DNA of 64,000 nt, from NCBI GenBank assembly GCA_046563655.1, contig CM102285.1, positions 372,001 through 436,000 of the forward strand. The letters are read 5' to 3'. This DNA comes from Yuukianura sp. NJ FZ-2021. Its lineage: Eukaryota. Position numbers and translations under genes: made by a program. Numbering within the stretch: position 1 is the first letter of the stretch; every line of letters starts with the position of its first letter. Of the stretch, positions 1-64,000 are shown in pieces. A model generated the notes under the pieces. The model made no database searches. It worked only from the letters and a program-made list of their open reading frames with translations, and was not told where the DNA came from.

Positions 1-1606
1 TTTGAAGTAGGTGGCCTTGTTACTTCTAAGTAATTTTTGAGTTTTATAAGTTGAGATTGACCTTGGTTGTGGTGAGATTGACGTAGTTTGGTTTCTGCAG
101 TTGAATGACCGTTGACTATAATGTTAGATTTGTAATTGGAAATTGAAGTGCAGACGACGATGATTGCGAAATTGCAAAATGAGAAGGAGCTGATTCATAT
201 TATTTGATGATTTAGTGTAATTTTTGATACTTTATAGAGTTGTTGCCTTCTCTTTTAAGTTGACGTTAGCAAAATAGGAAAATAACTGGAAAGAACCAAA
301 CGGAAAATGAATTTGATAATAGTGTCGCATAACATCTTTTAAGATGCTGCAGGAACTGGAGGGAGGAAAAACTTCAATTACGTTGTATAATCAAAAGTAT
401 ATATTTATATATAATAGTTTTATAATAAATTATTCGTTCTTTGAATTATGCAAATTGTATCTTTGATCTGTCGAGGGTAAACAATTTTTGGTTTGAATTT
501 GACAAAATGATATTTGACGAATTGTAATTTGACAAATTGGCATTTGACAAATTTTGTAATTTGGCAAATTGGCATTCGACAAAATTATTAGTTGGTGGTG
601 TTTTTTTATGGTAAGGATAACTGAGATTGAAAATTTGAGAAAAAAGGAAGACTTTTTTTTTAATTCTTGATGTTTTTAAAAATTTGGAAGTTTGGAATTT
701 CGAATTTTCAATTTTTTTTTCGAGAGATTGATTGCTTGGTTAGTGAATAATTCATGAATCAAAGGAAAATGAAAGTGCGAAAAAATTTGGGTGATGAGGG
801 AGATATGAGCTGGAGTGAAAAATTGAAAAGTGAAAAATGAAAGTTAGGAAAGTCGTTTTTTGAAATTTTGTAGTCGTTTGTCCTTCAACTCTTGTTTTGA
901 TTTTGAGTTCAACTGTAGAAGGATGTTTAAATTTAGTGTTGAAGTTGTTTAGGTGGATGCTGGAGAGAGTTTATAAGAAGATGATCATGAGAAAGGGAGA
1001 TGATCTTCCGTTTTTCATGTTCCAGGATGCATAAGTTAGGCTATAAGTTATAACCTAACATGCTGAAGTTGATGCGTGGTGGTCACCTACTTTGTGTCTT
1101 AAGTGTTCCCATTTAAATGCTGCTCTTTCGGCGGCATCTTCTGTCCTCCTACTTCTCATTCATCTTCTGTGTACACAGATCATCTTTTCATCTTCTAAAA
1201 ACATAACCTTCCAGACTCTTCCATGCAGTTGCATTTTGTCTAACTGCAAGGCAACTACACAAAAAGTGGACAGTGCGAGGGAACTTTGTCCGAGGTCATT
1301 TTGTGCAAGGAAAGAATTCTTTCCGCGGAAAAAGTGCTTGGACGAAAGTTAAAGTGGCTGTGGAGAAACTGAAATTTTGTGGGGCATTGTGAGACTTTGG
1401 ATTTTCGTAGATTTTGTTTCGGAGTTTGGGGATTTCGGAGTTTTTGTTTCGGAATTTGGGAGTTTCATTTTATTGTTGCAAGTTTTCGTGAAAGAAAGGA
1501 ATTTCGTGTTTTGGAATTTGAGTAGAAAGTTTGTGAATTTTTTTGAAATTTTGAAATTTGGTGACATTTGATTGGGTGGTGAAGGTGGGATGACGAAGCA
1601 GTCAAT

Positions 1607-2849
1607 CACGGATGCCCGAATTCCCGAGGTGCCACCCCGGTCAGAGGTCGGGGTCGTTTTGACCCCGGTCAGAGCTGAGGGAGGTCAGGAAGAATTTTTG
1701 GGCCTAAAAATCCCAAAATTTCTCTGCGCCTAACGGCGCAGTATCATTTTTATTCCGTTTTAGCTTCAATTACCGGGGTCAGAAGCGACTTTTGAACGTC
1801 CAAATCCAAAATTTCTCTGCGCCTAACGGCGCAGTATCATTTTTATTCTGTTTTGCTTCAATTACCGGGGTCATAAGCGACTTTTGAACGTCCAAATCCA
1901 AAATTTCTCTGCGCCTAACGGCGCAGTACCATTTTTATTCCGTTTTAGCTTCAATTACCGGGGTCAGAAGCGACTTTTGAACGTCCAAATCCAAAATTTC
2001 TCTGCGCCTAACGGCGCAGTACCATTTTTATTCCGTTTTAGCTTCAATTACCGGGGTCAGAAGCGACTTTTGAACGTCCAAATCCAAAATTTCTCTGCGC
2101 CTAACGGCGCAGTACCATTTTTATTCCGTTTTAGCTTCAATTACCGGGGTCAGAAGCGACTTTTGAACGTCCAAATCCAAAATTTCTCTGCGCCTAACGG
2201 CGCAGTATCATTTTTATTCTGTTTTGCTTCAATTACCGGGGTCATAAGCGACTTTTGAACGTCCAAATCCAAAAGTTATTCGCGCCTGACGGCGCGAATT
2301 AATCTATTCCGATTTTCTTTTATTAGGGTGATGCTCGGAACCAGATTCAGAAATCAGAATGCAGTATCGAAACCCAAAATTCGCAATAACAAGCCTACTT
2401 GCTTATTTCTAGCCGTTGTCGACACGATTTGTGAGGTCAAAAGTGATATTTCGAGGTTGCAACATCGAAAAAACTTCGCGCCTTGCGGCGCGATTTGATT
2501 CGTTCTAGCACCTTTCGACACAATTGCCGTGTTAGGATTGATTTTGGGGTTGAAAAATCGTAAAAATTTCGCGGCTTCCGCCGCGAGCTGATTTGCGCAA
2601 GATTTTGCGTCAAATTTCATCAAATAATGTGACACGAACAAATAAAAAAATTAAATAAGATAAAAACTGACGACCGGAGGGGTCAAGATTTCCTTCGCAG
2701 GGAGTGTTCTGTGGGTCAGCGACCTTGCCCGCGTAGATAAATATTGAATTTATGTGCCAAAAAATTCTCGACACATATGATTCCTGACCCCCCTTACTCC
2801 CTGGGTTTGGGCACCCCGACCTGACCCCTCGATTTTCGAAGCATCCGTG
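1607..2849. mobile_element. Putative non-autonomous DNA transposon carrying a 93-bp tandem array
   Basis: Imperfect TIRs CACGGATGC (1607) / GCATCCGTG (ends 2849), with GACCCC-rich subterminal motifs at both ends. No clear target-site duplication. Confidence 0.55.
1715..2272. repeat. 93-bp tandem repeat, about 6 near-identical copies
   Basis: Units start at 1715, 1808, 1901, 1994, 2087 and 2180. Each has the hairpin CTGCGCC-TAAC-GGCGCAG. Degenerate hairpins continue to about 2590. Confidence 0.95.
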
Positions 2850-4912
2850 CATGTCTGTGACGAAGTGACCTTGATGTTGGGAAAGCGATGAGTTTATGAG
2901 TTTTTAGTAAAAAGTTAGGTTTTTTTTTCTGGTTTGTATGCTGTGGGTAATTTGTGGACGAACGTGTAGAGTGACTCATGGTTTCTTAAATTAAAAAAGA
3001 GACCCTTAAGTACCTCTTTAAACTTTAAAGAACTTTTTTTGAAATTTTGAAAAGCGGTGTTTGTCTGATGGGATTTTGAGAGGCTGCTGTTCGGTTATTT
3101 GTGGAAACCGAGAGTCTATTTTTGCAATTGTGACCTTTTCGACTGAAGCTAAAAAGAACCGGCTAAAATTACGACCAAGAAATTAACGTTAATCGAATTC
3201 TTCAATTAACCCTAATCGAATTTCAGTTTTCAACCCAAAATTAAAATTGTGTTACGCTAACGCATCTCCAATTCTTTAAAAGCGGAGTTTTTGAAGCGCA
3301 CAAAAAGATTTACTAAAAAGTTTATTTTTCCTTGTTTCAGTTTTTTCAAAAGTTTTAAAAAAGTGGCTCCCAGACAATGTCGATTTTTAACTTGGATTTC
3401 CAGAAAGACGTTTTAAAATTGCCATTTTTTGAAGGAAATTTTTCTTTAATTTTTTCTTTTTAAAAAAGGTGTGTTTTTTTTTTGGTAAAAGCTTAGGTTA
3501 GGTTAGCTTTTGTTCCAAAAGTGTGTTAAAAAGGTTGTTCTAAAAAGTGTTTTGAAAAGTTTGTTCTAAAAGTGTTTGATCGTGTAATTCGTATTGTTTG
3601 TGAATGACTAAAAAAGTTATTTTTGGTGCGAGTGACGTGTAAGATTCGTGCGTCACTGTAGCCTTGTTCCTTCCGCCTCGATTATCCTTGAACATTATTC
3701 TTCATCTTTGCCATTTTCACTGGATCTGTACTTTTTACAACTGTGGGAAATACAGAGTGTGTAAGACGTGTAAAAAATACACGTAAAAAGTACGTGTAAA
3801 AAGTACACGTAAAAGTACATGTAAAAAGTAGGAGGGAGGATGATTTGTAAAACTCGGCAACAGATCCGAGGAAGATTAAAAAAAATGTTGTAAATTCTGA
3901 TTTTTTTTAGATGTTGATGCTGAGGAATTTTTGGTATTGTAGTTTCAAACTAGTCTCTTTTTTAATGCAGTTTTTTAAAAAAAATTTGGAACATTTTTTG
4001 AAAGTTTGTTGGAACTTTTTTGAAGTTTTTTTTGGACCAGTTTTTGGCGGGGAATGTTTGAATTAGATTTCATTTTATTTATAAGCACGGTTTTTGTGTT
4101 CGGAGAAGGGCGGAGTAATTTGTTAATTTTTGGAGACCGTGTGACAGGTTTGTGTTTCCAATTATTTTGAAAATAGAAGGTGAGCCACCATTTGGCGGGG
4201 CAACATTTTTTGGCCAGGAGCCACCGCTTTTGAAGTGACGGAGAATGTGCGTAGATTAGAGCACGAATTAAGCCAAAATTATTCTTGGACTATAATTTAT
4301 ACAATTCAAAAAAAAAAAGTTCACTCAAAACTGCACATACAAAAAAAATTGTTCACAGAAAACTGCAACTTCAAAAAAAATGTTCTAAAAATTTCTTTGC
4401 AGTTAAAATCTTTTCTAGTGTTAAATTTTTTTCTTGGGAAAGTTGTGACGTACAAGGAAAGTGTGAGTGTGAGATTTTTTTTGCAGAAATTGTTGGAGGG
4501 TTGCAAAATTTTGAAATTTTGAAATTTTGGAAAAAGAATTGAGAATTTTGGAAGGGAGATTTATTAGCCTTGTGGATTTCGGTGTAATCGGATTGCTTGA
4601 TTTTGCAGATGTGATTGTAAAAATTGTTATCAGAGATTTTTTTTAAATTTGCATTGACTTTGCAATTGTGTGCGGTTTGATGTGCTGAATTGTGCAAACA
4701 GTTTGGAATCTGGGAAGAGTGAATTGATAATCAGCAAGTATACTGACAGCATCGCAGTTTTGCATTCGAGATACTTGTGGTGTGGATCGCTTATTCGTCA
4801 TCCCCCTTCACCCGCCTGTTCTACATTCAAGGTTTTTTAGTCTCAACTCAGCCTCTGAACAGATCACTTTGTCACACCCTCCACTTCCAACACAAAGTTT
4901 AAAAACCAAGTT

Positions 4913-4957
4913 TGTTTACATCCGAGTGACCTTTGACCCCGGAGTGACCTTTGACCC
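4913..4957 (+). promoter_or_regulatory. Two tandem DR1 nuclear-receptor elements plus a forkhead-type site just upstream of the Hnf4 ATG
   Basis: TGACCTTTGACCC at 4927-4939 and 4945-4957 (reverse complement GGGTCAAAGGTCA). TGTTTAC at 4913-4919. Confidence 0.5.
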
Positions 4958-4987
4958 CGACACACAAGAGTGGAACAGTTTGAAGGA

Positions 4988-11932
<6,945 letters not shown>

Positions 11933-12309
11933 ATTTTGAAATGTCGGATTATAAAATATCAAAATTAAATTATAGTTTTATAGTTTTAAAATTATAGTTT
12001 TTAATTTTAGTTTTTAAAAATCCAAATCTTCCTGTTTTCTGTTCCTTTAAAAAAAGAGAGGGAAAAGAGCACGTGACTTTTGAAAATGGTGGGAATATGT
12101 CGTTAATTCTTTGTTTTGCTTTTTAACTTATGGGAAAAACTAAGTTTTTAATTACAGTTAAGTTAATTATTAAATTGTAATTAAGCTAAATTGACGCTCA
12201 AAATGCTCTCTGAAGAGAGAACAATTTATGGTTACTATTAGATTTGTTATTGGCTGTGATTAATTTTAAACAATTTAAATTTTTTAGATTTTTAGAAAAT
12301 TAGGGTAAG

Positions 12310-12478
12310 ACGGAGCGGGTGAAATGGTCGAAAGCACTTGGTTCGAAACGTGAAATGTTCAAAAAGTGAAAAGGTCAACCTTTACAAATAGTAGGTTATG
12401 CATGATTGTCATGTTTTCTAGTGTTCGATATTTTCACTTTTTGACCAAATTGCTTTCGACCAATTTACACGAAACCGT
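12310..12478. mobile_element. Small foldback MITE
   Basis: Imperfect terminal inverted repeats ACGG...AAATGGTCGAAAGCA / TGCTTTCGACCAATTT...CCGT. Confidence 0.5.
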
Positions 12479-13522
12479 GTGAAAACGTATATTTTTATGG
12501 GGATTAACATTTTAAGAATGAATGTTAATTGTTAATTAAGTTAATTAGTTAATTAAGGTGTAGTTAATTTGCATGTTTAGTCAAACTTAAAGCTTATGTT
12601 TTAAAACTTGTTGGAAAAAGAATCATGAATTATGGAAGTAAGCAATTTGGTGCTAAAAATGACAATTCGTTTTATTACAACTAGCGAAATTTTGGGATGA
12701 AGTTTTTCAAAAAAAAAATGTTTCTGCAGAAAATGAAGTTAATAGTCAAATTTTGAGAGAAAAAAAAATTCTATTTTGGTGTTTTAGCACAAGAAATATT
12801 TTATTTTGTAATTTGTAAATCCGAAAATGTGTTATATGGAGAGATATATTAAAATCATCATATTCTTGTTCAAAATTTTCAAAGTTCAAAATTCTGGATG
12901 TTCAAAATTTTGAAGATTCTTGCATTAGGGTTCACAAAGTTCAGAATTGTTATTGTTTGGAGCATAGCAAACTTTACAGTATGCAAAACTTCAGTTTTTA
13001 TGGCGCACGTGAACTCGCGACTCAATGAATTGAAATTCTTCGTCTTCCGATAACGAGTCTCATGCAAAAAATAAACAATCTAATTTTGCAACTTCCGAAA
13101 ATTGCAAATACTGAACTTGCATTTTTACATACTTTTTCAGTTTGACATGCCTAAACTTCACCTTCAAGTTTTAGAATTTTTGTTTCAACGTTTAGAATTT
13201 ATGATTTTGAACATAAGCTGCTTATTCCACACTGCTCGCTCATAAAATTAGAACTGAAAAGTTCAGTTGACAAGAGAGCTTTGACCCCTTGCAGAACAAT
13301 GGACTTAAGTTTTACATTCAACGGTCAACAGTTTTTGAAAAGCATTGTTTCTGTATTCGAAATGTTGACCGTTGGGACACTTTTGAACAGTTTCTTGAAC
13401 TATTTTTAAAAACAGACTTTGGAATTTGCATGCATTTCTCAGAAATTCTTAAAAGTTGGAGTCCAAGGGAGGTCGGTCCCTCCTTTGACAAATTCCCTCC
13501 AAATCTCACTGGTACCCGCCAT

Positions 13523-14668
13523 TGTCATAGTGTGACAGTCAACTATGTGAAATAGTCTATGTGTCCAATGTATAGATTAACATAACCTTTGTTCCAGAAT
13601 TGGACACCTTATTTCTTGTTATCACAAGTCATCCTCCCACTGCACACCCAGTCGATGTGGACCGGATATCAGGAGTAACTTGTAACTCCTGTCGGAAGGT
13701 ATAAGAAGGAGTCGCACGATCCTCGCAGTTCAGTCGAGGTCACGTCGCAGTCGAGGTCACACTGTCAACGAACAATCACTGGACATCGGAGGTCAACGTC
13801 AACTTGGAGGTCAACAAGAAACAGTCTCTCACTGGACATCGGACGTCAAACGTTTGCGAAACGCTGGATTCCCGTCGAGGTCAAATCGTCGGTACAACGT
13901 TGGATTGTCGTCCAGGTCAAATCGTCGGTGTGACGTTGTGTGATCGACTATAACGTCAGGTCACCTCTGTCCACTGCGACTTGTGCCAGTTCCAGTCAAG
14001 TCATGAATCCTGTTGACATTTGAGGCATTGCTGGCTGGTTATAAGTGGATTATCCACCACCGGGTGGCAATGCTTCGAACGTCACGCAGGAAATTCGTCA
14101 GTTCGGGACAAGGACGTTACGGAAGGAAGAGGAACAAGGTCAAAGGTCATCGAAGACACATGAGGTCAGGGATCAAGAACTGCGGACTGTGGCGGTCCCT
14201 TTGGTGATCTAGCTTTGTGACATGTCGTGGATCATAAAGCTAGGTTAGCAAAGTGACTGAGACTGTCCAAATCACCAGCAACACAACGACAACGTCGTCA
14301 GAACGAACAGCGGCCATGTTGGATCGTGACATTCAAGATTTGGAAGGCAGAGCACGCGTCAGTGCCAATCTAGTGTCATGAAATATTGGTTTTTGACCGA
14401 CATGACTAGATTGAACACTCGACTCACGCTTAAGTCTTGAAACCATCGTTAATCGTCGTGTTCCAGTCGTCACAATATCGTTTTTAATTAGTTATGTACA
14501 ATTAACTAACTGTTGTGTAAATTAGTCTGTTTAAGGTCAAGGTTTGTTTGAATGTAGTTTATCATTCGTACAAAAATTGTATATGCAGAATTCCCGGTCG
14601 AAGTAAGGATTAAGGACGGTCATTGTAGCCGCAGTGTTGCCACGTCGGCCATTTTGTGTGACTATAAC
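13523..14668 (+). mobile_element. Possible solo LTR or other repeat-derived insertion
   Basis: Higher-GC non-coding block starting TGTCATAGT and ending ACTATAAC (loose inverted termini), TATA-like GGTATAAGAAG near 13700, internal short direct repeats. No clear TSD. Confidence 0.3.
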
Positions 14669-15174
14669 CTACTTTTTTTTTCATAATTTTAACACAATTT
14701 CGAAGCAGTAAACCATTTTTTGAATAATTTTGAAACTTTTTAGCCATAAGGATTTGGATTAAAACTGTCTTGTCCTTCATTTAGTTCCTGTACAGTATTC
14801 TACAAAGTTTTTTTTTTAATCTTTTAGAAAAAGGGGTTCGGCGACTACTTTTTTAAAATAAACTTCTTTGACAAAAATTTTCTTGTTCAAGACGTGTTCT
14901 AAAAAGCATAAAGCCGTTTCTTAGAAAACTGGATTTTCAAAATCTTTTCTCAAACGTTACTTGAGCAGAACAATTTTGTAAAAACCGAACCAAGGTTATT
15001 CATAGCTGTGGGTTTTCAGCTTTTTTTTAAATTTTGTTCTAAAAAGTATCTTTTCTTTCATATTTTCAGAATATCTATTTGAAATTTTCATTCCAATTTT
15101 CGTTTTGGACACGACCGGTCACAAAATTTGGCGCTAAAATTTTTGAATCTTCAACCATCATCCACACGGTAACA

Positions 15175-15761
15175 ATGAAGGTGGTTCCAATAGTAAGTGT
15201 ATTACTAACTTTGCGGTTGCGATAGAAAAATATAGGTTTTACGAAAACTTTTTGTTTGAACAGGTTTTCCTCGTGACGATTCTCATGATTCTGGTTGACT
15301 CGCGCCCACAACAGGAAGATCGAGGTCACTCGCGGCCACAACAGCAAGGTCAAGGTCACTCGCGGCCGCAACAGCAAGGTCAAGGTCACTCACGCCCGCA
15401 ACAGCAGGGTCAAGGTCACTCACGCCCGCAACAGCAGGGTCAAGCTTCACGGCCGCAAAATCAAGCGTACCCGTCAGCTGTTCAGGTCCAAGGGTATCCA
15501 CAGACGTACCCAATCGGAGTTAGTGGGTACCCGGTCGTGTACCCTGCTGTACCCGCCTATTACCCGGGCGGCGTGGTTGGGCTAGGAGCTCTGGGCCCGC
15601 CGGCACTCTACCCTGCTTACCCCACCCCCGTGGGTTCAGGAGGAGTGGAAATTGTACCCGTCGGAGCCCTTGGCGGGAATTCTGTAATTGTCATTCCCAC
15701 AACTGTGGTTGGTCGTCAAAGTCAACCAAAACCAGAAGCAAATCCAGCAGTAGCTGCATAA
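15175..15761 (+). CDS. Small secreted Gln/Gly/Pro/Tyr-rich protein (about 171 aa), cuticle-protein-like low complexity
   Basis: Exon 1 15175-15192 (MKVVPI, GTAAGT donor) and exon 2 15264-15761. Signal peptide MKVVPIVFLVTILMILVDS, 30-bp repeats encoding HSRPQQQGQG, then YP/PAY-rich region. Confidence 0.8.
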
Positions 15762-16271
15762 CTTGTTAAAAAGCGTACTTTTTAACATAATTCTGAAGCA
15801 GTTCATCATTTTTTTTGAATAATTTTGAAACTTTTTTTTTGCTGTAATGATTTGAATTTCTTTGAATTGTCTTTGTTTTGAATTTCCTTCATTCCGTTTT
15901 TGTAAAATATTCCATAAAATGTAGATTTTTTAAGCTTTTACGAAAAAGGAGTTCCGCAGCATGGATTCGGCGCCAACTTTTTTAAAAATAAACGTTTTTA
16001 AGAAAAACTTCTTTGTTCGAAAATTTTTGTCCTAAAAAGGATAAGCCGTTTCTTAGAAAACTGAATTTTCCAAATCCTTACATTACTTGAGCAGAACAAT
16101 TTGTTAAAAACCGACCCAGCTTAACGTTTTTGTTTTAAAAAGTGTCTTGCGTTTGCCATTTTCAAAATTTCAATTTGAAATTTCCATTCCAATTTTGGTT
16201 TTGGACAAGACCGGTCACAAAATTTGGCGCTAAATTTTTAAATCTTCAACCAGCATCCACTCGGTAGCAAT

Positions 16272-16923
16272 ATGAAGGTGGTTCCAATCGTAAGTTCAAA
16301 TCTTAAACTTCTGATTGAAAGTTATATTTTTTATGAAAAAATGATAACTTTTATAAAAGGAATTATAAATTTTATGAAAAAATGATAACTTTTTTGAATT
16401 TTTTTTTGAACAGCTTCTCATCGTGACCATTCTCATGATTCTGGTTGGCGAAAGTACGTCAAAGGTCATGAGGTCAAAGGGCACTCGGCCATTGCTCCAA
16501 ATCAACTCCCATGCTGGCACCACCTTCAAAGTTCGTCACCTACCGTCCAAGTATCGCCCAACCGAACACATTCTGAACCATGAAGACTTGAAAAAGCGGA
16601 TAGCCGTGATGGTCAAAGGTCACAAGTCAAAGTCAAGGTCAAGATCAAGGTCACGCAGAAGTTTGGACCATGAAGAGCCCAGTGGAACCAAGCTGCATTT
16701 GACCTCTGTCCCAACCGGAAGTGACCTGGAGTTGGACACTGGAGCTCCAAGTGACGATTGGTTCTTTGCTGACCTTGACCCCGAAGTGTTTGGTGACCTT
16801 GAAACTGCTGGAACGTTTTGGCCCTTTGTGTCTTCCCGCAGAGTGGTCGTGCGACGTCCAGTTCCAGCTGGAACTGTCGTCGTCAGGCGACGTGGTTGGT
16901 GGCCAGCAGGACCAGCAGCTTAA
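16272..16923 (+). CDS. Small secreted prepro-protein (about 175 aa) with a cationic Arg/Trp/Val-rich C-terminus
   Basis: Exon 1 16272-16289 (MKVVPI) and exon 2 16414-16923. Signal peptide, furin-like RSRR, acidic spacer ending DLETAGT, tail FWPFVSSRRVVVRRPVPAGTVVVRRRGWWPAGPAA. Confidence 0.8.
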
Positions 16924-19684
16924 ATCTAAGTTAATTAAGAGTTAACAATTAATTGACTCAAAATAATTATAATTCGTTTTACAAATTAATTTGAAATGAT
17001 TGTTTTTGAAACAGTTTGAATTTTCAAACAAAAAATAAACCTATTGCTCTTTATGATCTACTAGGAAGGTATTACAATTCATGTAATTAGTTTAGTTGAC
17101 TGTGAATTACTTTAATTCAATGTAATTCAAAATAATTCAAAGTTAATTCAGAGTAATTTGAGTAAATAGCTGAAATCTGCCTATTGTTTTAAACAATCCG
17201 TCTGCCGCTTTTGTTTTTTAAAACATCTCGCGACATCTAGCGGCCACTGAGCGCCATTTTTCAGAACTCAAAAATTTCGCGGTCAGCTGCTGGCGTCAGC
17301 TGTGAGGACAAACGGCATTTTCCTAAAACAAAAATTTTACTTGTAAAAGTTAAATTAAAATTGGTTTAAGTTTAATTACGTTGATTAATTGTAACTTTGA
17401 GTTGAATTGAGCAGACTTTTGAGAGAAGGTGAGACATTTGTGGAATTTGGGGTTTATTTCTATTTCCGAGGTGTGAGAAATCTATTTTTACTTTTCCCCT
17501 AAACTTAAGTCATTTCATCACTGTTGTTTTGATTTTTTTTCCTGTTTGCAAATTTTTGTAAGTACTACTGGTTTTCCTTGAGTCAAAGATTGGAACTTGA
17601 TTAACCAAGTTACGTTAATGATTAATCTAAAAGTACAAAAGTGGTAAGACAGTTGCGCTATGCTAAGGAATTGTCGTCTTTCGTTCAGTAAATGAAGTTC
17701 AGTTTAGTGTGATGTTCAGTAATCTTGTTTTTTTTTTCAGTGGTACATGGTGACTTGGTGGTTAAATTGGCTCATTAACTAGCAAGCACTGTACAGAGCA
17801 AGTAGCAGCATCAAGATACTGGCGGCCAGCATCAGCATTATCACGTAATCCTTTTTATTCTTTTATCAGAGTTTATTGCTATAAACAAACGCAGATTCTT
17901 AATTTTTAATTTGGAATTGTGTATGTAGAATCTTGATTCACAAGAAGAAGGCATAAACATGTTTATTTTCCCAGGAATTGCTGAACTGAAGGAACATTGT
18001 CTTCTGATCTTCTGATTCTGATTATTCCTTGCAGGCAGGAAGTTCCTTAGTATCTTGTCACCCCTACCAACAAGACAACAGTGCAAGGTCATTCCGCCTT
18101 CGTCTCTGTTCAAACAGCAAAGGTTAAGGTCAGACAGAGATGAAAACAACAATAGGAGTAAACACTACCAGCACCACGTCACGTATTCACTATTTCAACT
18201 TCTAGTGGAAGTGGACTATTGGGAAGGAAGATCTGTGGGATATGGAGAGTACGATTACCTCATCCTCACTTTACCATACGAGAGCATAGGATCATTCGTT
18301 TCGGGTAGATTTGCTCATGAACTGATTTACGAGAGAGCAGTTGCCAGTTGAACATCAACAGAACACCTCTGCTCAACAGATCATCTCCGACAACCAACAG
18401 GAAACAGGACAACAGGATCATTCTGTTGTTACTGCCAACTTCTGAGATATTAGGAACTAATCGGATACTCTCATCAATTCAATTTAGGTAAGGTCAGTTT
18501 TTTCTTTACTAAATATGTTACATGACCTTCTGAATGAGCCCGTCTGAATTCTTGAAACAGAGCAGATTGTTTAAGCTAATTACTGAAAGTTGCGGTTAAT
18601 TGGTTTGTGTTTCTTAACTTTCTAAGGTTAGACTTAGTTAGTGATGTAACGAGAGGTTGTTAATGTGAAATTGAAAGCATTTGGCATTTTGGATTTGGTT
18701 TGTGTTGGAACGATGATGAGGATGACGAGGCTGTGCTATTATTAGGCTCGTTTTTTCTTCTGCTCTTTGTCAGTCCACTTTCTAAACATAGACACTCTCC
18801 AATTTTTAGTAAACAAAACTCATATCATGCATTACAACTGAAAAAAAGACTAAAATAATTCATTATAAACTATAAAGTATAAAGTATAAATTATTAAGTG
18901 CAGCCAAATGATAAACTATAAATCATAAACGATAAACTGTAAAGACTATAATTCGTCATTAACCATTGAATCTTATCCAGAAAAGAAACAGCACGACTTT
19001 ACAATCATCAGTGACCTTGGGCATCACACTTTGTCCTGGATCCTGGAAGTACATTAGATAATCACTTACTTTTACTAACTAAACTTACCAACTTTAACTT
19101 CCTTGGTTATAGTACTTTTAGCACTAACTTAGCTCCTAATTGTTCCAAATTGACGTTATTTATCACACACCCTGGAAATTATGGATTTTCATGGACAGGT
19201 TCAACGAGTTTATCGAGTTGGAAAATTTCAGCATTTTGGGCTCCACGAATAATTTAGTAGTTCTATTTTTTATTAACGACTATTGATTTCTTTTTCCGTG
19301 AGCATTAGGAATTGGCAATTCAAAACTCGAACATGTCAACTTATCAACTAAAAAAATTTTTAGTACTATGTCATATGTTGGTTGATGTCATTTGAGACCA
19401 AAAGCTGAAAGTAGTTTGGAGTGAATAACAAAAACATTATTGAAGGCAAACTTGGAACACGAACATCTTTTTTGCATTCCTCCAAAAATTTTAGCAAAGA
19501 GAAGTTTTAGTTGAGTGTTGACAACTGGCAGGACCACTTCTCACCACTTTTGTGCGATAACATGTTAAAAGCAGTTTAAAACCAAACTGTAAAGAAGTCT
19601 AAAAGTTTAGTTTTTCAAAAAGTTTAGTTGTTCTAAAAGTTCAGTTTTTGTAAAAAGTGGTTGTTTTATTTTCAGTGCCAGAAG

Positions 19685-22600
19685 ATGGATTTGCAGATTC
19701 AACTGCTGACGCTGGACAGACTTCCGCTTCCGAGTCTGCGTGTATATGCTGGTCTGAGTGTCCTCGCAGCGTCGTGTTCTCTGTACTACATTTGGAGCGA
19801 ATCACAAGTTCAGTTCCAGTGTCATACTTTGAGTCGTGGACCTAAATTTAACCTGTTGCTAAGCAACGGTGCTAAATTTGACCCCGATGACCTTTGGTAT
19901 CTAAGCGGAAGCAGAAATAAGACGGAAGGAGAGTTGATGGGATTGCCCGGAGCATTGGAATGGGCCAGTCAACAACCGCATTGTGTCTGGGTACGTTCAA
20001 CCTAACGGTAAAAGTGAATTCGGAAGTGAATGACTAGGAGCCCTTAAGTGAAGTCCTCCTAAAGGCCTTAAAGTTAAAATGTTAAAACTGTTAACACTTT
20101 TAACATTTTAACTTGAAATGTTTGTGTTAAATGACCAAATAGGTAATTAGTACTGTAACATACACTATTTACGCTTTGAACATGATGATAAGCTGCGGAT
20201 TTAACTTCAAAAGTGCACTTGAGCATTTAGGAGCGTAAACAAAGCATGAAAATCACTTACGGGATCAAAAATAACAAAAAAAAAAAAAAAAAAAAAGTTA
20301 AATCTCGAGTAGGAGCGTGTTTGCGTGTTAACTTTTGACTTTTTAGTAGTTAATTATGATCTTTTGATCACACTCCAGTTAATCTGTGGGACACAAAGTA
20401 ATCTACTTAAAAGCCACAAACGGAAAACAACGCCTCTTTCATATTATGCTTGCAATTGGATTTTGAGGAGCAAAAAGTAACTTTTAAAAAGTTAATTTTT
20501 GTATTTGAATTTTGTTTTTTTGATGAAATTGAAACATAAACTGAGTGTCTGGTTTAATGATTTGTGTTGATTTTTATTAATAGAGTGAAGTGGCAAGTGA
20601 AAGTGAGAGTGATGAAGCTAAAATTAACAAATTTCACTTTCACTTTCACTTTCGTTAACGTGGTTGATTTTTAATAGGTTTTTGAATTTGGAGTTGTGTT
20701 TATGAAATATACAATGAAAGTTTATTTTAGCAGGACAATGAAGTTCTAGGTTAGTTCCCACACTTAGGCTCGTTCGTCAAATTAACTTTTGATTAAGTCT
20801 ATTGATTTTATAATTTGAGTGTCTAATTACATTTTATGGTTTCATTGTTTTCCTTCCTCTATAACCCACTGGAAGGAAAAACAGACACAAATTACTTTTT
20901 TTGTGAACAGGAAAAACCAATTATGTTTTTCGTTAGCGCTGGATTAGTTTGGCCTTACGAGCGATGCGATCAGCGCTGACTTTTACTTTCCTTTATTCCT
21001 GAGAATTGCTGTCTTGTTTTTTAGCACAGCTAAGGTTAATTTTTCGTCTCTGGGTATAGTCTATGATAAATTGACTTTTAGTACCGTAAAACTTCAAATA
21101 GTGCCACGGTCTCAAAAACTTACCAGGATGAACAAGGAGTAGTACTGTAAAACTCCCAATAAAGGCCGGTCTCTAATCAGCGCCGGGGGATTCGGCCAGA
21201 CTTAGAAATAAATCCCGGGTCTCTTTTAAACACCGGGGGGTTAAAACGAGATTTTAAATAAACGCCCGGGCCTTTATTACAAGTTTTACGGTAAGTTTCC
21301 TACCCCCAAAGGTCAATGAAACAATTTTGTACCCGAGGGTTCCTATTTGAATATTTACGGTACTTTATGGTTAAACGTGTAAAGTGGTTTGACGCAAAGT
21401 GGTTAACTGTAAGTTGCATGTTTTTAGTGGGAAATAATTCAGGGTTCTGACCCATTTCTTTTTTTGGGAAGAAGGATATGTGAATTGGAAATGAAGGAAA
21501 GGAAACTTATACAGTATAATTTTTATAAGTTATATAATTTGTATAAGTTATATAAAATAGTTACGTGATGGAAGTAACGGAGGTGAGAGATCACCTCATC
21601 TCTCACTTACCTTGTACAAAAGAACCAAAAGTTGTTGACTTGTGGGCTAGTAAGACATGTTCTAACAATCTCCTTTCATTTTAACCTTCAATTTTTCATT
21701 TCAACTTCAATGTTAATTTCATTTTCAACAATTTTAATTCACATTTTAAAGAAACCTTTGAAAGTTGATGTTAAAACTCGATTTTAACAAATTATGTCCA
21801 TAATTGTCTATTGTTTAAAAGTAAAAATTGATTTTCTGAAAATGGACACATCAAGGTCACTTTTGCCTTGAAAATGAAATTTTGGGCGGAGTACAACAAG
21901 GCATGTGAATCATCAAAATTTTGTTATAAAAAAAACAGGTTAAGTTGTAGGGAGTATGAAAATTCTGAAAAGCATAACAAAGTATACGTAGAAAGTAAAA
22001 ATGTTAAAACTGTTACAACAAGGTTTGGTTAAAACTAAAATGCTAATTTTTTTTGTCTTCCTATAGTTTGCTTTGTACTGAAATTTTTTTGATAATTTCT
22101 CTTTTTGCTAAATTCATTGCTAATTTTTTTGTTTTGTTGTTTTTTAGCCACTGGTGAACTTGTCTTACTGTCTGCTGATTATCTTGAGTCACTGGATCCA
22201 GAAAACGATCTTTGGGAATTTAAGATCTTCTGAGTTGGAGGACATGAAAGATCAGTTTTGGAATTTGATCTTCTACAAAGTCGTTTTCATCTTCGGAGTG
22301 GTCAATGTACAGGAAGTGGAAGATGCAGTGGGATGGTGTTTCTTCGTCTCAGTCATTGGATTCCTACAACTAGCACGTCAACTCTCAAAAGAAAGGCACA
22401 ATTATGTAAGATTTACAATTTCAAAAAAAAAAAAAAATCAAACGGAATTTTTTTAAAAAAATTGAAATTCTCTGAACCTAATGTCGTGTCTTGGAGGAGA
22501 GGCGTTTTGTTTTGTTTTTTTTTTCTTAAAATTGGAAGGTTTTTTTTCTTGAAAAGTATACTTTTTTCCCATTTTACAAAGCAAATATTTGAAAGTAGGA

Positions 22601-24376
22601 ATAGTCACGAAGTGTGAACGTAAATGAGCATCAATTATGACCAATTATGAAGGCTGAGAGTTTTCCGAAGGTCCTTCCTGGATAAAGTCCCGAGCAGAAT
22701 GCTGGACACGGATAGAATGTTGGACATAATCGATTAAGTTTAAAATTACATTGAAAAGTTAACGTCATGACCGTGACTTTGAAGTAATGATGACTTTAAC
22801 AACAAATCTCAGTTTTATGAACAAAAATTAACACAAATCTTAAAAAAAGCAACATTTTTTAAAAGATTTTTTTGAAAAATTTTAAATTTTTGTTTTGATT
22901 TTTTTTGCAGTTGATATTGATGAACGACTGGAGTCGACGCAGCGAAATTCAGCGTCACCGGATCCTTGGGCTTTTGGTTTTTATCTTCATGACCTCCGTG
23001 ACCTTGTTTCTGGGAGTGTGCGGATGGTATGCCAATTCAAGAAGTACTGGAAATACTGGCAGTACTGGAACTGAAATCAGCGATTCAGCGTCTGGGAAGT
23101 TGGGAAGTACTGACATGAGCAGTTCTCCGTACAACTTTAGCCTGGGACTCCACAATGCTTTGTTCATGGTTTCCGAAATTGGCCTCCTCAGTATCCAGAC
23201 GCTGCATGCTTTGACAATTTGTGTCTTTGAGCATCTGAAGCAGAAGTATCAGCGCAAGCGTCCTGGATCGCTGCCACGCTTGAGCAACAGCGAAGATCAG
23301 TCGATGGCCCAAACAATCAACTACTACTTTGATATCACGGCACTGCTCTTTGATTTGGTAAGAACCAATCACAGAGCTGGAATCCAAAACATGACTAGAT
23401 TGCTGATTCTAATCGCTGATTTTTGTTTCTAATCGCTGGTTTTAGGTGCACCATGTCCATATGCTGATTTGCTGCAACTTGTTCCTGTCCATGACATCGC
23501 TGATTGTCTCTCTCCAGATGAGATCTCGAGCACGACAGATTCATGCGCTGTTGAAAAAGCGGAATTCCTTCACGTGGCTGTCCAAGCACATTGCCAAGTA
23601 TGATCAAAATTTTGAAAATTTTTGAAAAAGGGAAATTTTGAAATTTGAAAAAGTAAAATTTTGAAATGTGTTGCTAGGTACCCAGATTTTGTGGAGACGG
23701 GAGCAGAGAGCCGAGAGGAGAACTGTGCAATATGCTGGGACTTGATACTTGTGCAGAAAGCAAAAGTACTTCCTTGCAAGCACATTTTTCACGTGTACTG
23801 CCTCAAGAAGTGGCTTTTGATCAGCATGAACTGCCCCACTTGTCGCCTTGCGCTGATCGCTGATTCTGAAGCGTCGCAAAAGGAGGGAGAAGCCAGGGGC
23901 GGAGCTCCAGAGTTGCTAGGATACCGTACGATCCAATCCCAGACGGATTCTGGGGTTTCTCCAAACTGGACAAACGCTACTGGATTTGTTCGGTGGTTGG
24001 GATCCACAAATGGACGAGGCTCCAGTAATAGAAGGTGTGAAATTTTGAAAAAAAATGAAAATTTTGAAAAAAAAATGAATATTTCGAACAAAAATTTTTT
24101 TTTGAAAAATTGTTTTCTTGTGTAATCTAGTCAATCGTTTGTATTTCTTTTTCAGCGTCTCCACCTCCACGTTCGGTTTCGCTCTTTGGAGATTTCGTGG
24201 TTCAAGACTGGACGGTTGAAGTGAGTTAATTTACATTAAACTTCTTAATAAACTAAACTTAAGTTAATTAACTTTTAGTTAGTTAATTGATTAACTTTTT
24301 GTGTTTTTAGGCTACTGAAGTGAACAGAGCTCAAACGCAAACAATAACACAAACGAATACAATTAAGACCGACTGA
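19685..24376 (+). CDS. AMFR: AMFR/gp78-like ER membrane RING-H2 E3 ubiquitin ligase
   Basis: Exons 19685-19990, 22148-22405, 22911-23357, 23446-23597, 23678-about 24030, then short terminal exon(s) whose phase is uncertain (stop about 24219 or 24376). LDRLPLPSLRVYAGLS and MKDQFWNLIFYKVVFIFGVVNVQ resemble gp78. RING-H2 CAICWD...LPCKHIFHVYCLKKWL...CPTCR. Confidence 0.88.
21082..21362. mobile_element. Nested TA-flanked Tc1/mariner-pogo-type MITEs
   Basis: Outer TA-CCGTAAA...TTTACGG-TA (21082-21362), inner TA-CTGTAAAACT...AGTTTTACGG-TA (21143-21293). Related ends occur at about 25663 and 48551. Confidence 0.65.
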
Positions 24377-24700
24377 ATACTGAAAGTCTACTTTTAAGTT
24401 GTGATTTTTTTTTGCTTTTGAAATACCTGAAACTTTGAAATATATTTGTGCAATGTCGTTGATTTTGAAGTAATCTAAGAGAAATTAATAAACTCGAGGG
24501 GTTGTAAAACGATTAACTCAAAAGTCAAGGAGAAGTTTTCGAATTTATTTCAGATTTTTGTTATTGGAATAATGGCGGCAAATTACTTTTCTAATCCAAG
24601 GGGCTTCTTCCGAGAACGACTCACTCAACTTTCGTTTTTCTATCTCTTGGCGTCTTGCAACGTAAAAATTTTGATTATGGCGCTTCGTTTGTTCAGCAGA

Positions 24701-27700
24701 TCACTTTTCGGTCTCTTCAACCGGAACAGAAGTTCCACTATAAAAAAAAATAAACATAGTTGTTAATTACTTAAATTATTAAACGCAATTACTTGAATTA
24801 CTGCAACTAATTAGTACTTGTATTACTGGAATTACTGAACGTAGCTACTTAAGTTACCGAGAACAGTTATACTCAACGTAATTACTGGATGTAATTACTT
24901 GAATTACTGAACGTGATCACTTGAATTACTGAATGTAATTGCTGTAATTACAAGTAATTCATAAACGTTATTCCAGACTTACCGTTGCGAGAGATTAGCA
25001 AATCCTTCTAGATTGAGCGTAGCGAATGGCACGATCAGATTCAGTTTCGGCAGACGATCAGACGATCCCAGTTTTGCATTGAATTCAGCGCAAGTTCCGA
25101 CACAGTAGTCGAACTTTTCCAGGCCCACTTTAGCACTTTTGACCATCCCAAGCAGTTCTTTGTACACAAACTTGAATCGTTTGAGTGCTCCGACACAGCC
25201 ACAAGCAGCTCCATACAGAGCCAGTTTGCTCTCGGTGGCCAACAGCTGACATGGTTTGGGTTGAGCCAAGAGGTCAAACAACGGTTTGAATCGAGTCAAG
25301 AGGTTCATGGGGTATCCAGGAGTGTAAATTTCTTGTAAGTGACGAACAGTAGTCAGCACGGAGTTGAACGAAGAGTGGAAATGGTCCATCAGTCCCAGAA
25401 AAATGACACGACGTTCGAGAAAGTTGAGATCGGAGAACGGGAACCATGCTTCTGTAATGTCTTTCTTCAAAAACAGTCCGTACTTCCCGGTAAGAAAGTG
25501 GAGGAATTTGGGAAAAATGTCTGGTCCAGTGAATCCAACGATTTGCATATGCGCAAATCCATGATAGTTTTTTGGTTCTTCGTCATTCTGAACCTCGAAA
25601 GCAACTTCTGGATCCACTTTGATTCGCTCGTGAGTCTTTTCTCTGAAAATGACAATGAAATTACCGTAAAACTTCTAATAAACCCGGGCGTTTAATCAAA
25701 ATCTCAAGTTTACCCTGGGCTTTCATTCAAAATCTCAACTTTTCGAAGGGCGTTTACTCAAAATCTAAGTTTATCGCCTTATCCCGGGCGTTTATCCAAT
25801 AACTTAGATTTTTTAATTTTTTGCCAAAATTTTCAAAAACTAAACAAGCTAACCTCAGAATCTCCACTTTGTCCTGGATGTAGCGAATGCGTTCCTTCAT
25901 TTTCTTGTGTTCCTTGACAATGTCCTCCAGCAAGTGCTTCACCACCTTAGTTTCCTTTTTGACCAAGTCATGGACAGCCCCTGGTTCGGTCGGCTTCAAC
26001 TGGAACGCCTGAAAAAACGAAAAGGTTCATAATTTCAAAATTTTGAATCTGGATTTTGAGTCAGGAATCAGAATTTTTGATTCTGATTCCTGACTCTCGT
26101 CAGGAGTCATGACTCGTGACTCATGATTCAATTGACTCACAGCAGTTGAGAGAACGTAGATCCAGTCTTTGATGAAAGTTGAACTGATTCCATTACCTCC
26201 TGGAAGGGAATTTGCTTTGGTGTCTGTTTGAGTCTTGAAATGTGGAATCATGAGGTAGAAAGTGCATTCCAGTGCAGTGCAAGTAGCGCTGTTTAGAATT
26301 CCTTTGAGGTAATTAGCATGGTAGATGAAGGCTTCAATGAATCCAAGGGAGTCCGGTAGTTTTGAACCGAGCTTGATTTGAACCGGTTTCACCAATTCTT
26401 TGTTCTGGTCGTTAGTCGATCCCTCCGATTTTTCTTTCGGCACAACACGCATCTTCGGTACGCGGTACGAAAGAGCTCGGTGTTGAACATATCCAGTGTA
26501 CCCTAAGACACACATCCAAATTTTGAAATTTTGGTTTTGAAAATGAAAATTTTGAAATTTTGGTTTTGAAAATGAAATTTTTTGAATATGGTTTACAAGT
26601 GTCAGTGATGTCGTGTGCAGTGAGATTTGGAGTGCCAAAGGTCAGGAGTCGATCCAGAATCAATTTCCGCAGGATCTTCTTCCGTTCCATCCGTTCTGGA
26701 TTCAACTTTTCTTTCAGATAGCCTGGAACTGCTGGAGATTGGCCAATGGAGGTGTCACGTCCTGGAAGTCCAGCCAGAAAAATGTCTTGATACGGCAAGT
26801 AGAACATCGTGTCGGGTTCGACCAAACTCTGAGTCGAAAGCTCTGCCGTTCCGGTTTCCGTTCCAGGAAGTCGCTCAAAGTTGTTGTCCAGGTCCACACT
26901 GAAAGTTTACAAATTTACTTTACGGATTTACGAATTTACGGATTTACGGAAGTTCAACTTACACAATGGCGAGGTCATTGGCGACATTGATGTGCATAGT
27001 GATCGGAGATGCCGGAAGGTCATTGACCTCAATCGCTTCAGTTTCAGCTTCTTTCGGCGCCAGTACTTCGCTTGGCTCAGCTGAAATTTTGAAAAAGTTG
27101 AAATTTTTTGAAAAATTTTTGTTTTACAGCCTTTTTAAACTTTGTTTGAGTTCATACTGTTGGAGCAGTGAGGTTGAGGTTCAGGTACGGTTTCTGGAGT
27201 TTGTTCGACATGCGCATGCGCATTGCCATTTTCATCTTTGGAGTTGACCTTGTCAGTTTGACCAGATCCTGCGTCGTAGTCTACAGAATCCCTTTCAGTG
27301 TCCACGCGAAGAGTGACCTTGTCGAAAGTCTTGAGGTCATGCAGGTCAATCCGAAAAGTTTTGACTTTTTCAGCGCTTGACGTGGAGCCATTGGTCATTT
27401 CTTCCTCTTCGCTTTCAGTTCCAACCTCGTCAGAATCGCTTCCAGCGTCAGCGTCGTTGGTCCGCACAGTTCGATTCAGAATGACGCTCGTGGCTTCCGA
27501 ACACGACCGAACACGGCCAGCACTTTTCCGTTTCTACAAACAAAATCAATCAAAATCAAAAAAAGTTCAATGAAAAAACTCAAAACTCAAAGTTCAAAAA
27601 TTCAAAATATAAACTTACGTGAAGAATTTGGATACTTTTTTCTTCTTTTAATGTTTTCGAAACCGAAACGGCCTCCCAGATGACACAACGAGAATCAGAG

Positions 27701-28173
27701 CCACTGAAATTTCAAAAAAAATCAAATCAAAAAATTCTTTTCAAAAATGAACTTTTTTCAAAATTTTGTTGTTTTTTTTTGTCCTGACTTACTTGGGACA
27801 GGTGACAATCCTAAAAAAAATAGAAGTATAATGTAAATTAATCAATGAATTAAGTAATTACAAAAATTCAAGTAATTCAATTGAATTAGCAAAGTAATTG
27901 AACTTTTTCTTACCGAACAAACCGAGCAACAGGATTGGTGATGTCGAAAGACGCCAGTCGAACTCCGTGGTCGGGAAAAACTGACGGAGGTGACGAGGCC
28001 GTGACATTGCCATCTATGTCCACAGGGGTGTCTGACGAAGGGGGCCCTTCGTCAGAGGGCCCTTCGTCACTGATGGTCCCTTTGGTCAAGTACCCTCTGA
28101 CCTCAATCCGTGTCACGGGTTTGTCCAGGTTAAGTCCTCCTAGTTTCTCAATCAAAACTTTGTAGCGACCCAT
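24701..28173 (-). CDS. Uncharacterised multi-exon protein
   Basis: ATG at 28173. Successive minus-strand open frames bounded by GT-AG (for example 27914-28173, 27619-27704, about 27150-27533, 24983-about 25643, 24701-24737) ending RGTSVPVEETEK-stop. No family recognised, and some internal junctions are approximate. Confidence 0.7.
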
Positions 28174-28789
28174 CTTCAATCCAAATGTCAACTCAACCGG
28201 GAATTTTCAAATTTCTGCTGTCAATCGCACGAACACTTTTGAAAAGTGCGGGCGCTTCAACTTTCCAAAAGCTCTGCTCTGAGCGCCTCTTTGTTTAAAA
28301 AAGTTCAAACAAAAAAAAAGTAATTCCTAAACTCGTTGTCATGGAAACACAAAAACTGCAAGTTTTAGCGACCTTGTCATTGCTTTTGCGTTATTTTTAG
28401 CACCAAGGTCATGGTCAAAGGTCAAGGTCACAAAAGTTACAGTTCATTTTGGTAACTTATTGTAACTTTTTAATTATTCATTGGTTCCAACGCAGTGGAT
28501 TTACAACCGTATGAGGAACTAAACATTTTTTTCCTAAAGAAGCTTCAACAGAATCAAAAGTTGGACAATTTTGAAAAATTGTGGAGAACATTATTCTTTG
28601 ACCGACTTGAAAAATTTTTTTGAACTTTTTTGAAAATTTTAGCTTCACTAAAAAACTAATAACAGTAACAGTCAAGGTTTAACACAAAAATCATGCAGTC
28701 AGACATTTAACCTCACCGGTTTCCCTCCAATCGTCACCGGGAAATCCGGGAAAACGTTTTCCAATCGTCATTAATCGTGCTAATTACGT

Positions 28790-29570
28790 TTAGGTGTAAG
28801 TAATGAGAGCATAGATCATGGCATAGAGGTAGTAGAAGAACGAGAGCAAGTAGAAGGCCAGTTTAGCCCATCCCTCACGTTGACAGCGATTCAGTTCATC
28901 TGAGTTCATTATCGAAGTGGGGTCGTAGATTCCAACGCCAGAGATCACAGGGCGAGTTCGATATCTAAAAAACAAGAATTGATAGTATCAGTATCAGCTG
29001 ATTTTCAGTCAAGAGGCTGAAAATGTTGAAGAAGCTAGAAAGTAATCGATTACTTTGACTTTTTATCAATTACTCTCACTTGTCGTCGATTACTTTCGCT
29101 TTTTAACTTACCGCTGAATGTGGTATGCAATCAAAGGGATATTCAAGATTAGAGAGAGCCATTCTCCGGATACGAGAAATAAGAGGTTGAAGAAAATGTG
29201 AAGAGCGTATTCCGGTAGAACCAACTACAAAAAAACAAGAATTCATGAATCATTCTTAGCCCATGCCAAATTAATCAATGAATTAATCGTCACTTTGTTA
29301 GTGAATTTATGTTTTCGACTTTTAAGATTCAGATTCACCGTACCGGATTCAAACTCTTGCATTGTTCGATTGGATTTTTGTAGTCGGTTTTTAGCTCATC
29401 AAAGGCAATGATCTGGAAATGAAAGTAACGTTGAGGTTAATTTACAAACAAAATGCCAATTAAATTCTAAAGTAATCGATTACTCTTACGTTAAAGATAG
29501 CAAAGAAGATGAGAAATGCGTCAATGATGAGGGCAGCAATATAAGAGAAGGCTGCAAATGTGAATGCCAT
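28790..29570 (-). CDS. cni: Protein cornichon (ER cargo receptor)
   Basis: Four exons (about 29490-29570, 29344-29412, 29113-29225, 28790-28964) encoding MAFTFAAFSYIAALIIDAFLIFFAIF, IIAFDELKTDYKNPIEQC, LVLPEY, YDPTSIMN and QREGWAKLAFYLLSFFYYLY. Confidence 0.96.
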
Positions 29571-31002
29571 GTCTCTTTGTTTCCAATTCCTCAGTGTCTG
29601 GGTCAACAGGTCAAGGTAGGGCTGGAGTAATTGAAATTAAGGATACCGAATTATCGAAACTCTTGAACAAAAAAGCGAACTTCCGCTTCCACTCTCTCCG
29701 CCTCTGCTCTTGTTGTAAATGTAAACACCAAGTTCCTACCACGAATTCTTTGTATGTAAGTTAAGTAACGGTCAAGGTATGTACAATTACCAATCTAATT
29801 ACTAATTAGTCAATTAATTAACAAAATTGCAAAGGCAGTGCCTGTAAATGTTAAATTTACGGAAACCACACATGAATGAATCAACACAGGAGTTCACTTC
29901 TTCACTTCACAACAACATTTTAAAAATTGAGGTTGGAGTAAGGCTGGCGTAGAACAGCGTAACCTTATCGTGAATTCAGCACGCTAACCGCGGTATAGAA
30001 ATAGAACTCATAGAAATTTAATTTTCAACTAAATTAGTAAAATGAGGTGTACTAACCTGTTTACCCAGGAAACTGCCGAATAAATTGACATTGAAGTAGA
30101 AATAAAAAGGCATGTCCAATCCTCAGAATTGTTATGCTTAGAAATCTCATTCTTAGAAAACAAATAGATTCGGAGGAATAGTTATCCCGATCTATTCCTT
30201 GTTCCGAATTTATACTCCTGTAACAACTGTACCTTTACCAACACATTGTATCATGAAAACTACTTAAAATTAAATGCTGGCTGTTTAATTAAAACCTATT
30301 ATAAGATCAGTAACACACCATTATCAACTCAATTAATTTAAAACAATTCACTTAAACACTTAAACAACTTAAAAAAAACAACGCATTCCATATTTCAGTC
30401 CGAGCACAATCTTTCGTCTCTGGTTCACTCCAACCACAAAACTCCCCTTTGATTTGAACTTTGGAATTCGCGGGCTTTTTTCTCCAAGTTTTTCTCTCAA
30501 TACTCTTCTCATTTCTTTGTTCACAAGCAAAACAGCTGTTATGTTTAGGATAGAAGAATGTTGATTTCGATACCTTACCGTACTTCGTTATCCCCGATAT
30601 CGAGAAACCCTGCCCAAGCCCAATAATTGTGAGGTAAATTGATTATACTCAAGATTAATTTAAACCAAATCTCACACTTTGCTCTGTAATTTACAGAAAT
30701 CCTGCTGCCTAGGCAGGCACTACGTACAGACATTTTGTTGATCCGGCTCACCTGATCGATCAAACAAAGAATTAACCTAGCAAGGTATCACTAATCTAAA
30801 CTTTACCGGTGGTGAAGTGCGGCACCAACTATTACAAGTTCCTCTTACTGACGATTATGAATCTACTAACTAATCGTTAATCTAATTGCAGGAGCTGAAT
30901 CATAGCCATCAATCATAATCATCGCAAGTGTTACATTATAAATCATCGCCAAATCATCTTATTTAGTCAAGAGGAAACCGACAACAAAGAAAAGACGACG
31001 AT

Positions 31003-34000
31003 ATGGATAATGACAATACAGATAAGGGCAAGGACAAGAATACAGAGACGAAACCCAGTAAAAAGCCCGAACGCAAGCCCAGTAAAAAGCCGGAGCGGAA
31101 GCCCAGTATGAAGAAGGCGGAGGGGAAATCCAGTAAGAAGGCGGCGCGGAAAGCCAGTACTGGAGACAAGACACCGCCGCCGGACTCTGGCTACACTCCG
31201 CGTAGGAAGGACACACGGGCTATGATAGAGATGAAGCAAGCTGTAATTAATGAATTAGGAGACGAGTACTACGTCAAACACATCAAACTGCCGTTTTTCA
31301 TTCACTTGGTCTACCTCTTCTCTCCATACTGGGAGTGGCTCATGACGATGCAAATCTGTACCAGCTACTTTTGTATCACGTACTCCATGATATTTGCACT
31401 GTACATTCCGACACTGTACAGGGCCACTAAGTACATGGACATTGTCTTTGTTGCGGATACGTTCATCAGACTGGCAGTTGAGATCTGGAGACGACAAACC
31501 GAGATTCCGTGCATCATTTTCTTGGTACCGTACACCTTTGGCCAGTTCTGCATGGATATGTTTAGCCTTTTGCCCGTCGAAGCAGCTTTCATTGGGTTTT
31601 CCGCGACGAAAACCATTACGTCACTTAAATACTACGACTACTTCCGAGTCAACAGATTCTTACGCTTCTCAAGAGCTTTCAAGTTTTTCAGTAAGGACAA
31701 ACTCAATTAGTTCAATTCAAGTATGTTTTTAGTGATTGATTGATCATCTGTTCCTCACATTGTGAATTTTGTTGTCCTTATCAGCTGTTGTGGTCAACGA
31801 GCGTCGCCTGTCAGCTATTCTGATGTTCATTGTCAAGTACATGACGCAATACCTCATCTTTCTACAGTTCGTCGCTTGTGTCTTCTTTTGGGTTCTGCCG
31901 GCCGTAAGTTACTCAAATCCTCGCATATACCACGTGGTAACTAACGTTTTTCGCGTTTACGACCGCTTGGGTTATCTAAGCATGTGTTTAGTTAGGAGTT
32001 AGTCGATTACCGTGTTTGACTAATCGTAAGTTTAACTTGTTACAGGATCCTGTGGACTTTATGCTTTACCGTAGACGGAACGAAGTTGCCGGCAGTTGGA
32101 TTCGAACTGTAGACAGAGAAAAACCGCAATACGGAAAGGAACATTTCGACCATTTTGCTTTATCGGTCAGCTTTGCTGCTGCTGTAGTCACAACTACAGG
32201 GTAAGTATAACGTCAAATTGAAGTGTTTAAGTTTAAGTGAACTAATTGTGTTGACCAAAATGTGTTGACTTTTTGTCAAGGTATGGAGACTTTTCTGGAA
32301 CGACTTCCCTGGAGATGGGGATCATGGCTATGATGATGTTGACAGGAGCCATTTTGCTGTCCGGCTTTTTCTCCAGTGGACTTGCGTCGTTTTTACTGGA
32401 ACATGACGGAGCTCGGTTCGACTTGTTTTTTCGAGTGGATGCCATTCGAGCTCACTTGGTATGAAATACTTGAGAAATGGTGCCAATTGCTGCAAGTATC
32501 TTAGAAGTTTGATGTTTTTTGTTTGTTATTGTTATCCCAGGTCAACATCAAAGCTCACAAGATCTATGCTCAAAAGGTGATCGAGTACTACAACCTCCTG
32601 TGGAACTACCGTGAAGGAGTCTATGACGTTGGATTTATCGGTGAACTTCCGCGATCTGTTATCGAAGACTTGTACTACGACATTACCACTGAAATGTTTC
32701 ACAAAAGTCAACTGTTTCGTGGATTGGACGAAAGTTTCCTACGCGAGGTCGCTGGGATTGTGCATGTCGTCATTTACAATCCGAAGGTAAAATGCTGCTG
32801 TACATTTCCTCGATACTGCCAATATATACTGCTTTATACTGCCAGTTTCATACTGAATGTTTATTTTTTCAGATGATGTTGTGTACTATCGGTGGCTACG
32901 CGATGAACATGTAAGTATTGCCAACAGAAACACAAAACTTTGGTCTGAAAAAAGTACCGTATTTCCAGGAAATTATTTTAGAGTCTACCGTATTTCCTCT
33001 TTCCCATGTCTCCGAAACTTGTTTCAGAAACAGCCGTATTTCCGAAAATTATTTCTCAAACTACGGTATTTCCTCGTCTATTAGACGCACTATATTGGAA
33101 AAAATAATTTTTCGTCGGCAGTAATCCTGCTTTTGTTCTAGAAAAAGTACCGTATTTCCACAAATTTATTTCAGGAACTACGGTGTTTTCTCTATTTTTC
33201 TATATCCGAAAACTATTCCCTCCCTATAAAAAAAATTCTTGTTTCAATTTTTTGAAATTTTAAATAAGACGTATGTGCGAGGAAATACGGTAATTTCTTA
33301 ATTTTTTTTTTTTGCAGGTACTACTTGCTCCAGGGAGAAGTGATTATCAAGTCAAAACTGGACAGTCGCTGCAACGGAGCGATACTGCGTGCTGGCTGTA
33401 TAATTGGAGAAGTAAATCTCTTTTTCTCGTACCCCTACACCACCACAATTGAAACCATCAACTGCTGCCAGTTGCTCCAAATCCGAAAGTTTGAACTCTT
33501 CAATATCTTCGAGAGCTACCCCAATATCGTCAGCGTTCTCCGAAGACGTATCCAGGTTTACAAAATTTCAATTCTAAAAGTTCATTTTCATTTTTCGAAA
33601 ACGTTTTTTGAATCAAAAATTTTTTTGTGGTAGCGGCGACTTGTTAAAGCTCACAGGGATTACGAAACGATTGGGCAGTATCCGATATGCTGGGTAGAGA
33701 AACAGAACAAACCGGGACACAAGGATTTCAGCACAGAGTTTCCAGTAGAAGTGCGCAGGTAAAATGTATACTTTTTGATTTTTACTATTTACGTATTTAC
33801 GAATTTACGGATTTGCGGAGTTTGTTTTTCCTAACAGTGCCTACGGATTCAACCGACGAATCACAGGAGATGTGACGGACGACACGAATTTAATGATCAT
33901 CGACATGCCCTGCCTGGACAAATCTTATGTCAAGGTGAGAAAATAAAATTTGAAAATTGGGACTCAAAATCTACCGTTTTAAAAACCTTTTGGAAAGTCT

Positions 34001-37000
34001 TTCTTTAAACTTCCGTTTTTCTAAAACTTGTTGTTTTGTAGCAACACAACAAAGTGTACCAGAGTTGTGTCCTACCGCCGATCCTGACTGCCGATAACTC
34101 GCTGCCCTTCTGGTGGAATGTTGCTGTGATGATTGTGTCCATGTACAGTGCCTGCATGGCACCTTACTGTCCACACTTCACGAGTCGCAACGAAGTGGTC
34201 ACTTTCCTCTGTCACATTGACCCCTTCGTCGAAATCGTCTTTTCACTCATCTACTTCATGGACGTCCTCATAGAAATATGCTACTGCTGTCCTGTCTCGG
34301 GTAATAACTTGAGTAATTCAACGAAAAAAATACTCATGATTTTAAAAGTGGAGCTTTATGAGTACAGTAGACCCTCTCAAATTGCAACTCCCTGTGGAGT
34401 AACTTTTTCTGAAAGCGGCCAAACTCGAAAACACGCTATGACACCGATTTTTTTTAAATTTTGTATGTTGATAGGAACGGCCTAGAAAAAATTTTTCGTA
34501 TGGTCAGATCCACCCAAAGGTCACCCCCGGATGGGGGGCAGAGGCTCAAAAGTACCAAAATGAGGTACCGTAGGTATCGCGCCATTCCTACAAATATCAA
34601 CGGATTGACTTGGTTTCTTTTTTAAATGAAAGCTAAAGGATGCCCCCAGAGGTTGTTTTTTTCTCGTCGAGGTGGATGACCCCAGGGCCCCCCTGTGACC
34701 CCTTGAACTTGACCTATTCTGTAATGGGGCATGTAATAGCGCTATCGAAAGCTATTTTCATGCTGATTCAGAATATGTATATATATCCAGACGTATTTTA
34801 AACGGTTTGACCTCTGGAGGTCATAGAATCCCCCTTTCGGCCATATAAGGCCTATAGAAAAACATGTGTTTTTCTTCTTAAAAATTCTACTGCGTGACCT
34901 CCAGAGGTCAAACCGTTCAAAATACGTCTGGATATATATACATATTCTGAATCAGCATGAAAATAGCTTTCGATAGAGCTATTACATGCCCCATTACAGA
35001 ATAGGTCAAGTTCAAGGGGTCACAGGGGGGCCCTGGGGTCATCCACCTCGACGAGAAAAAAACAACCTCTGGGGGCATCCTTTAGCTTTCATTTAAAAAA
35101 GAAACCAAGTCAATCCGTTGATATTTGTAGGAATGGCGCGATACCTACGGTACCTCATTTTGGTACTTTTGAGCCTCTGCCCCCCATCAGGGGGTGACCT
35201 TTGGGTGGATCTGACCATATGAAAAAATTTTTCTAGGCCGTTCCTATCAACATACAAAATTTAAAAAAAAATCAGTGACATGGCGTGCAAATTTTTTTTT
35301 CGATTTTGGCCGCTTTCAGAAATACCTACTCTGTGATTCTTTGATTCGAGTCGCCGCTCACCGTAAAGTTCTTGGTTAAATTCTTGCTGGATATCCACCT
35401 TTTTAGCCTATTTTGTCCAATGGATATCCAGGGAATGATATATGTCATCCGGAAACTTTTTTTACGGTGTTCCGCTAGAAAAAGAAAGTTGTAATTTGAG
35501 GGGATGTACTGTAATCTAAACTTAAGCTAAACGTTTCGTTCCCGTTTTTTTTTTCAGGAATTTACTATAAGTTTAAGGATGGATTGGCGCTGAAAATAAC
35601 TGAGGTTACATTTTGGATTGACGTGTTCTCCTCAATGCCTTTAGGCCTTGTAAACTTCATCCACGGCGACAACCTCGCTGAGAAGGAAGCTGGCTTCACC
35701 GTCAGCACCATTTTCAATGTCATTCTCCAAATTGCAATCATTCTACGCATCCTCAGACTATGGAAGGTCAGTATATACTTGCAAGTAAAAGTTAAAAGTC
35801 ACGACTTTTAACTTTTACTTTTGACTTTTTATACTTCTTGACATCAAATATTTATTCGTTAATGTCATCGACAATTTGTGTTTTTGCGCATGTCTACTGC
35901 ACAGATTGTCCGATTCTTCTCGTACTTGGATAATGCGCGGCCGGAGTCGCTGTTTGTGTATCGTCTGATTCAGTCTATGATCTCCATCATTTACTCTACC
36001 CATGTTGTGGCCTGCTACCTCTACAGTTTTGCATGTTTCACTGTTCCCGGGTAAGTTTATTTAAATAAATTAATTAAAATATATATAAATTCATTCAAAA
36101 AGTTAAGTATACTGTATGAATTGTTGTTTTTTTAGTACAAAGACTGTGATTTGCCACCAACAGTCGTGGTTGCGGTCCTTTACGGAGGGGAAGACTGGAT
36201 TTGCTGCTGAGATTCGGCATGACATGCTGGGGAAAACAGAGGGCTATTGGGTCGCTTACTACTTCGCATGCGCAACAGTCACGAGCAGCGGATTTGGCGA
36301 CTTTAATCCTCAGACTAGGACGGAAATGATTTTTCTAGCTGCTGTTCAACTCATCAGTTTCTGTATCACTGGATACTACACGGCTCTCCTAACATCCGCT
36401 CTCTCCTGTACTGTCAGACCAAAGTAATTAACTTTTTCTAATTAACAGTTAACTAATTCACACAATTACACTTTAAGTTTGAACTTTTTCCATTTTTTGT
36501 GCTTTTTCTAGGTTGACCTTTCAACAAAAGTTGGTCGGAGTTAGGCAGTTTCTGGAACACAAAGGTCAGTTTTCAAAAAACCTTTAAACTTTTCCAAAAA
36601 AAAAAACACAAAAGTTTTCAATTTTTTAATTTTCTTTTAAACTTTGATGGTTTTTTTAAGGTAAACAGTTATGATTTACTTGTGATTTTTAGGATTGGAC
36701 GAGGCCTTACAAAAAAGAATTTTAGAAGTGAGTGACGAAATTGTCAAAATTTTTAATTTTATAAATATCGTACTTCGTGCAGTACTTGTTTAAAATTACA
36801 TGAAGTAGTTTCTTGGAAGTATCCAGTACTTTTTTGAAAGTGGAAGTACTTTTTTGGAAGTACTGCAAGTATTTTGTATTTTGTTTTTGTTGCAGCATTA
36901 CTACTTGCAAGATGTGTTGTGGAAAGGAGTGAGTTTGCCTGAAAATGTTTACCACTACTTGTACGATACTCCGGAGTACATCAATGAGGACGCCATCTAC

Positions 37001-40000
37001 CTCGAAATTGAACTCCACTTTGACGGTGTTCCAATTTTTACGGTATTTTCTTGAAAACTTTTCGAAATTTTAATTTTTTTCACAAAGTTGACCTTGTTCT
37101 TGATTTTACAGAAACTCGACCCGAAGCTGCTCGTGAGCATTGCAAAACTGATTCGACGGTATTTGGTTCCCCCTGGAGTGATTTTCCTCCGTAAAGGAGA
37201 GGTTCGTCGTCAAATGTACATTATTGGACGAGGCAGCGTGGCGGTAACTTTTCAAATTTTGAACTTTTGTTAAAAAAAAGTTTTCTAAAGTTTTTCGAAA
37301 AACTTCTTTTTAAAAAGTTGTTTTCGCATCAGGTATTGTCGGATAAGGACCAAACTGTGCCTTTGAACGTTATTGAGGAAACAGGGCACTTCGGAATCCG
37401 TGACCTCTTGTTCGGAGAACCAGCGCATCACGATATCAAAACTCTGAGTTATTGCATTTTCTTTGAAGTTGAACTGCGAGACTTGTTTGAATCGATGAGA
37501 GGAGATACTGACCTCATGCACTCCGTTGAAGAAGAAAAGGCAGGAAGATTCGAAATTTTAAAAAGTTTAGAAATTTTAATTTTATGATTTTTTTTTTTTG
37601 AAAATTTATGAAATAGGAAAAGCTGCAACCAGGAATCGACGCTATGCTGAAACTGTTTTCGTACAGAAATCGTACGACACAAAACGACTCCCTTCACTCC
37701 ATTCCATCTTTTATCGATTTTCCAAGAAACAAAGACGATAATAAACCGTACTGCAGCTACGAAGAGTACGAAGAAGTCTTCAACGGATTGAAACGACCGC
37801 GATTTTGGAGGTTTTTTAAAAAAAGAAGAAGTTTTTTTTCGACAAATTTTCAAAATTTTGGTTTTTAGGTTCATTCTGATGAGGCGAACAATTCATCCTG
37901 TTGGAATGTTTGCCAAAATCTGGGTATGCTTCATGAGTCTCGTGGCTGCTCTGAATATTGCAATGATGGTGGCCGAAGTTTTTGGTGGGCGGAGGAATTC
38001 CAACCACTTGTATATCATGTGGGATTTCATTGGAGCCATTGACATGTGAGTCACACATGCTTGAGACTCAGAAAAAAAATAAACCTAGTGGGACTCGAAC
38101 CCACATCGCTTTAATCTAGGGGGAGCTCTAACCATTGAGCTATGAGGTTCCTATTTGATAGAATTGGAAGGCTGCCTAACACACCAGGCATTCATGGAGG
38201 TGTGTGGAAGGACAGTGCCTGTTATGGTAGCCTTCCGATTTTACCCTGCTACTGTTTCGGAACCTGATAGCTCAAAGGTTAGAGCTCTTCCTGGAGTGAA
38301 GGTGATGTAGGTTCGAGTCCGACTCGGTTCTTTATTTTTTTTCTGCACTGTCATTCTTTATCTACAAAGCATGTGAACTGCGAACCTGAGCTAACTTTTT
38401 TTCAGATACTTCAAGTTGCATTGGGCTTACTACAAAGAGAGCAACATGCTCATCAGTCATCCACTCAAAACAGCAACTCGCTACATTTTCAAAAGAGAAT
38501 TTGTGTTTGACTTGTTCGTGACGGCGCCTTTTGAACTCATCGTTCCGGTTTTGACTGGCACGCATTGGCTTGGTTACTCAAAAACTGCTGGATGGCACAG
38601 CAAACTCCGCTGGACACGATTTGGCCAAGTGATGCGCATCCCCGCAATTGTCGTCATTTTTCATAACATTTTCAAAATGAGGAAATTCCTTTTGTGAGTT
38701 TTTCAAAATTTCGAAAAATTGATTTCAATTTCATCAATTTTTCAATTTTTGGTTTTGTGATTTAGGTTGGTGTCGTACATTGCAATTACGCTGTTCATTT
38801 GTACAATTCTGGCAAGTTTTGCTGAGACGAATGCTTGTCCTGTTGGTGAAACGATTTTCAAAGAAGGAGATCAAAATCGGCTTCCATTTTGCAAACAAGG
38901 GACTTACATGCGGGTCAAAGGTTACATTTTAAAATTCAAAAATTATGTTTCAAATTTGAACACTATAAAAATTTTTTTGAAAAGTTGGAAATTTCTGAAT
39001 TTTAGAAAGTTTTGGTATAAATACACCAACAAGTCGGTGGATCGTTGGAATTTACTATGTCAGTCAAGGGATGTTCAGCGTTGGGTTTGGAGACAGTACG
39101 AACTTTCACTTAAAATTTTAAAAAATTTTGATTTTTGAATCTGATATTTTAGTTTTTCAAAATTTTGATTTGTTCTGAAATGCAGTTACGACTCTGAGCG
39201 TTGGGGAAATGAAGCTACTAATTTTTGTTTGCTTTTTTGGTAAGTGTTTAGTACAAACTTGTTACTAAACTAAAAATTTTGATGTTTTTTTGAAATTGTG
39301 TCACTTGGTTTAGGATTTGCAATCCTGCGATGTATTCTGTCTGATATCACTGCTGCTGAAGTGGACATTGATGAAGTTCGACACAACTACTTAGAGCAAA
39401 TCCTTTGTCTCAAACTCATCATGCTCAGAGAAAAAGTTCCAAAGAAAATTCGAAGGTATTTTTTTCGAAAACGACATTTTTCAGACAAAAAGTAAAAATT
39501 TTTTAACACTGTTTTGACACTTTGCTTTTGGAATTTTTAGAAGCGTCCTGTCATACATGTATCACACTTGGGACTTGTCAAAGGTCAGCTTTTTATTTTT
39601 ATTTTTTTGAAAATGCTGGTTTTGAAAATCAAAATGTGAAATTTCTTTTTCAGGGTTTACAACCACGTCAACTTTTTAGTGATTTGCATCGTAAGGGAGG
39701 AAATTAAAATTTGGAAACTCTTTCTTGATTTTAATTTTGACAATTTTTTTTTTTTTTTTGGAAATTTTTAGCTGCTCTGGAAGCTGATTTGTTCAGAGTG
39801 GTTGCGGGAGACAGTCTTACAAAGGTAAAGTGTAGAATCAGAACAATTCTTAAAAAGTTGGAATTTTGAAAAGTCAAAATTTCTTGAACAACTGAATTCA
39901 AAATTTTGGATTTTGAACTTTTAGATTCCAATTTTTCACGGATTGAGAGAAAATGTGCTGCGGACAATTTGCCAGTACATGAACACACTATTTTTTCGAA

Positions 40001-43000
40001 AAGGCGAGCGAATCACTCGATTTGGAAATATGGAACTAGAAATGTAAGATTTCAGAAAAAACAGACACCTTTTTGAACATTTTTTTTTAATTTCAACATT
40101 CAAGCGAATTTTCAAAAAAAAAATTGATGTAGAATTTGGTTCTCTTTGAAAAATTTAGGTACATCATTGTCAAAGGCCAAGTTTGGATTGCTGATCGGTT
40201 TCTGGTTTGGACTCAAACTTTGGAAGCTGGACAGTAAATTACAAATTAAAAAAAAATCAATTTTCGAAATTTTGAATTTTGAAATTGGTTCCGTTTTTAG
40301 GTCGTTTGGAGAGTCGTCTATTGTTTACTTCACAAGACGGAACTACAATGCCATTGCGGCTTGTGACGTTGAAGTTTTTGTTTTGGGTGCTTCTGACTTT
40401 GAAGTTGTTATTCAACGGTAAAATTCAAATTTTGATAACTTAAAAAAATTATTTTTGAAAAACCAGGGTTCGAAGGCTGTAACTTACGTCCTGTAACTTA
40501 CGTAACTTACGTACGTAAGTTACGTAATTTTCAGAGGGGTTGTAATTTTTGAAATTTTCATTCTTTTGAATTTTACGCGGGAGGGAGACAGCGTAGGAGT
40601 CATGGGAGCGGGAGCAGTCCAAAATAACAAAAGAGCAGTGATTTAGATGATTATTTTTTCGGTTTTTTCTCGAGCAGACTGCTCGAAGAATACCAGGATA
40701 TTCTTCGAGCAGTCTGCTCGAGAAATACTAGGATATTCTTCGAGCAGTCTGCTCGAAAAATACCAGGATATTCTTCGAGCAGTCTGCTCGAGAAATACCA
40801 GGATATTCTTCGAGCAGTCTGCTCGAGAAATACCAGGATATTCTTCGAGCAGTCTGCTCGAGAAATACCAAGATATTCTTCGAGCAGTCTGCTCGAGAAA
40901 TACCAGGATAGTTCTCGAGCAGTCTGCTCGAGAAATACCTGGATATTCTTCGAGCAGTCTGCTCGAGAAATACCTGGATATTCTTCGAGCAGTCTGCTCG
41001 AGAAATACCTGGATATTCTTCGAGCAGTCTGCTCGAGAAATACCAGGATATTCTTCGAGCAGTCTGCTCGAGAAATACCAGGATAATTCTCGAGCAGTCT
41101 GCTCGAGAAATACCAGGATATTTTTCGAGCAGTGTGCTCGAAAAATACCAGGATATTCTTCGTAGCTTTTCTTTCTGTTGTTTTAACTGGCTGTTATTGA
41201 AATGCCACGAGTCAGAGATCCGATTTGGAACGATTTTGACCTTGAACCAAACCCGGGCAGTAAGATCCCCTGGGCAAATTGTAAGTTGTGTGATTGGAGA
41301 CATGCAGGAATCCCGGACAGGATGAAATCACACTTACAGAAACATCAAAACGTTGGCAAAGACTCCGAATCAATTGGGCCAAGTACGTCATGTTCACTTT
41401 AACATTTTCAGAGTCTAATTGTTGAGAGCGAGCAGCGAGCCTGAGGAAGAGTTAGATGTGATGGCAGTGGAATAATTAGTGTTATGTTTCTCGAACTATT
41501 TGTGTTAATTGCGTTAAGTGTGTTAGTTTAGTCTTAAAAATAAAATAGTAGTAAATATTGTCTACCGCAGTATATTTCTATCAGGCCTTGGTTTGATTTT
41601 TAACGCAATTAGATAGTAGATATTAATAGTTTTTGGTTTGGGGATGGGAGTGGGGTGCAGGCGGCTTGTTTTGAAAATTACAATCTTACGTAGATTACGT
41701 AAGTTACGATAATTACGTAAGTTACGTAGTTTTCGGCAAAAATACCGTAATTTTCGAACCCTGTGAAAAACTAAAGTTTTTTTTTGTTTGCAGTTATCCT
41801 ACGCTACTGTCTGAAATCCAAGGCAAATTGCTGCTTCCTGACAGCGATATTTTCCAAACCGGTCACATCAAGGACCAGACAGCGGAAAATGTGAAACAAA
41901 TTTCGAGTCACATCAAAACTCTGCTGGAGAGAAACTCTGAACCTGATCCAGACGAAGAAGAAATTTATCAACATGTGAGAGAAGGCTGGTTCAGAAGTAT
42001 CCTCACAATGTTATGGGCTACGGGAGAAGAAAATGAAAATCTATCTTTTTTCTACTTCACCAAAAGGTAAAAAGTGTTGTAGCTGACACTCTGACTCAAA
42101 AAATTTGAAATTTCTGATATACAGTAGAACCTCTCATTGTGCAGCATTTAGCTCCGCCCCTCCTAACTGTTAGATACCGTAAAACTTAAATTTTTGAAGT
42201 GAAACCAACTAATTAAAACAAACAATCCAAATACGTTTACAGTAAAACCTTTCATTGTGCAACATTTAGCTCCACCCATCTTTTAGCTCCGCCTTTCCTA
42301 ACAGTGGGATTCCGGAAAAACTTAAATTTTTGGCGGGATTTTACTTTGTAAACAAAAAATAAACTAAATGGGCCTCAAACGTGTTAGAATTAAAAAGTTA
42401 GGAAACGTAAAAAACTAAACTAACCAATGAGAACGTGTTGCCAAATGAGAAGTTTTACTGTAATTCATAAATTTTTATTTTGTTTTTCAGCACAAGTGCT
42501 TCCGTGCCGTTTCTGCTTCACCCGAAATGTGGATTTCTGAATTGGTTTGATTCTTTAGTGATTGGAATTTCGTATGTGAGTCCAGCACTGGCAGCATACA
42601 ACATGGTTTTCAAAGAGGAAGTTCCATCAGAAGTTGGAGAGTGGATTCGAACACTGACTTTTGCCATGGAAGTGCCCATGTACCTCCACATTGTGCTCCA
42701 GTTCTTCATTCCATTCACTCTAGTCAATGGGAAGTACTGCAAAAACTTGCTCAAAATAGCTTTCAAGTGAGTCACTTTTCAAAAAAGTTTCAACATTTGT
42801 TGAAATCGGTGTTAAAATTGTGTTTTAACATTTCAGCTACATCGTACCGCCTGGAGCGTTTTTGGTTGATGTTATCGCAAGTGCACCTATTCGAAGCAAC
42901 ATTGGAGTTGGAGACCCAGCCAGGTCAGTTCCAATTTGTTTCGACAAGAATGCTACGCTGGCGTGCTGGGGCTTCGCCCTTTTTTAGCAAGAGACCAAGA

Positions 43001-45521
43001 CTTATTTCCAAAATAATACGCTAGAAATTTAGAATGTGTGATGGTGTGTTCAAAAAACACTATTTTGGAATTTATTTTTCAAAATCACCCCTATTTTTCA
43101 AAATTTTTTTAACTCATGACTTTTTTTTAAATCGGCCACATTTTTCAAAATTTTTCTAACTCATGGCTGAGGACGTTACAATTTAAAATCTACCGTATGG
43201 TAGTCCAAAACCGTTACTAGATAGAGCTAAAACTTTTGAGAGTATAAACATGAGTAGTAACTTTTACCCTGCAACTTCTCATTAGTATATAATTGATTAA
43301 ATTGTTGTATATAAATTATATTTAGTTGATTAAATTTTAAGTAGTAGTACTAATTTTAATTTTAAGTACTATATTTTAATAAATATAATTTATAATAATA
43401 TTTTTTTTTGAAACTCCCAGGTTCCTTGGACTTCTTCGTTTCTTACGACTGGTGAGTTAAAATAACAAATTCTCTTAGGATTCAATGCAATTATCAATTT
43501 AAAAATTTAAAAATTTAAAAATTTGTGTTTTTCAGTTTTACTTTTATCGGACGCAACTTGCCAAATCAAGTGACCTGCGCACAAGCGTCTTCAAGCACAA
43601 AGTGTCCCTGTCAATGTCAACTTTTATGTTGGTCATCAACGGAATTGCTTGCTACTTCTACTCACTTGCAATCTGTACTTGCACCAATTCTGAAAAGAAA
43701 ATTAACTGCGGAGATGACGACATTTACGAAATGTGTAGAGCTGGAACCTGGACATACGAGTGTAAGAGGAATCCATGACCTTTGACCTTTGACCTTTGCA
43801 CAGTTTGTTTTTGTTTTTTAGTTGTTTTCACTCATGAACTGCAAACTCTACGACGACTCCAACCGTGGCGGTGGTACGTGCGCAGTCTCTACTGGGTAAT
43901 TACGACTGTGTCAACAACTGGATTCGGCGATATCACGCCGATCAATGCCGAAGAAGCCCGACTCGCCATTTTCACAATTTTTTGTGGCGCTTTCATCATT
44001 TCTGTCATTCTGAGTAGTTTTGCCTCCGGAATTTCTTCGTTGAACAAAACCTACAGAGAGTATTTGTACAAAGTCAATCTCCTCTTGGTAAGCATTACAA
44101 ATTTTCAAAAAAAAATTGAATTTTTTTAAAAAAATAAGTTTTTTGAAACTTTTTTTTTGTAGAAACACATGGGAAACATTGGAATGAGTAATGAGCGGAG
44201 ACATCAAGTCATTTCGTACTTTGTGATGCGGTGGGAACGGTGCCGCGGTGTGAAGTACAGTGACTGTACGAGCGCCTTGCCGACAACCATGGGAACCTCG
44301 GTTTGCTACTTTCTCTACTTTCCTGTTGCATCCAAAGTAAGTTTTTGAAATATTTTTGAAAAATGAAATTTTTTGGAAAAAATCGATTTTGAAACACTCT
44401 CCTTCGGTTTTTATGAAATTTTGATTGTTTGCAGTGCAAGTTGTTTACAAATGGACTGGACTCGATGTTCATGCGAGAGCTGTGTGCAATGTTTACTCAT
44501 GAAATGTTCATTCCGGGCATTACGATTGTCAATGAAGGATATTTGGAGACGATAGAAACAAATGACGGTGCGGATTCGATCGCCACTGGACGGATGTTCC
44601 TGGTCTACCGAGGACGAGTGTCGTCTTACACCAAGGACAAGGAAGGGCGGGAGTTTTTGGTCGAAACTTATGGAGACGGAGAAGTGTTTGCCAAGGGATC
44701 CGTTCTCTTCTATGACTTGGCCTACACTAAGGTAACAACGTAGCATAATGTGAGGTTCAGGCATCACATGGCTTGAGAGACAAAAAAAAATACAAAACCG
44801 AGTGTCACTCGAACCCACATCGCTTCACTTCGGGAAGAGCTCTGACCATTGAGCTATCAGGTTCCATTCGGACAGGATGGAATCGGAAGGTCTTGTGGCG
44901 TTTGGAAGAGAAGAGCTGGGATAGCCGGTCTTCCAATTGCTCCATGTTGAGATACTGGAGGAAGGAGCCGATAGCTCAAAGGTTAGAGCACTTCCCGGAT
45001 AGAAGAGTGTTGGGTTCGAATCCCGCTCGGCGTCTAATATTTTTTCACACTATTTTTCACTCAGTCCTCAACCTGTGAGCCCCAGTGTCACAGCTACTGG
45101 CTAGCTAAATCTGAAATGTTGAAATTTGACCTTTGACCTTTGACTTTTGCAGTCGTACCGAGCGGAGACATACACAGAAGTGCTTGGACTGTCGCAGAGT
45201 GATGTTTTGCATTTGGTAGACAGCTACGATGGATTTGCCAACAACATGCTCACTCTGATGATGGACGAGTATCCAAGGATCAAGAATGTGTCTATCTTTG
45301 AGAATCGGGAAAAGTCCAAGAAGAAGGGCGACAGAGAGTCGCATTCGAGCACTAACATATCCGGAGCAGCGTCTGCGACGAGTTTTGGAAGTGGTGGGAC
45401 AACCCGGACGGGAGAAGATGCCCCGAGGGGAGTGTCACCTTGGACACTCGCATTCGCCCTCGCCAAGCAGAAGAAGGCACAGGCAGAGTCATTTCAAAAG
45501 TTGGCGGGAGAAGCCATGTAA
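31003..45521 (+). CDS. CNGK: Four-repeat K+-selective cyclic nucleotide-gated channel (CNGK / tetraKCNG-like)
   Basis: Many short exons encoding four TM-pore-C-linker-CNBD modules. Pore motifs TTGYGD (split by intron 32201-32280), SSGFGD (36284-36301), SVGFGD (39077-39094), TTGFGD (43914-43931). No internal start/stop structure suggesting separate genes was seen, but not every junction was verified. Confidence 0.85.
32955..33292. mobile_element. TA-flanked MITE with repeated CCGTATTTCC ends in a CNGK intron
   Basis: TACCGTATTTCC repeated several times, with inverted end CGAGGAAATACGGTA. Confidence 0.55.
34365..35511. mobile_element. Tc1/pogo-type MITE interrupted by a foldback element
   Basis: TA-CAGTAGACCCTCTCAAATTGCAACT ... 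AGTTGTAATTTGAGGGGATGTACTG-TA. Confidence 0.7.
34397..35331. mobile_element. Long-TIR foldback non-autonomous transposon, Sola2-like
   Basis: Near-perfect inverted arms 34397-34823 and 34895-35331 around a 71-bp spacer. GAG...CTC termini and 4-bp TSD TGTG (34393-34396, 35332-35335). The superfamily is inferred from the termini only. Confidence 0.85.
38054..38375. mobile_element. Foldback element with two outward-facing tRNA-like units (copy 1)
   Basis: Minus-strand unit 38083-38151 and plus-strand unit 38259-38330, each with A box TAGCTCAAWGG, B box GGTTCGAGTCC and a downstream T run. Outer inverted repeat CACATGCTT/AAGCATGTG. Confidence 0.8.
40464..41763 (+). mobile_element. Non-autonomous hAT transposon with BED zinc-finger remnant and internal satellite
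   Basis: TIR CAGGGTTCGAA/TTCGAACCCTG, 8-bp TSD TGAAAAAC (40456-40463, 41764-41771), TTACGTAA subterminal repeats. ORF 41202-41402 DPIWNDF...CKLC...MKSHLQKH resembles a BED finger. Confidence 0.92.
40666..41161. repeat. 35-bp palindromic tandem repeat, about 14 copies
   Basis: Unit TTCTTCGAGCAGTCTGCTCGAGAAATACCAGGATA, containing the palindrome TCGAGCAG-T-CTGCTCGA. Confidence 0.95.
42120..42462. mobile_element. TA-flanked pogo/Tigger-like MITE
   Basis: TA-CAGTAGAACCTCTCATT ... AATGAGAAGTTTTACTG-TA, with a second left end at about 42238. Confidence 0.6.
44764..45078. mobile_element. Foldback element with two outward-facing tRNA-like units (copy 2)
   Basis: Minus-strand unit 44797-44865 and plus-strand unit 44964-45034, with A/B boxes and T runs. 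Outer loose inverted repeat TCACATGGCTTGAG / CTCAACCTGTGA. Confidence 0.8.
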
Positions 45522-46192
45522 ACATCGGCCAGAACAAACTCAAACTTTTCAATTTTTCATAACCATTTTCATAAAAAAAAGTTAGAAGAAGAGGCGCTAA
45601 GGGAGTACTAAAAGGTGTCTAGTTTAAAAAAAAGCAGAGAAACGAAAGTTGAATGTCAAAAAAAATCGAAAGTTAAAAAAATTTGTAAAAGTTGAAACTG
45701 TTAAATAAGTTAAAACTGTTAAAAGTTTACTTTCTTTCTCTCATTTTTTTTTCTCGCTCTCTCTTTTCTCTTTTCTTTTCTTCAGTCTGTCTCTCTTCTC
45801 ATTTGGCTCTCCGTGTTTCTTTTTTCTGTCACTTTCAAGGTTTGTAAACAAGAAAATAGTTTTTTCTTCAACACGTTAGGCAATAACTCAAACTTTTTAA
45901 ATTTAAAAAAATTAGCCAAACTTGGTTCGCCGTGCCTTTATGACAATGATTTATATGTAATCAAATGGGTGTGAAGGAAGATGTAAGGAAAAAATTGTTT
46001 CTGGCGAGATTTTTGGAAGGCAGGACTTATGACCTAACCTGTTAAAGGAAAACTGTTTCGTTGCTTTAGGGACCTTGCTCACTTTTTTCTCGTTTTTCAT
46101 ATGAAAAGTTAATTTCGAGTCGGATTTTCATAACTTTGTGTGAGAGAAAACGAAAAGTGAAAAAGTGAAAGGCTTAATGTGGCACTCGGGAC

Positions 46193-47414
46193 CATAGATG
46201 GGCATCCTCAAAGAGGACGTCCTCAAATCCTCTATCCTCAGTCGATTCCCGATCCTCAAGTACTCTTCTCCTCTATCCTCACTCGATTTCTAGTCCTCAA
46301 ATCTTCAAAACCTCATCCTCATTGGCATTCCAATCCTTAAAACCTCAAATCCTCTATCCTCAACCCCAATAATGTCCTCAAATCCTTAAACCTCTATCCT
46401 CAATTAAGTGAAAATAACTATACAGTTTGGTTCCGTTCACCAAGTCAATTTTATTTCAGACTGTAATATTGAATTTAATTAACCAAAAACGCTATAACCA
46501 TTAAGTCATGCCTTACCAAAGGGATTCAAACAGTTGTAGCAATTAGGTTGAACAATCGCGATTGTTATTGGCAGGGTTGGCTGGTTTTTGGTTTTTATTG
46601 AAAATAATCAAAACCCAATGTTTTTTGGTTTAATCAATGGTTTTTTTGGTTTAAATCAAACCGGAGTTTGTGTAGATATTACACAGTTCTCATCGATAAA
46701 GAGATAGTAAACTTGAAGCATCCACTAAAAGAACTTGCTAATTACTATTACAAGTGCTGTTGACGCACAATTACTTCAAAAAAACTATAAATTGGAAAAT
46801 GGAAATTGCAAATTTAATGCTTTTGGCTTTTTTTTAGTTTAATTTCGTAACTTTTGGCTTATAAAACCAAAAAAAAAAAAACAACACCAGGTTTTATTGA
46901 AAAAAAAAACCAGTTGGTTTAAATCAATTGGTTTTAACAAGTGGAAGCCCTGGTTAGTGGAAGCCAAATTTGTGTTAAGCAGATGTTGGCGTATCATTAA
47001 CACTTGCAGTGATACTGGCAGCTGATGATACAAAAGAATAATAGTGAAGAGAAGAAATCGGATCAAAACTCATGCTCAACTTTGAAACAACCGCGGTTGT
47101 TAGCGGGATATCTGGGGATGTCTCACTTGACTCAATTTGCTAGGAATTGCGAAATGAGGAGTGCTCAAATACTCAATCCTCAAGTAAATTTGAATCCTCA
47201 ACTACTCTAATCCTCTATCCTCATTTCATACTATATCCTTAAATACTCAAAACCTCTATCCTCATTCAAAATCCATCCTCAAAACTTCAATCCTCTATAC
47301 TCTTCGAGGCCATCGGTCCTCAAATCTTCTATACTCAATCCTCATCCCAAATCGTGTCCTCTTTGAGGATTTCGTCCTCTTTGAGGATTTTTTGAGTGAG
47401 GACGCCCATCTATG
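46193..47414. mobile_element. Non-autonomous hAT transposon with ATCCTC-rich subterminal repeats
   Basis: TIR CATAGATGGGC/GCCCATCTATG and 8-bp TSD CTCGGGAC (46185-46192, 47415-47422). Confidence 0.9.
46572..46952. mobile_element. hAT-like MITE nested in the 46193-47414 element
   Basis: CAGGGTT...AGCCCTG termini, flanks GTTATTGG / GTTAGTGG (7 of 8 match), AAACC/GGTTT internal repeats. Confidence 0.7.
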
Positions 47415-48904
47415 CTCGGGACTTTGCCTGCGGTGTGAGTTGATCTGATGATGGTGTGATGTGATTTCTTTTTTGGAAGCCAGGTTTACGTTATGTTATG
47501 TTACATTTTGAGAACACGCGGGAAAATGAATTAAGGATAAGGTTGGGTTACTCATGCTGTGGTTTCCTACCTCAAGAAAGTGAAACTGAAATGAGAAGTG
47601 GAGCTGGAAACACGTAAAGCCGACGAAGCTCGTTGACTTAATCAGCTTTATGAGCACTGCGCCTTTCTCTGACTCGAATCCTAACATAACAAAAGTTAGG
47701 CCAAAAAAAGTTAACCTAACAAAAGGCATGCAGCAGCGTTTCATGTTCTGTGAAAATCTTGACCAAAAGAAAAATTTCACGATTTGTCAATTTTCTAGTC
47801 GTTTTCTTCCTTTCTTCGGCAATATTAACTTTCTTTTTTGGCTCAAATGACTCGAGTGAGTGAAAGTGAAAGGAAACCACAATGAAAAGAAAAAGTTCAA
47901 AAAAGAAACTTTTTCTTTCTAAAAATTGCTTGTTGTGGTTCTGTCTCTAAACAAAAAAGGCTAAAAGTACTATGAACGGAAAATTCAATTAGTATTTTAT
48001 GTACTACAAAGTACTATACACTCATATTTTTAGTTACATAACACATGACATAACTTTTCCAGCAATTATAAGTGTTTTTGAGTTTAGTTTTTATGAACTT
48101 TTTTTTTTGAATTTTGTCAAATTTAGTCCTCATTCTAAATTATTGGTTGGAATTTTAGTGAAATTGAAGTGCCCGGTTAGATTTGGTAATTATTATTATT
48201 TTTTTTTTTTACAAAAATTTGTATTTTGTAACACTGTTAAAATGGGTTTTGATTTTTGTGTAACTGTATGATATTGGTGGCAGTTAGTAAAGAGTTTTAG
48301 CTTAATACTGGACTTTTACGGTATAACTGAAGGGGTGATGTGAGAAACTAAGAAAGTTGAGCAAGGAAGAACTAAAACCTTATGACACGCCAGTCCATGC
48401 ATTTTTAAAGGTCATTTTAAGTGGAGAAAGAGAGAAAAAACTGCTCCCGCCTTTCTCCCCTTAAATCATGGACGAATCGCTCCCACAGCTCGCTCCTTAG
48501 CTTCAACAACCAACCACCACCACCCTACTTTTCTCTGTTACGTTCACTTAGTACCGTAAAACTTCAAATATTACCCCCGGGGTACGAATTCCTTCGTACT
48601 TTGGAGTGGAGTAATATTTGAACATTTACGTTTATCCTTTATACACGATCAACATACAATTTCTTAAACTAAATCTTAACTAGAACCCACCTTAAGTAAG
48701 TGTTCTTACTCTAATCATGTTAACTTTAGTCCTTTATGCCTCCAGTCTTCTTGTTTCTCAAAAGTTTAGTCGCTTATCTAAAAACCATCCTGCGCATTCA
48801 TGAATTGTGTGTGATCTGCGGGTCAGCTTTCAAATAGATTATGCAAACAGAGTGACAGATTTGGCTTAAGTTAGGAACTGTACAACTGCGAAGATTATGT
48901 GCAG

Positions 48905-50002
48905 GGGCCCAATTATGATTCAGAGTGACAGTTGGGGTATCTTTGGGGTAAACCCGTAACCCCTCTATTACTCTTCCAGTTACCCCCGATTACGATCTTT
49001 TTTGGAGTAATTTGGAAAAGGGTAACTTTGGAGTTTCAACTTTACACTTTCTATACTCCGCGGTAACTCCAAATTTCAAAAACATAAACAAACAAACCAC
49101 ATTCAAACTTCAAATGGAATATGTACCGACCAGCTGTTTTTGATTTGCTTTCTTCATACATCATTCTTAACCATCGACATTAAAGTACTGACAAAGCGAT
49201 GATATGCCATGGTTTACCAGAATCTCCACACACCGTAGGCGTTGCCACTGCTCATGAGGCAGGGGTTGACACTACGGTGTCGTATGACTACCAAGTACCC
49301 AAGTTTAGTTTAGTCCCAAAGTTTAGTTTTGCATATTTTTAGTTTCATCAGTTTAGTTAGGCCATTCTGACGTATCACGAATGGGTCTATGAAGAACGAT
49401 GGAACTTGGTGGAGAAGATTTTCGTTTATTTTTATTTTCTAATTTGGCCTATTACCTCAACCAGTGATCACAGACCCAAATAGTGATATGTCAAGATGAT
49501 GGCCTCAGTAAATGAACAACTTTTGTAGAGGTCATTCTTGAGGTCATATAGAAGCAATGAGCTTGAACTTTGACATTTTGTAAAACTGGGTCCTGAATTG
49601 TAGCCATTGTGACCACCCTGCGGCGTCGACACAGTTGCAGTAGAACTGGCGTTGACACGCAGGGCTGCACAACGGAACATGAAGTCACAAACCGATTACC
49701 AAGCGATGAATTACCAATGTTCTCCCAAGTCTAGACCTACTAAACCCTCCCAAAAGCAGGATAACTTTTCGGGTCTTGTTAGAGTTAGAAGACCCGAATC
49801 ATAATCAACAAAGATAGAAAAGTGTTAAAATAGTGTGAGTTCGGAGTTCCGAAAGGGTCTGTCTGGAGTTTCAACGGAGTGTGCAAGGGTAACAACCGGG
49901 TTAGGGTAAACTCTCAATCGTAGTTAGAGTGAGAAGATTTGGAGTTAAAAAGGTGTCACTTTCGGGTAACTTTCCCTGTCACTCTGAATCATAATTGGGC
50001 CC
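48905..50002. mobile_element. PIF/Harbinger-like non-autonomous element
   Basis: Perfect 27-bp TIR GGGCCCAATTATGATTCAGAGTGACAG and 3-bp TSD CAG. Confidence 0.85.
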
Positions 50003-50042
50003 CAGGGGCATAGGTTAGGGTCAAAATTGAATTTCAGAAGTC

Positions 50043-50236
50043 GACATGCCAAAAATATTTAGTTCCCATGCCTGTAATGTTAACAAAATCAATATTTCGG
50101 GACTCTTTGTTACTAAATATTTATTTATATACCCATGCCCTTAATGTTTAGTTCATAAATATTTCGAGCTTTTTCAGTAAATATTGTATTTATTTAAATA
50201 TTTCGCTGGTTTTTGGTAAATATTTTTGGCATGTCC
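50043..50236. mobile_element. Small MITE-like inverted repeat
   Basis: GACATGCCAAAAATATTTA ... TAAATATTTTTGGCATGTC with internal AAATATTT repeats. Confidence 0.55.
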
Positions 50237-51134
50237 ATGTCAACTAAAGATAAACTTGTGGTCATCTTCAGTCAAACCGCACTGATAAACGACACTGTGA
50301 CTGACGAGCTTATTCCTTTTTTTACTAATTTAAATGTATCAAACTCAAAACACTTCCCAGTATTCTGTTTCCGTAAGTTAAGCAGTACAACCAAGATTTT
50401 AACTATTTAGTCAACCTTCTGGAGAAGAGGGCGCTATTTGGAAATTGACGGTACTAAACTTAAGTTATTTTGTGAGGAGGACACAAAGGAAATATAAAGA
50501 GCCAGGCACTGCTTACTTTCTCTCTCGTTTTGTGCTTTCGCTATTCAGGCAACCGTGACTTGGCGCTCTCTCTGTAATTCTCTCAGTCGCATTTTGTTTC
50601 TTTTCTTCCTCGTTCCAAAACAAATCAAGGAAAAATCAAAACACGTTTCCACCCCACGGCGAAGTGGAGTCACGGTGCACGAACACCGCGGCGGACTAAA
50701 ACCGTGTCCAAGTTTAGAACTTTTCAGCTAAGGTTTTAGTGTTTCAATCCACTTTGTCCAACCACGGCTCACTTTCACTCCCTGCAAAGAACCTTTCACT
50801 AAGCCTAACCTAACGTTAATGCCGCTGGCTTATTGGATTTGGAAGTCTCTGGAGAAACATTAAGGATTCACGAAAACCTAAACCTTAACAGTAGGAAACA
50901 GTCGTTTCTGGAAGAAAAACACCACAATTTTGGATATTTTTGGAACAGTAGGTTCCGGTTGCCACGGAGGAGAGAAAGTGCAAAATTCTCTCAAGTGTCG
51001 TGGAGGGCTTATTTGCACATTCAAAGTGTTTTATTTAAGTGTCGTCGCTGAATTTTCAAGTATAAAAGCACTCTTGCGTAACATTTTCAAGTGTTTCAAG
51101 TCTCATGGACCAATTAGCATCACGTAAGCTTTTC

Positions 51135-51400
51135 AGTCTCAATTTGCCCCAACCGAGACTAATTTTTGATTTTCTCACTCTACCCCAACAGACTATTTTC
51201 TGAGTTTCTCACTCTGCCCCAACTGAGACTATTTTTTTCTCAGTTTTCTCAATTCAATTGAGACTTACTTTTTTTTTGTCTCACTGTGTCACAATTGAGA
51301 CTTTTTTTGTATCACTTGAACCCAATTGAGACTAATTTGTTTTCTCACTGCACCAATTGAGGCTAATTTTTGTTTGTTTCATTTTGTCCCAGTTCGGACT
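51135..51400. repeat. Degenerate tandem repeat of about 40-45 bp
   Basis: Recurring TCTCAC...CCCAA(C/T)TGAGACTA-T-run units. Confidence 0.65.
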
Positions 51401-51781
51401 TTAAATGAAGCAATTTTTTTCCCGTGCGTTTCTGTTGTAAACTCTCCAAACTTCTCTCGGGTGCGGAAGAGAAAGCCCATTTTCACTCTATGGATTTTGC
51501 ATTTTTTGCACGTTTTCGCAATGCGAAAAACTAAGTGCAAAAAATGCTTTCCGGAGACTAATTCAAACGATTTCCGAAACCTAATGACTGCGTTTCCGGG
51601 TGTTAACGAAGTTGGTGAAAAGTTAATAAAAAAAAAGAAGTTTTCGGAAACTCTACCACTTTCGAAAGTTTTTTGGGAAACTTACTGTACAAACTCTTCA
51701 GAAATAGACTAGACTGAGATCTTTTTTGTTTGGAAATTTCAAGGTCTGAAATTTTGAAGTTTTTTTTTTCAAAATTTGCAG

Positions 51782-54700
51782 GACCAGGCCTTCTTAGAGG
51801 ATTTTGTAACGAAACGGTACACTGTATCGGCAACCTGTTTTGCCTCAATAGTCATATCCATAGGGCGTTCGTTTGCGGATGTCCAGAAGGCTATGCCCCA
51901 AACCCATCAGACGAAAACTCATGCACAGGTATGTAACAACTTTTTCGAAAAAAAAAAGTTTTTTCGTTTTTTTTTTTGAAATTTTGAAAAGAATGAAAGT
52001 CGTTTTTGGATGATTGAGGATCGCTGTTCCAACAAAAGAGACACAAGGGGTTTAGGTTTGTATAGTGTTTGGAGCCATTCAAAGTCATGCATAATGGAAC
52101 GAGATTGAGGAATTTGATAGAAATATTGATTTTCCCATTTTGAATTTTTTATTGATCAAATTTTTCAGGTTTTGTGACAGCTACGAAGTAATGAGTTTCT
52201 TTTGTTCTTTACTTTATGACCATCTCGTGCCTTGCTATTCACAAAAAGTGACAGTTACGATCCACCAGATTGGAAATTTTGAATTTCAAATTACCAAAAT
52301 TTTGCAATTTGCTCTGAATTTCATAACATCAAATACTTTAGGTTTCATTTTTTTATGACATGGGAGTTAGAATTTACAAAAAATCCAACCATTTCATTTC
52401 GATTTCTTTTAATTTTTTGAATGATTTTTTACATTTTTACATTTTTGTCGATTTTTGCATGATTTTTTTTTATCAAAAAATTTGTATTCATTTGTGTTTG
52501 TAGTTTTGACTTTCAGCGTTTCAGACTTTTTGAAAAATTTTTTGGGGTTTCATTTGTTTCGCTATGTTTTGTTCCGGTTTCACTGTTTCGGTTTCGGTTA
52601 TTTTGATGTGGGACTGTCGCTGTACCGGTTTTGTTTATGATTTGTACCGGTTTCACCGTCTGGTTTCGGTTTCTTTTCGCGCAGAACCATTGGTCCATAC
52701 GTTTTTTGGATCCATTCGTAGTGTGACTTCGTAGTGTTCAGTTGCTGTGCAACTTTTGGCGGGAAAAGATCTTGCTCAGCCAATGGGACGTCGAGGGGCG
52801 GAGTTACCGGAGAACCCGACACTCTGTGTACGCTGGCAACGGAACTCCCGCCAGACGGATGCTCATTGGTCAGTTCCTCATATCTCTGCAGGATCAGCAT
52901 TTTCACGGCATCTCTCTCCGGTAACCAACTCGAATCGTCGAACAGCTGAAACTTATAGTTTCGTCCGACAAACGGCCGGTCCGGTACTTCTTCCGGTTCG
53001 GTTTCTTCCGGAACATCTTCCCCTTCAAAATCTGTTTCTTCCGGTTTCGGTTCTCCTGATTCGTCCAATGAAAAGTCATTTTTCCAGAATCCCATTGGGA
53101 TATGTTCCTTGAAAAACCGTGGATCGTAAATTGTGTACCGAACACGACCACGGTCGTCTTCAGATTCGAAACTGCCGGTTTTCGATTCTTTTTTCTCGGC
53201 AATTTCTTGGAGCGAAATTCGTGAAATCTGGGGCGAAGTTTCGGTTGATTTGGATTCGTTGAAAATGTCGTGTTCCGATTCGTCTGCCGTTTCGTCTACC
53301 GTTTCGTATTCGGTTTCCACAGCGTACATGGATGCTTTGGGCTGCTGAATCTCTGATGTCCGTTTACGCAAAGTTGCAGCGAGGTTGAAGGTCGGACGAA
53401 AACCGGGATCCGGTTTGACCTGCCATCGCTGAATTTCTTCGGTTTCAGTTTCGGCAGATTTGTCGTCGGCAGATTTGTCTTGTAGTAAGCTCGATTGGCG
53501 GTGCGGTTGACTTGAACGAAGTCGCTCTTTCACTTCTTCAATCTAAATGTAATAATATTTTATTAATATGTTATTGTTATTATATATTAATATGTTATTA
53601 TTAGATATTAATATTAACTTGTTTATTTTTAAACATTTTTGGAGTTTTGACAAAATTACGATGGATTTTTGCTAAAAGTCGTTGAGCTCAGTTAAAATTT
53701 TGGCATTCAAGCCAGTTTTTCGGTTTTTGGAGAAAGTCGTCAAGTCAAATTAAATTTTGGCAAAAAGCTTTAGGTTTTGGCAAAGTTTGAAGCTAAAGAA
53801 AGGCCTGAAGAAGATTAAACCGTAATTTAGAAGGTGTGAAGGAGTTGATTAGGTTTTTAATTAGAAAAGTTCCCAGGTTTTAATCTTGGCATGAGCGTCG
53901 TGGTATAAACAATGCTTTTCTAAAAAGCAATTTTTGAAAAGTTTTTAAAAGTGTGCGGGCTTTCTTTTTGAAAAAAAAGAAGAAGCGGGAATTGCTTTCA
54001 TATTGTTTAACTATTTGAGCAGAGACAGAGTAATTTGAAATATTTGAGGTTTGAAAGTCAAAAAATTGAGCCATCAGATTTAAAAACTTTCGTAATTTTT
54101 AAAATTTTGAACTTTTTTTTTAAAAGTTGAAGTTTGTTACCTCATAGGCTGTTTGTAGAATGTCCTGTTGAAGTGTTTCCATCAAAGTGTCCAGTTCTAG
54201 TTGACGCGCAGGCGCCTTTTGACGCAAGTATTTGTGTATAAGACGAAGTGGATCCTCCAGTTTCTCTTTTTCGGCAAAAAGACGCGAAAAAATTTCCAGT
54301 AAAATATCTGCTGTTCCTGAATCTTCCAGAAAAGCGATGAAATCTCCACGTTTCGTCAAAGGCTAAGATTTTCAAAAACAAAAATTTTCAAAAAGTTTTC
54401 TAAAAACTGAAAAATTTCTATGAAACATCGATTTTTTTTAAATACTAAGCAGAAGTTATGAAGAAACTTACAATGGACGGAAACGCAAGAGATGACTTGC
54501 GTCGACTTCCGTGTTGTGCTGGAGTTCGATTCATTTTCTGGAAAAATTGATTTGTACACTTCAAAGAATACAATTCAGTTATAATTAATTATAATTATAT
54601 TAATTGCAATAATTATATTAACTGCAATTATATCAGCACCACTTTTATGCACAACAGTACTTTTGGCCTTGAGCGCAGTATTTCAAGACAAACGTTTTTG

Positions 54701-55408
54701 AAACGTTTGAGAACGTTTCGCTTGTTCGCGAAAAACTTTTTTTTGTTGTTTATAATACAGAGTTTCTGAACAGAAATGCACCATGGCAACAGCTTTGAAC
54801 GAAATTTTCAAAAATTCAAGAAAAAATTTTACAAAAATTTCTCCCACTTTTTTTTTTGAAATTCAAGTAATATGCTGGTACTTATTTCCTGTTTCGTTTT
54901 TTTTTAGAACGAGTGATAGTGCAAATCGAGTATGGTCCGGATCCGACGATGATCGGAGTTGTCATCGGCCTAGCTCTCATGTCAGTCACTCTCTGCATTG
55001 TGATGCGGCTATTTGCAAAGTAAACTCAAAAATAACTTTTCAAAATTTTGAAACCTAAAATTTTAACATTTTTGAACATTTTTAAAATAGAGCGAGATTT
55101 ACCGAGAACAGGACAATTTTTAACACAGCGAATCCAAGGCTGATGAATGTTTCTCTGAAGACGACTGGCGGAAGCGGAAGGGGCGGAGCTGACAAGAGCA
55201 TTAGTGGAGCAGAACGAGAAAGATTCACAGTCTCCGATAGTCAACAGAACCAAAACAGTAAATAAATAATATATTATATAATATATAATTATAGTATAAT
55301 ATATAATTATATATTATTTTAATTGAAAGTAATTACTTTAGCTTGATTTGTCTTGCTTTAGGTGCTGAAAGTGGTCTTCTGGCACAAAATCCAACGAGTC
55401 CAGTATAA
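51782..55408 (+). CDS. Single-pass membrane protein with an EGF/EB-like Cys module (5' exon not identified)
   Basis: In-frame exons 51782-51928 (six Cys, CGCPEGY), 54908-55019 (TM DPTMIGVVIGLALMSVTLCIVMRLF), 55091-55257 (ARFTENRTIFNTANPRLMNVSL) and 55362-55408. Confidence 0.75.
52598..54534 (-). CDS. MYCBP/AMY-1-like protein with a long acidic C-terminal extension, nested antisense in an intron
   Basis: Phase-0 exons 54472-54534, 54141-54362 and 52598-53542. TKRGDFIAFLEDSGTADILLEIFSRLFAEKEKLEDPLRLIHKYL resembles the MYCBP dimerisation region as recalled. Confidence 0.7.
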
Positions 55409-55754
55409 CTCTGGCTAAATTGAAAACGAAAAGTTTGTGCTGAAATTTCGCGCCTTTGGCGCGAATACCGCGACGTGAAAAAAATGAAATGACGCTGACC
55501 TTGAACAGAATTGCACAAATAAAAACCTTATGAAATTACTTTACATTCTCAATTTTTAGCTAAACCTTAAAATTGCAAAATTGAATACGTTGCCTTTTCC
55601 TATAACAATAAAAACTCTTTTCACATTCCTTCAACCAATTTAATATTTTATTGAATTTAACTATAATAATTATAGTTAAATTTATATTTAATCAAATTGG
55701 TCTTCGTCGAGTTTTGAAACTCCAATTTTTTCACGATTTCTTGAAAATCGGTAA

Positions 55755-57509
55755 TTACTTATTCCTCTTCCGTTTTTGTTGATTTTTTGCACCGTCCAGA
55801 ATTTGCGGTTCGTAGTCAAGTTCGGTTGCTTTAGCAAACAATTCAGCATACATCTCCAGTCGCTGGGTCATCTAAAAGTCAAAGGTCAAAGGTCATGTTA
55901 GTAAAGGTCAAAGGTCAAATTTTATGTCAATGAACTTTACACTCACCCGAAATCCCCACATGTCTTTGACCTGCTGACAGAGATTCAGATCTATTTCTAC
56001 AACAAGGAGTCCATCACGAACACGGGAAAGTTCCTGGACAATTAAAAAGTTGTTGAATTTAAAAATCTTGAAAATTACAATTTCGAAAATTAATTTTTTG
56101 ATGAAATTTACAGGAGTTCTGGCGCCATCAGGAGCAGTAACGTACGACGATCCATAAAAATGTGCAAAAGTGTCGTTCGTCCATTTTTCATCTCCGGATG
56201 TAAATACTTCCGTTCCAACACGGTTGATGGCACAAGTGAAGTAACTGTTGGCAATGGCCGCATTCCGAGCCTAAGTTCAAAATTTCACAATTTTAGAAAA
56301 TATAAATTTAAAAACGTGTTTAGGATTTCATTTTAAGAATCGCTTACTTCAATTCCCCAAGTCGGTTCAGTTAGATCACCGACAGTTGCTGAAGGATTGA
56401 ACACAATTTCTGCGTTGTTGAGTCCATACATTGTCCAGTTGAGCGGATGATGTCTTCCAAAACCAATGTCAACAGCGATTTTGCCAAACGGAGTCTGAAA
56501 TACAGGTCACGAGTAAAGGTCAAAGGTCAAGGTGAAGGTCAAAGTGCAAAGGTCATTGACCTACCTGGAATACTGGATGACCCAGGGTTGACTCCACGTA
56601 GTACGTGGATTCGATGAAGCCACCCACTCTCGGAATGTGGTTTTGCCTACTTTTGCCCAAATATTTTCCGTTGTTGCCAATAACAACAGCCGTGTTCCAG
56701 AAAACACCGCCGTCGTCACGCTCCAGGATCGGCGAAACTATGACCATGTTGTATGTTTTGGCCAATTTCTGCACAAGAAAAAAAATTGTCATTAGGTTAG
56801 TCAGATTTTAGGCTAACAAGGTTAATCGATTAGGTTAACTAATTAGGTTAACTGGGTTGTTAGGCTAACTTTCAAAAAGTGAGTCGTGGGTCCTTCTTCA
56901 GCATGTTCGTAGTACTCCGTCCAGGGAAGTCTCTCGCGCGAACAAAAAGCAACCGGCGTGGCTGTAAAACGTAGGAAAAATTGAGAAAAAGACGCAAACT
57001 TTAGCGATTCGCGTTTTTACGCACCTAAGGCGCGTAAGCTACCTTACTCCATGTTTCCTGGAAGCAGAAGATGTTGACTTTCATGGCCGCTGCAGCTTTG
57101 ATGGCATTCGCTGCCAAACTGTACAGCGCTGATCGCTGCTCCTTGATCGGTGAATCAGTGGGAAGCGGCAACTTGTTTTGAAAAAGTGCCACGCGCGTGA
57201 GGCGCGGAGGACGCAACTGTTCTGGTTGTGCAGTGAACTGTGCCGTTTGAATGCCAAAATCAGCTGATGGCGTCACAGCGATTCGCCAAGCTTCAACTGG
57301 AATCTCCAAACTTCTAAATTTAAAAAAAAACACAGTTTTTCAAAAAACCATTTAAAAAATGTGCGTTTTAATTTTCTAGTCCAAGTTTTGTACAAATTGT
57401 GAACTTACTGCGGAGGATATGCAGTACCATAGAGCACTTTCCAAACTTTCTTCAACTCTGCCTCTGGCAAATACTTGACCAAAATGGATTTTACACTTTC
57501 CATTTCCAT
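55755..57509 (-). CDS. Beta-ureidopropionase paralog with substituted catalytic residues (probable pseudoenzyme)
   Basis: Eight in-frame exons colinear with the neighbouring copy. FQETW retained, but KSRQNHIP and [11 protein letters not shown] replace the catalytic Lys and Cys motifs. Confidence 0.9.
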
Positions 57510-58113
57510 TTTCAAAATTGAAATTGGAGGTTTCGAAATTTCAGAATTTGGAAAAAATGAAATAAAGAATTGGACAACTGTAAGTTAAGAATATATGCTT
57601 CCAATCGGCTTCTTCTCCTTCGCAACACTGACACTGTAAACTTCTCAGAAGCTTGAGTCTAAAGGAATTATGATTTCTTAAATGTATGAATTTGATTTCT
57701 CAGGTTAATTGAATTGAAAAAAAAAGTAAAAAGTTAAATGAATTGAATAGTAGACTGGCTTATAGAGTTGTTTTGGGTTGAGTTTCGAAGATATTTTTTT
57801 CCAAACACACACAAAGTAAATGTAAGTCGTTGATAAATGTAAGTTTAACTGTGAATAACTTTTTGTAAAAAAAAAAACTCATGAAATTACTTTTACATCG
57901 TCAATTTTTAGCTAAAAACTAAAACTAGAAATGCAAAATTGAATACGCTGCCATTTCCAGTAACAATAAAAACTATTTTTTTACATTCCTGCAACAAATT
58001 TAACATTTTATTGAATTTAATTATAATAATTTGACCTCAGTCCATAGAATCGCTGCGAGTTCTGAAAATCTGAAATTTCTTCAACGATTTCTTAAAAATT
58101 GGCCATTTTTTTT

Positions 58114-59861
58114 TTACTCTTCTTCTTTTTTTGCTGAATTTTTTGAACCGTGAAGAATTTGGGGTTTGTAGTCCGGTTTGCTTGCTTTAGCAAACAGTTC
58201 AGCATACATCCCCAGTCGCTGGGTCATCTAAAGAAGGTCAAAGGTCAAATGTTAAGTTAGTGTAGACCAAAGGTCAATGACCTCGGTACCTTCTTTTAAA
58301 AACTTACACGAAATCCCCACTTGTCCTTGACCTGACGACAGAGATTAAGATCCATTTCTACGACCAAGAGCCCATTGCGAGTACGAGACAAACCCTGCAA
58401 TGTTCCAAAGGTTTTTGAAATTCAAAATTTCGAAAATTTAATTTTGAAAAGTACATTTTTTAAAAAAAGTTTACAGCAGTTCTGGCGCCATCAGGAGCAG
58501 TGACGTATGACGATCCATAAAAGTGTCCGAAATCGTTGTGCGCCGGTTTTCCATCTCCGGATGTAAATTCATTCGGAAATACTTCCGTCCCAACACGGTT
58601 GATGGCACAAGTGAAGTAATGGTTTGCAATTGCTGCATTACGCGCCTGAATTAAAAATTTCAAAAAACAAAAATTCAATATTTTGCTTATAATTTGAATC
58701 AAAATTTTGAAAAATCGCCTACTTCAATTCCCCAAAGTGGTTCACTTAGATCACCGACAGTTGCTGACGGATTGAACACAATTTCGGCGTTGTTGAGTCC
58801 ATACATCGTCCAGTTGAGCGGATGGTGTCTTCCAAAACAAATGTTGATAGCAATTTTACCAAATGGAGTCTGAAATGACAAACGTCAAAGGTCAAATGTG
58901 AAAGGTCAAAGGTCATTGACCTACCTGGAATACAGGATGACCCAGCGTTGACTCCATGTAGTAAGTAGATTCATTGAAATCCCCCACTCTAGGAATGTGA
59001 TTTTTCCTACTTTTGCCCAAATATTCTCCGTTGTTGCCAATAACAACGGCTGTGTTCCAGAAAACATCGGCGTCGTCCCGCTCCAGGATCGGCGAAATTA
59101 TGACCATGTTGAATCGTTTGGCCAATTCCTGTACAAGAAAAAGTGATATTAGGTTAGTCAGATTAGGCTAACTAGGTTAACTAATTAGGTTAACTGGATT
59201 ATGTTAGGCTAACTTTTAAGAATTGAGTCGTGGGCCCTTCTTCAGCATGTTCGCCGTACTCCGTCCAGGGAAGTCTCTCGCGCGTACAAAAAGCAAACGG
59301 CATGGCTGTAAAACAGAGGAAAAATTGAGGAAAAAGAGGTGAATATTGGCGATTCGCGTTTTTTACGCTCCTAAGGCGCGCAAGCTTGCTTACTCCATGT
59401 TTCCTGGAAACAGAAGATGTTGGCTTTCAGCGCCGATGCAGCTTCGATCGCTTTTGATGCCAAGCTGTAGAGTGCTGATCGCTGCTCGTTGACCGGTGAA
59501 TCAGTGGGAAGTGGCAACTTGTTTTGAAAAAGTGCTACGCGCGTGAGGCGCGGAGGACGCAACTGTTCTGATGCAGCAGTGAACTTTTCCGTTTGAATGT
59601 CAAAATCAGCTGATGGCAACGCAGCGATTTCCCTCGCTTCAGCTGGAATTTCCAGCGTTCTAAATTTTAAAAAAAAAGACACTTAAAAGAAGAAACAAAC
59701 AATTTTTAAAAAATGCGTTTTCATTTTTTAATCCAAGTTTTCTAAAAATTGTAAACTTACTGCGGAGGATATGAAGTACCATAGAGCACTTTCCAAACTT
59801 TCTTCAACTCTGCCTCCGGTAAATGCTTGGTCAAGATGGATTCCATACTTTCTATTTCCAT
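58114..59861 (-). CDS. pyd3: Beta-ureidopropionase (beta-alanine synthase, nitrilase superfamily)
   Basis: Eight exons. Intact triad motifs [25 protein letters not shown] and [12 protein letters not shown], plus EARNAAIAN and [11 protein letters not shown]. Confidence 0.95.
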
Positions 59862-61484
59862 TTTCAAAATTGAGAGGTTTCAAAATTTCAAAAAACCTGA
59901 AAATGAAATCAGAAATTGGAAAATTGTTCACACTGCTCCCAAACAGCTGTTTGTCCTATCTCACACTGACACTGGAAGCTTGAATAGCAAAAGCTGCGTA
60001 TTCCTTATAGCCTTTTTAGATCCAAGTGACCTTGTGCAGATTGACCTTCCAGAAGGTCACACATAATCTCCAACTTCATGCATCTTCACACTCTTATGTG
60101 TTAATGCCATATTTCACATTTCTTTTGAAACTTGTAGAAAAGTAGATAAGAATTACACGCATAAAGTTAAGAAAAGTTAAGAATTTAAAATCGCCAATTT
60201 CAATTTACAGTTTCATGCGATTAGCTAAACAGGAATTAGCTAAACATGCAATATAGTTGAACACTTTTTAAAGTCAGCAGCGGTAAAGAATTTCTGTTCG
60301 ATTGAGTCATGTTCGGTGCTTTTCAAAAGCCAATTTCGCAAAAAGTTTTTTCTTTATTACAACAAAATTCTTTTTAGAACAAAATTGGTTTTACGACAAA
60401 GCTTTTTTTTTTGGTAAAGTTTACTTTCTCTAAGAATTTTTTCCCTCTACACACCTTTTTTCTACTGAACATGAGTCTTGATTCCTTATAAAGTGGAAGT
60501 GAAGTATTAATAAATTAAATAAGTTATTGATTTGTTTGTTGTTCCTGGAATCTGTCCAAAACAGAACCTTATGAGAATGTGTTTTTGTGGATTCTGGAAG
60601 TTACAACTTACAAACACAGCAATCAATCCTCGTAACTCCCGAAGCCTCATAATGTTCCTTGTCTACAGAAATAAAACCATTACGCCCTATGGGGCTTTTC
60701 TTTTTTAGTGCAATTTATTGCCGGGATTTGTTAAAAAACGAAAAAAAGAGAGAGAAAGCGAAGAGAAAGCGAAAAAAAGGAGGGAAAGAGGAAAAACGGA
60801 AAAGATTTGGGAGGAACTCCGTCGATTCAGTCTAAAAACTCATTTTTTTAGAAGCTGAGAATTTTTGAATTTTTGTGAGCAAAATAAAAGGAAAAAAAAT
60901 GGGGAAGAAACTTTTTTGAAGAAAGTTCTTTTAGAATATACTTTTAAAATTTTTCTAACGAAGTAAATAATGTTGTTGTTGTTTTCAAAAATACTTGTGC
61001 TTTGATACGTTTTCAAAAGCTGGACAAAGTTTATGGACGGCTGAGTAGCAGTTTGTGTCATGTTTTTAGAAAAGATTCTAAAATCCTAAAAATAGGAACA
61101 ACTTTTCAAAAAAAAACAGTTCAGAAAAAACTGGTTGCTGAACGACACTGAACTCTTCGCCAAGATCCAATCTACTCAAATGCATTGCAAATATGATACT
61201 TCGATTCGAAAAACAGTTCGGAGCCAAGTGGATCCTACTCGCAAATAGTTTTTGCAAAAAAAAGTTTGCAAAAAGTTGTGCAAAAATAAGGAGCCAAAAT
61301 GTGAATGGAGCTCAAAACTTAGAAGTCACTTTTGTTTTTAAAAATAGTTTAGAAAACAGTCAGAATACGCGGTGAAGGATCTTTTCAATTTCTAAAATTT
61401 TAAGAATTAAAAAAAAAAGTGTCAAAATCAAAAACTAAACGTCTGAAAATCAAAATCAAGTCTTTATGAAGTGTGTTGAAAAAG

Positions 61485-62290
61485 ATGGATTTGGATCCTA
61501 TGAAAAGAAAGATTGTGACCAGATGCATCGGAATATTCGACATGGTGAGTTCATTTTACAAGAAAATTTTTCCAAAAAAGTTTTTTGGTTTTAAATTTTC
61601 AAAATTTTGACTTTTTAGGTTTTGGGCTTGTGTGCATTGGTGTTTAACTTACACACAATGTGGGACTACTACTTGTACGACGTTAGGAAAATACCGCAAA
61701 CTATGACGTACGACGGAATCGAGTACAATTTTACCGAAGGCGCAGAGGACGACGTCGACGCAGTGTCGGAGCAACTACGACATATGAGTAAGTTTCAAAA
61801 TTTTGAAATCCAAAATTTTGAGATCCAAAATTATGAAATCTAAATTTCGAAATTCTTGTTCCGCAGAACTTCCATTTTACTCTTTCGTGATGATTTGCGT
61901 GGTCGTCTTTACACTGAATTTGTTTCAAATTTTTATGGGATTTTCTCTCCAAGTGGCAACATTTGGACGGGTAAAATATTTTTTTTATGTTTTTGAAAAT
62001 TCCCGGGTTTCAAAATTTTGAAATTTTGATAGAATCAAGCAGCGTCAATCAACATAGCAATTTGTTGGCTCCGGAGTTCCTTGACCCTGCTGTTCCTCGT
62101 GTCACTCAAAACGATTGTTCTAGCAATTGCATTCCTCTGTGAGGAAATGGAAGCTGATTGGGTCACTTTCGGAATCGGAGTGACCGAAATCCTTTTTCGG
62201 ACGTTCGGTTCTTACTGGGTGCCAAAATTCATTAATTTTCTCAAATGTCAGTATCAGTTTGACTCAAGATGTCACGTAATGAGAATTTAA
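61485..62290 (+). CDS. Small four-transmembrane protein of unknown function
   Basis: Four in-frame exons (61485-61544, 61619-61787, 61867-61970, 62033-62290) with four hydrophobic segments. Confidence 0.75.
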
Positions 62291-62455
62291 GTTTAGCTAA
62301 ATCTAATAAGCTTAATCTATTTAGATTGATTAATCTAACTTTAATAATTAACAAAGACTGGTATACTTTTTTACGTCAGGAAAACTAAAAACACGAAAAA
62401 TTGAGTTAAAAATGTTTCAAAACATATTTTTTAAGTAAAATCTCGCAAAAACGTT

Positions 62456-62530
62456 GCTGTGGAAACCAGCGACTTGGTTAGCATCCGCTATTCAAAACAG
62501 GGTCAGGCCAGTTCGAAACCTGGTTGGAGC
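62456..62530 (+). repeat. Degenerate tRNA-derived/SINE-like fragment (second copy at about 63812-63882)
   Basis: TGGTTAGC D-loop-like motif, B box AGTTCGAAACC and a downstream T run. No convincing cloverleaf. Confidence 0.4.
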
Positions 62531-62633
62531 AAAATACTTTTTTGAAGAAAAAGTTAAATTTTAGGTTTTTAAAAAAAAGTTAAATAAGTTTTAATCGGTT
62601 TTAGTCAATGTTAGGACGCTGAATTTCTAAAAA

Positions 62634-62921
62634 ATGCCGCTCAACAGACGCAGGTCGAGCTCCGTGATGCTGGAAAGTCAAATCCTGGAGAGAATTGGTG
62701 AATGTGAGCACTGTTTCCCTCTGTACTCCTACTATGCTGACAGCATAAGTGACACTGGACGGAGTACTACGACTGACGACCAAGTGGATCACGTCGCTCG
62801 CATGTTTGGGTTGCCATCGCTACCGACACGAAAACAGCTTATAGCCAAAAGGAAAGCAGAAGCACAGTGGGGCAGAATCAAAAATAACAGGCCACGGTTG
62901 TTAGGGGAAACGTTGAGTTAA
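62634..62921 (+). CDS. Hypothetical 95-aa basic protein (a second copy starts at 63990)
   Basis: AAAATG start, coding-like composition, and the same start TTTYWAAAAAATGCCGCTCAA repeated at the window end. Confidence 0.45.
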   Translation: MPLNRRRSSSVMLESQILERIGECEHCFPLYSYYADSISDTGRSTTTDDQVDHVARMFGLPSLPTRKQLIAKRKAEAQWGRIKNNRPRLLGETLS

Positions 62922-63083
62922 TTTTTGTAATTACATTAAAAGTGAATGTCAAAATCAGGATTTACGCGGATCGAAATCCCGAAAAATCCCGGTAACCCAC
63001 TGCTAATCTAAAAGTTGGAATAAAAACTAGACACCGTCATGTACCAAGTCCGACTGCCACTTCGTGCCACTTTGGCACTTGTC

Positions 63084-63650
63084 GTACAATGTCACCGAAG
63101 ACGCAGAGGAAGACGTTGACGCAGTGTCGGAGCAACTACGACATATGAGTAAAAGTTTCAAAACTTTGGAATCCAGAATTTTGAAATCCAAAATATGAAA
63201 TCTAAATTTCGAAATTCTTGTTCCACAGAACTTCCATTTTACTCTTTCGTGATGATTTGCGTGGTCGTCTTTACGCTGAATCTGTTCCAAATTTTTATGG
63301 GATTTTCTCTCCAAGTCGCCACATTTGGGCGGGTAATTTTTTGTTTTTCGCTTTTCAAAATTTCCGGGTTCAAAATTTTGAAATTTTGATAGAATCAAGC
63401 AGCGTCAATCAACATAGCAATTTGTTGGCTCCGGAGTTCCTTGACCTTGCTATTTCTCGTGTCACTCAAAACAATTGTTTTAGCAATTGCATTCCTCTGT
63501 GAGGAAATGGAACCTGATTGGATCACGTTCGGAATCGGAGTAACCGAAATCCTTTTTCGGACGTTCGGTTCTTACTGGGTGCCAAAATTCATTAATTTTC
63601 TCAAATGTCAGTATCAGTTTGACTCAAGATGTCACGTGATGAGAATTTAA
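63084..63650 (+). pseudogene. 5'-truncated duplicate of the 4-TM gene (or an alternative 3' cassette)
   Basis: Near-identical to 61724-62290 including introns, but lacks exon 1 and the start of exon 2. Confidence 0.6.
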
Positions 63651-64000
63651 GTTTAGTTAAAGCTAAATCTAATTAGATTAATTAATCTAACTTGAATAAT
63701 TAACAAAGACTGTTATAATTTTTTACGTCAAGAAAACTAAAAACACGAAAAATTGAATTAAAAACGTTAAAAATTTTTTTTTTGAAGTAAAATCTAGTAA
63801 AAACGTTGATTTGGAAACCAACGACATGGTTAGCCTCCGCACTTCTAAACAGGGTGAGGCCAGTTCGAAACCTAGTTGGAGCAAAATACTTTTTTTTTGA
63901 AGAAAAAGATAAATTTTATAGCTTGTTAAGTGTTCTGACCAGCTTTACTCAGTGCAAGCGATGCTGAGCTAGACGCTGATTTTCAAAAAATGCCGCTCAA

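Follow-up and report, generated by a model that had tools for sequence, protein, structure and literature searches.

Two introns of a springtail-like gene for a CNG-type K+ channel each hold a palindrome built of two tRNA-like units placed head to head. We consider it somewhat probable (roughly 0.55) that these palindromes are old insertions of a dispersed, non-autonomous family resembling MITEs or foldback elements, with tRNA-derived arms, that was copied or moved as DNA. The copies lie at 38054-38375 (322 bp) and 44764-45078 (315 bp) of the window, i.e. the whole 64-kb stretch that was analysed, and are the two full-length copies seen as sequence, both of them old. The repeat is real but probably inert and decaying, and with its tRNA-like inverted arms it is unusually built for a small mobile element.

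Architecture of the palindromic element

In each copy the two units face outward, with the 5' ends of their tRNA-like parts towards the centre, and every unit consists of a leader (CTTCCRATT), a tRNA-like part bearing A and B boxes, a T-run and a tail ending in TGTGA. The first-pass annotation had described two head-to-head elements of about 320 bp at these positions, and both the elements and their leader, T-run and tail motifs were confirmed. The features are as follows:

38046..38405, + strand: intron holding copy 1 (GTGAGT...TTTCAG), with 8 + 30 nt of non-element sequence
38054..38375, no strand assigned: whole palindrome, copy 1 (322 bp), filling 89% of intron 38046-38405
38054-38068, - strand: copy 1 left-unit tail, outside the T-run
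38069..38083, - strand: copy 1 left-unit T-run (A-run on the + strand), 15-nt inverted pair, 100%
38080..38149, - strand: copy 1 left arm, tRNA-like, exact B box, Rfam tRNA 36.6 bits
38152..38258, no strand assigned: copy 1 centre, inverted arm pair, both leaders (ATTGGAAGG / CCTTCCGATT) plus a short spacer
38261..38331, + strand: copy 1 right arm, tRNA-like, exact B box, Rfam 32.6 bits, ARAGORN pseudo-Ser(GGA) tRNA
38331..38345, + strand: copy 1 right-unit T-run, then the tail to ..GCATGTGA at 38375, 15-nt pair, 100%
44732..45152, + strand: intron holding copy 2 (GTAACA...TTGCAG), with 32 + 74 nt of non-element sequence
44764..45078, no strand assigned: whole palindrome, copy 2 (315 bp), filling 75% of intron 44732-45152
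44794..44863, - strand: copy 2 left arm, tRNA-like, decayed B box GGTTCGAGTGA, Rfam 28.6 bits (gathering score 29)
44965..45034, + strand: copy 2 right arm, tRNA-like, most diverged arm, Rfam 33.0 bits, 49-52 of 71 core positions in common with the others

Leader and tail are similar across all four arms, a T-run of at least six lies within 15 nt behind every tRNA-like part (4/4), and the arm ends are fixed as ..CATGTGA, a poly(A) or simple-repeat 3' end being absent. The two tRNA 5' ends are separated by 107 nt in copy 1 and by 99 nt in copy 2, and in both the leaders abut. This shared geometry supports the view that the inverted dimer acts as a single unit in each copy, since it would not arise from two pairs of monomers inserted by chance. 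Across the 64 kb, a profile of the four arms retrieved only these same arms, with E values of 2e-34 to 2e-42 against at least 1.2 for the three matches that follow, and found no solitary arm elsewhere in the window. A chance inverted SINE pair of the IRAlu type was rejected on account of the matching geometry of both copies and this absence of a solitary arm. The tail motif, searched in the window with up to three mismatches, gave three matches against 1.7 expected, one of them inside the element, and no other convincing match.

Copy 1 contains inverted pairs of 43 nt (84% complementary), 41 nt (80%), 15 nt (100%) and 18 nt (83%), and copy 2 has inverted arms of 76 nt that are 74% complementary. 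The predicted fold reaches -169.9 kcal/mol for copy 1 (shuffle mean -88.5, z -15.3) and -140.7 kcal/mol for copy 2 (shuffle mean -93.0, z -9.9), with 0 of 100 shuffles as good in either case; the suggested folding into one long hairpin thus holds for both copies, whose minimum free energies lie far below those of shuffled sequences.

tRNA likeness and relative orientation of the arms

Rfam recognises a tRNA in all four arms, three of which exceed the gathering score of 29 (range 28.6-36.6 bits), and the exact B box GGTTCGARTCC occurs three times in the window, always within element arms, against 0.03 expected. Both results bear out the proposal that the arms derive from tRNAs and carry Pol III-type A and B boxes and T-runs. 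ARAGORN detects one of the four (copy 1 right), the anticodon loops vary among arms, and the acceptor stems carry mismatches. A genuine pair of tRNA genes was accordingly rejected, given the Rfam scores, the acceptor mismatches, the differing anticodon loops and the single ARAGORN detection. Sub-threshold matches to mir-872 (21.8 vs 75 bits) and Plastid-ycf2 (19.5 vs 65.7 bits) are regarded as chance.

It had further been suggested that the left arm of copy 2 matches the right arm of copy 1 best, and that the copies are therefore oppositely oriented insertions of an asymmetric dimer. The difference in core counts (61/71 vs 59/71 and 59/71) is not meaningful, and aligning the copies directly or flipped gives similar scores, both for the whole element (196 direct, 172 flipped) and for the centre (z 2.1 vs 2.4), so that the orientation could not be upheld. 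Diagnostic columns conflict as well: column 20 pairs both right arms, and column 40 pairs the right arm of copy 1 with the left arm of copy 2. The opposite reading, a common orientation based on an extra GGAAG motif shared by both centres, was rejected on the same near-equal scores and conflicting columns.

A dispersed family in public sequencing runs

Contigs of four public runs (X1-X4; two organisms, two studies) were aligned to positions 37600-38800 at a likeness of at least 80%, which gave 307 matching contigs for X1, 258 for X2, 179 for X3 and 77 for X4. The X2 depth is about 41 in the flanks, 11532 and 7997 over the two tRNA-like cores, 6900 in the right leader bin, 1330 in the centre and 1012 in the right tail, and the profiles of X1, X3 and X4 have the same shape. 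Core depth, which is not a copy number, amounts to tens to hundreds of times flank depth in all four runs, indicating a dispersed repeat family and no local oddity; the pile-up of contigs on the arms thereby sustains the first-pass view of a repeated family.

The loose-end consensus of other copies before 38072 reads ..GCTTAGAG, again with the A-run, and before 38260 (in X2) it reads ..GATTCCATCCTGT.., matching the left leader of copy 2. The unit hence exceeds a tRNA: leader and tail recur in all arms and in other copies. Contigs with loose ends behind 38143, at the tRNA-like 5' end, number 16 in X1, 11 in X2, 13 in X3 and 4 in X4, with an A/T-rich consensus (agreement 0.47-0.62), and such copies may be monomers or belong to another subfamily. 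The Logan contigs over the element are mostly 100-400 nt long, too short to tell dimers from monomers.

The loss of likeness upstream of the tRNA-like part in some contigs, together with one X3 contig that carries two units in direct tandem (joint 38340 to 38259, going back 82), would suit a history in which monomeric tRNA-like units spread singly and were doubled locally by palindrome formation in the host, through fold-back repair or inverted duplication, the dimer itself not being mobile; an unrelated 376-nt, 99% palindrome in the same gene points the same way. We nevertheless consider this history unlikely, as independent local events would not be expected to give abutting leaders with spacings of 107 and 99 nt, single arms are absent from the 64 kb, and conservation extends to leader and tail, which are not part of the predicted Pol III transcript.

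Contig joints on 'opposite strands' only reflect a leader or half-tRNA that fits the other arm better. The core pattern had no match in prokaryote genomes or viral contigs (0 in each), and the single metagenome locus matching the leader and D-arm pattern, a GC-rich true tRNA of bacterial type (72.3 bits) without the element, was rejected as chance.

Mode of spread

Pol III promoters of the tRNA type (type 2) are internal, and oligo-T terminates transcription. With the T-run placed directly after the tRNA-like part, the predicted Pol III RNA would be tRNA-sized and devoid of leader and tail; such an RNA could not template the unit, which argues that the element is not a SINE. Of the hybrid SINE/MITE proposed in the first-pass annotation, the SINE-like head combined with MITE-like symmetry therefore stands, and the SINE mode of spread does not. 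The idea of sense and antisense small RNAs fails too, for outward-facing units on inverted arms would give the same RNA; both arms are joined solely in the host pre-mRNA, which could form a hairpin.

Reverse transcription could still have made the dimer if a read-through transcript running from leader to tail were copied and its cDNA snapped back at the RNA 5' end. The orientation agrees with this scheme, the 5' leaders being central and the 3' tails outside, and no fixed-length target duplication was seen. However, Pol III would halt at the T-run ahead of the tail, the 3' end is a fixed ..CATGTGA in place of poly(A) or a simple repeat, and a variable-length target duplication was likewise not seen, so that we regard an origin through RNA as improbable.

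Several features of MITEs and foldback elements are present: the element is short and non-coding, has inverted arms that are 74-84% complementary, and occurs in many dispersed copies. We propose the following account, in which (i) each arm is a decayed copy of a tRNA gene with a fixed leader of about 40 nt and a fixed T-run and tail of about 30 nt; (ii) two such arms are fused head to head; (iii) an enzyme supplied in trans may have recognised the TCACA.../...TGTGA ends and moved the dimer at the DNA level; (iv) copies inserted into two short AT-rich introns of the CNG-type K+ channel gene and then drifted neutrally; (v) in the pre-mRNA, each copy can pair with itself as a long, imperfect hairpin, bringing the intron ends together. 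We hypothesise that this drawing together of the intron ends is the reason why the element is tolerated.

A bolder reading, which we hold only tentatively and consider doubtful on balance, is that of a family of DNA transposons in which complete Pol III genes of the tRNA type, with promoter, terminator and fixed flanks, serve as the terminal inverted repeats. Every jump of such a tRNA-armed element would plant two outward-facing Pol III/TFIIIC sites, and the element might exploit the Pol III machinery, e.g. TFIIIC-bound open chromatin, for mobilisation or targeting. A 'tRNA-armed MITE' of this kind would be a class II element made from class I (SINE-type) parts and could make up nearly whole introns in genomes with short introns.

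Comparison with known elements

Like MITEs and foldback elements, the palindrome is small, non-coding and multi-copy, consists almost entirely of inverted arms that form one long hairpin, lies in gene introns and has fixed terminal motifs (TCACA.../...TGTGA). It differs from them in that its arms are formed by entire tRNA-like genes that carry A and B boxes and T-runs, in that target-site duplications were not seen at its two copies, and in having no known autonomous partner. FB and Galileo of Drosophila are foldback-type non-autonomous DNA transposons, and the arms of FB carry subrepeats, which the arms described here lack.

With tRNA-derived SINEs the element shares a tRNA-related head containing A and B boxes, dispersal in many copies and low-scoring matches resembling tRNA pseudogenes. 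Unlike them, it has neither a body nor an A-rich or LINE-like tail, its T-run stands directly behind the tRNA-like part, and it has a conserved leader upstream of the transcript start. Twin of Culex is a dimeric tRNA-derived SINE; the units of such dimers stand in direct order, whereas those of our element are head to head. Inverted Alu pairs within transcripts (PMC5080714) are inverted pairs of SINEs that likewise place oppositely oriented repeats of the tRNA or 7SL type in one intron and can pair into a long duplex within the pre-mRNA, but they represent two separate insertions with arbitrary spacing, in contrast to the fixed geometry that recurs here as a unit. The V domain in MER6 (PMC6887750) is a SINE-type sequence that spread as part of a DNA transposon; there the conserved SINE domain sits centrally as a passenger, whereas here the tRNA-like heads are themselves the inverted arms. 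Neither a described equivalent or tRNA-armed MITE nor an introner report for springtails was found in a search confined to full-text literature, including passages of PMC3845634 and PMC2817418.

Springtail repeats are mostly unclassified: for three Folsomia candida assemblies, PMC10087712 gives 4.8-14.3% 'unclassified transposons' and 0.01-0.02% SINEs. A tRNA-armed palindrome blurs the sorting rule by which a tRNA head denotes a SINE and inverted ends denote a DNA transposon, and automatic pipelines would misfile it as a SINE or a tRNA pseudogene. Should the ends turn out to be recognised by a transposase, the family would clearly exemplify the spread of Pol III gene units by an element moving as DNA, one that seeds genes with sites for TFIIIC/Pol III and with long hairpins in their introns.

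Host gene and introns

The spliced products match the Orchesella cincta homologue without gaps at the junctions, showing that both introns are real, and the earlier statement that the elements occupy most of CNGK introns proved correct (89% and 75% of the two verified introns). The GC content of the element (45-48%) compared with that of three neighbouring introns (22-28%) marks it as foreign to the introns. Target-site duplications were not seen by eye at either of the two old copies with the ends set at CACA.. or TCACA.., and the flanks beyond ..TGTGA are unalike in six of six pairs (p 0.10-1.0). Weak target duplications could have vanished, the copies being old. An extended element with terminal hairpins (ATGTGA..TCACAT) reaching to the splice donor was rejected, the outward flanks being no better than shuffles in all six comparisons. 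The same gene also contains an unrelated palindrome with arms at 34448-34823 and 34895-35270 (376 nt, 99% complementary).

Introner elements are introns derived from DNA transposons, and, like them, the palindrome is a small inverted-repeat element that forms nearly all of a short intron. The elements might then have created both introns by inserting into exons, with splice signals supplied or recruited; they account for 89% and 75% of their introns, copy 1 begins 8 nt past the splice donor, and its intron has only 38 nt of non-element sequence, compared with 52-136 nt at seven simple homology-block gaps in the gene. Against this, the splice sites lie outside the palindrome (GT by 8-32 nt, AG by 30-74 nt), unlike those of introners, and the intron remnants between element and splice sites differ between the copies. 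Copy 2 moreover leaves 106 nt, an ordinary intron for the host gene, and the copy 1 exon junction (..CAT|ATA..) is no proto-splice site. We thus regard the creation of the introns by the elements as quite unlikely.

Age, decay and the question of function

The arms are old and decaying neutrally: compensatory changes are absent, and likeness within a copy is no greater than between copies (the cores of the two copy 1 arms agree at 59/71 positions, those of arms from different copies at 59/71 and 61/71). Of the cloverleaf cells, 83.8% retain their pairing, compared with 13.8-50.6% when partners are slid. Two-sided (compensatory) change occurs in 0 of 20 cloverleaf pairs, and 11 pairs depart solely through unpaired cells. 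Comparison of the four arms gave no sign of host function, with no compensatory changes and many pair-breaking ones.

The copy 1 insertion is also present in organism B (X4 records 25, 26 and 32, with 5, 6 and 0 other letters); at this locus only 5 of 188 and 6 of 214 letters separate the two organisms. X3 contains a second form of the locus, about 5% diverged (record 19, 656 nt, 36 other letters, 18 gaps), whose variants at 38058, 38061 and 38366 change the terminal stem without compensation.

That the units are under selection, as working Pol III genes, TFIIIC-bound boundary sites or a hairpin source of small RNAs, is very improbable, for although three of four arms retain intact A and B boxes and T-runs and the locus is retained in two organisms, the Rfam scores are low, at 28.6-36.6 bits, acceptor stems carry mismatches with compensatory change in 0 of 20 pairs, one arm has lost its B box, the second form alters the terminal stem uncompensated, and the two organisms are too close to reveal constraint. 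The left arm of copy 1 departs from the contig majority at 8 listed places within 38081-38122.

Palindromic repeats with tRNA-derived arms

The two palindromes of about 320 bp described in the first-pass annotation are confirmed, and a palindromic multi-copy repeat with tRNA-derived arms is real. The relevant features on the forward-strand numbering are as follows.

38046..38405, + strand gene, intron holding copy 1
38054..38375, palindromic element, copy 1
38080..38149, - strand, tRNA-like core of the left arm, copy 1
38261..38331, + strand, tRNA-like core of the right arm, copy 1
44732..45152, + strand gene, intron holding copy 2
44764..45078, palindromic element, copy 2
44794..44863, - strand, tRNA-like core of the left arm, copy 2
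44965..45034, + strand, tRNA-like core of the right arm, copy 2

Alignment of the four arms reveals one unit common to all, consisting of a leader containing CTTCCRATT, a tRNA-like part of 70 nt (GATAGCTCAAWGGTYAGAGC ... GGTTCGA), a T-run and a tail terminating in ..CATGTGA. The units face outward with their leaders adjoining at the element centre, and the termini read TCACA.../...TGTGA. Copy 1 contains inverted arm pairs of 43 nt (84% complementary), 41 nt (80%), 15 nt (100%) and 18 nt (83%), copy 2 inverted arms of 76 nt (74%). As single strands they fold at -169.9 kcal/mol (shuffle mean -88.5; z -15.3) and -140.7 kcal/mol (shuffle mean -93.0; z -9.9), respectively, values equalled by 0 of 100 shuffles in each case.

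Three arms exceed the gathering score of the Rfam tRNA model (29 bits) at 36.6, 33.0 and 32.6 bits and the fourth reaches 28.6 bits; ARAGORN calls a single arm, which it types as a tRNA resembling Ser(GGA). Exact matches to the B box GGTTCGARTCC number three across the window, every one inside an element arm, with 0.03 expected. Standard pairs fill 83.8% of cloverleaf cells across the four aligned arms, against 13.8-50.6% for slid partners, and two-sided changes are found in 0 of 20 cloverleaf pairs, 11 of which deviate solely through unpaired cells. Since the pairs are largely kept without any two-sided change, the cloverleaf is a tRNA inheritance that is now eroding and not maintained.

Host gene and introns

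Both introns belong to a + strand gene of many exons, whose product has ion-channel pore and cyclic-nucleotide-binding domains (Pfam). The best relative retrieved, a protein of 1783 residues named 'cyclic nucleotide-gated olfactory channel' from the springtail Orchesella cincta, matches one exon at 54% identity (E 1.4e-31) and is colinear with 34045-45284 in 19 of 20 tblastn blocks, the remaining block being an internal-repeat match. Removal of the two introns yields peptides that align unbroken over both junctions to this protein. As the annotation had stated, the elements fill most of their introns: copy 1 occupies 322 of 360 nt (89%) and copy 2 315 of 421 nt (75%). The elements have a GC content of 45% and 48% and three neighbouring introns one of 22-28%, so that the elements resemble foreign DNA inserted into short AT-rich introns. 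The host introns lie at non-equivalent places in the protein (early in a transmembrane repeat and inside a nucleotide-binding domain); the copies therefore arose by separate insertions rather than by duplication of one intron.

A dispersed family

A four-arm profile search of the 64 kb recovered just the four arms (E 2e-34 to 2e-42), with E values of at least 1.2 for the three matches that follow. The copy 1 stretch is present in five public runs from two organisms and two studies, all listed as DNA, their kind being guessed. Contigs of four of these runs (X1-X4, X4 being from the second organism) were aligned to 37600-38800 at 80% likeness, which placed 307, 258, 179 and 77 contigs, respectively. 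Depth rises steeply across the element in X2, and the profile is alike in X1, X3 and X4; contig depths over the element do not equal copy numbers and are taken solely as a sign of many-fold repetition. On this sign, both organisms contain many repeats of the unit, in agreement with its earlier description as a repeated element.

Contig depth in run X2 over copy 1
Flanks: about 41
Two tRNA-like cores: 11532 and 7997
Right leader bin: 6900
Left leader bin: 2080
Centre: 1330
Right tail: 1012

The loose ends of contigs outside the left A-run give the consensus ..GCTTAGAG followed by an A-run, resembling the tails of copies 1 and 2, and one group before 38260 reads ..GATTCCATCCTGT.., resembling the left leader of copy 2; because these ends repeat tail and leader sequence, the likeness to other family copies extends beyond the tRNA-like part. 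The family is heterogeneous, since 16, 11, 13 and 4 contigs (X1-X4) lose likeness exactly at the tRNA 5' end and continue into A/T-rich sequence. The run contigs are mostly 100-400 nt long and the reference locus itself is in pieces; one contig carries two arms whose middle differs (joint 38138 to 38260) and another a direct tandem of arms (38340 back to 38259). The copy 1 insertion is present at the same locus in the second organism (records 25, 26 and 32, with 5, 6 and 0 differing letters). A 656-nt contig of X3 (record 19; 36 differing letters, 18 gaps) covers 37846-38493 and spans the whole element in a form about 5% diverged, with matching minor variants in X1; this form is a second haplotype or a paralogue in the sample.

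Age and inheritance of the dimer

Arm likeness is no higher within one copy than between copies, the left arm of copy 1 departs from the majority of aligned contigs at eight sites in 38081-38122, and the terminal-stem changes of the diverged form (38058, 38061, 38366) are not compensatory when placed on the copy 1 fold. On these grounds, both copies fit old insertions under neutral decay. The tRNA 5' ends lie 107 nt apart in copy 1 and 99 nt in copy 2, with leaders abutting in both. Monomers that inserted independently in pairs would not give near-equal spacing twice, so the dimer was inherited as a dimer, at least for these copies. The further claim that the two insertions are oppositely oriented, with an asymmetric dimer as the mobile unit, had relied on arm matches of 61/71 against 59/71 and 59/71. 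It does not hold, because whole-element alignment scores similarly in direct (260/347, score 196) and flipped (257/326, score 172) orientation, the centres align weakly both ways (z 2.1 and 2.4; 30 and 13 of 1000 shuffles as high), and single diagnostic columns of the four-arm alignment contradict each other.

Mode of copying and relation to known elements

Pol III genes of the tRNA type start near the first base of the tRNA and stop at an oligo-T run. A T-run lies directly behind every tRNA-like part, and the predicted Pol III RNA would extend from the tRNA first base to this run, lacking both the conserved leader and the conserved tail. The copied unit is thus larger than any such RNA; this speaks for copying at the DNA level and against retroposition in the manner of a SINE. 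We consider the element most likely to be an old non-autonomous DNA-level element. It resembles MITEs or foldback elements in being small, non-coding, intronic and present in many copies with inverted arms. Of the hybrid SINE/MITE initially proposed, the MITE side holds in size, inverted ends and multiplicity; the building block is the one by which tRNA-derived SINEs are defined, but the element departs from these in terminator and tail. Sequences outside TCACA.../...TGTGA are unrelated to one another (six of six flank comparisons, p 0.10-1.0), and no target-site duplication was seen at copies 1 and 2, which are two old copies only.

An introner-like origin, in which copy 1 created its own intron, has a low probability. 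Without copy 1 its intron would retain 8 + 30 = 38 nt, below the 52-136 nt of seven simple gaps that separate adjacent homology blocks in the gene; against such an origin, the palindrome includes neither splice site, and no proto-splice site is present at the exon junction. The residue could reflect deletion after insertion, wrongly placed element ends or intron gain; the copy 2 intron retains 106 nt. Extending the element via small terminal hairpins to include the GTGAGT donor found no support in the flank comparison. The full-text literature searched held no introner report for springtails.

The suggested production of sense and antisense small RNAs is contradicted by the architecture, in which outward units on inverted arms would yield identical RNA from both; a long hairpin would be possible in the host pre-mRNA alone, the sole RNA with both arms. 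The build of the element is unusual, and there is no sign of present function.

A search of the full-text literature, with Repbase, Dfam and SINEBase outside its scope, returned no description of an element with tRNA-like inverted arms. Among the matches listed, the nearest precedents are transcripts with SINE pairs in inverted orientation (PMC5080714) and a DNA transposon that carries a SINE domain (PMC6887750); springtail repeats are mostly unclassified according to an excerpt of PMC10087712. The family would gain in interest with dimers of constant geometry, target duplications of fixed length and a relative that carries a transposase.

Other repeats in the window

An upstream intron of the channel gene contains a second, unrelated palindrome (34409-35321), with inner arms of 376 nt each (34448-34823 and 34895-35270; 99% complementary) on either side of a 71-nt spacer. 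By eye, the inverted likeness extends beyond these arms, with identity reduced, as far as about 34409 and 35321, a pattern that suggests a young foldback within an older one or homogenisation of the arms. Another intron of this gene contains about 20 tandem units of 35 bp (40562-41261); the units are partly palindromic, so that numerous inverted repeats are also scored in the array. Elsewhere, 1713-2295 is a tandem repeat of five units of about 93 bp (71-97% alike), and 61828-63904 and 55773-59873 are two direct-duplication sets with spacings of about 1.36 kb and 2.35 kb (75-93% alike).

Follow-up and report, generated by a model that had tools for sequence, protein, structure and literature searches.

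A tandem copy of beta-ureidopropionase that is predicted to be catalytically dead and is probably maintained as a pseudoenzyme

Beta-Ureidopropionase is the last enzyme of uracil breakdown. It produces beta-alanine and degrades fluoropyrimidine drugs, and its activity is controlled via the assembly of dimers into larger oligomers; in the published oligomer model, the outward-facing active sites at the oligomer ends are reportedly incompetent anyway. Natural heteromeric NIT4 complexes were reportedly described in Poaceae by Jenrich in 2007, and these NIT4 partners retain the catalytic Cys. According to the excerpts considered here of a study of the human enzyme, the C233A and C233S variants are inactive yet assemble on substrate, while the H307N and H307A variants are stable, inactive, and dimer-only, with H307N no longer responding to substrate; the same excerpts name the entrance-loop residues of the enzyme (PMC10741476). 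In trypanosomatids, AdoMetDC and deoxyhypusine synthase have dead paralogues (i.e., prozymes) that activate the enzyme in a heteromer, as stated in excerpts from two papers (PMC5201418 and PMC3663545). For plant nitrilases, the excerpted text reports that an inactive Cys-to-Ala enzyme present in excess confers its substrate specificity on the active partner (PMC6214922). A full-text literature search found no description of a dead beta-ureidopropionase copy or of a nitrilase superfamily pseudoenzyme.

The window (i.e., the whole 64-kb stretch of DNA analyzed) contained two beta-ureidopropionase genes in tandem, both on the minus strand and both with eight exons in models built from the window sequence; no third copy was present within it. 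Copy A (55755-57509; exons 57509-57409, 57313-57048, 56961-56870, 56768-56565, 56494-56348, 56270-56112, 56033-55947, and 55871-55755) encodes 390 amino acids in an open frame of 1173 nt, with the catalytic Lys and Cys replaced. Copy B (58114-59861; exons 59861-59761, 59659-59394, 59305-59214, 59128-58925, 58869-58723, 58645-58475, 58394-58308, and 58227-58114) encodes 393 amino acids in 1182 nt and carries the full Glu-Lys-Glu-Cys tetrad. All 14 introns (7/7 in each copy) are bounded by GT..AG at homologous positions, the donor of intron 3 is GTTAGC in both copies, and neither copy contains an internal stop. In our view, these splice signals have a nematode-like appearance. These gene models bear out the initial annotation, which had described two tandem copies and, in A, the retention of all eight exons, the splice sites, and the frame.

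The duplication comprises whole units on the minus strand (55517-57643 versus 57868-59981; span, 55517-59981), which are 79.7% identical over 2188 columns. The 5' flank of A, a putative proximal promoter (57510-57643, minus strand), is 73% identical to that of B (59862-59981) and contains conserved blocks; a putative poly(A) signal of A (AATAAA; 55647-55652, minus strand), approximately 103 nt past the stop codon, is conserved with 58007-58012 of B. A 1-nt insertion/deletion 27 nt upstream of the stop codon of A places the last eight codons of A and the last seven of B in different frames. As a result, A ends in a basic C-terminal tail (QQKRKRNK then stop; 55755-55784, minus strand), whereas the tail of B (SAKKEEE then stop) is acidic. 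The only Rfam matches in the window were three tRNAs, and searches of 25 long frames against Pfam returned a RING finger plus a fragment of LBP/BPI.

Both copies were homologous to CN_hydrolase/beta-ureidopropionase over their whole length, including the N-terminal extension, and both matched PF00795 on exons 4 to 6, although exon 5 of A scored only 17.7 bits (cutoff, 23.2). Human and fly beta-ureidopropionases were the best PDB matches, with copy A aligning to human 8PT4 and Drosophila 2VHH, and the best homologues were animal. Mean identity to 82 homologues was 57% for A and 62% for B. Single-exon searches of a protein database (A exon 4, A exon 6, and B exon 2) detected no A-like protein or near relative; the best matches were all canonical enzymes, with identity reaching 59% for B exon 2 (two matches) and 79% for each of the two A exons. 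We also considered metagenome contigs carrying an Ile-Gly-Phe/Tyr-Gly-Arg-His-His-Pro motif. At least 120 such loci were found, and we regard them as chance matches because none of the 120 showed homology to beta-ureidopropionase by tblastn.

At the tetrad (Glu119-Lys196-Glu207-Cys233 in the human enzyme), the residues are E, Q, E, G in copy A and E, K, E, C in copy B. The nucleophile is replaced by Gly232 in A (GGT, 56462-56464, minus strand; TGT/Cys at 58837-58839 in B), and the catalytic Lys is replaced by Gln195 (CAA, 56643-56645, minus strand; AAA/Lys at 59003-59005 in B); the initial annotation had placed all four codons exactly. The two columns are Cys and Lys, respectively, in 82/82 outgroups. 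The complete E-K-E-C tetrad was present in 195/200 homologues from the database that were placed in one alignment with the two copies, and in the C233 column of the 202 aligned sequences A alone had another residue, one other sequence having a gap.

Further changes in A surround the active site. Its entrance loop 2 (56613-56621, minus strand) reads GGFIE for GDFNE, with Gly and Ile replacing human D204 and N206 and with F205 and E207 kept. Its entrance loop 3 (56160-56207, minus strand; the coordinates of both loops were worked out by hand from the exon model) has a 12-nt in-frame deletion between 56205 and 56204, i.e., the loss of four residues (FPNE or PNEF; human positions 293/294-297). The same loop has Glu for Gly, Trp for Pro, Thr for Ala, Thr for the Asp309 equivalent, Asn for the equivalent of human His307 (codon 56175-56177), and, in the window allele only, Ala for the Gly311 equivalent. 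The segment after the catalytic Glu (56930-56959, minus strand) reads TTPVAFCS for TMPFAFCT, with changes at the human M123, F125, and T129 positions. Of the entrance-loop residues D204, F205, N206, S300, D302, and H307, all are present in B; A has G204, I206, and N307 and keeps F205, S300, and D302. The initial annotation had listed the changes from TMPFAF to TTPVAF, from GDFNE to GGFIE, and from NIC to DIG and the in-frame loss of PNEF, and we recovered every one of them. It had also listed a change in a 10-residue motif; this is present in the window, but two of the residues, Asp303 and Ala306, belong to the window allele only, the contigs of all four sequencing runs described below having Asn and Gly, like B. 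Essential catalytic residues have thus been lost from a gene that is otherwise intact, and copy A is, judged by its sequence, a catalytically dead paralogue that arose when the beta-ureidopropionase gene underwent a lineage-specific duplication in tandem.

We compared the window with contigs from four DNA sequencing runs (X1 to X4) of two studies; X4 is from the second study, and X1 to X3 may come from the same sample as the window assembly. X1 record 3, X2 record 10, and X3 record 19 each span the two key codons (Gly and Gln) with no alternative letter, and X4 record 27 also covers the Gln codon. The possibility, raised in the initial annotation, that the substitutions are assembly errors found no support in these contigs, which have no alternative letter at any covered key codon in the four runs. 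The 12-nt deletion is covered gap-free by X1 record 2, X3 record 18, and X4 record 26, and X2 record 12 (57443-58227) bridges exon 1 of A to exon 8 of B. The records over copy A differ from the window by 0 to 7 letters each, none of them in the two key codons. Copy A is present in both samples, and the X4 contigs diverge from the window by only approximately 0.7%. The window does differ from all four runs at 55661, 55992, 56164, and 56174, so that a few of its letters are allele-specific or erroneous. Such disagreement would be expected if the substitutions in A or the tandem arrangement were artefacts of assembly or sequencing; given the coverage from two studies, the gap-free deletion in three runs, and the contig that joins both genes, we consider this extremely improbable.

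To see where replacements had accumulated, we divided the core codons into near sites (61 codons), which lie no more than five residues from entrance loop 3 or from a member of the catalytic tetrad, and far sites (the other 239); this split was set post hoc, with the list of changes already seen, and measures distance along the sequence rather than in space. Changes were polarized by counts against outgroup residue frequencies, which left 33 of the 74 A-B differences ambiguous, and omega was estimated with distant outgroups, without close outgroup DNA, and with dS per branch taken as half the pairwise value. At near sites, 13 replacements were derived in A, 0 in B, and 2 were ambiguous (omega for A, 0.68 to 0.78). 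At far sites, 11 were derived in A, 11 in B, and 10 were ambiguous (omega, 0.16 to 0.31 for A versus 0.14 to 0.29 for B). Conserved columns were changed in A at 11/50 near versus 4/139 far positions (Fisher P = 1e-4), B being changed at 5/139, and the changes in A were clustered in permutations at radii of 5 to 10 (P = 0.00015 to 0.0036). As the initial annotation had proposed, A does not behave like a pseudogene in uniform decay: the replacements that it has in excess fall only at the catalytic residues and entrance loops, and its dN/dS ratio, split between active site and scaffold as suggested there and run for A versus B, is not uniform. Positive selection in the pocket of A was considered and rejected; the near-site omega does not exceed 1, so relaxation suffices for the near-site changes.

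The near sites imply near-neutral evolution over 66 to 77% of the branch of A. For the scaffold, neutrality was rejected over 70% (P ≤ 9e-9) and likewise over 35% (P ≤ 0.005) of the branch, and it was not rejected over the last approximately 20% (P = 0.18). Because the replacement counts differ in this way between near and far sites, the active site of A appears to have been freed early (i.e., for approximately 70% of the branch) while the scaffold was held. Purifying selection on the noncatalytic remainder is what the far-site omega of A indicates, within the limits of a post hoc partition. It is quite likely from these sequence comparisons that A was kept by purifying selection as a folded, noncatalytic protein over the greater part of the period since the duplication.

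Copy A might instead be a nonfunctional gene, unexpressed or recently dead, whose frame is open by chance and whose phase of scaffold constraint is over or was mimicked by gene conversion from B. The whole-gene omega is raised on its branch (0.40 to 0.47 versus 0.18 to 0.25 for B), and its maximum-likelihood branch is 3.8 times longer (0.236 versus 0.062). At four more conserved positions, the invariant Gly311 equivalent among them, the window allele carries additional derived replacements; the terminal frameshift was tolerated; and neutrality over the last fifth of the branch, which was not rejected, would fit a recent death. None of the variants listed for A across the four runs creates a stop or an exon insertion/deletion; the recent ones comprise five nonsynonymous and four synonymous changes, a ratio not different from neutral (P = 0.12) that does not decide between strong constraint and neutrality. 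Intron divergence between A and B is uneven (introns 2 to 4, approximately 85% identical; introns 5 to 7, 67 to 74%), so conversion between the copies may have occurred, but conversion tracts could not have passed over isolated active-site codons spread across four exons without selection to preserve those codons. Uniform decay does not predict the strongly nonuniform replacements, and it sits poorly with the rejection of scaffold neutrality for at least 35% of the branch and with the intact frame, splice sites, and AATAAA. We also simulated neutral decay at the divergence needed for the whole-gene excess of A (0.032 to 0.056 per site); start, frame, and splice dinucleotides were kept in 8% to 1% of runs and in ≤0.6% with an intron-derived insertion/deletion rate. 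Overall, a nonfunctional A seems unlikely.

We therefore favor, with moderate confidence and on sequence grounds, the explanation that A is a maintained pseudoenzyme. Since the rest of the protein is as conserved as B, A is probably a noncatalytic protein that is kept in use rather than decaying, and its open frame, 7/7 GT..AG introns, conserved AATAAA, and conserved 5' blocks support its intactness. Soon after the duplication, the active site and the three entrance loops of A would have been released from constraint. A would then have lost its nucleophile Cys, its catalytic Lys, its equivalent of His307, two residues of entrance loop 2, and four of entrance loop 3, with constraint on the alpha-beta-beta-alpha scaffold staying level with that in the working copy B.

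How such a protein might act is a more tentative matter. One possible, though doubtful, mode is that A still dimerizes with B by way of the core interface, which is conserved. With Asn in place of His307, A would be unable to build the entrance-loop dimer-dimer contact, and one face of an A:B dimer could not extend the helical oligomer. The oligomer would be capped or limited by such dimers, changing the share of competent B sites and the output of beta-alanine. By analogy with the human enzyme, the H307N-type exchange and the remodeling of the loops that make up the dimer-dimer interface (entrance loops 2 and 3) cut against simple co-assembly of A into a normal higher oligomer. The human assembly model may itself not transfer to this pair because both copies lack His173 (His in 66/82 outgroups), which the human enzyme needs for assembly. 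A more specific version, which we regard as rather unlikely, is that A is a natural end-cap subunit that sets the length of the helical oligomer and its share of competent sites; a dead subunit that dimerizes with B without extending the dimer-dimer interface would sit exactly at the oligomer ends.

Selection could also maintain A independently of B, for binding or buffering N-carbamoyl-beta-alanine or beta-alanine or for a new role, perhaps in a new location. The scaffold constraint would be the same, and the changes at His307 and in entrance loops 2 and 3 that oppose normal higher assembly agree with it, as does the retention in A of pocket residues invariant in the family (the E119, R130, F205, E207, R236, H237, H238, T299, S300, and D302 equivalents). 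The basic tail, which we take to resemble a nuclear localization signal, could point the same way, but it stems from the 1-nt insertion/deletion and varies between samples (K381I in X4). We judge this independent role to be unlikely as well.

If A is a maintained pseudoenzyme, it would add a metabolic family to those that retain dead paralogues. It would also be a ready-made natural probe of the beta-ureidopropionase assembly switch, combining nucleophile loss and the dimer-locking change from His307 to Asn with a scaffold under selection. An end-cap subunit, if real, would give both the nitrilase superfamily and pyrimidine catabolism their first prozyme-like regulator. The case suggests that a pseudoenzyme and a young pseudogene can be separated by using only two paralogues and distant outgroups.

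Compared with the animal beta-ureidopropionases (human UPB1, 8PT4 and 6FTQ; Drosophila Pyd3, 2VHH and 2VHI; PF00795), B shares the E119-K196-E207-C233 tetrad as well as all three entrance-loop motifs, and the features that A shares are the fold-level sequence, the N-terminal extension, and the exon structure. In A, unlike in these enzymes, K196 is replaced by Gln, C233 by Gly, H307 by Asn, D204 by Gly, and N206 by Ile, and four residues of loop 3 are missing; the absence of the H173 loop residue sets both copies apart. The human C233A/S and H307N/A variants are close counterparts of A, which naturally combines nucleophile loss with the exact H307N-type exchange. The variants in the excerpted human study are single laboratory mutations (PMC10741476), whereas A has 13 derived changes around the site and is known from sequence.

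Like the trypanosomatid prozymes, A is a dead paralogue that arose by duplication of an oligomeric metabolic enzyme and was, in our reading, retained by selection. The prozymes belong to an unrelated family, and the excerpts describe both complex formation and activation as demonstrated, whereas the effect predicted for A is capping or limiting rather than activation. The mixed helices of plant nitrilases come from the same superfamily as A, although from a different branch, and there, too, an inactive Cys mutant alters its active partner. By analogy with this mixing, as far as the excerpted report describes it (PMC6214922), dead subunits can steer active ones in the nitrilase superfamily.

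Both genes are on the minus strand, within a region duplicated head to tail (55517-59981) in which the unit at 55517-57643 aligns with that at 57868-59981 at 79.7% identity over 2,188 columns; a tblastn search with both proteins found no third copy in the window. Enumeration of every frame-compatible GT..AG pair joining open stretches of the six-frame translation gave the same 8-exon model for both units: copy A (55755-57509, minus strand; 1,173 nt, 390 aa) and copy B (58114-59861, minus strand; 1,182 nt, 393 aa). The exon lengths (A/B where different) were 101, 266, 92, 204, 147, 159/171, 87, and 117/114 nt, and the introns (55 to 101 nt) were at homologous positions. Single exons from each copy matched Pfam CN_hydrolase, and the closest solved structures for both were human (8PT4 and 6FTQ) and Drosophila (2VHH) beta-ureidopropionase. 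A 1-nt indel within an A-run, 27 nt before the copy A stop, places the terminal codons in different frames, the tail of copy A being basic (55755-55784; QQKRKRNK) and that of copy B acidic (58114-58140; SAKKEEE). About 45 nt 5' of its ATG, copy B has TTTTCAG, which resembles a splice acceptor and may indicate a 5' exon or trans-splicing; the aligned copy A sequence is TTTTCCA (approximately 59900-59912 versus 57545-57557). Elsewhere in the window, the sole Rfam matches were three tRNA genes (38080-38149, minus; 38261-38331, plus; 44965-45034, plus), and Pfam matched a RING-finger frame (23649-24125) and an LBP/BPI-like fragment (1827-2258).

The initial annotation held that copy A had lost its nucleophile and catalytic Lys codons, and both readings were exact: GGT (Gly232; 56462-56464) for TGT in copy B and CAA (Gln195; 56643-56645) for AAA. 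With the 384-aa koala orthologue (P0007) as the residue ruler, on which the human-numbered residues of the literature fall at identical numbers, the catalytic tetrad is E119, Q196, E207, and G233 in copy A and E, K, E, and C in copy B. Further changes in copy A (human numbering) affect entrance loop 2 (G204 and I206) and the segment following the catalytic Glu (T123, V125, and S129); others are D231, adjoining the lost Cys, and T264. Its entrance loop 3 has a 4-residue deletion together with E303, W305, T306, N307, T309, and A311. Direct alignment with human 8PT4 placed Asn on His307 and a gap at 293/294-297. In an alignment of 202 sequences (copies A and B and 200 database homologues of 340 to 480 aa), only copy A had another residue at C233 (one further sequence was gapped), and His307 was present in all but copy A and two others. 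Of the 82 outgroups, 66 have His in the His173 column; the residue is absent from both copies, each of which lacks two residues of this loop (approximately 56709-56717 and 59069-59077). A CN-hydrolase protein of the beetle Psylliodes chrysocephalus (P0122; 392 aa), in which E207 and C233 are kept but Gln, Arg, and Cys replace E119, K196, and D204, respectively, may be a further beta-ureidopropionase paralogue with impaired catalysis.

Regarding possible assembly error, contigs from four DNA runs of two studies (X1 to X4) were mapped to 55500-60000. Both key codons were unchanged in X1 record 3 (56396-57072), which had no differing letters, in X2 record 10, and in X3 record 19, and the Gln codon was also covered in the second study, by X4 record 27; in these contigs the Gly and Gln substitutions are not artefacts. 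The 12-nt deletion was spanned gap-free by X1 record 2, X3 record 18, and X4 record 26, and X2 record 12 (57443-58227) linked the first exon of copy A to the last exon of copy B. Given that X1 to X3 may be the sample underlying the window assembly, independent support comes from X4, which also showed K381I in the copy A tail. In each copy, introns 4 and 7 carry GGTCAAAGGTCA-type repeats (55875-55925, 56505-56555, 58230-58290, and 58880-58925), probably a dispersed short repeat in this genome; in every run, the corresponding bins had several-fold elevated word depth and many loose ends.

The window differed from all four runs at 55661, 55992, 56164, and 56174. At 56164 and 56174 the runs read Gly and Asn, as does copy B, and the window Ala306 and Asp303 (copy A numbering). 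Thus, the other motif changes and the in-frame deletion first reported were all found in the window's copy A, but two of them are private to its allele. This allele has four derived residues (Ile337, Glu324, Ala306, and Asp303; 55992, 56032, 56164, and 56174) where contigs from other samples are B-like, so the window haplotype or strain differs from that of the runs. The full-depth copy A variants between window and runs, among those listed, comprised 5 nonsynonymous and 4 synonymous changes, a ratio that fits both neutrality (p = 0.12) and an omega of 0.2 (p = 0.28).

The copies differed at 74 of 389 aligned codons (dN, 0.11; dS, 0.26 to 0.32; omega, 0.34 to 0.43), and the non-coding parts of the unit were 77.7% identical (JC distance, 0.264; 22 indel events in 889 columns). 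Divergence was uneven (introns 2 to 4, ~85% identity; introns 5 to 7, 67 to 74%; exon 7 dS, 0.84; 56034-57047 versus 58395-59393), which suggests past gene conversion in the 5' and middle parts of the unit. Maximum-likelihood analysis with 82 outgroups grouped A (branch length, 0.236) with B (0.062) as sisters. Polarised by residue frequency in the outgroups, 29 differences were A-derived, 12 B-derived, and 33 ambiguous (binomial p = 0.012); this polarisation covered the amino-acid differences, and with dS/2 assumed per branch the whole-gene omega was 0.40 to 0.47 for A and 0.18 to 0.25 for B. Taken alone, these rates are compatible with a live gene under partly relaxed constraint or with one that died at some point along its branch.

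The core (300 codons; residues 60-365 in human numbering) was split into near sites (within 5 residues of 119, 196, 207, 233, or loop 3 residues 299-309; PMC10741476) and far sites (the remainder); the split was set after the changes were known and uses linear, not structural, distance. The 61 near codons held 13 A-derived, 0 B-derived, and 2 ambiguous changes (omega_A, 0.68 to 0.78; omega_B, 0 to 0.08), and the 239 far codons held 11, 11, and 10 (omega_A, 0.16 to 0.31; omega_B, 0.14 to 0.29). The changes are thus non-uniform, and the copy A scaffold evolved at a B-like rate. In columns with outgroup conservation of 80% or more, copy A was altered at 11 of the 50 near sites and 4 of the 139 far sites (Fisher p = 1e-4) and copy B at 0 and 5, respectively; permutation among conserved columns gave p = 0.00015 to 0.0036 for radii of 5 to 10, and definition-free nearest-neighbour clustering p = 0.011 to 0.038. 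The near sites correspond to near-neutral evolution over 66 to 77% of the A branch. Neutrality of the far sites over 70% of that branch predicts 67 replacements, and 14 to 26.5 were seen (p <= 9e-9); scaffold neutrality for 35% of the branch was rejected (p <= 0.005), and for 20% it was not (p = 0.18 at the upper count). In simulated neutral decay (divergence of 0.032 to 0.056 per site, the amount explaining the whole-gene excess of A), the start, frame, and splice dinucleotides survived in 8% to 1% of runs, and with an intron-derived indel rate at most 0.6% stayed intact. Together, the near/far rates, branch-neutrality tests, and simulation lead us to infer that catalysis was lost early in copy A, which thereafter remained a translated protein with a fold that mattered for at least roughly half of its history.

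Pseudoenzymes arising by duplication are a well-known kind. A full-text literature search found no description of one for beta-ureidopropionase or the nitrilase superfamily, and the evolutionary signature of copy A is, judged from sequence, clean.

According to PMC10741476, human beta-ureidopropionase dimers are inactive and larger oligomers assemble on substrate; this assembly buries the entrance loops at the interfaces between dimers and positions E207 in the site. Outward active sites at oligomer ends remain incompetent. The same study reports that C233A and C233S are inactive but retain assembly, that H307A, H307N, and the H173 variants give only stable, inactive dimers, which are insensitive to substrate, and that His173 is required for assembly. 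Unlike these variants, copy A combines nucleophile loss, an H307N-type exchange, and remodelled loops 2 and 3 on a kept scaffold. It would therefore be expected to fold and could still form the core dimer, its own face being unable to extend an oligomer; in an A:B dimer, copy A would act as a cap. Nearly as likely is a role independent of copy B, such as ligand binding, for which the equivalents of the pocket residues E119, R130, F205, E207, R236, H237, and H238 are retained in copy A. Because both copies are without the His173 loop residue, assembly here may not follow the human model, and active copy B may be regulated otherwise. For the putative capping role, there are two comparisons: among plant nitrilases, combining an inactive Cys mutant with active enzyme alters the specificity of the active partner (PMC6214922), and the trypanosomatid prozymes, dead paralogues that activate metabolic enzymes in heteromers (PMC5201418, PMC3663545), provide a general precedent.
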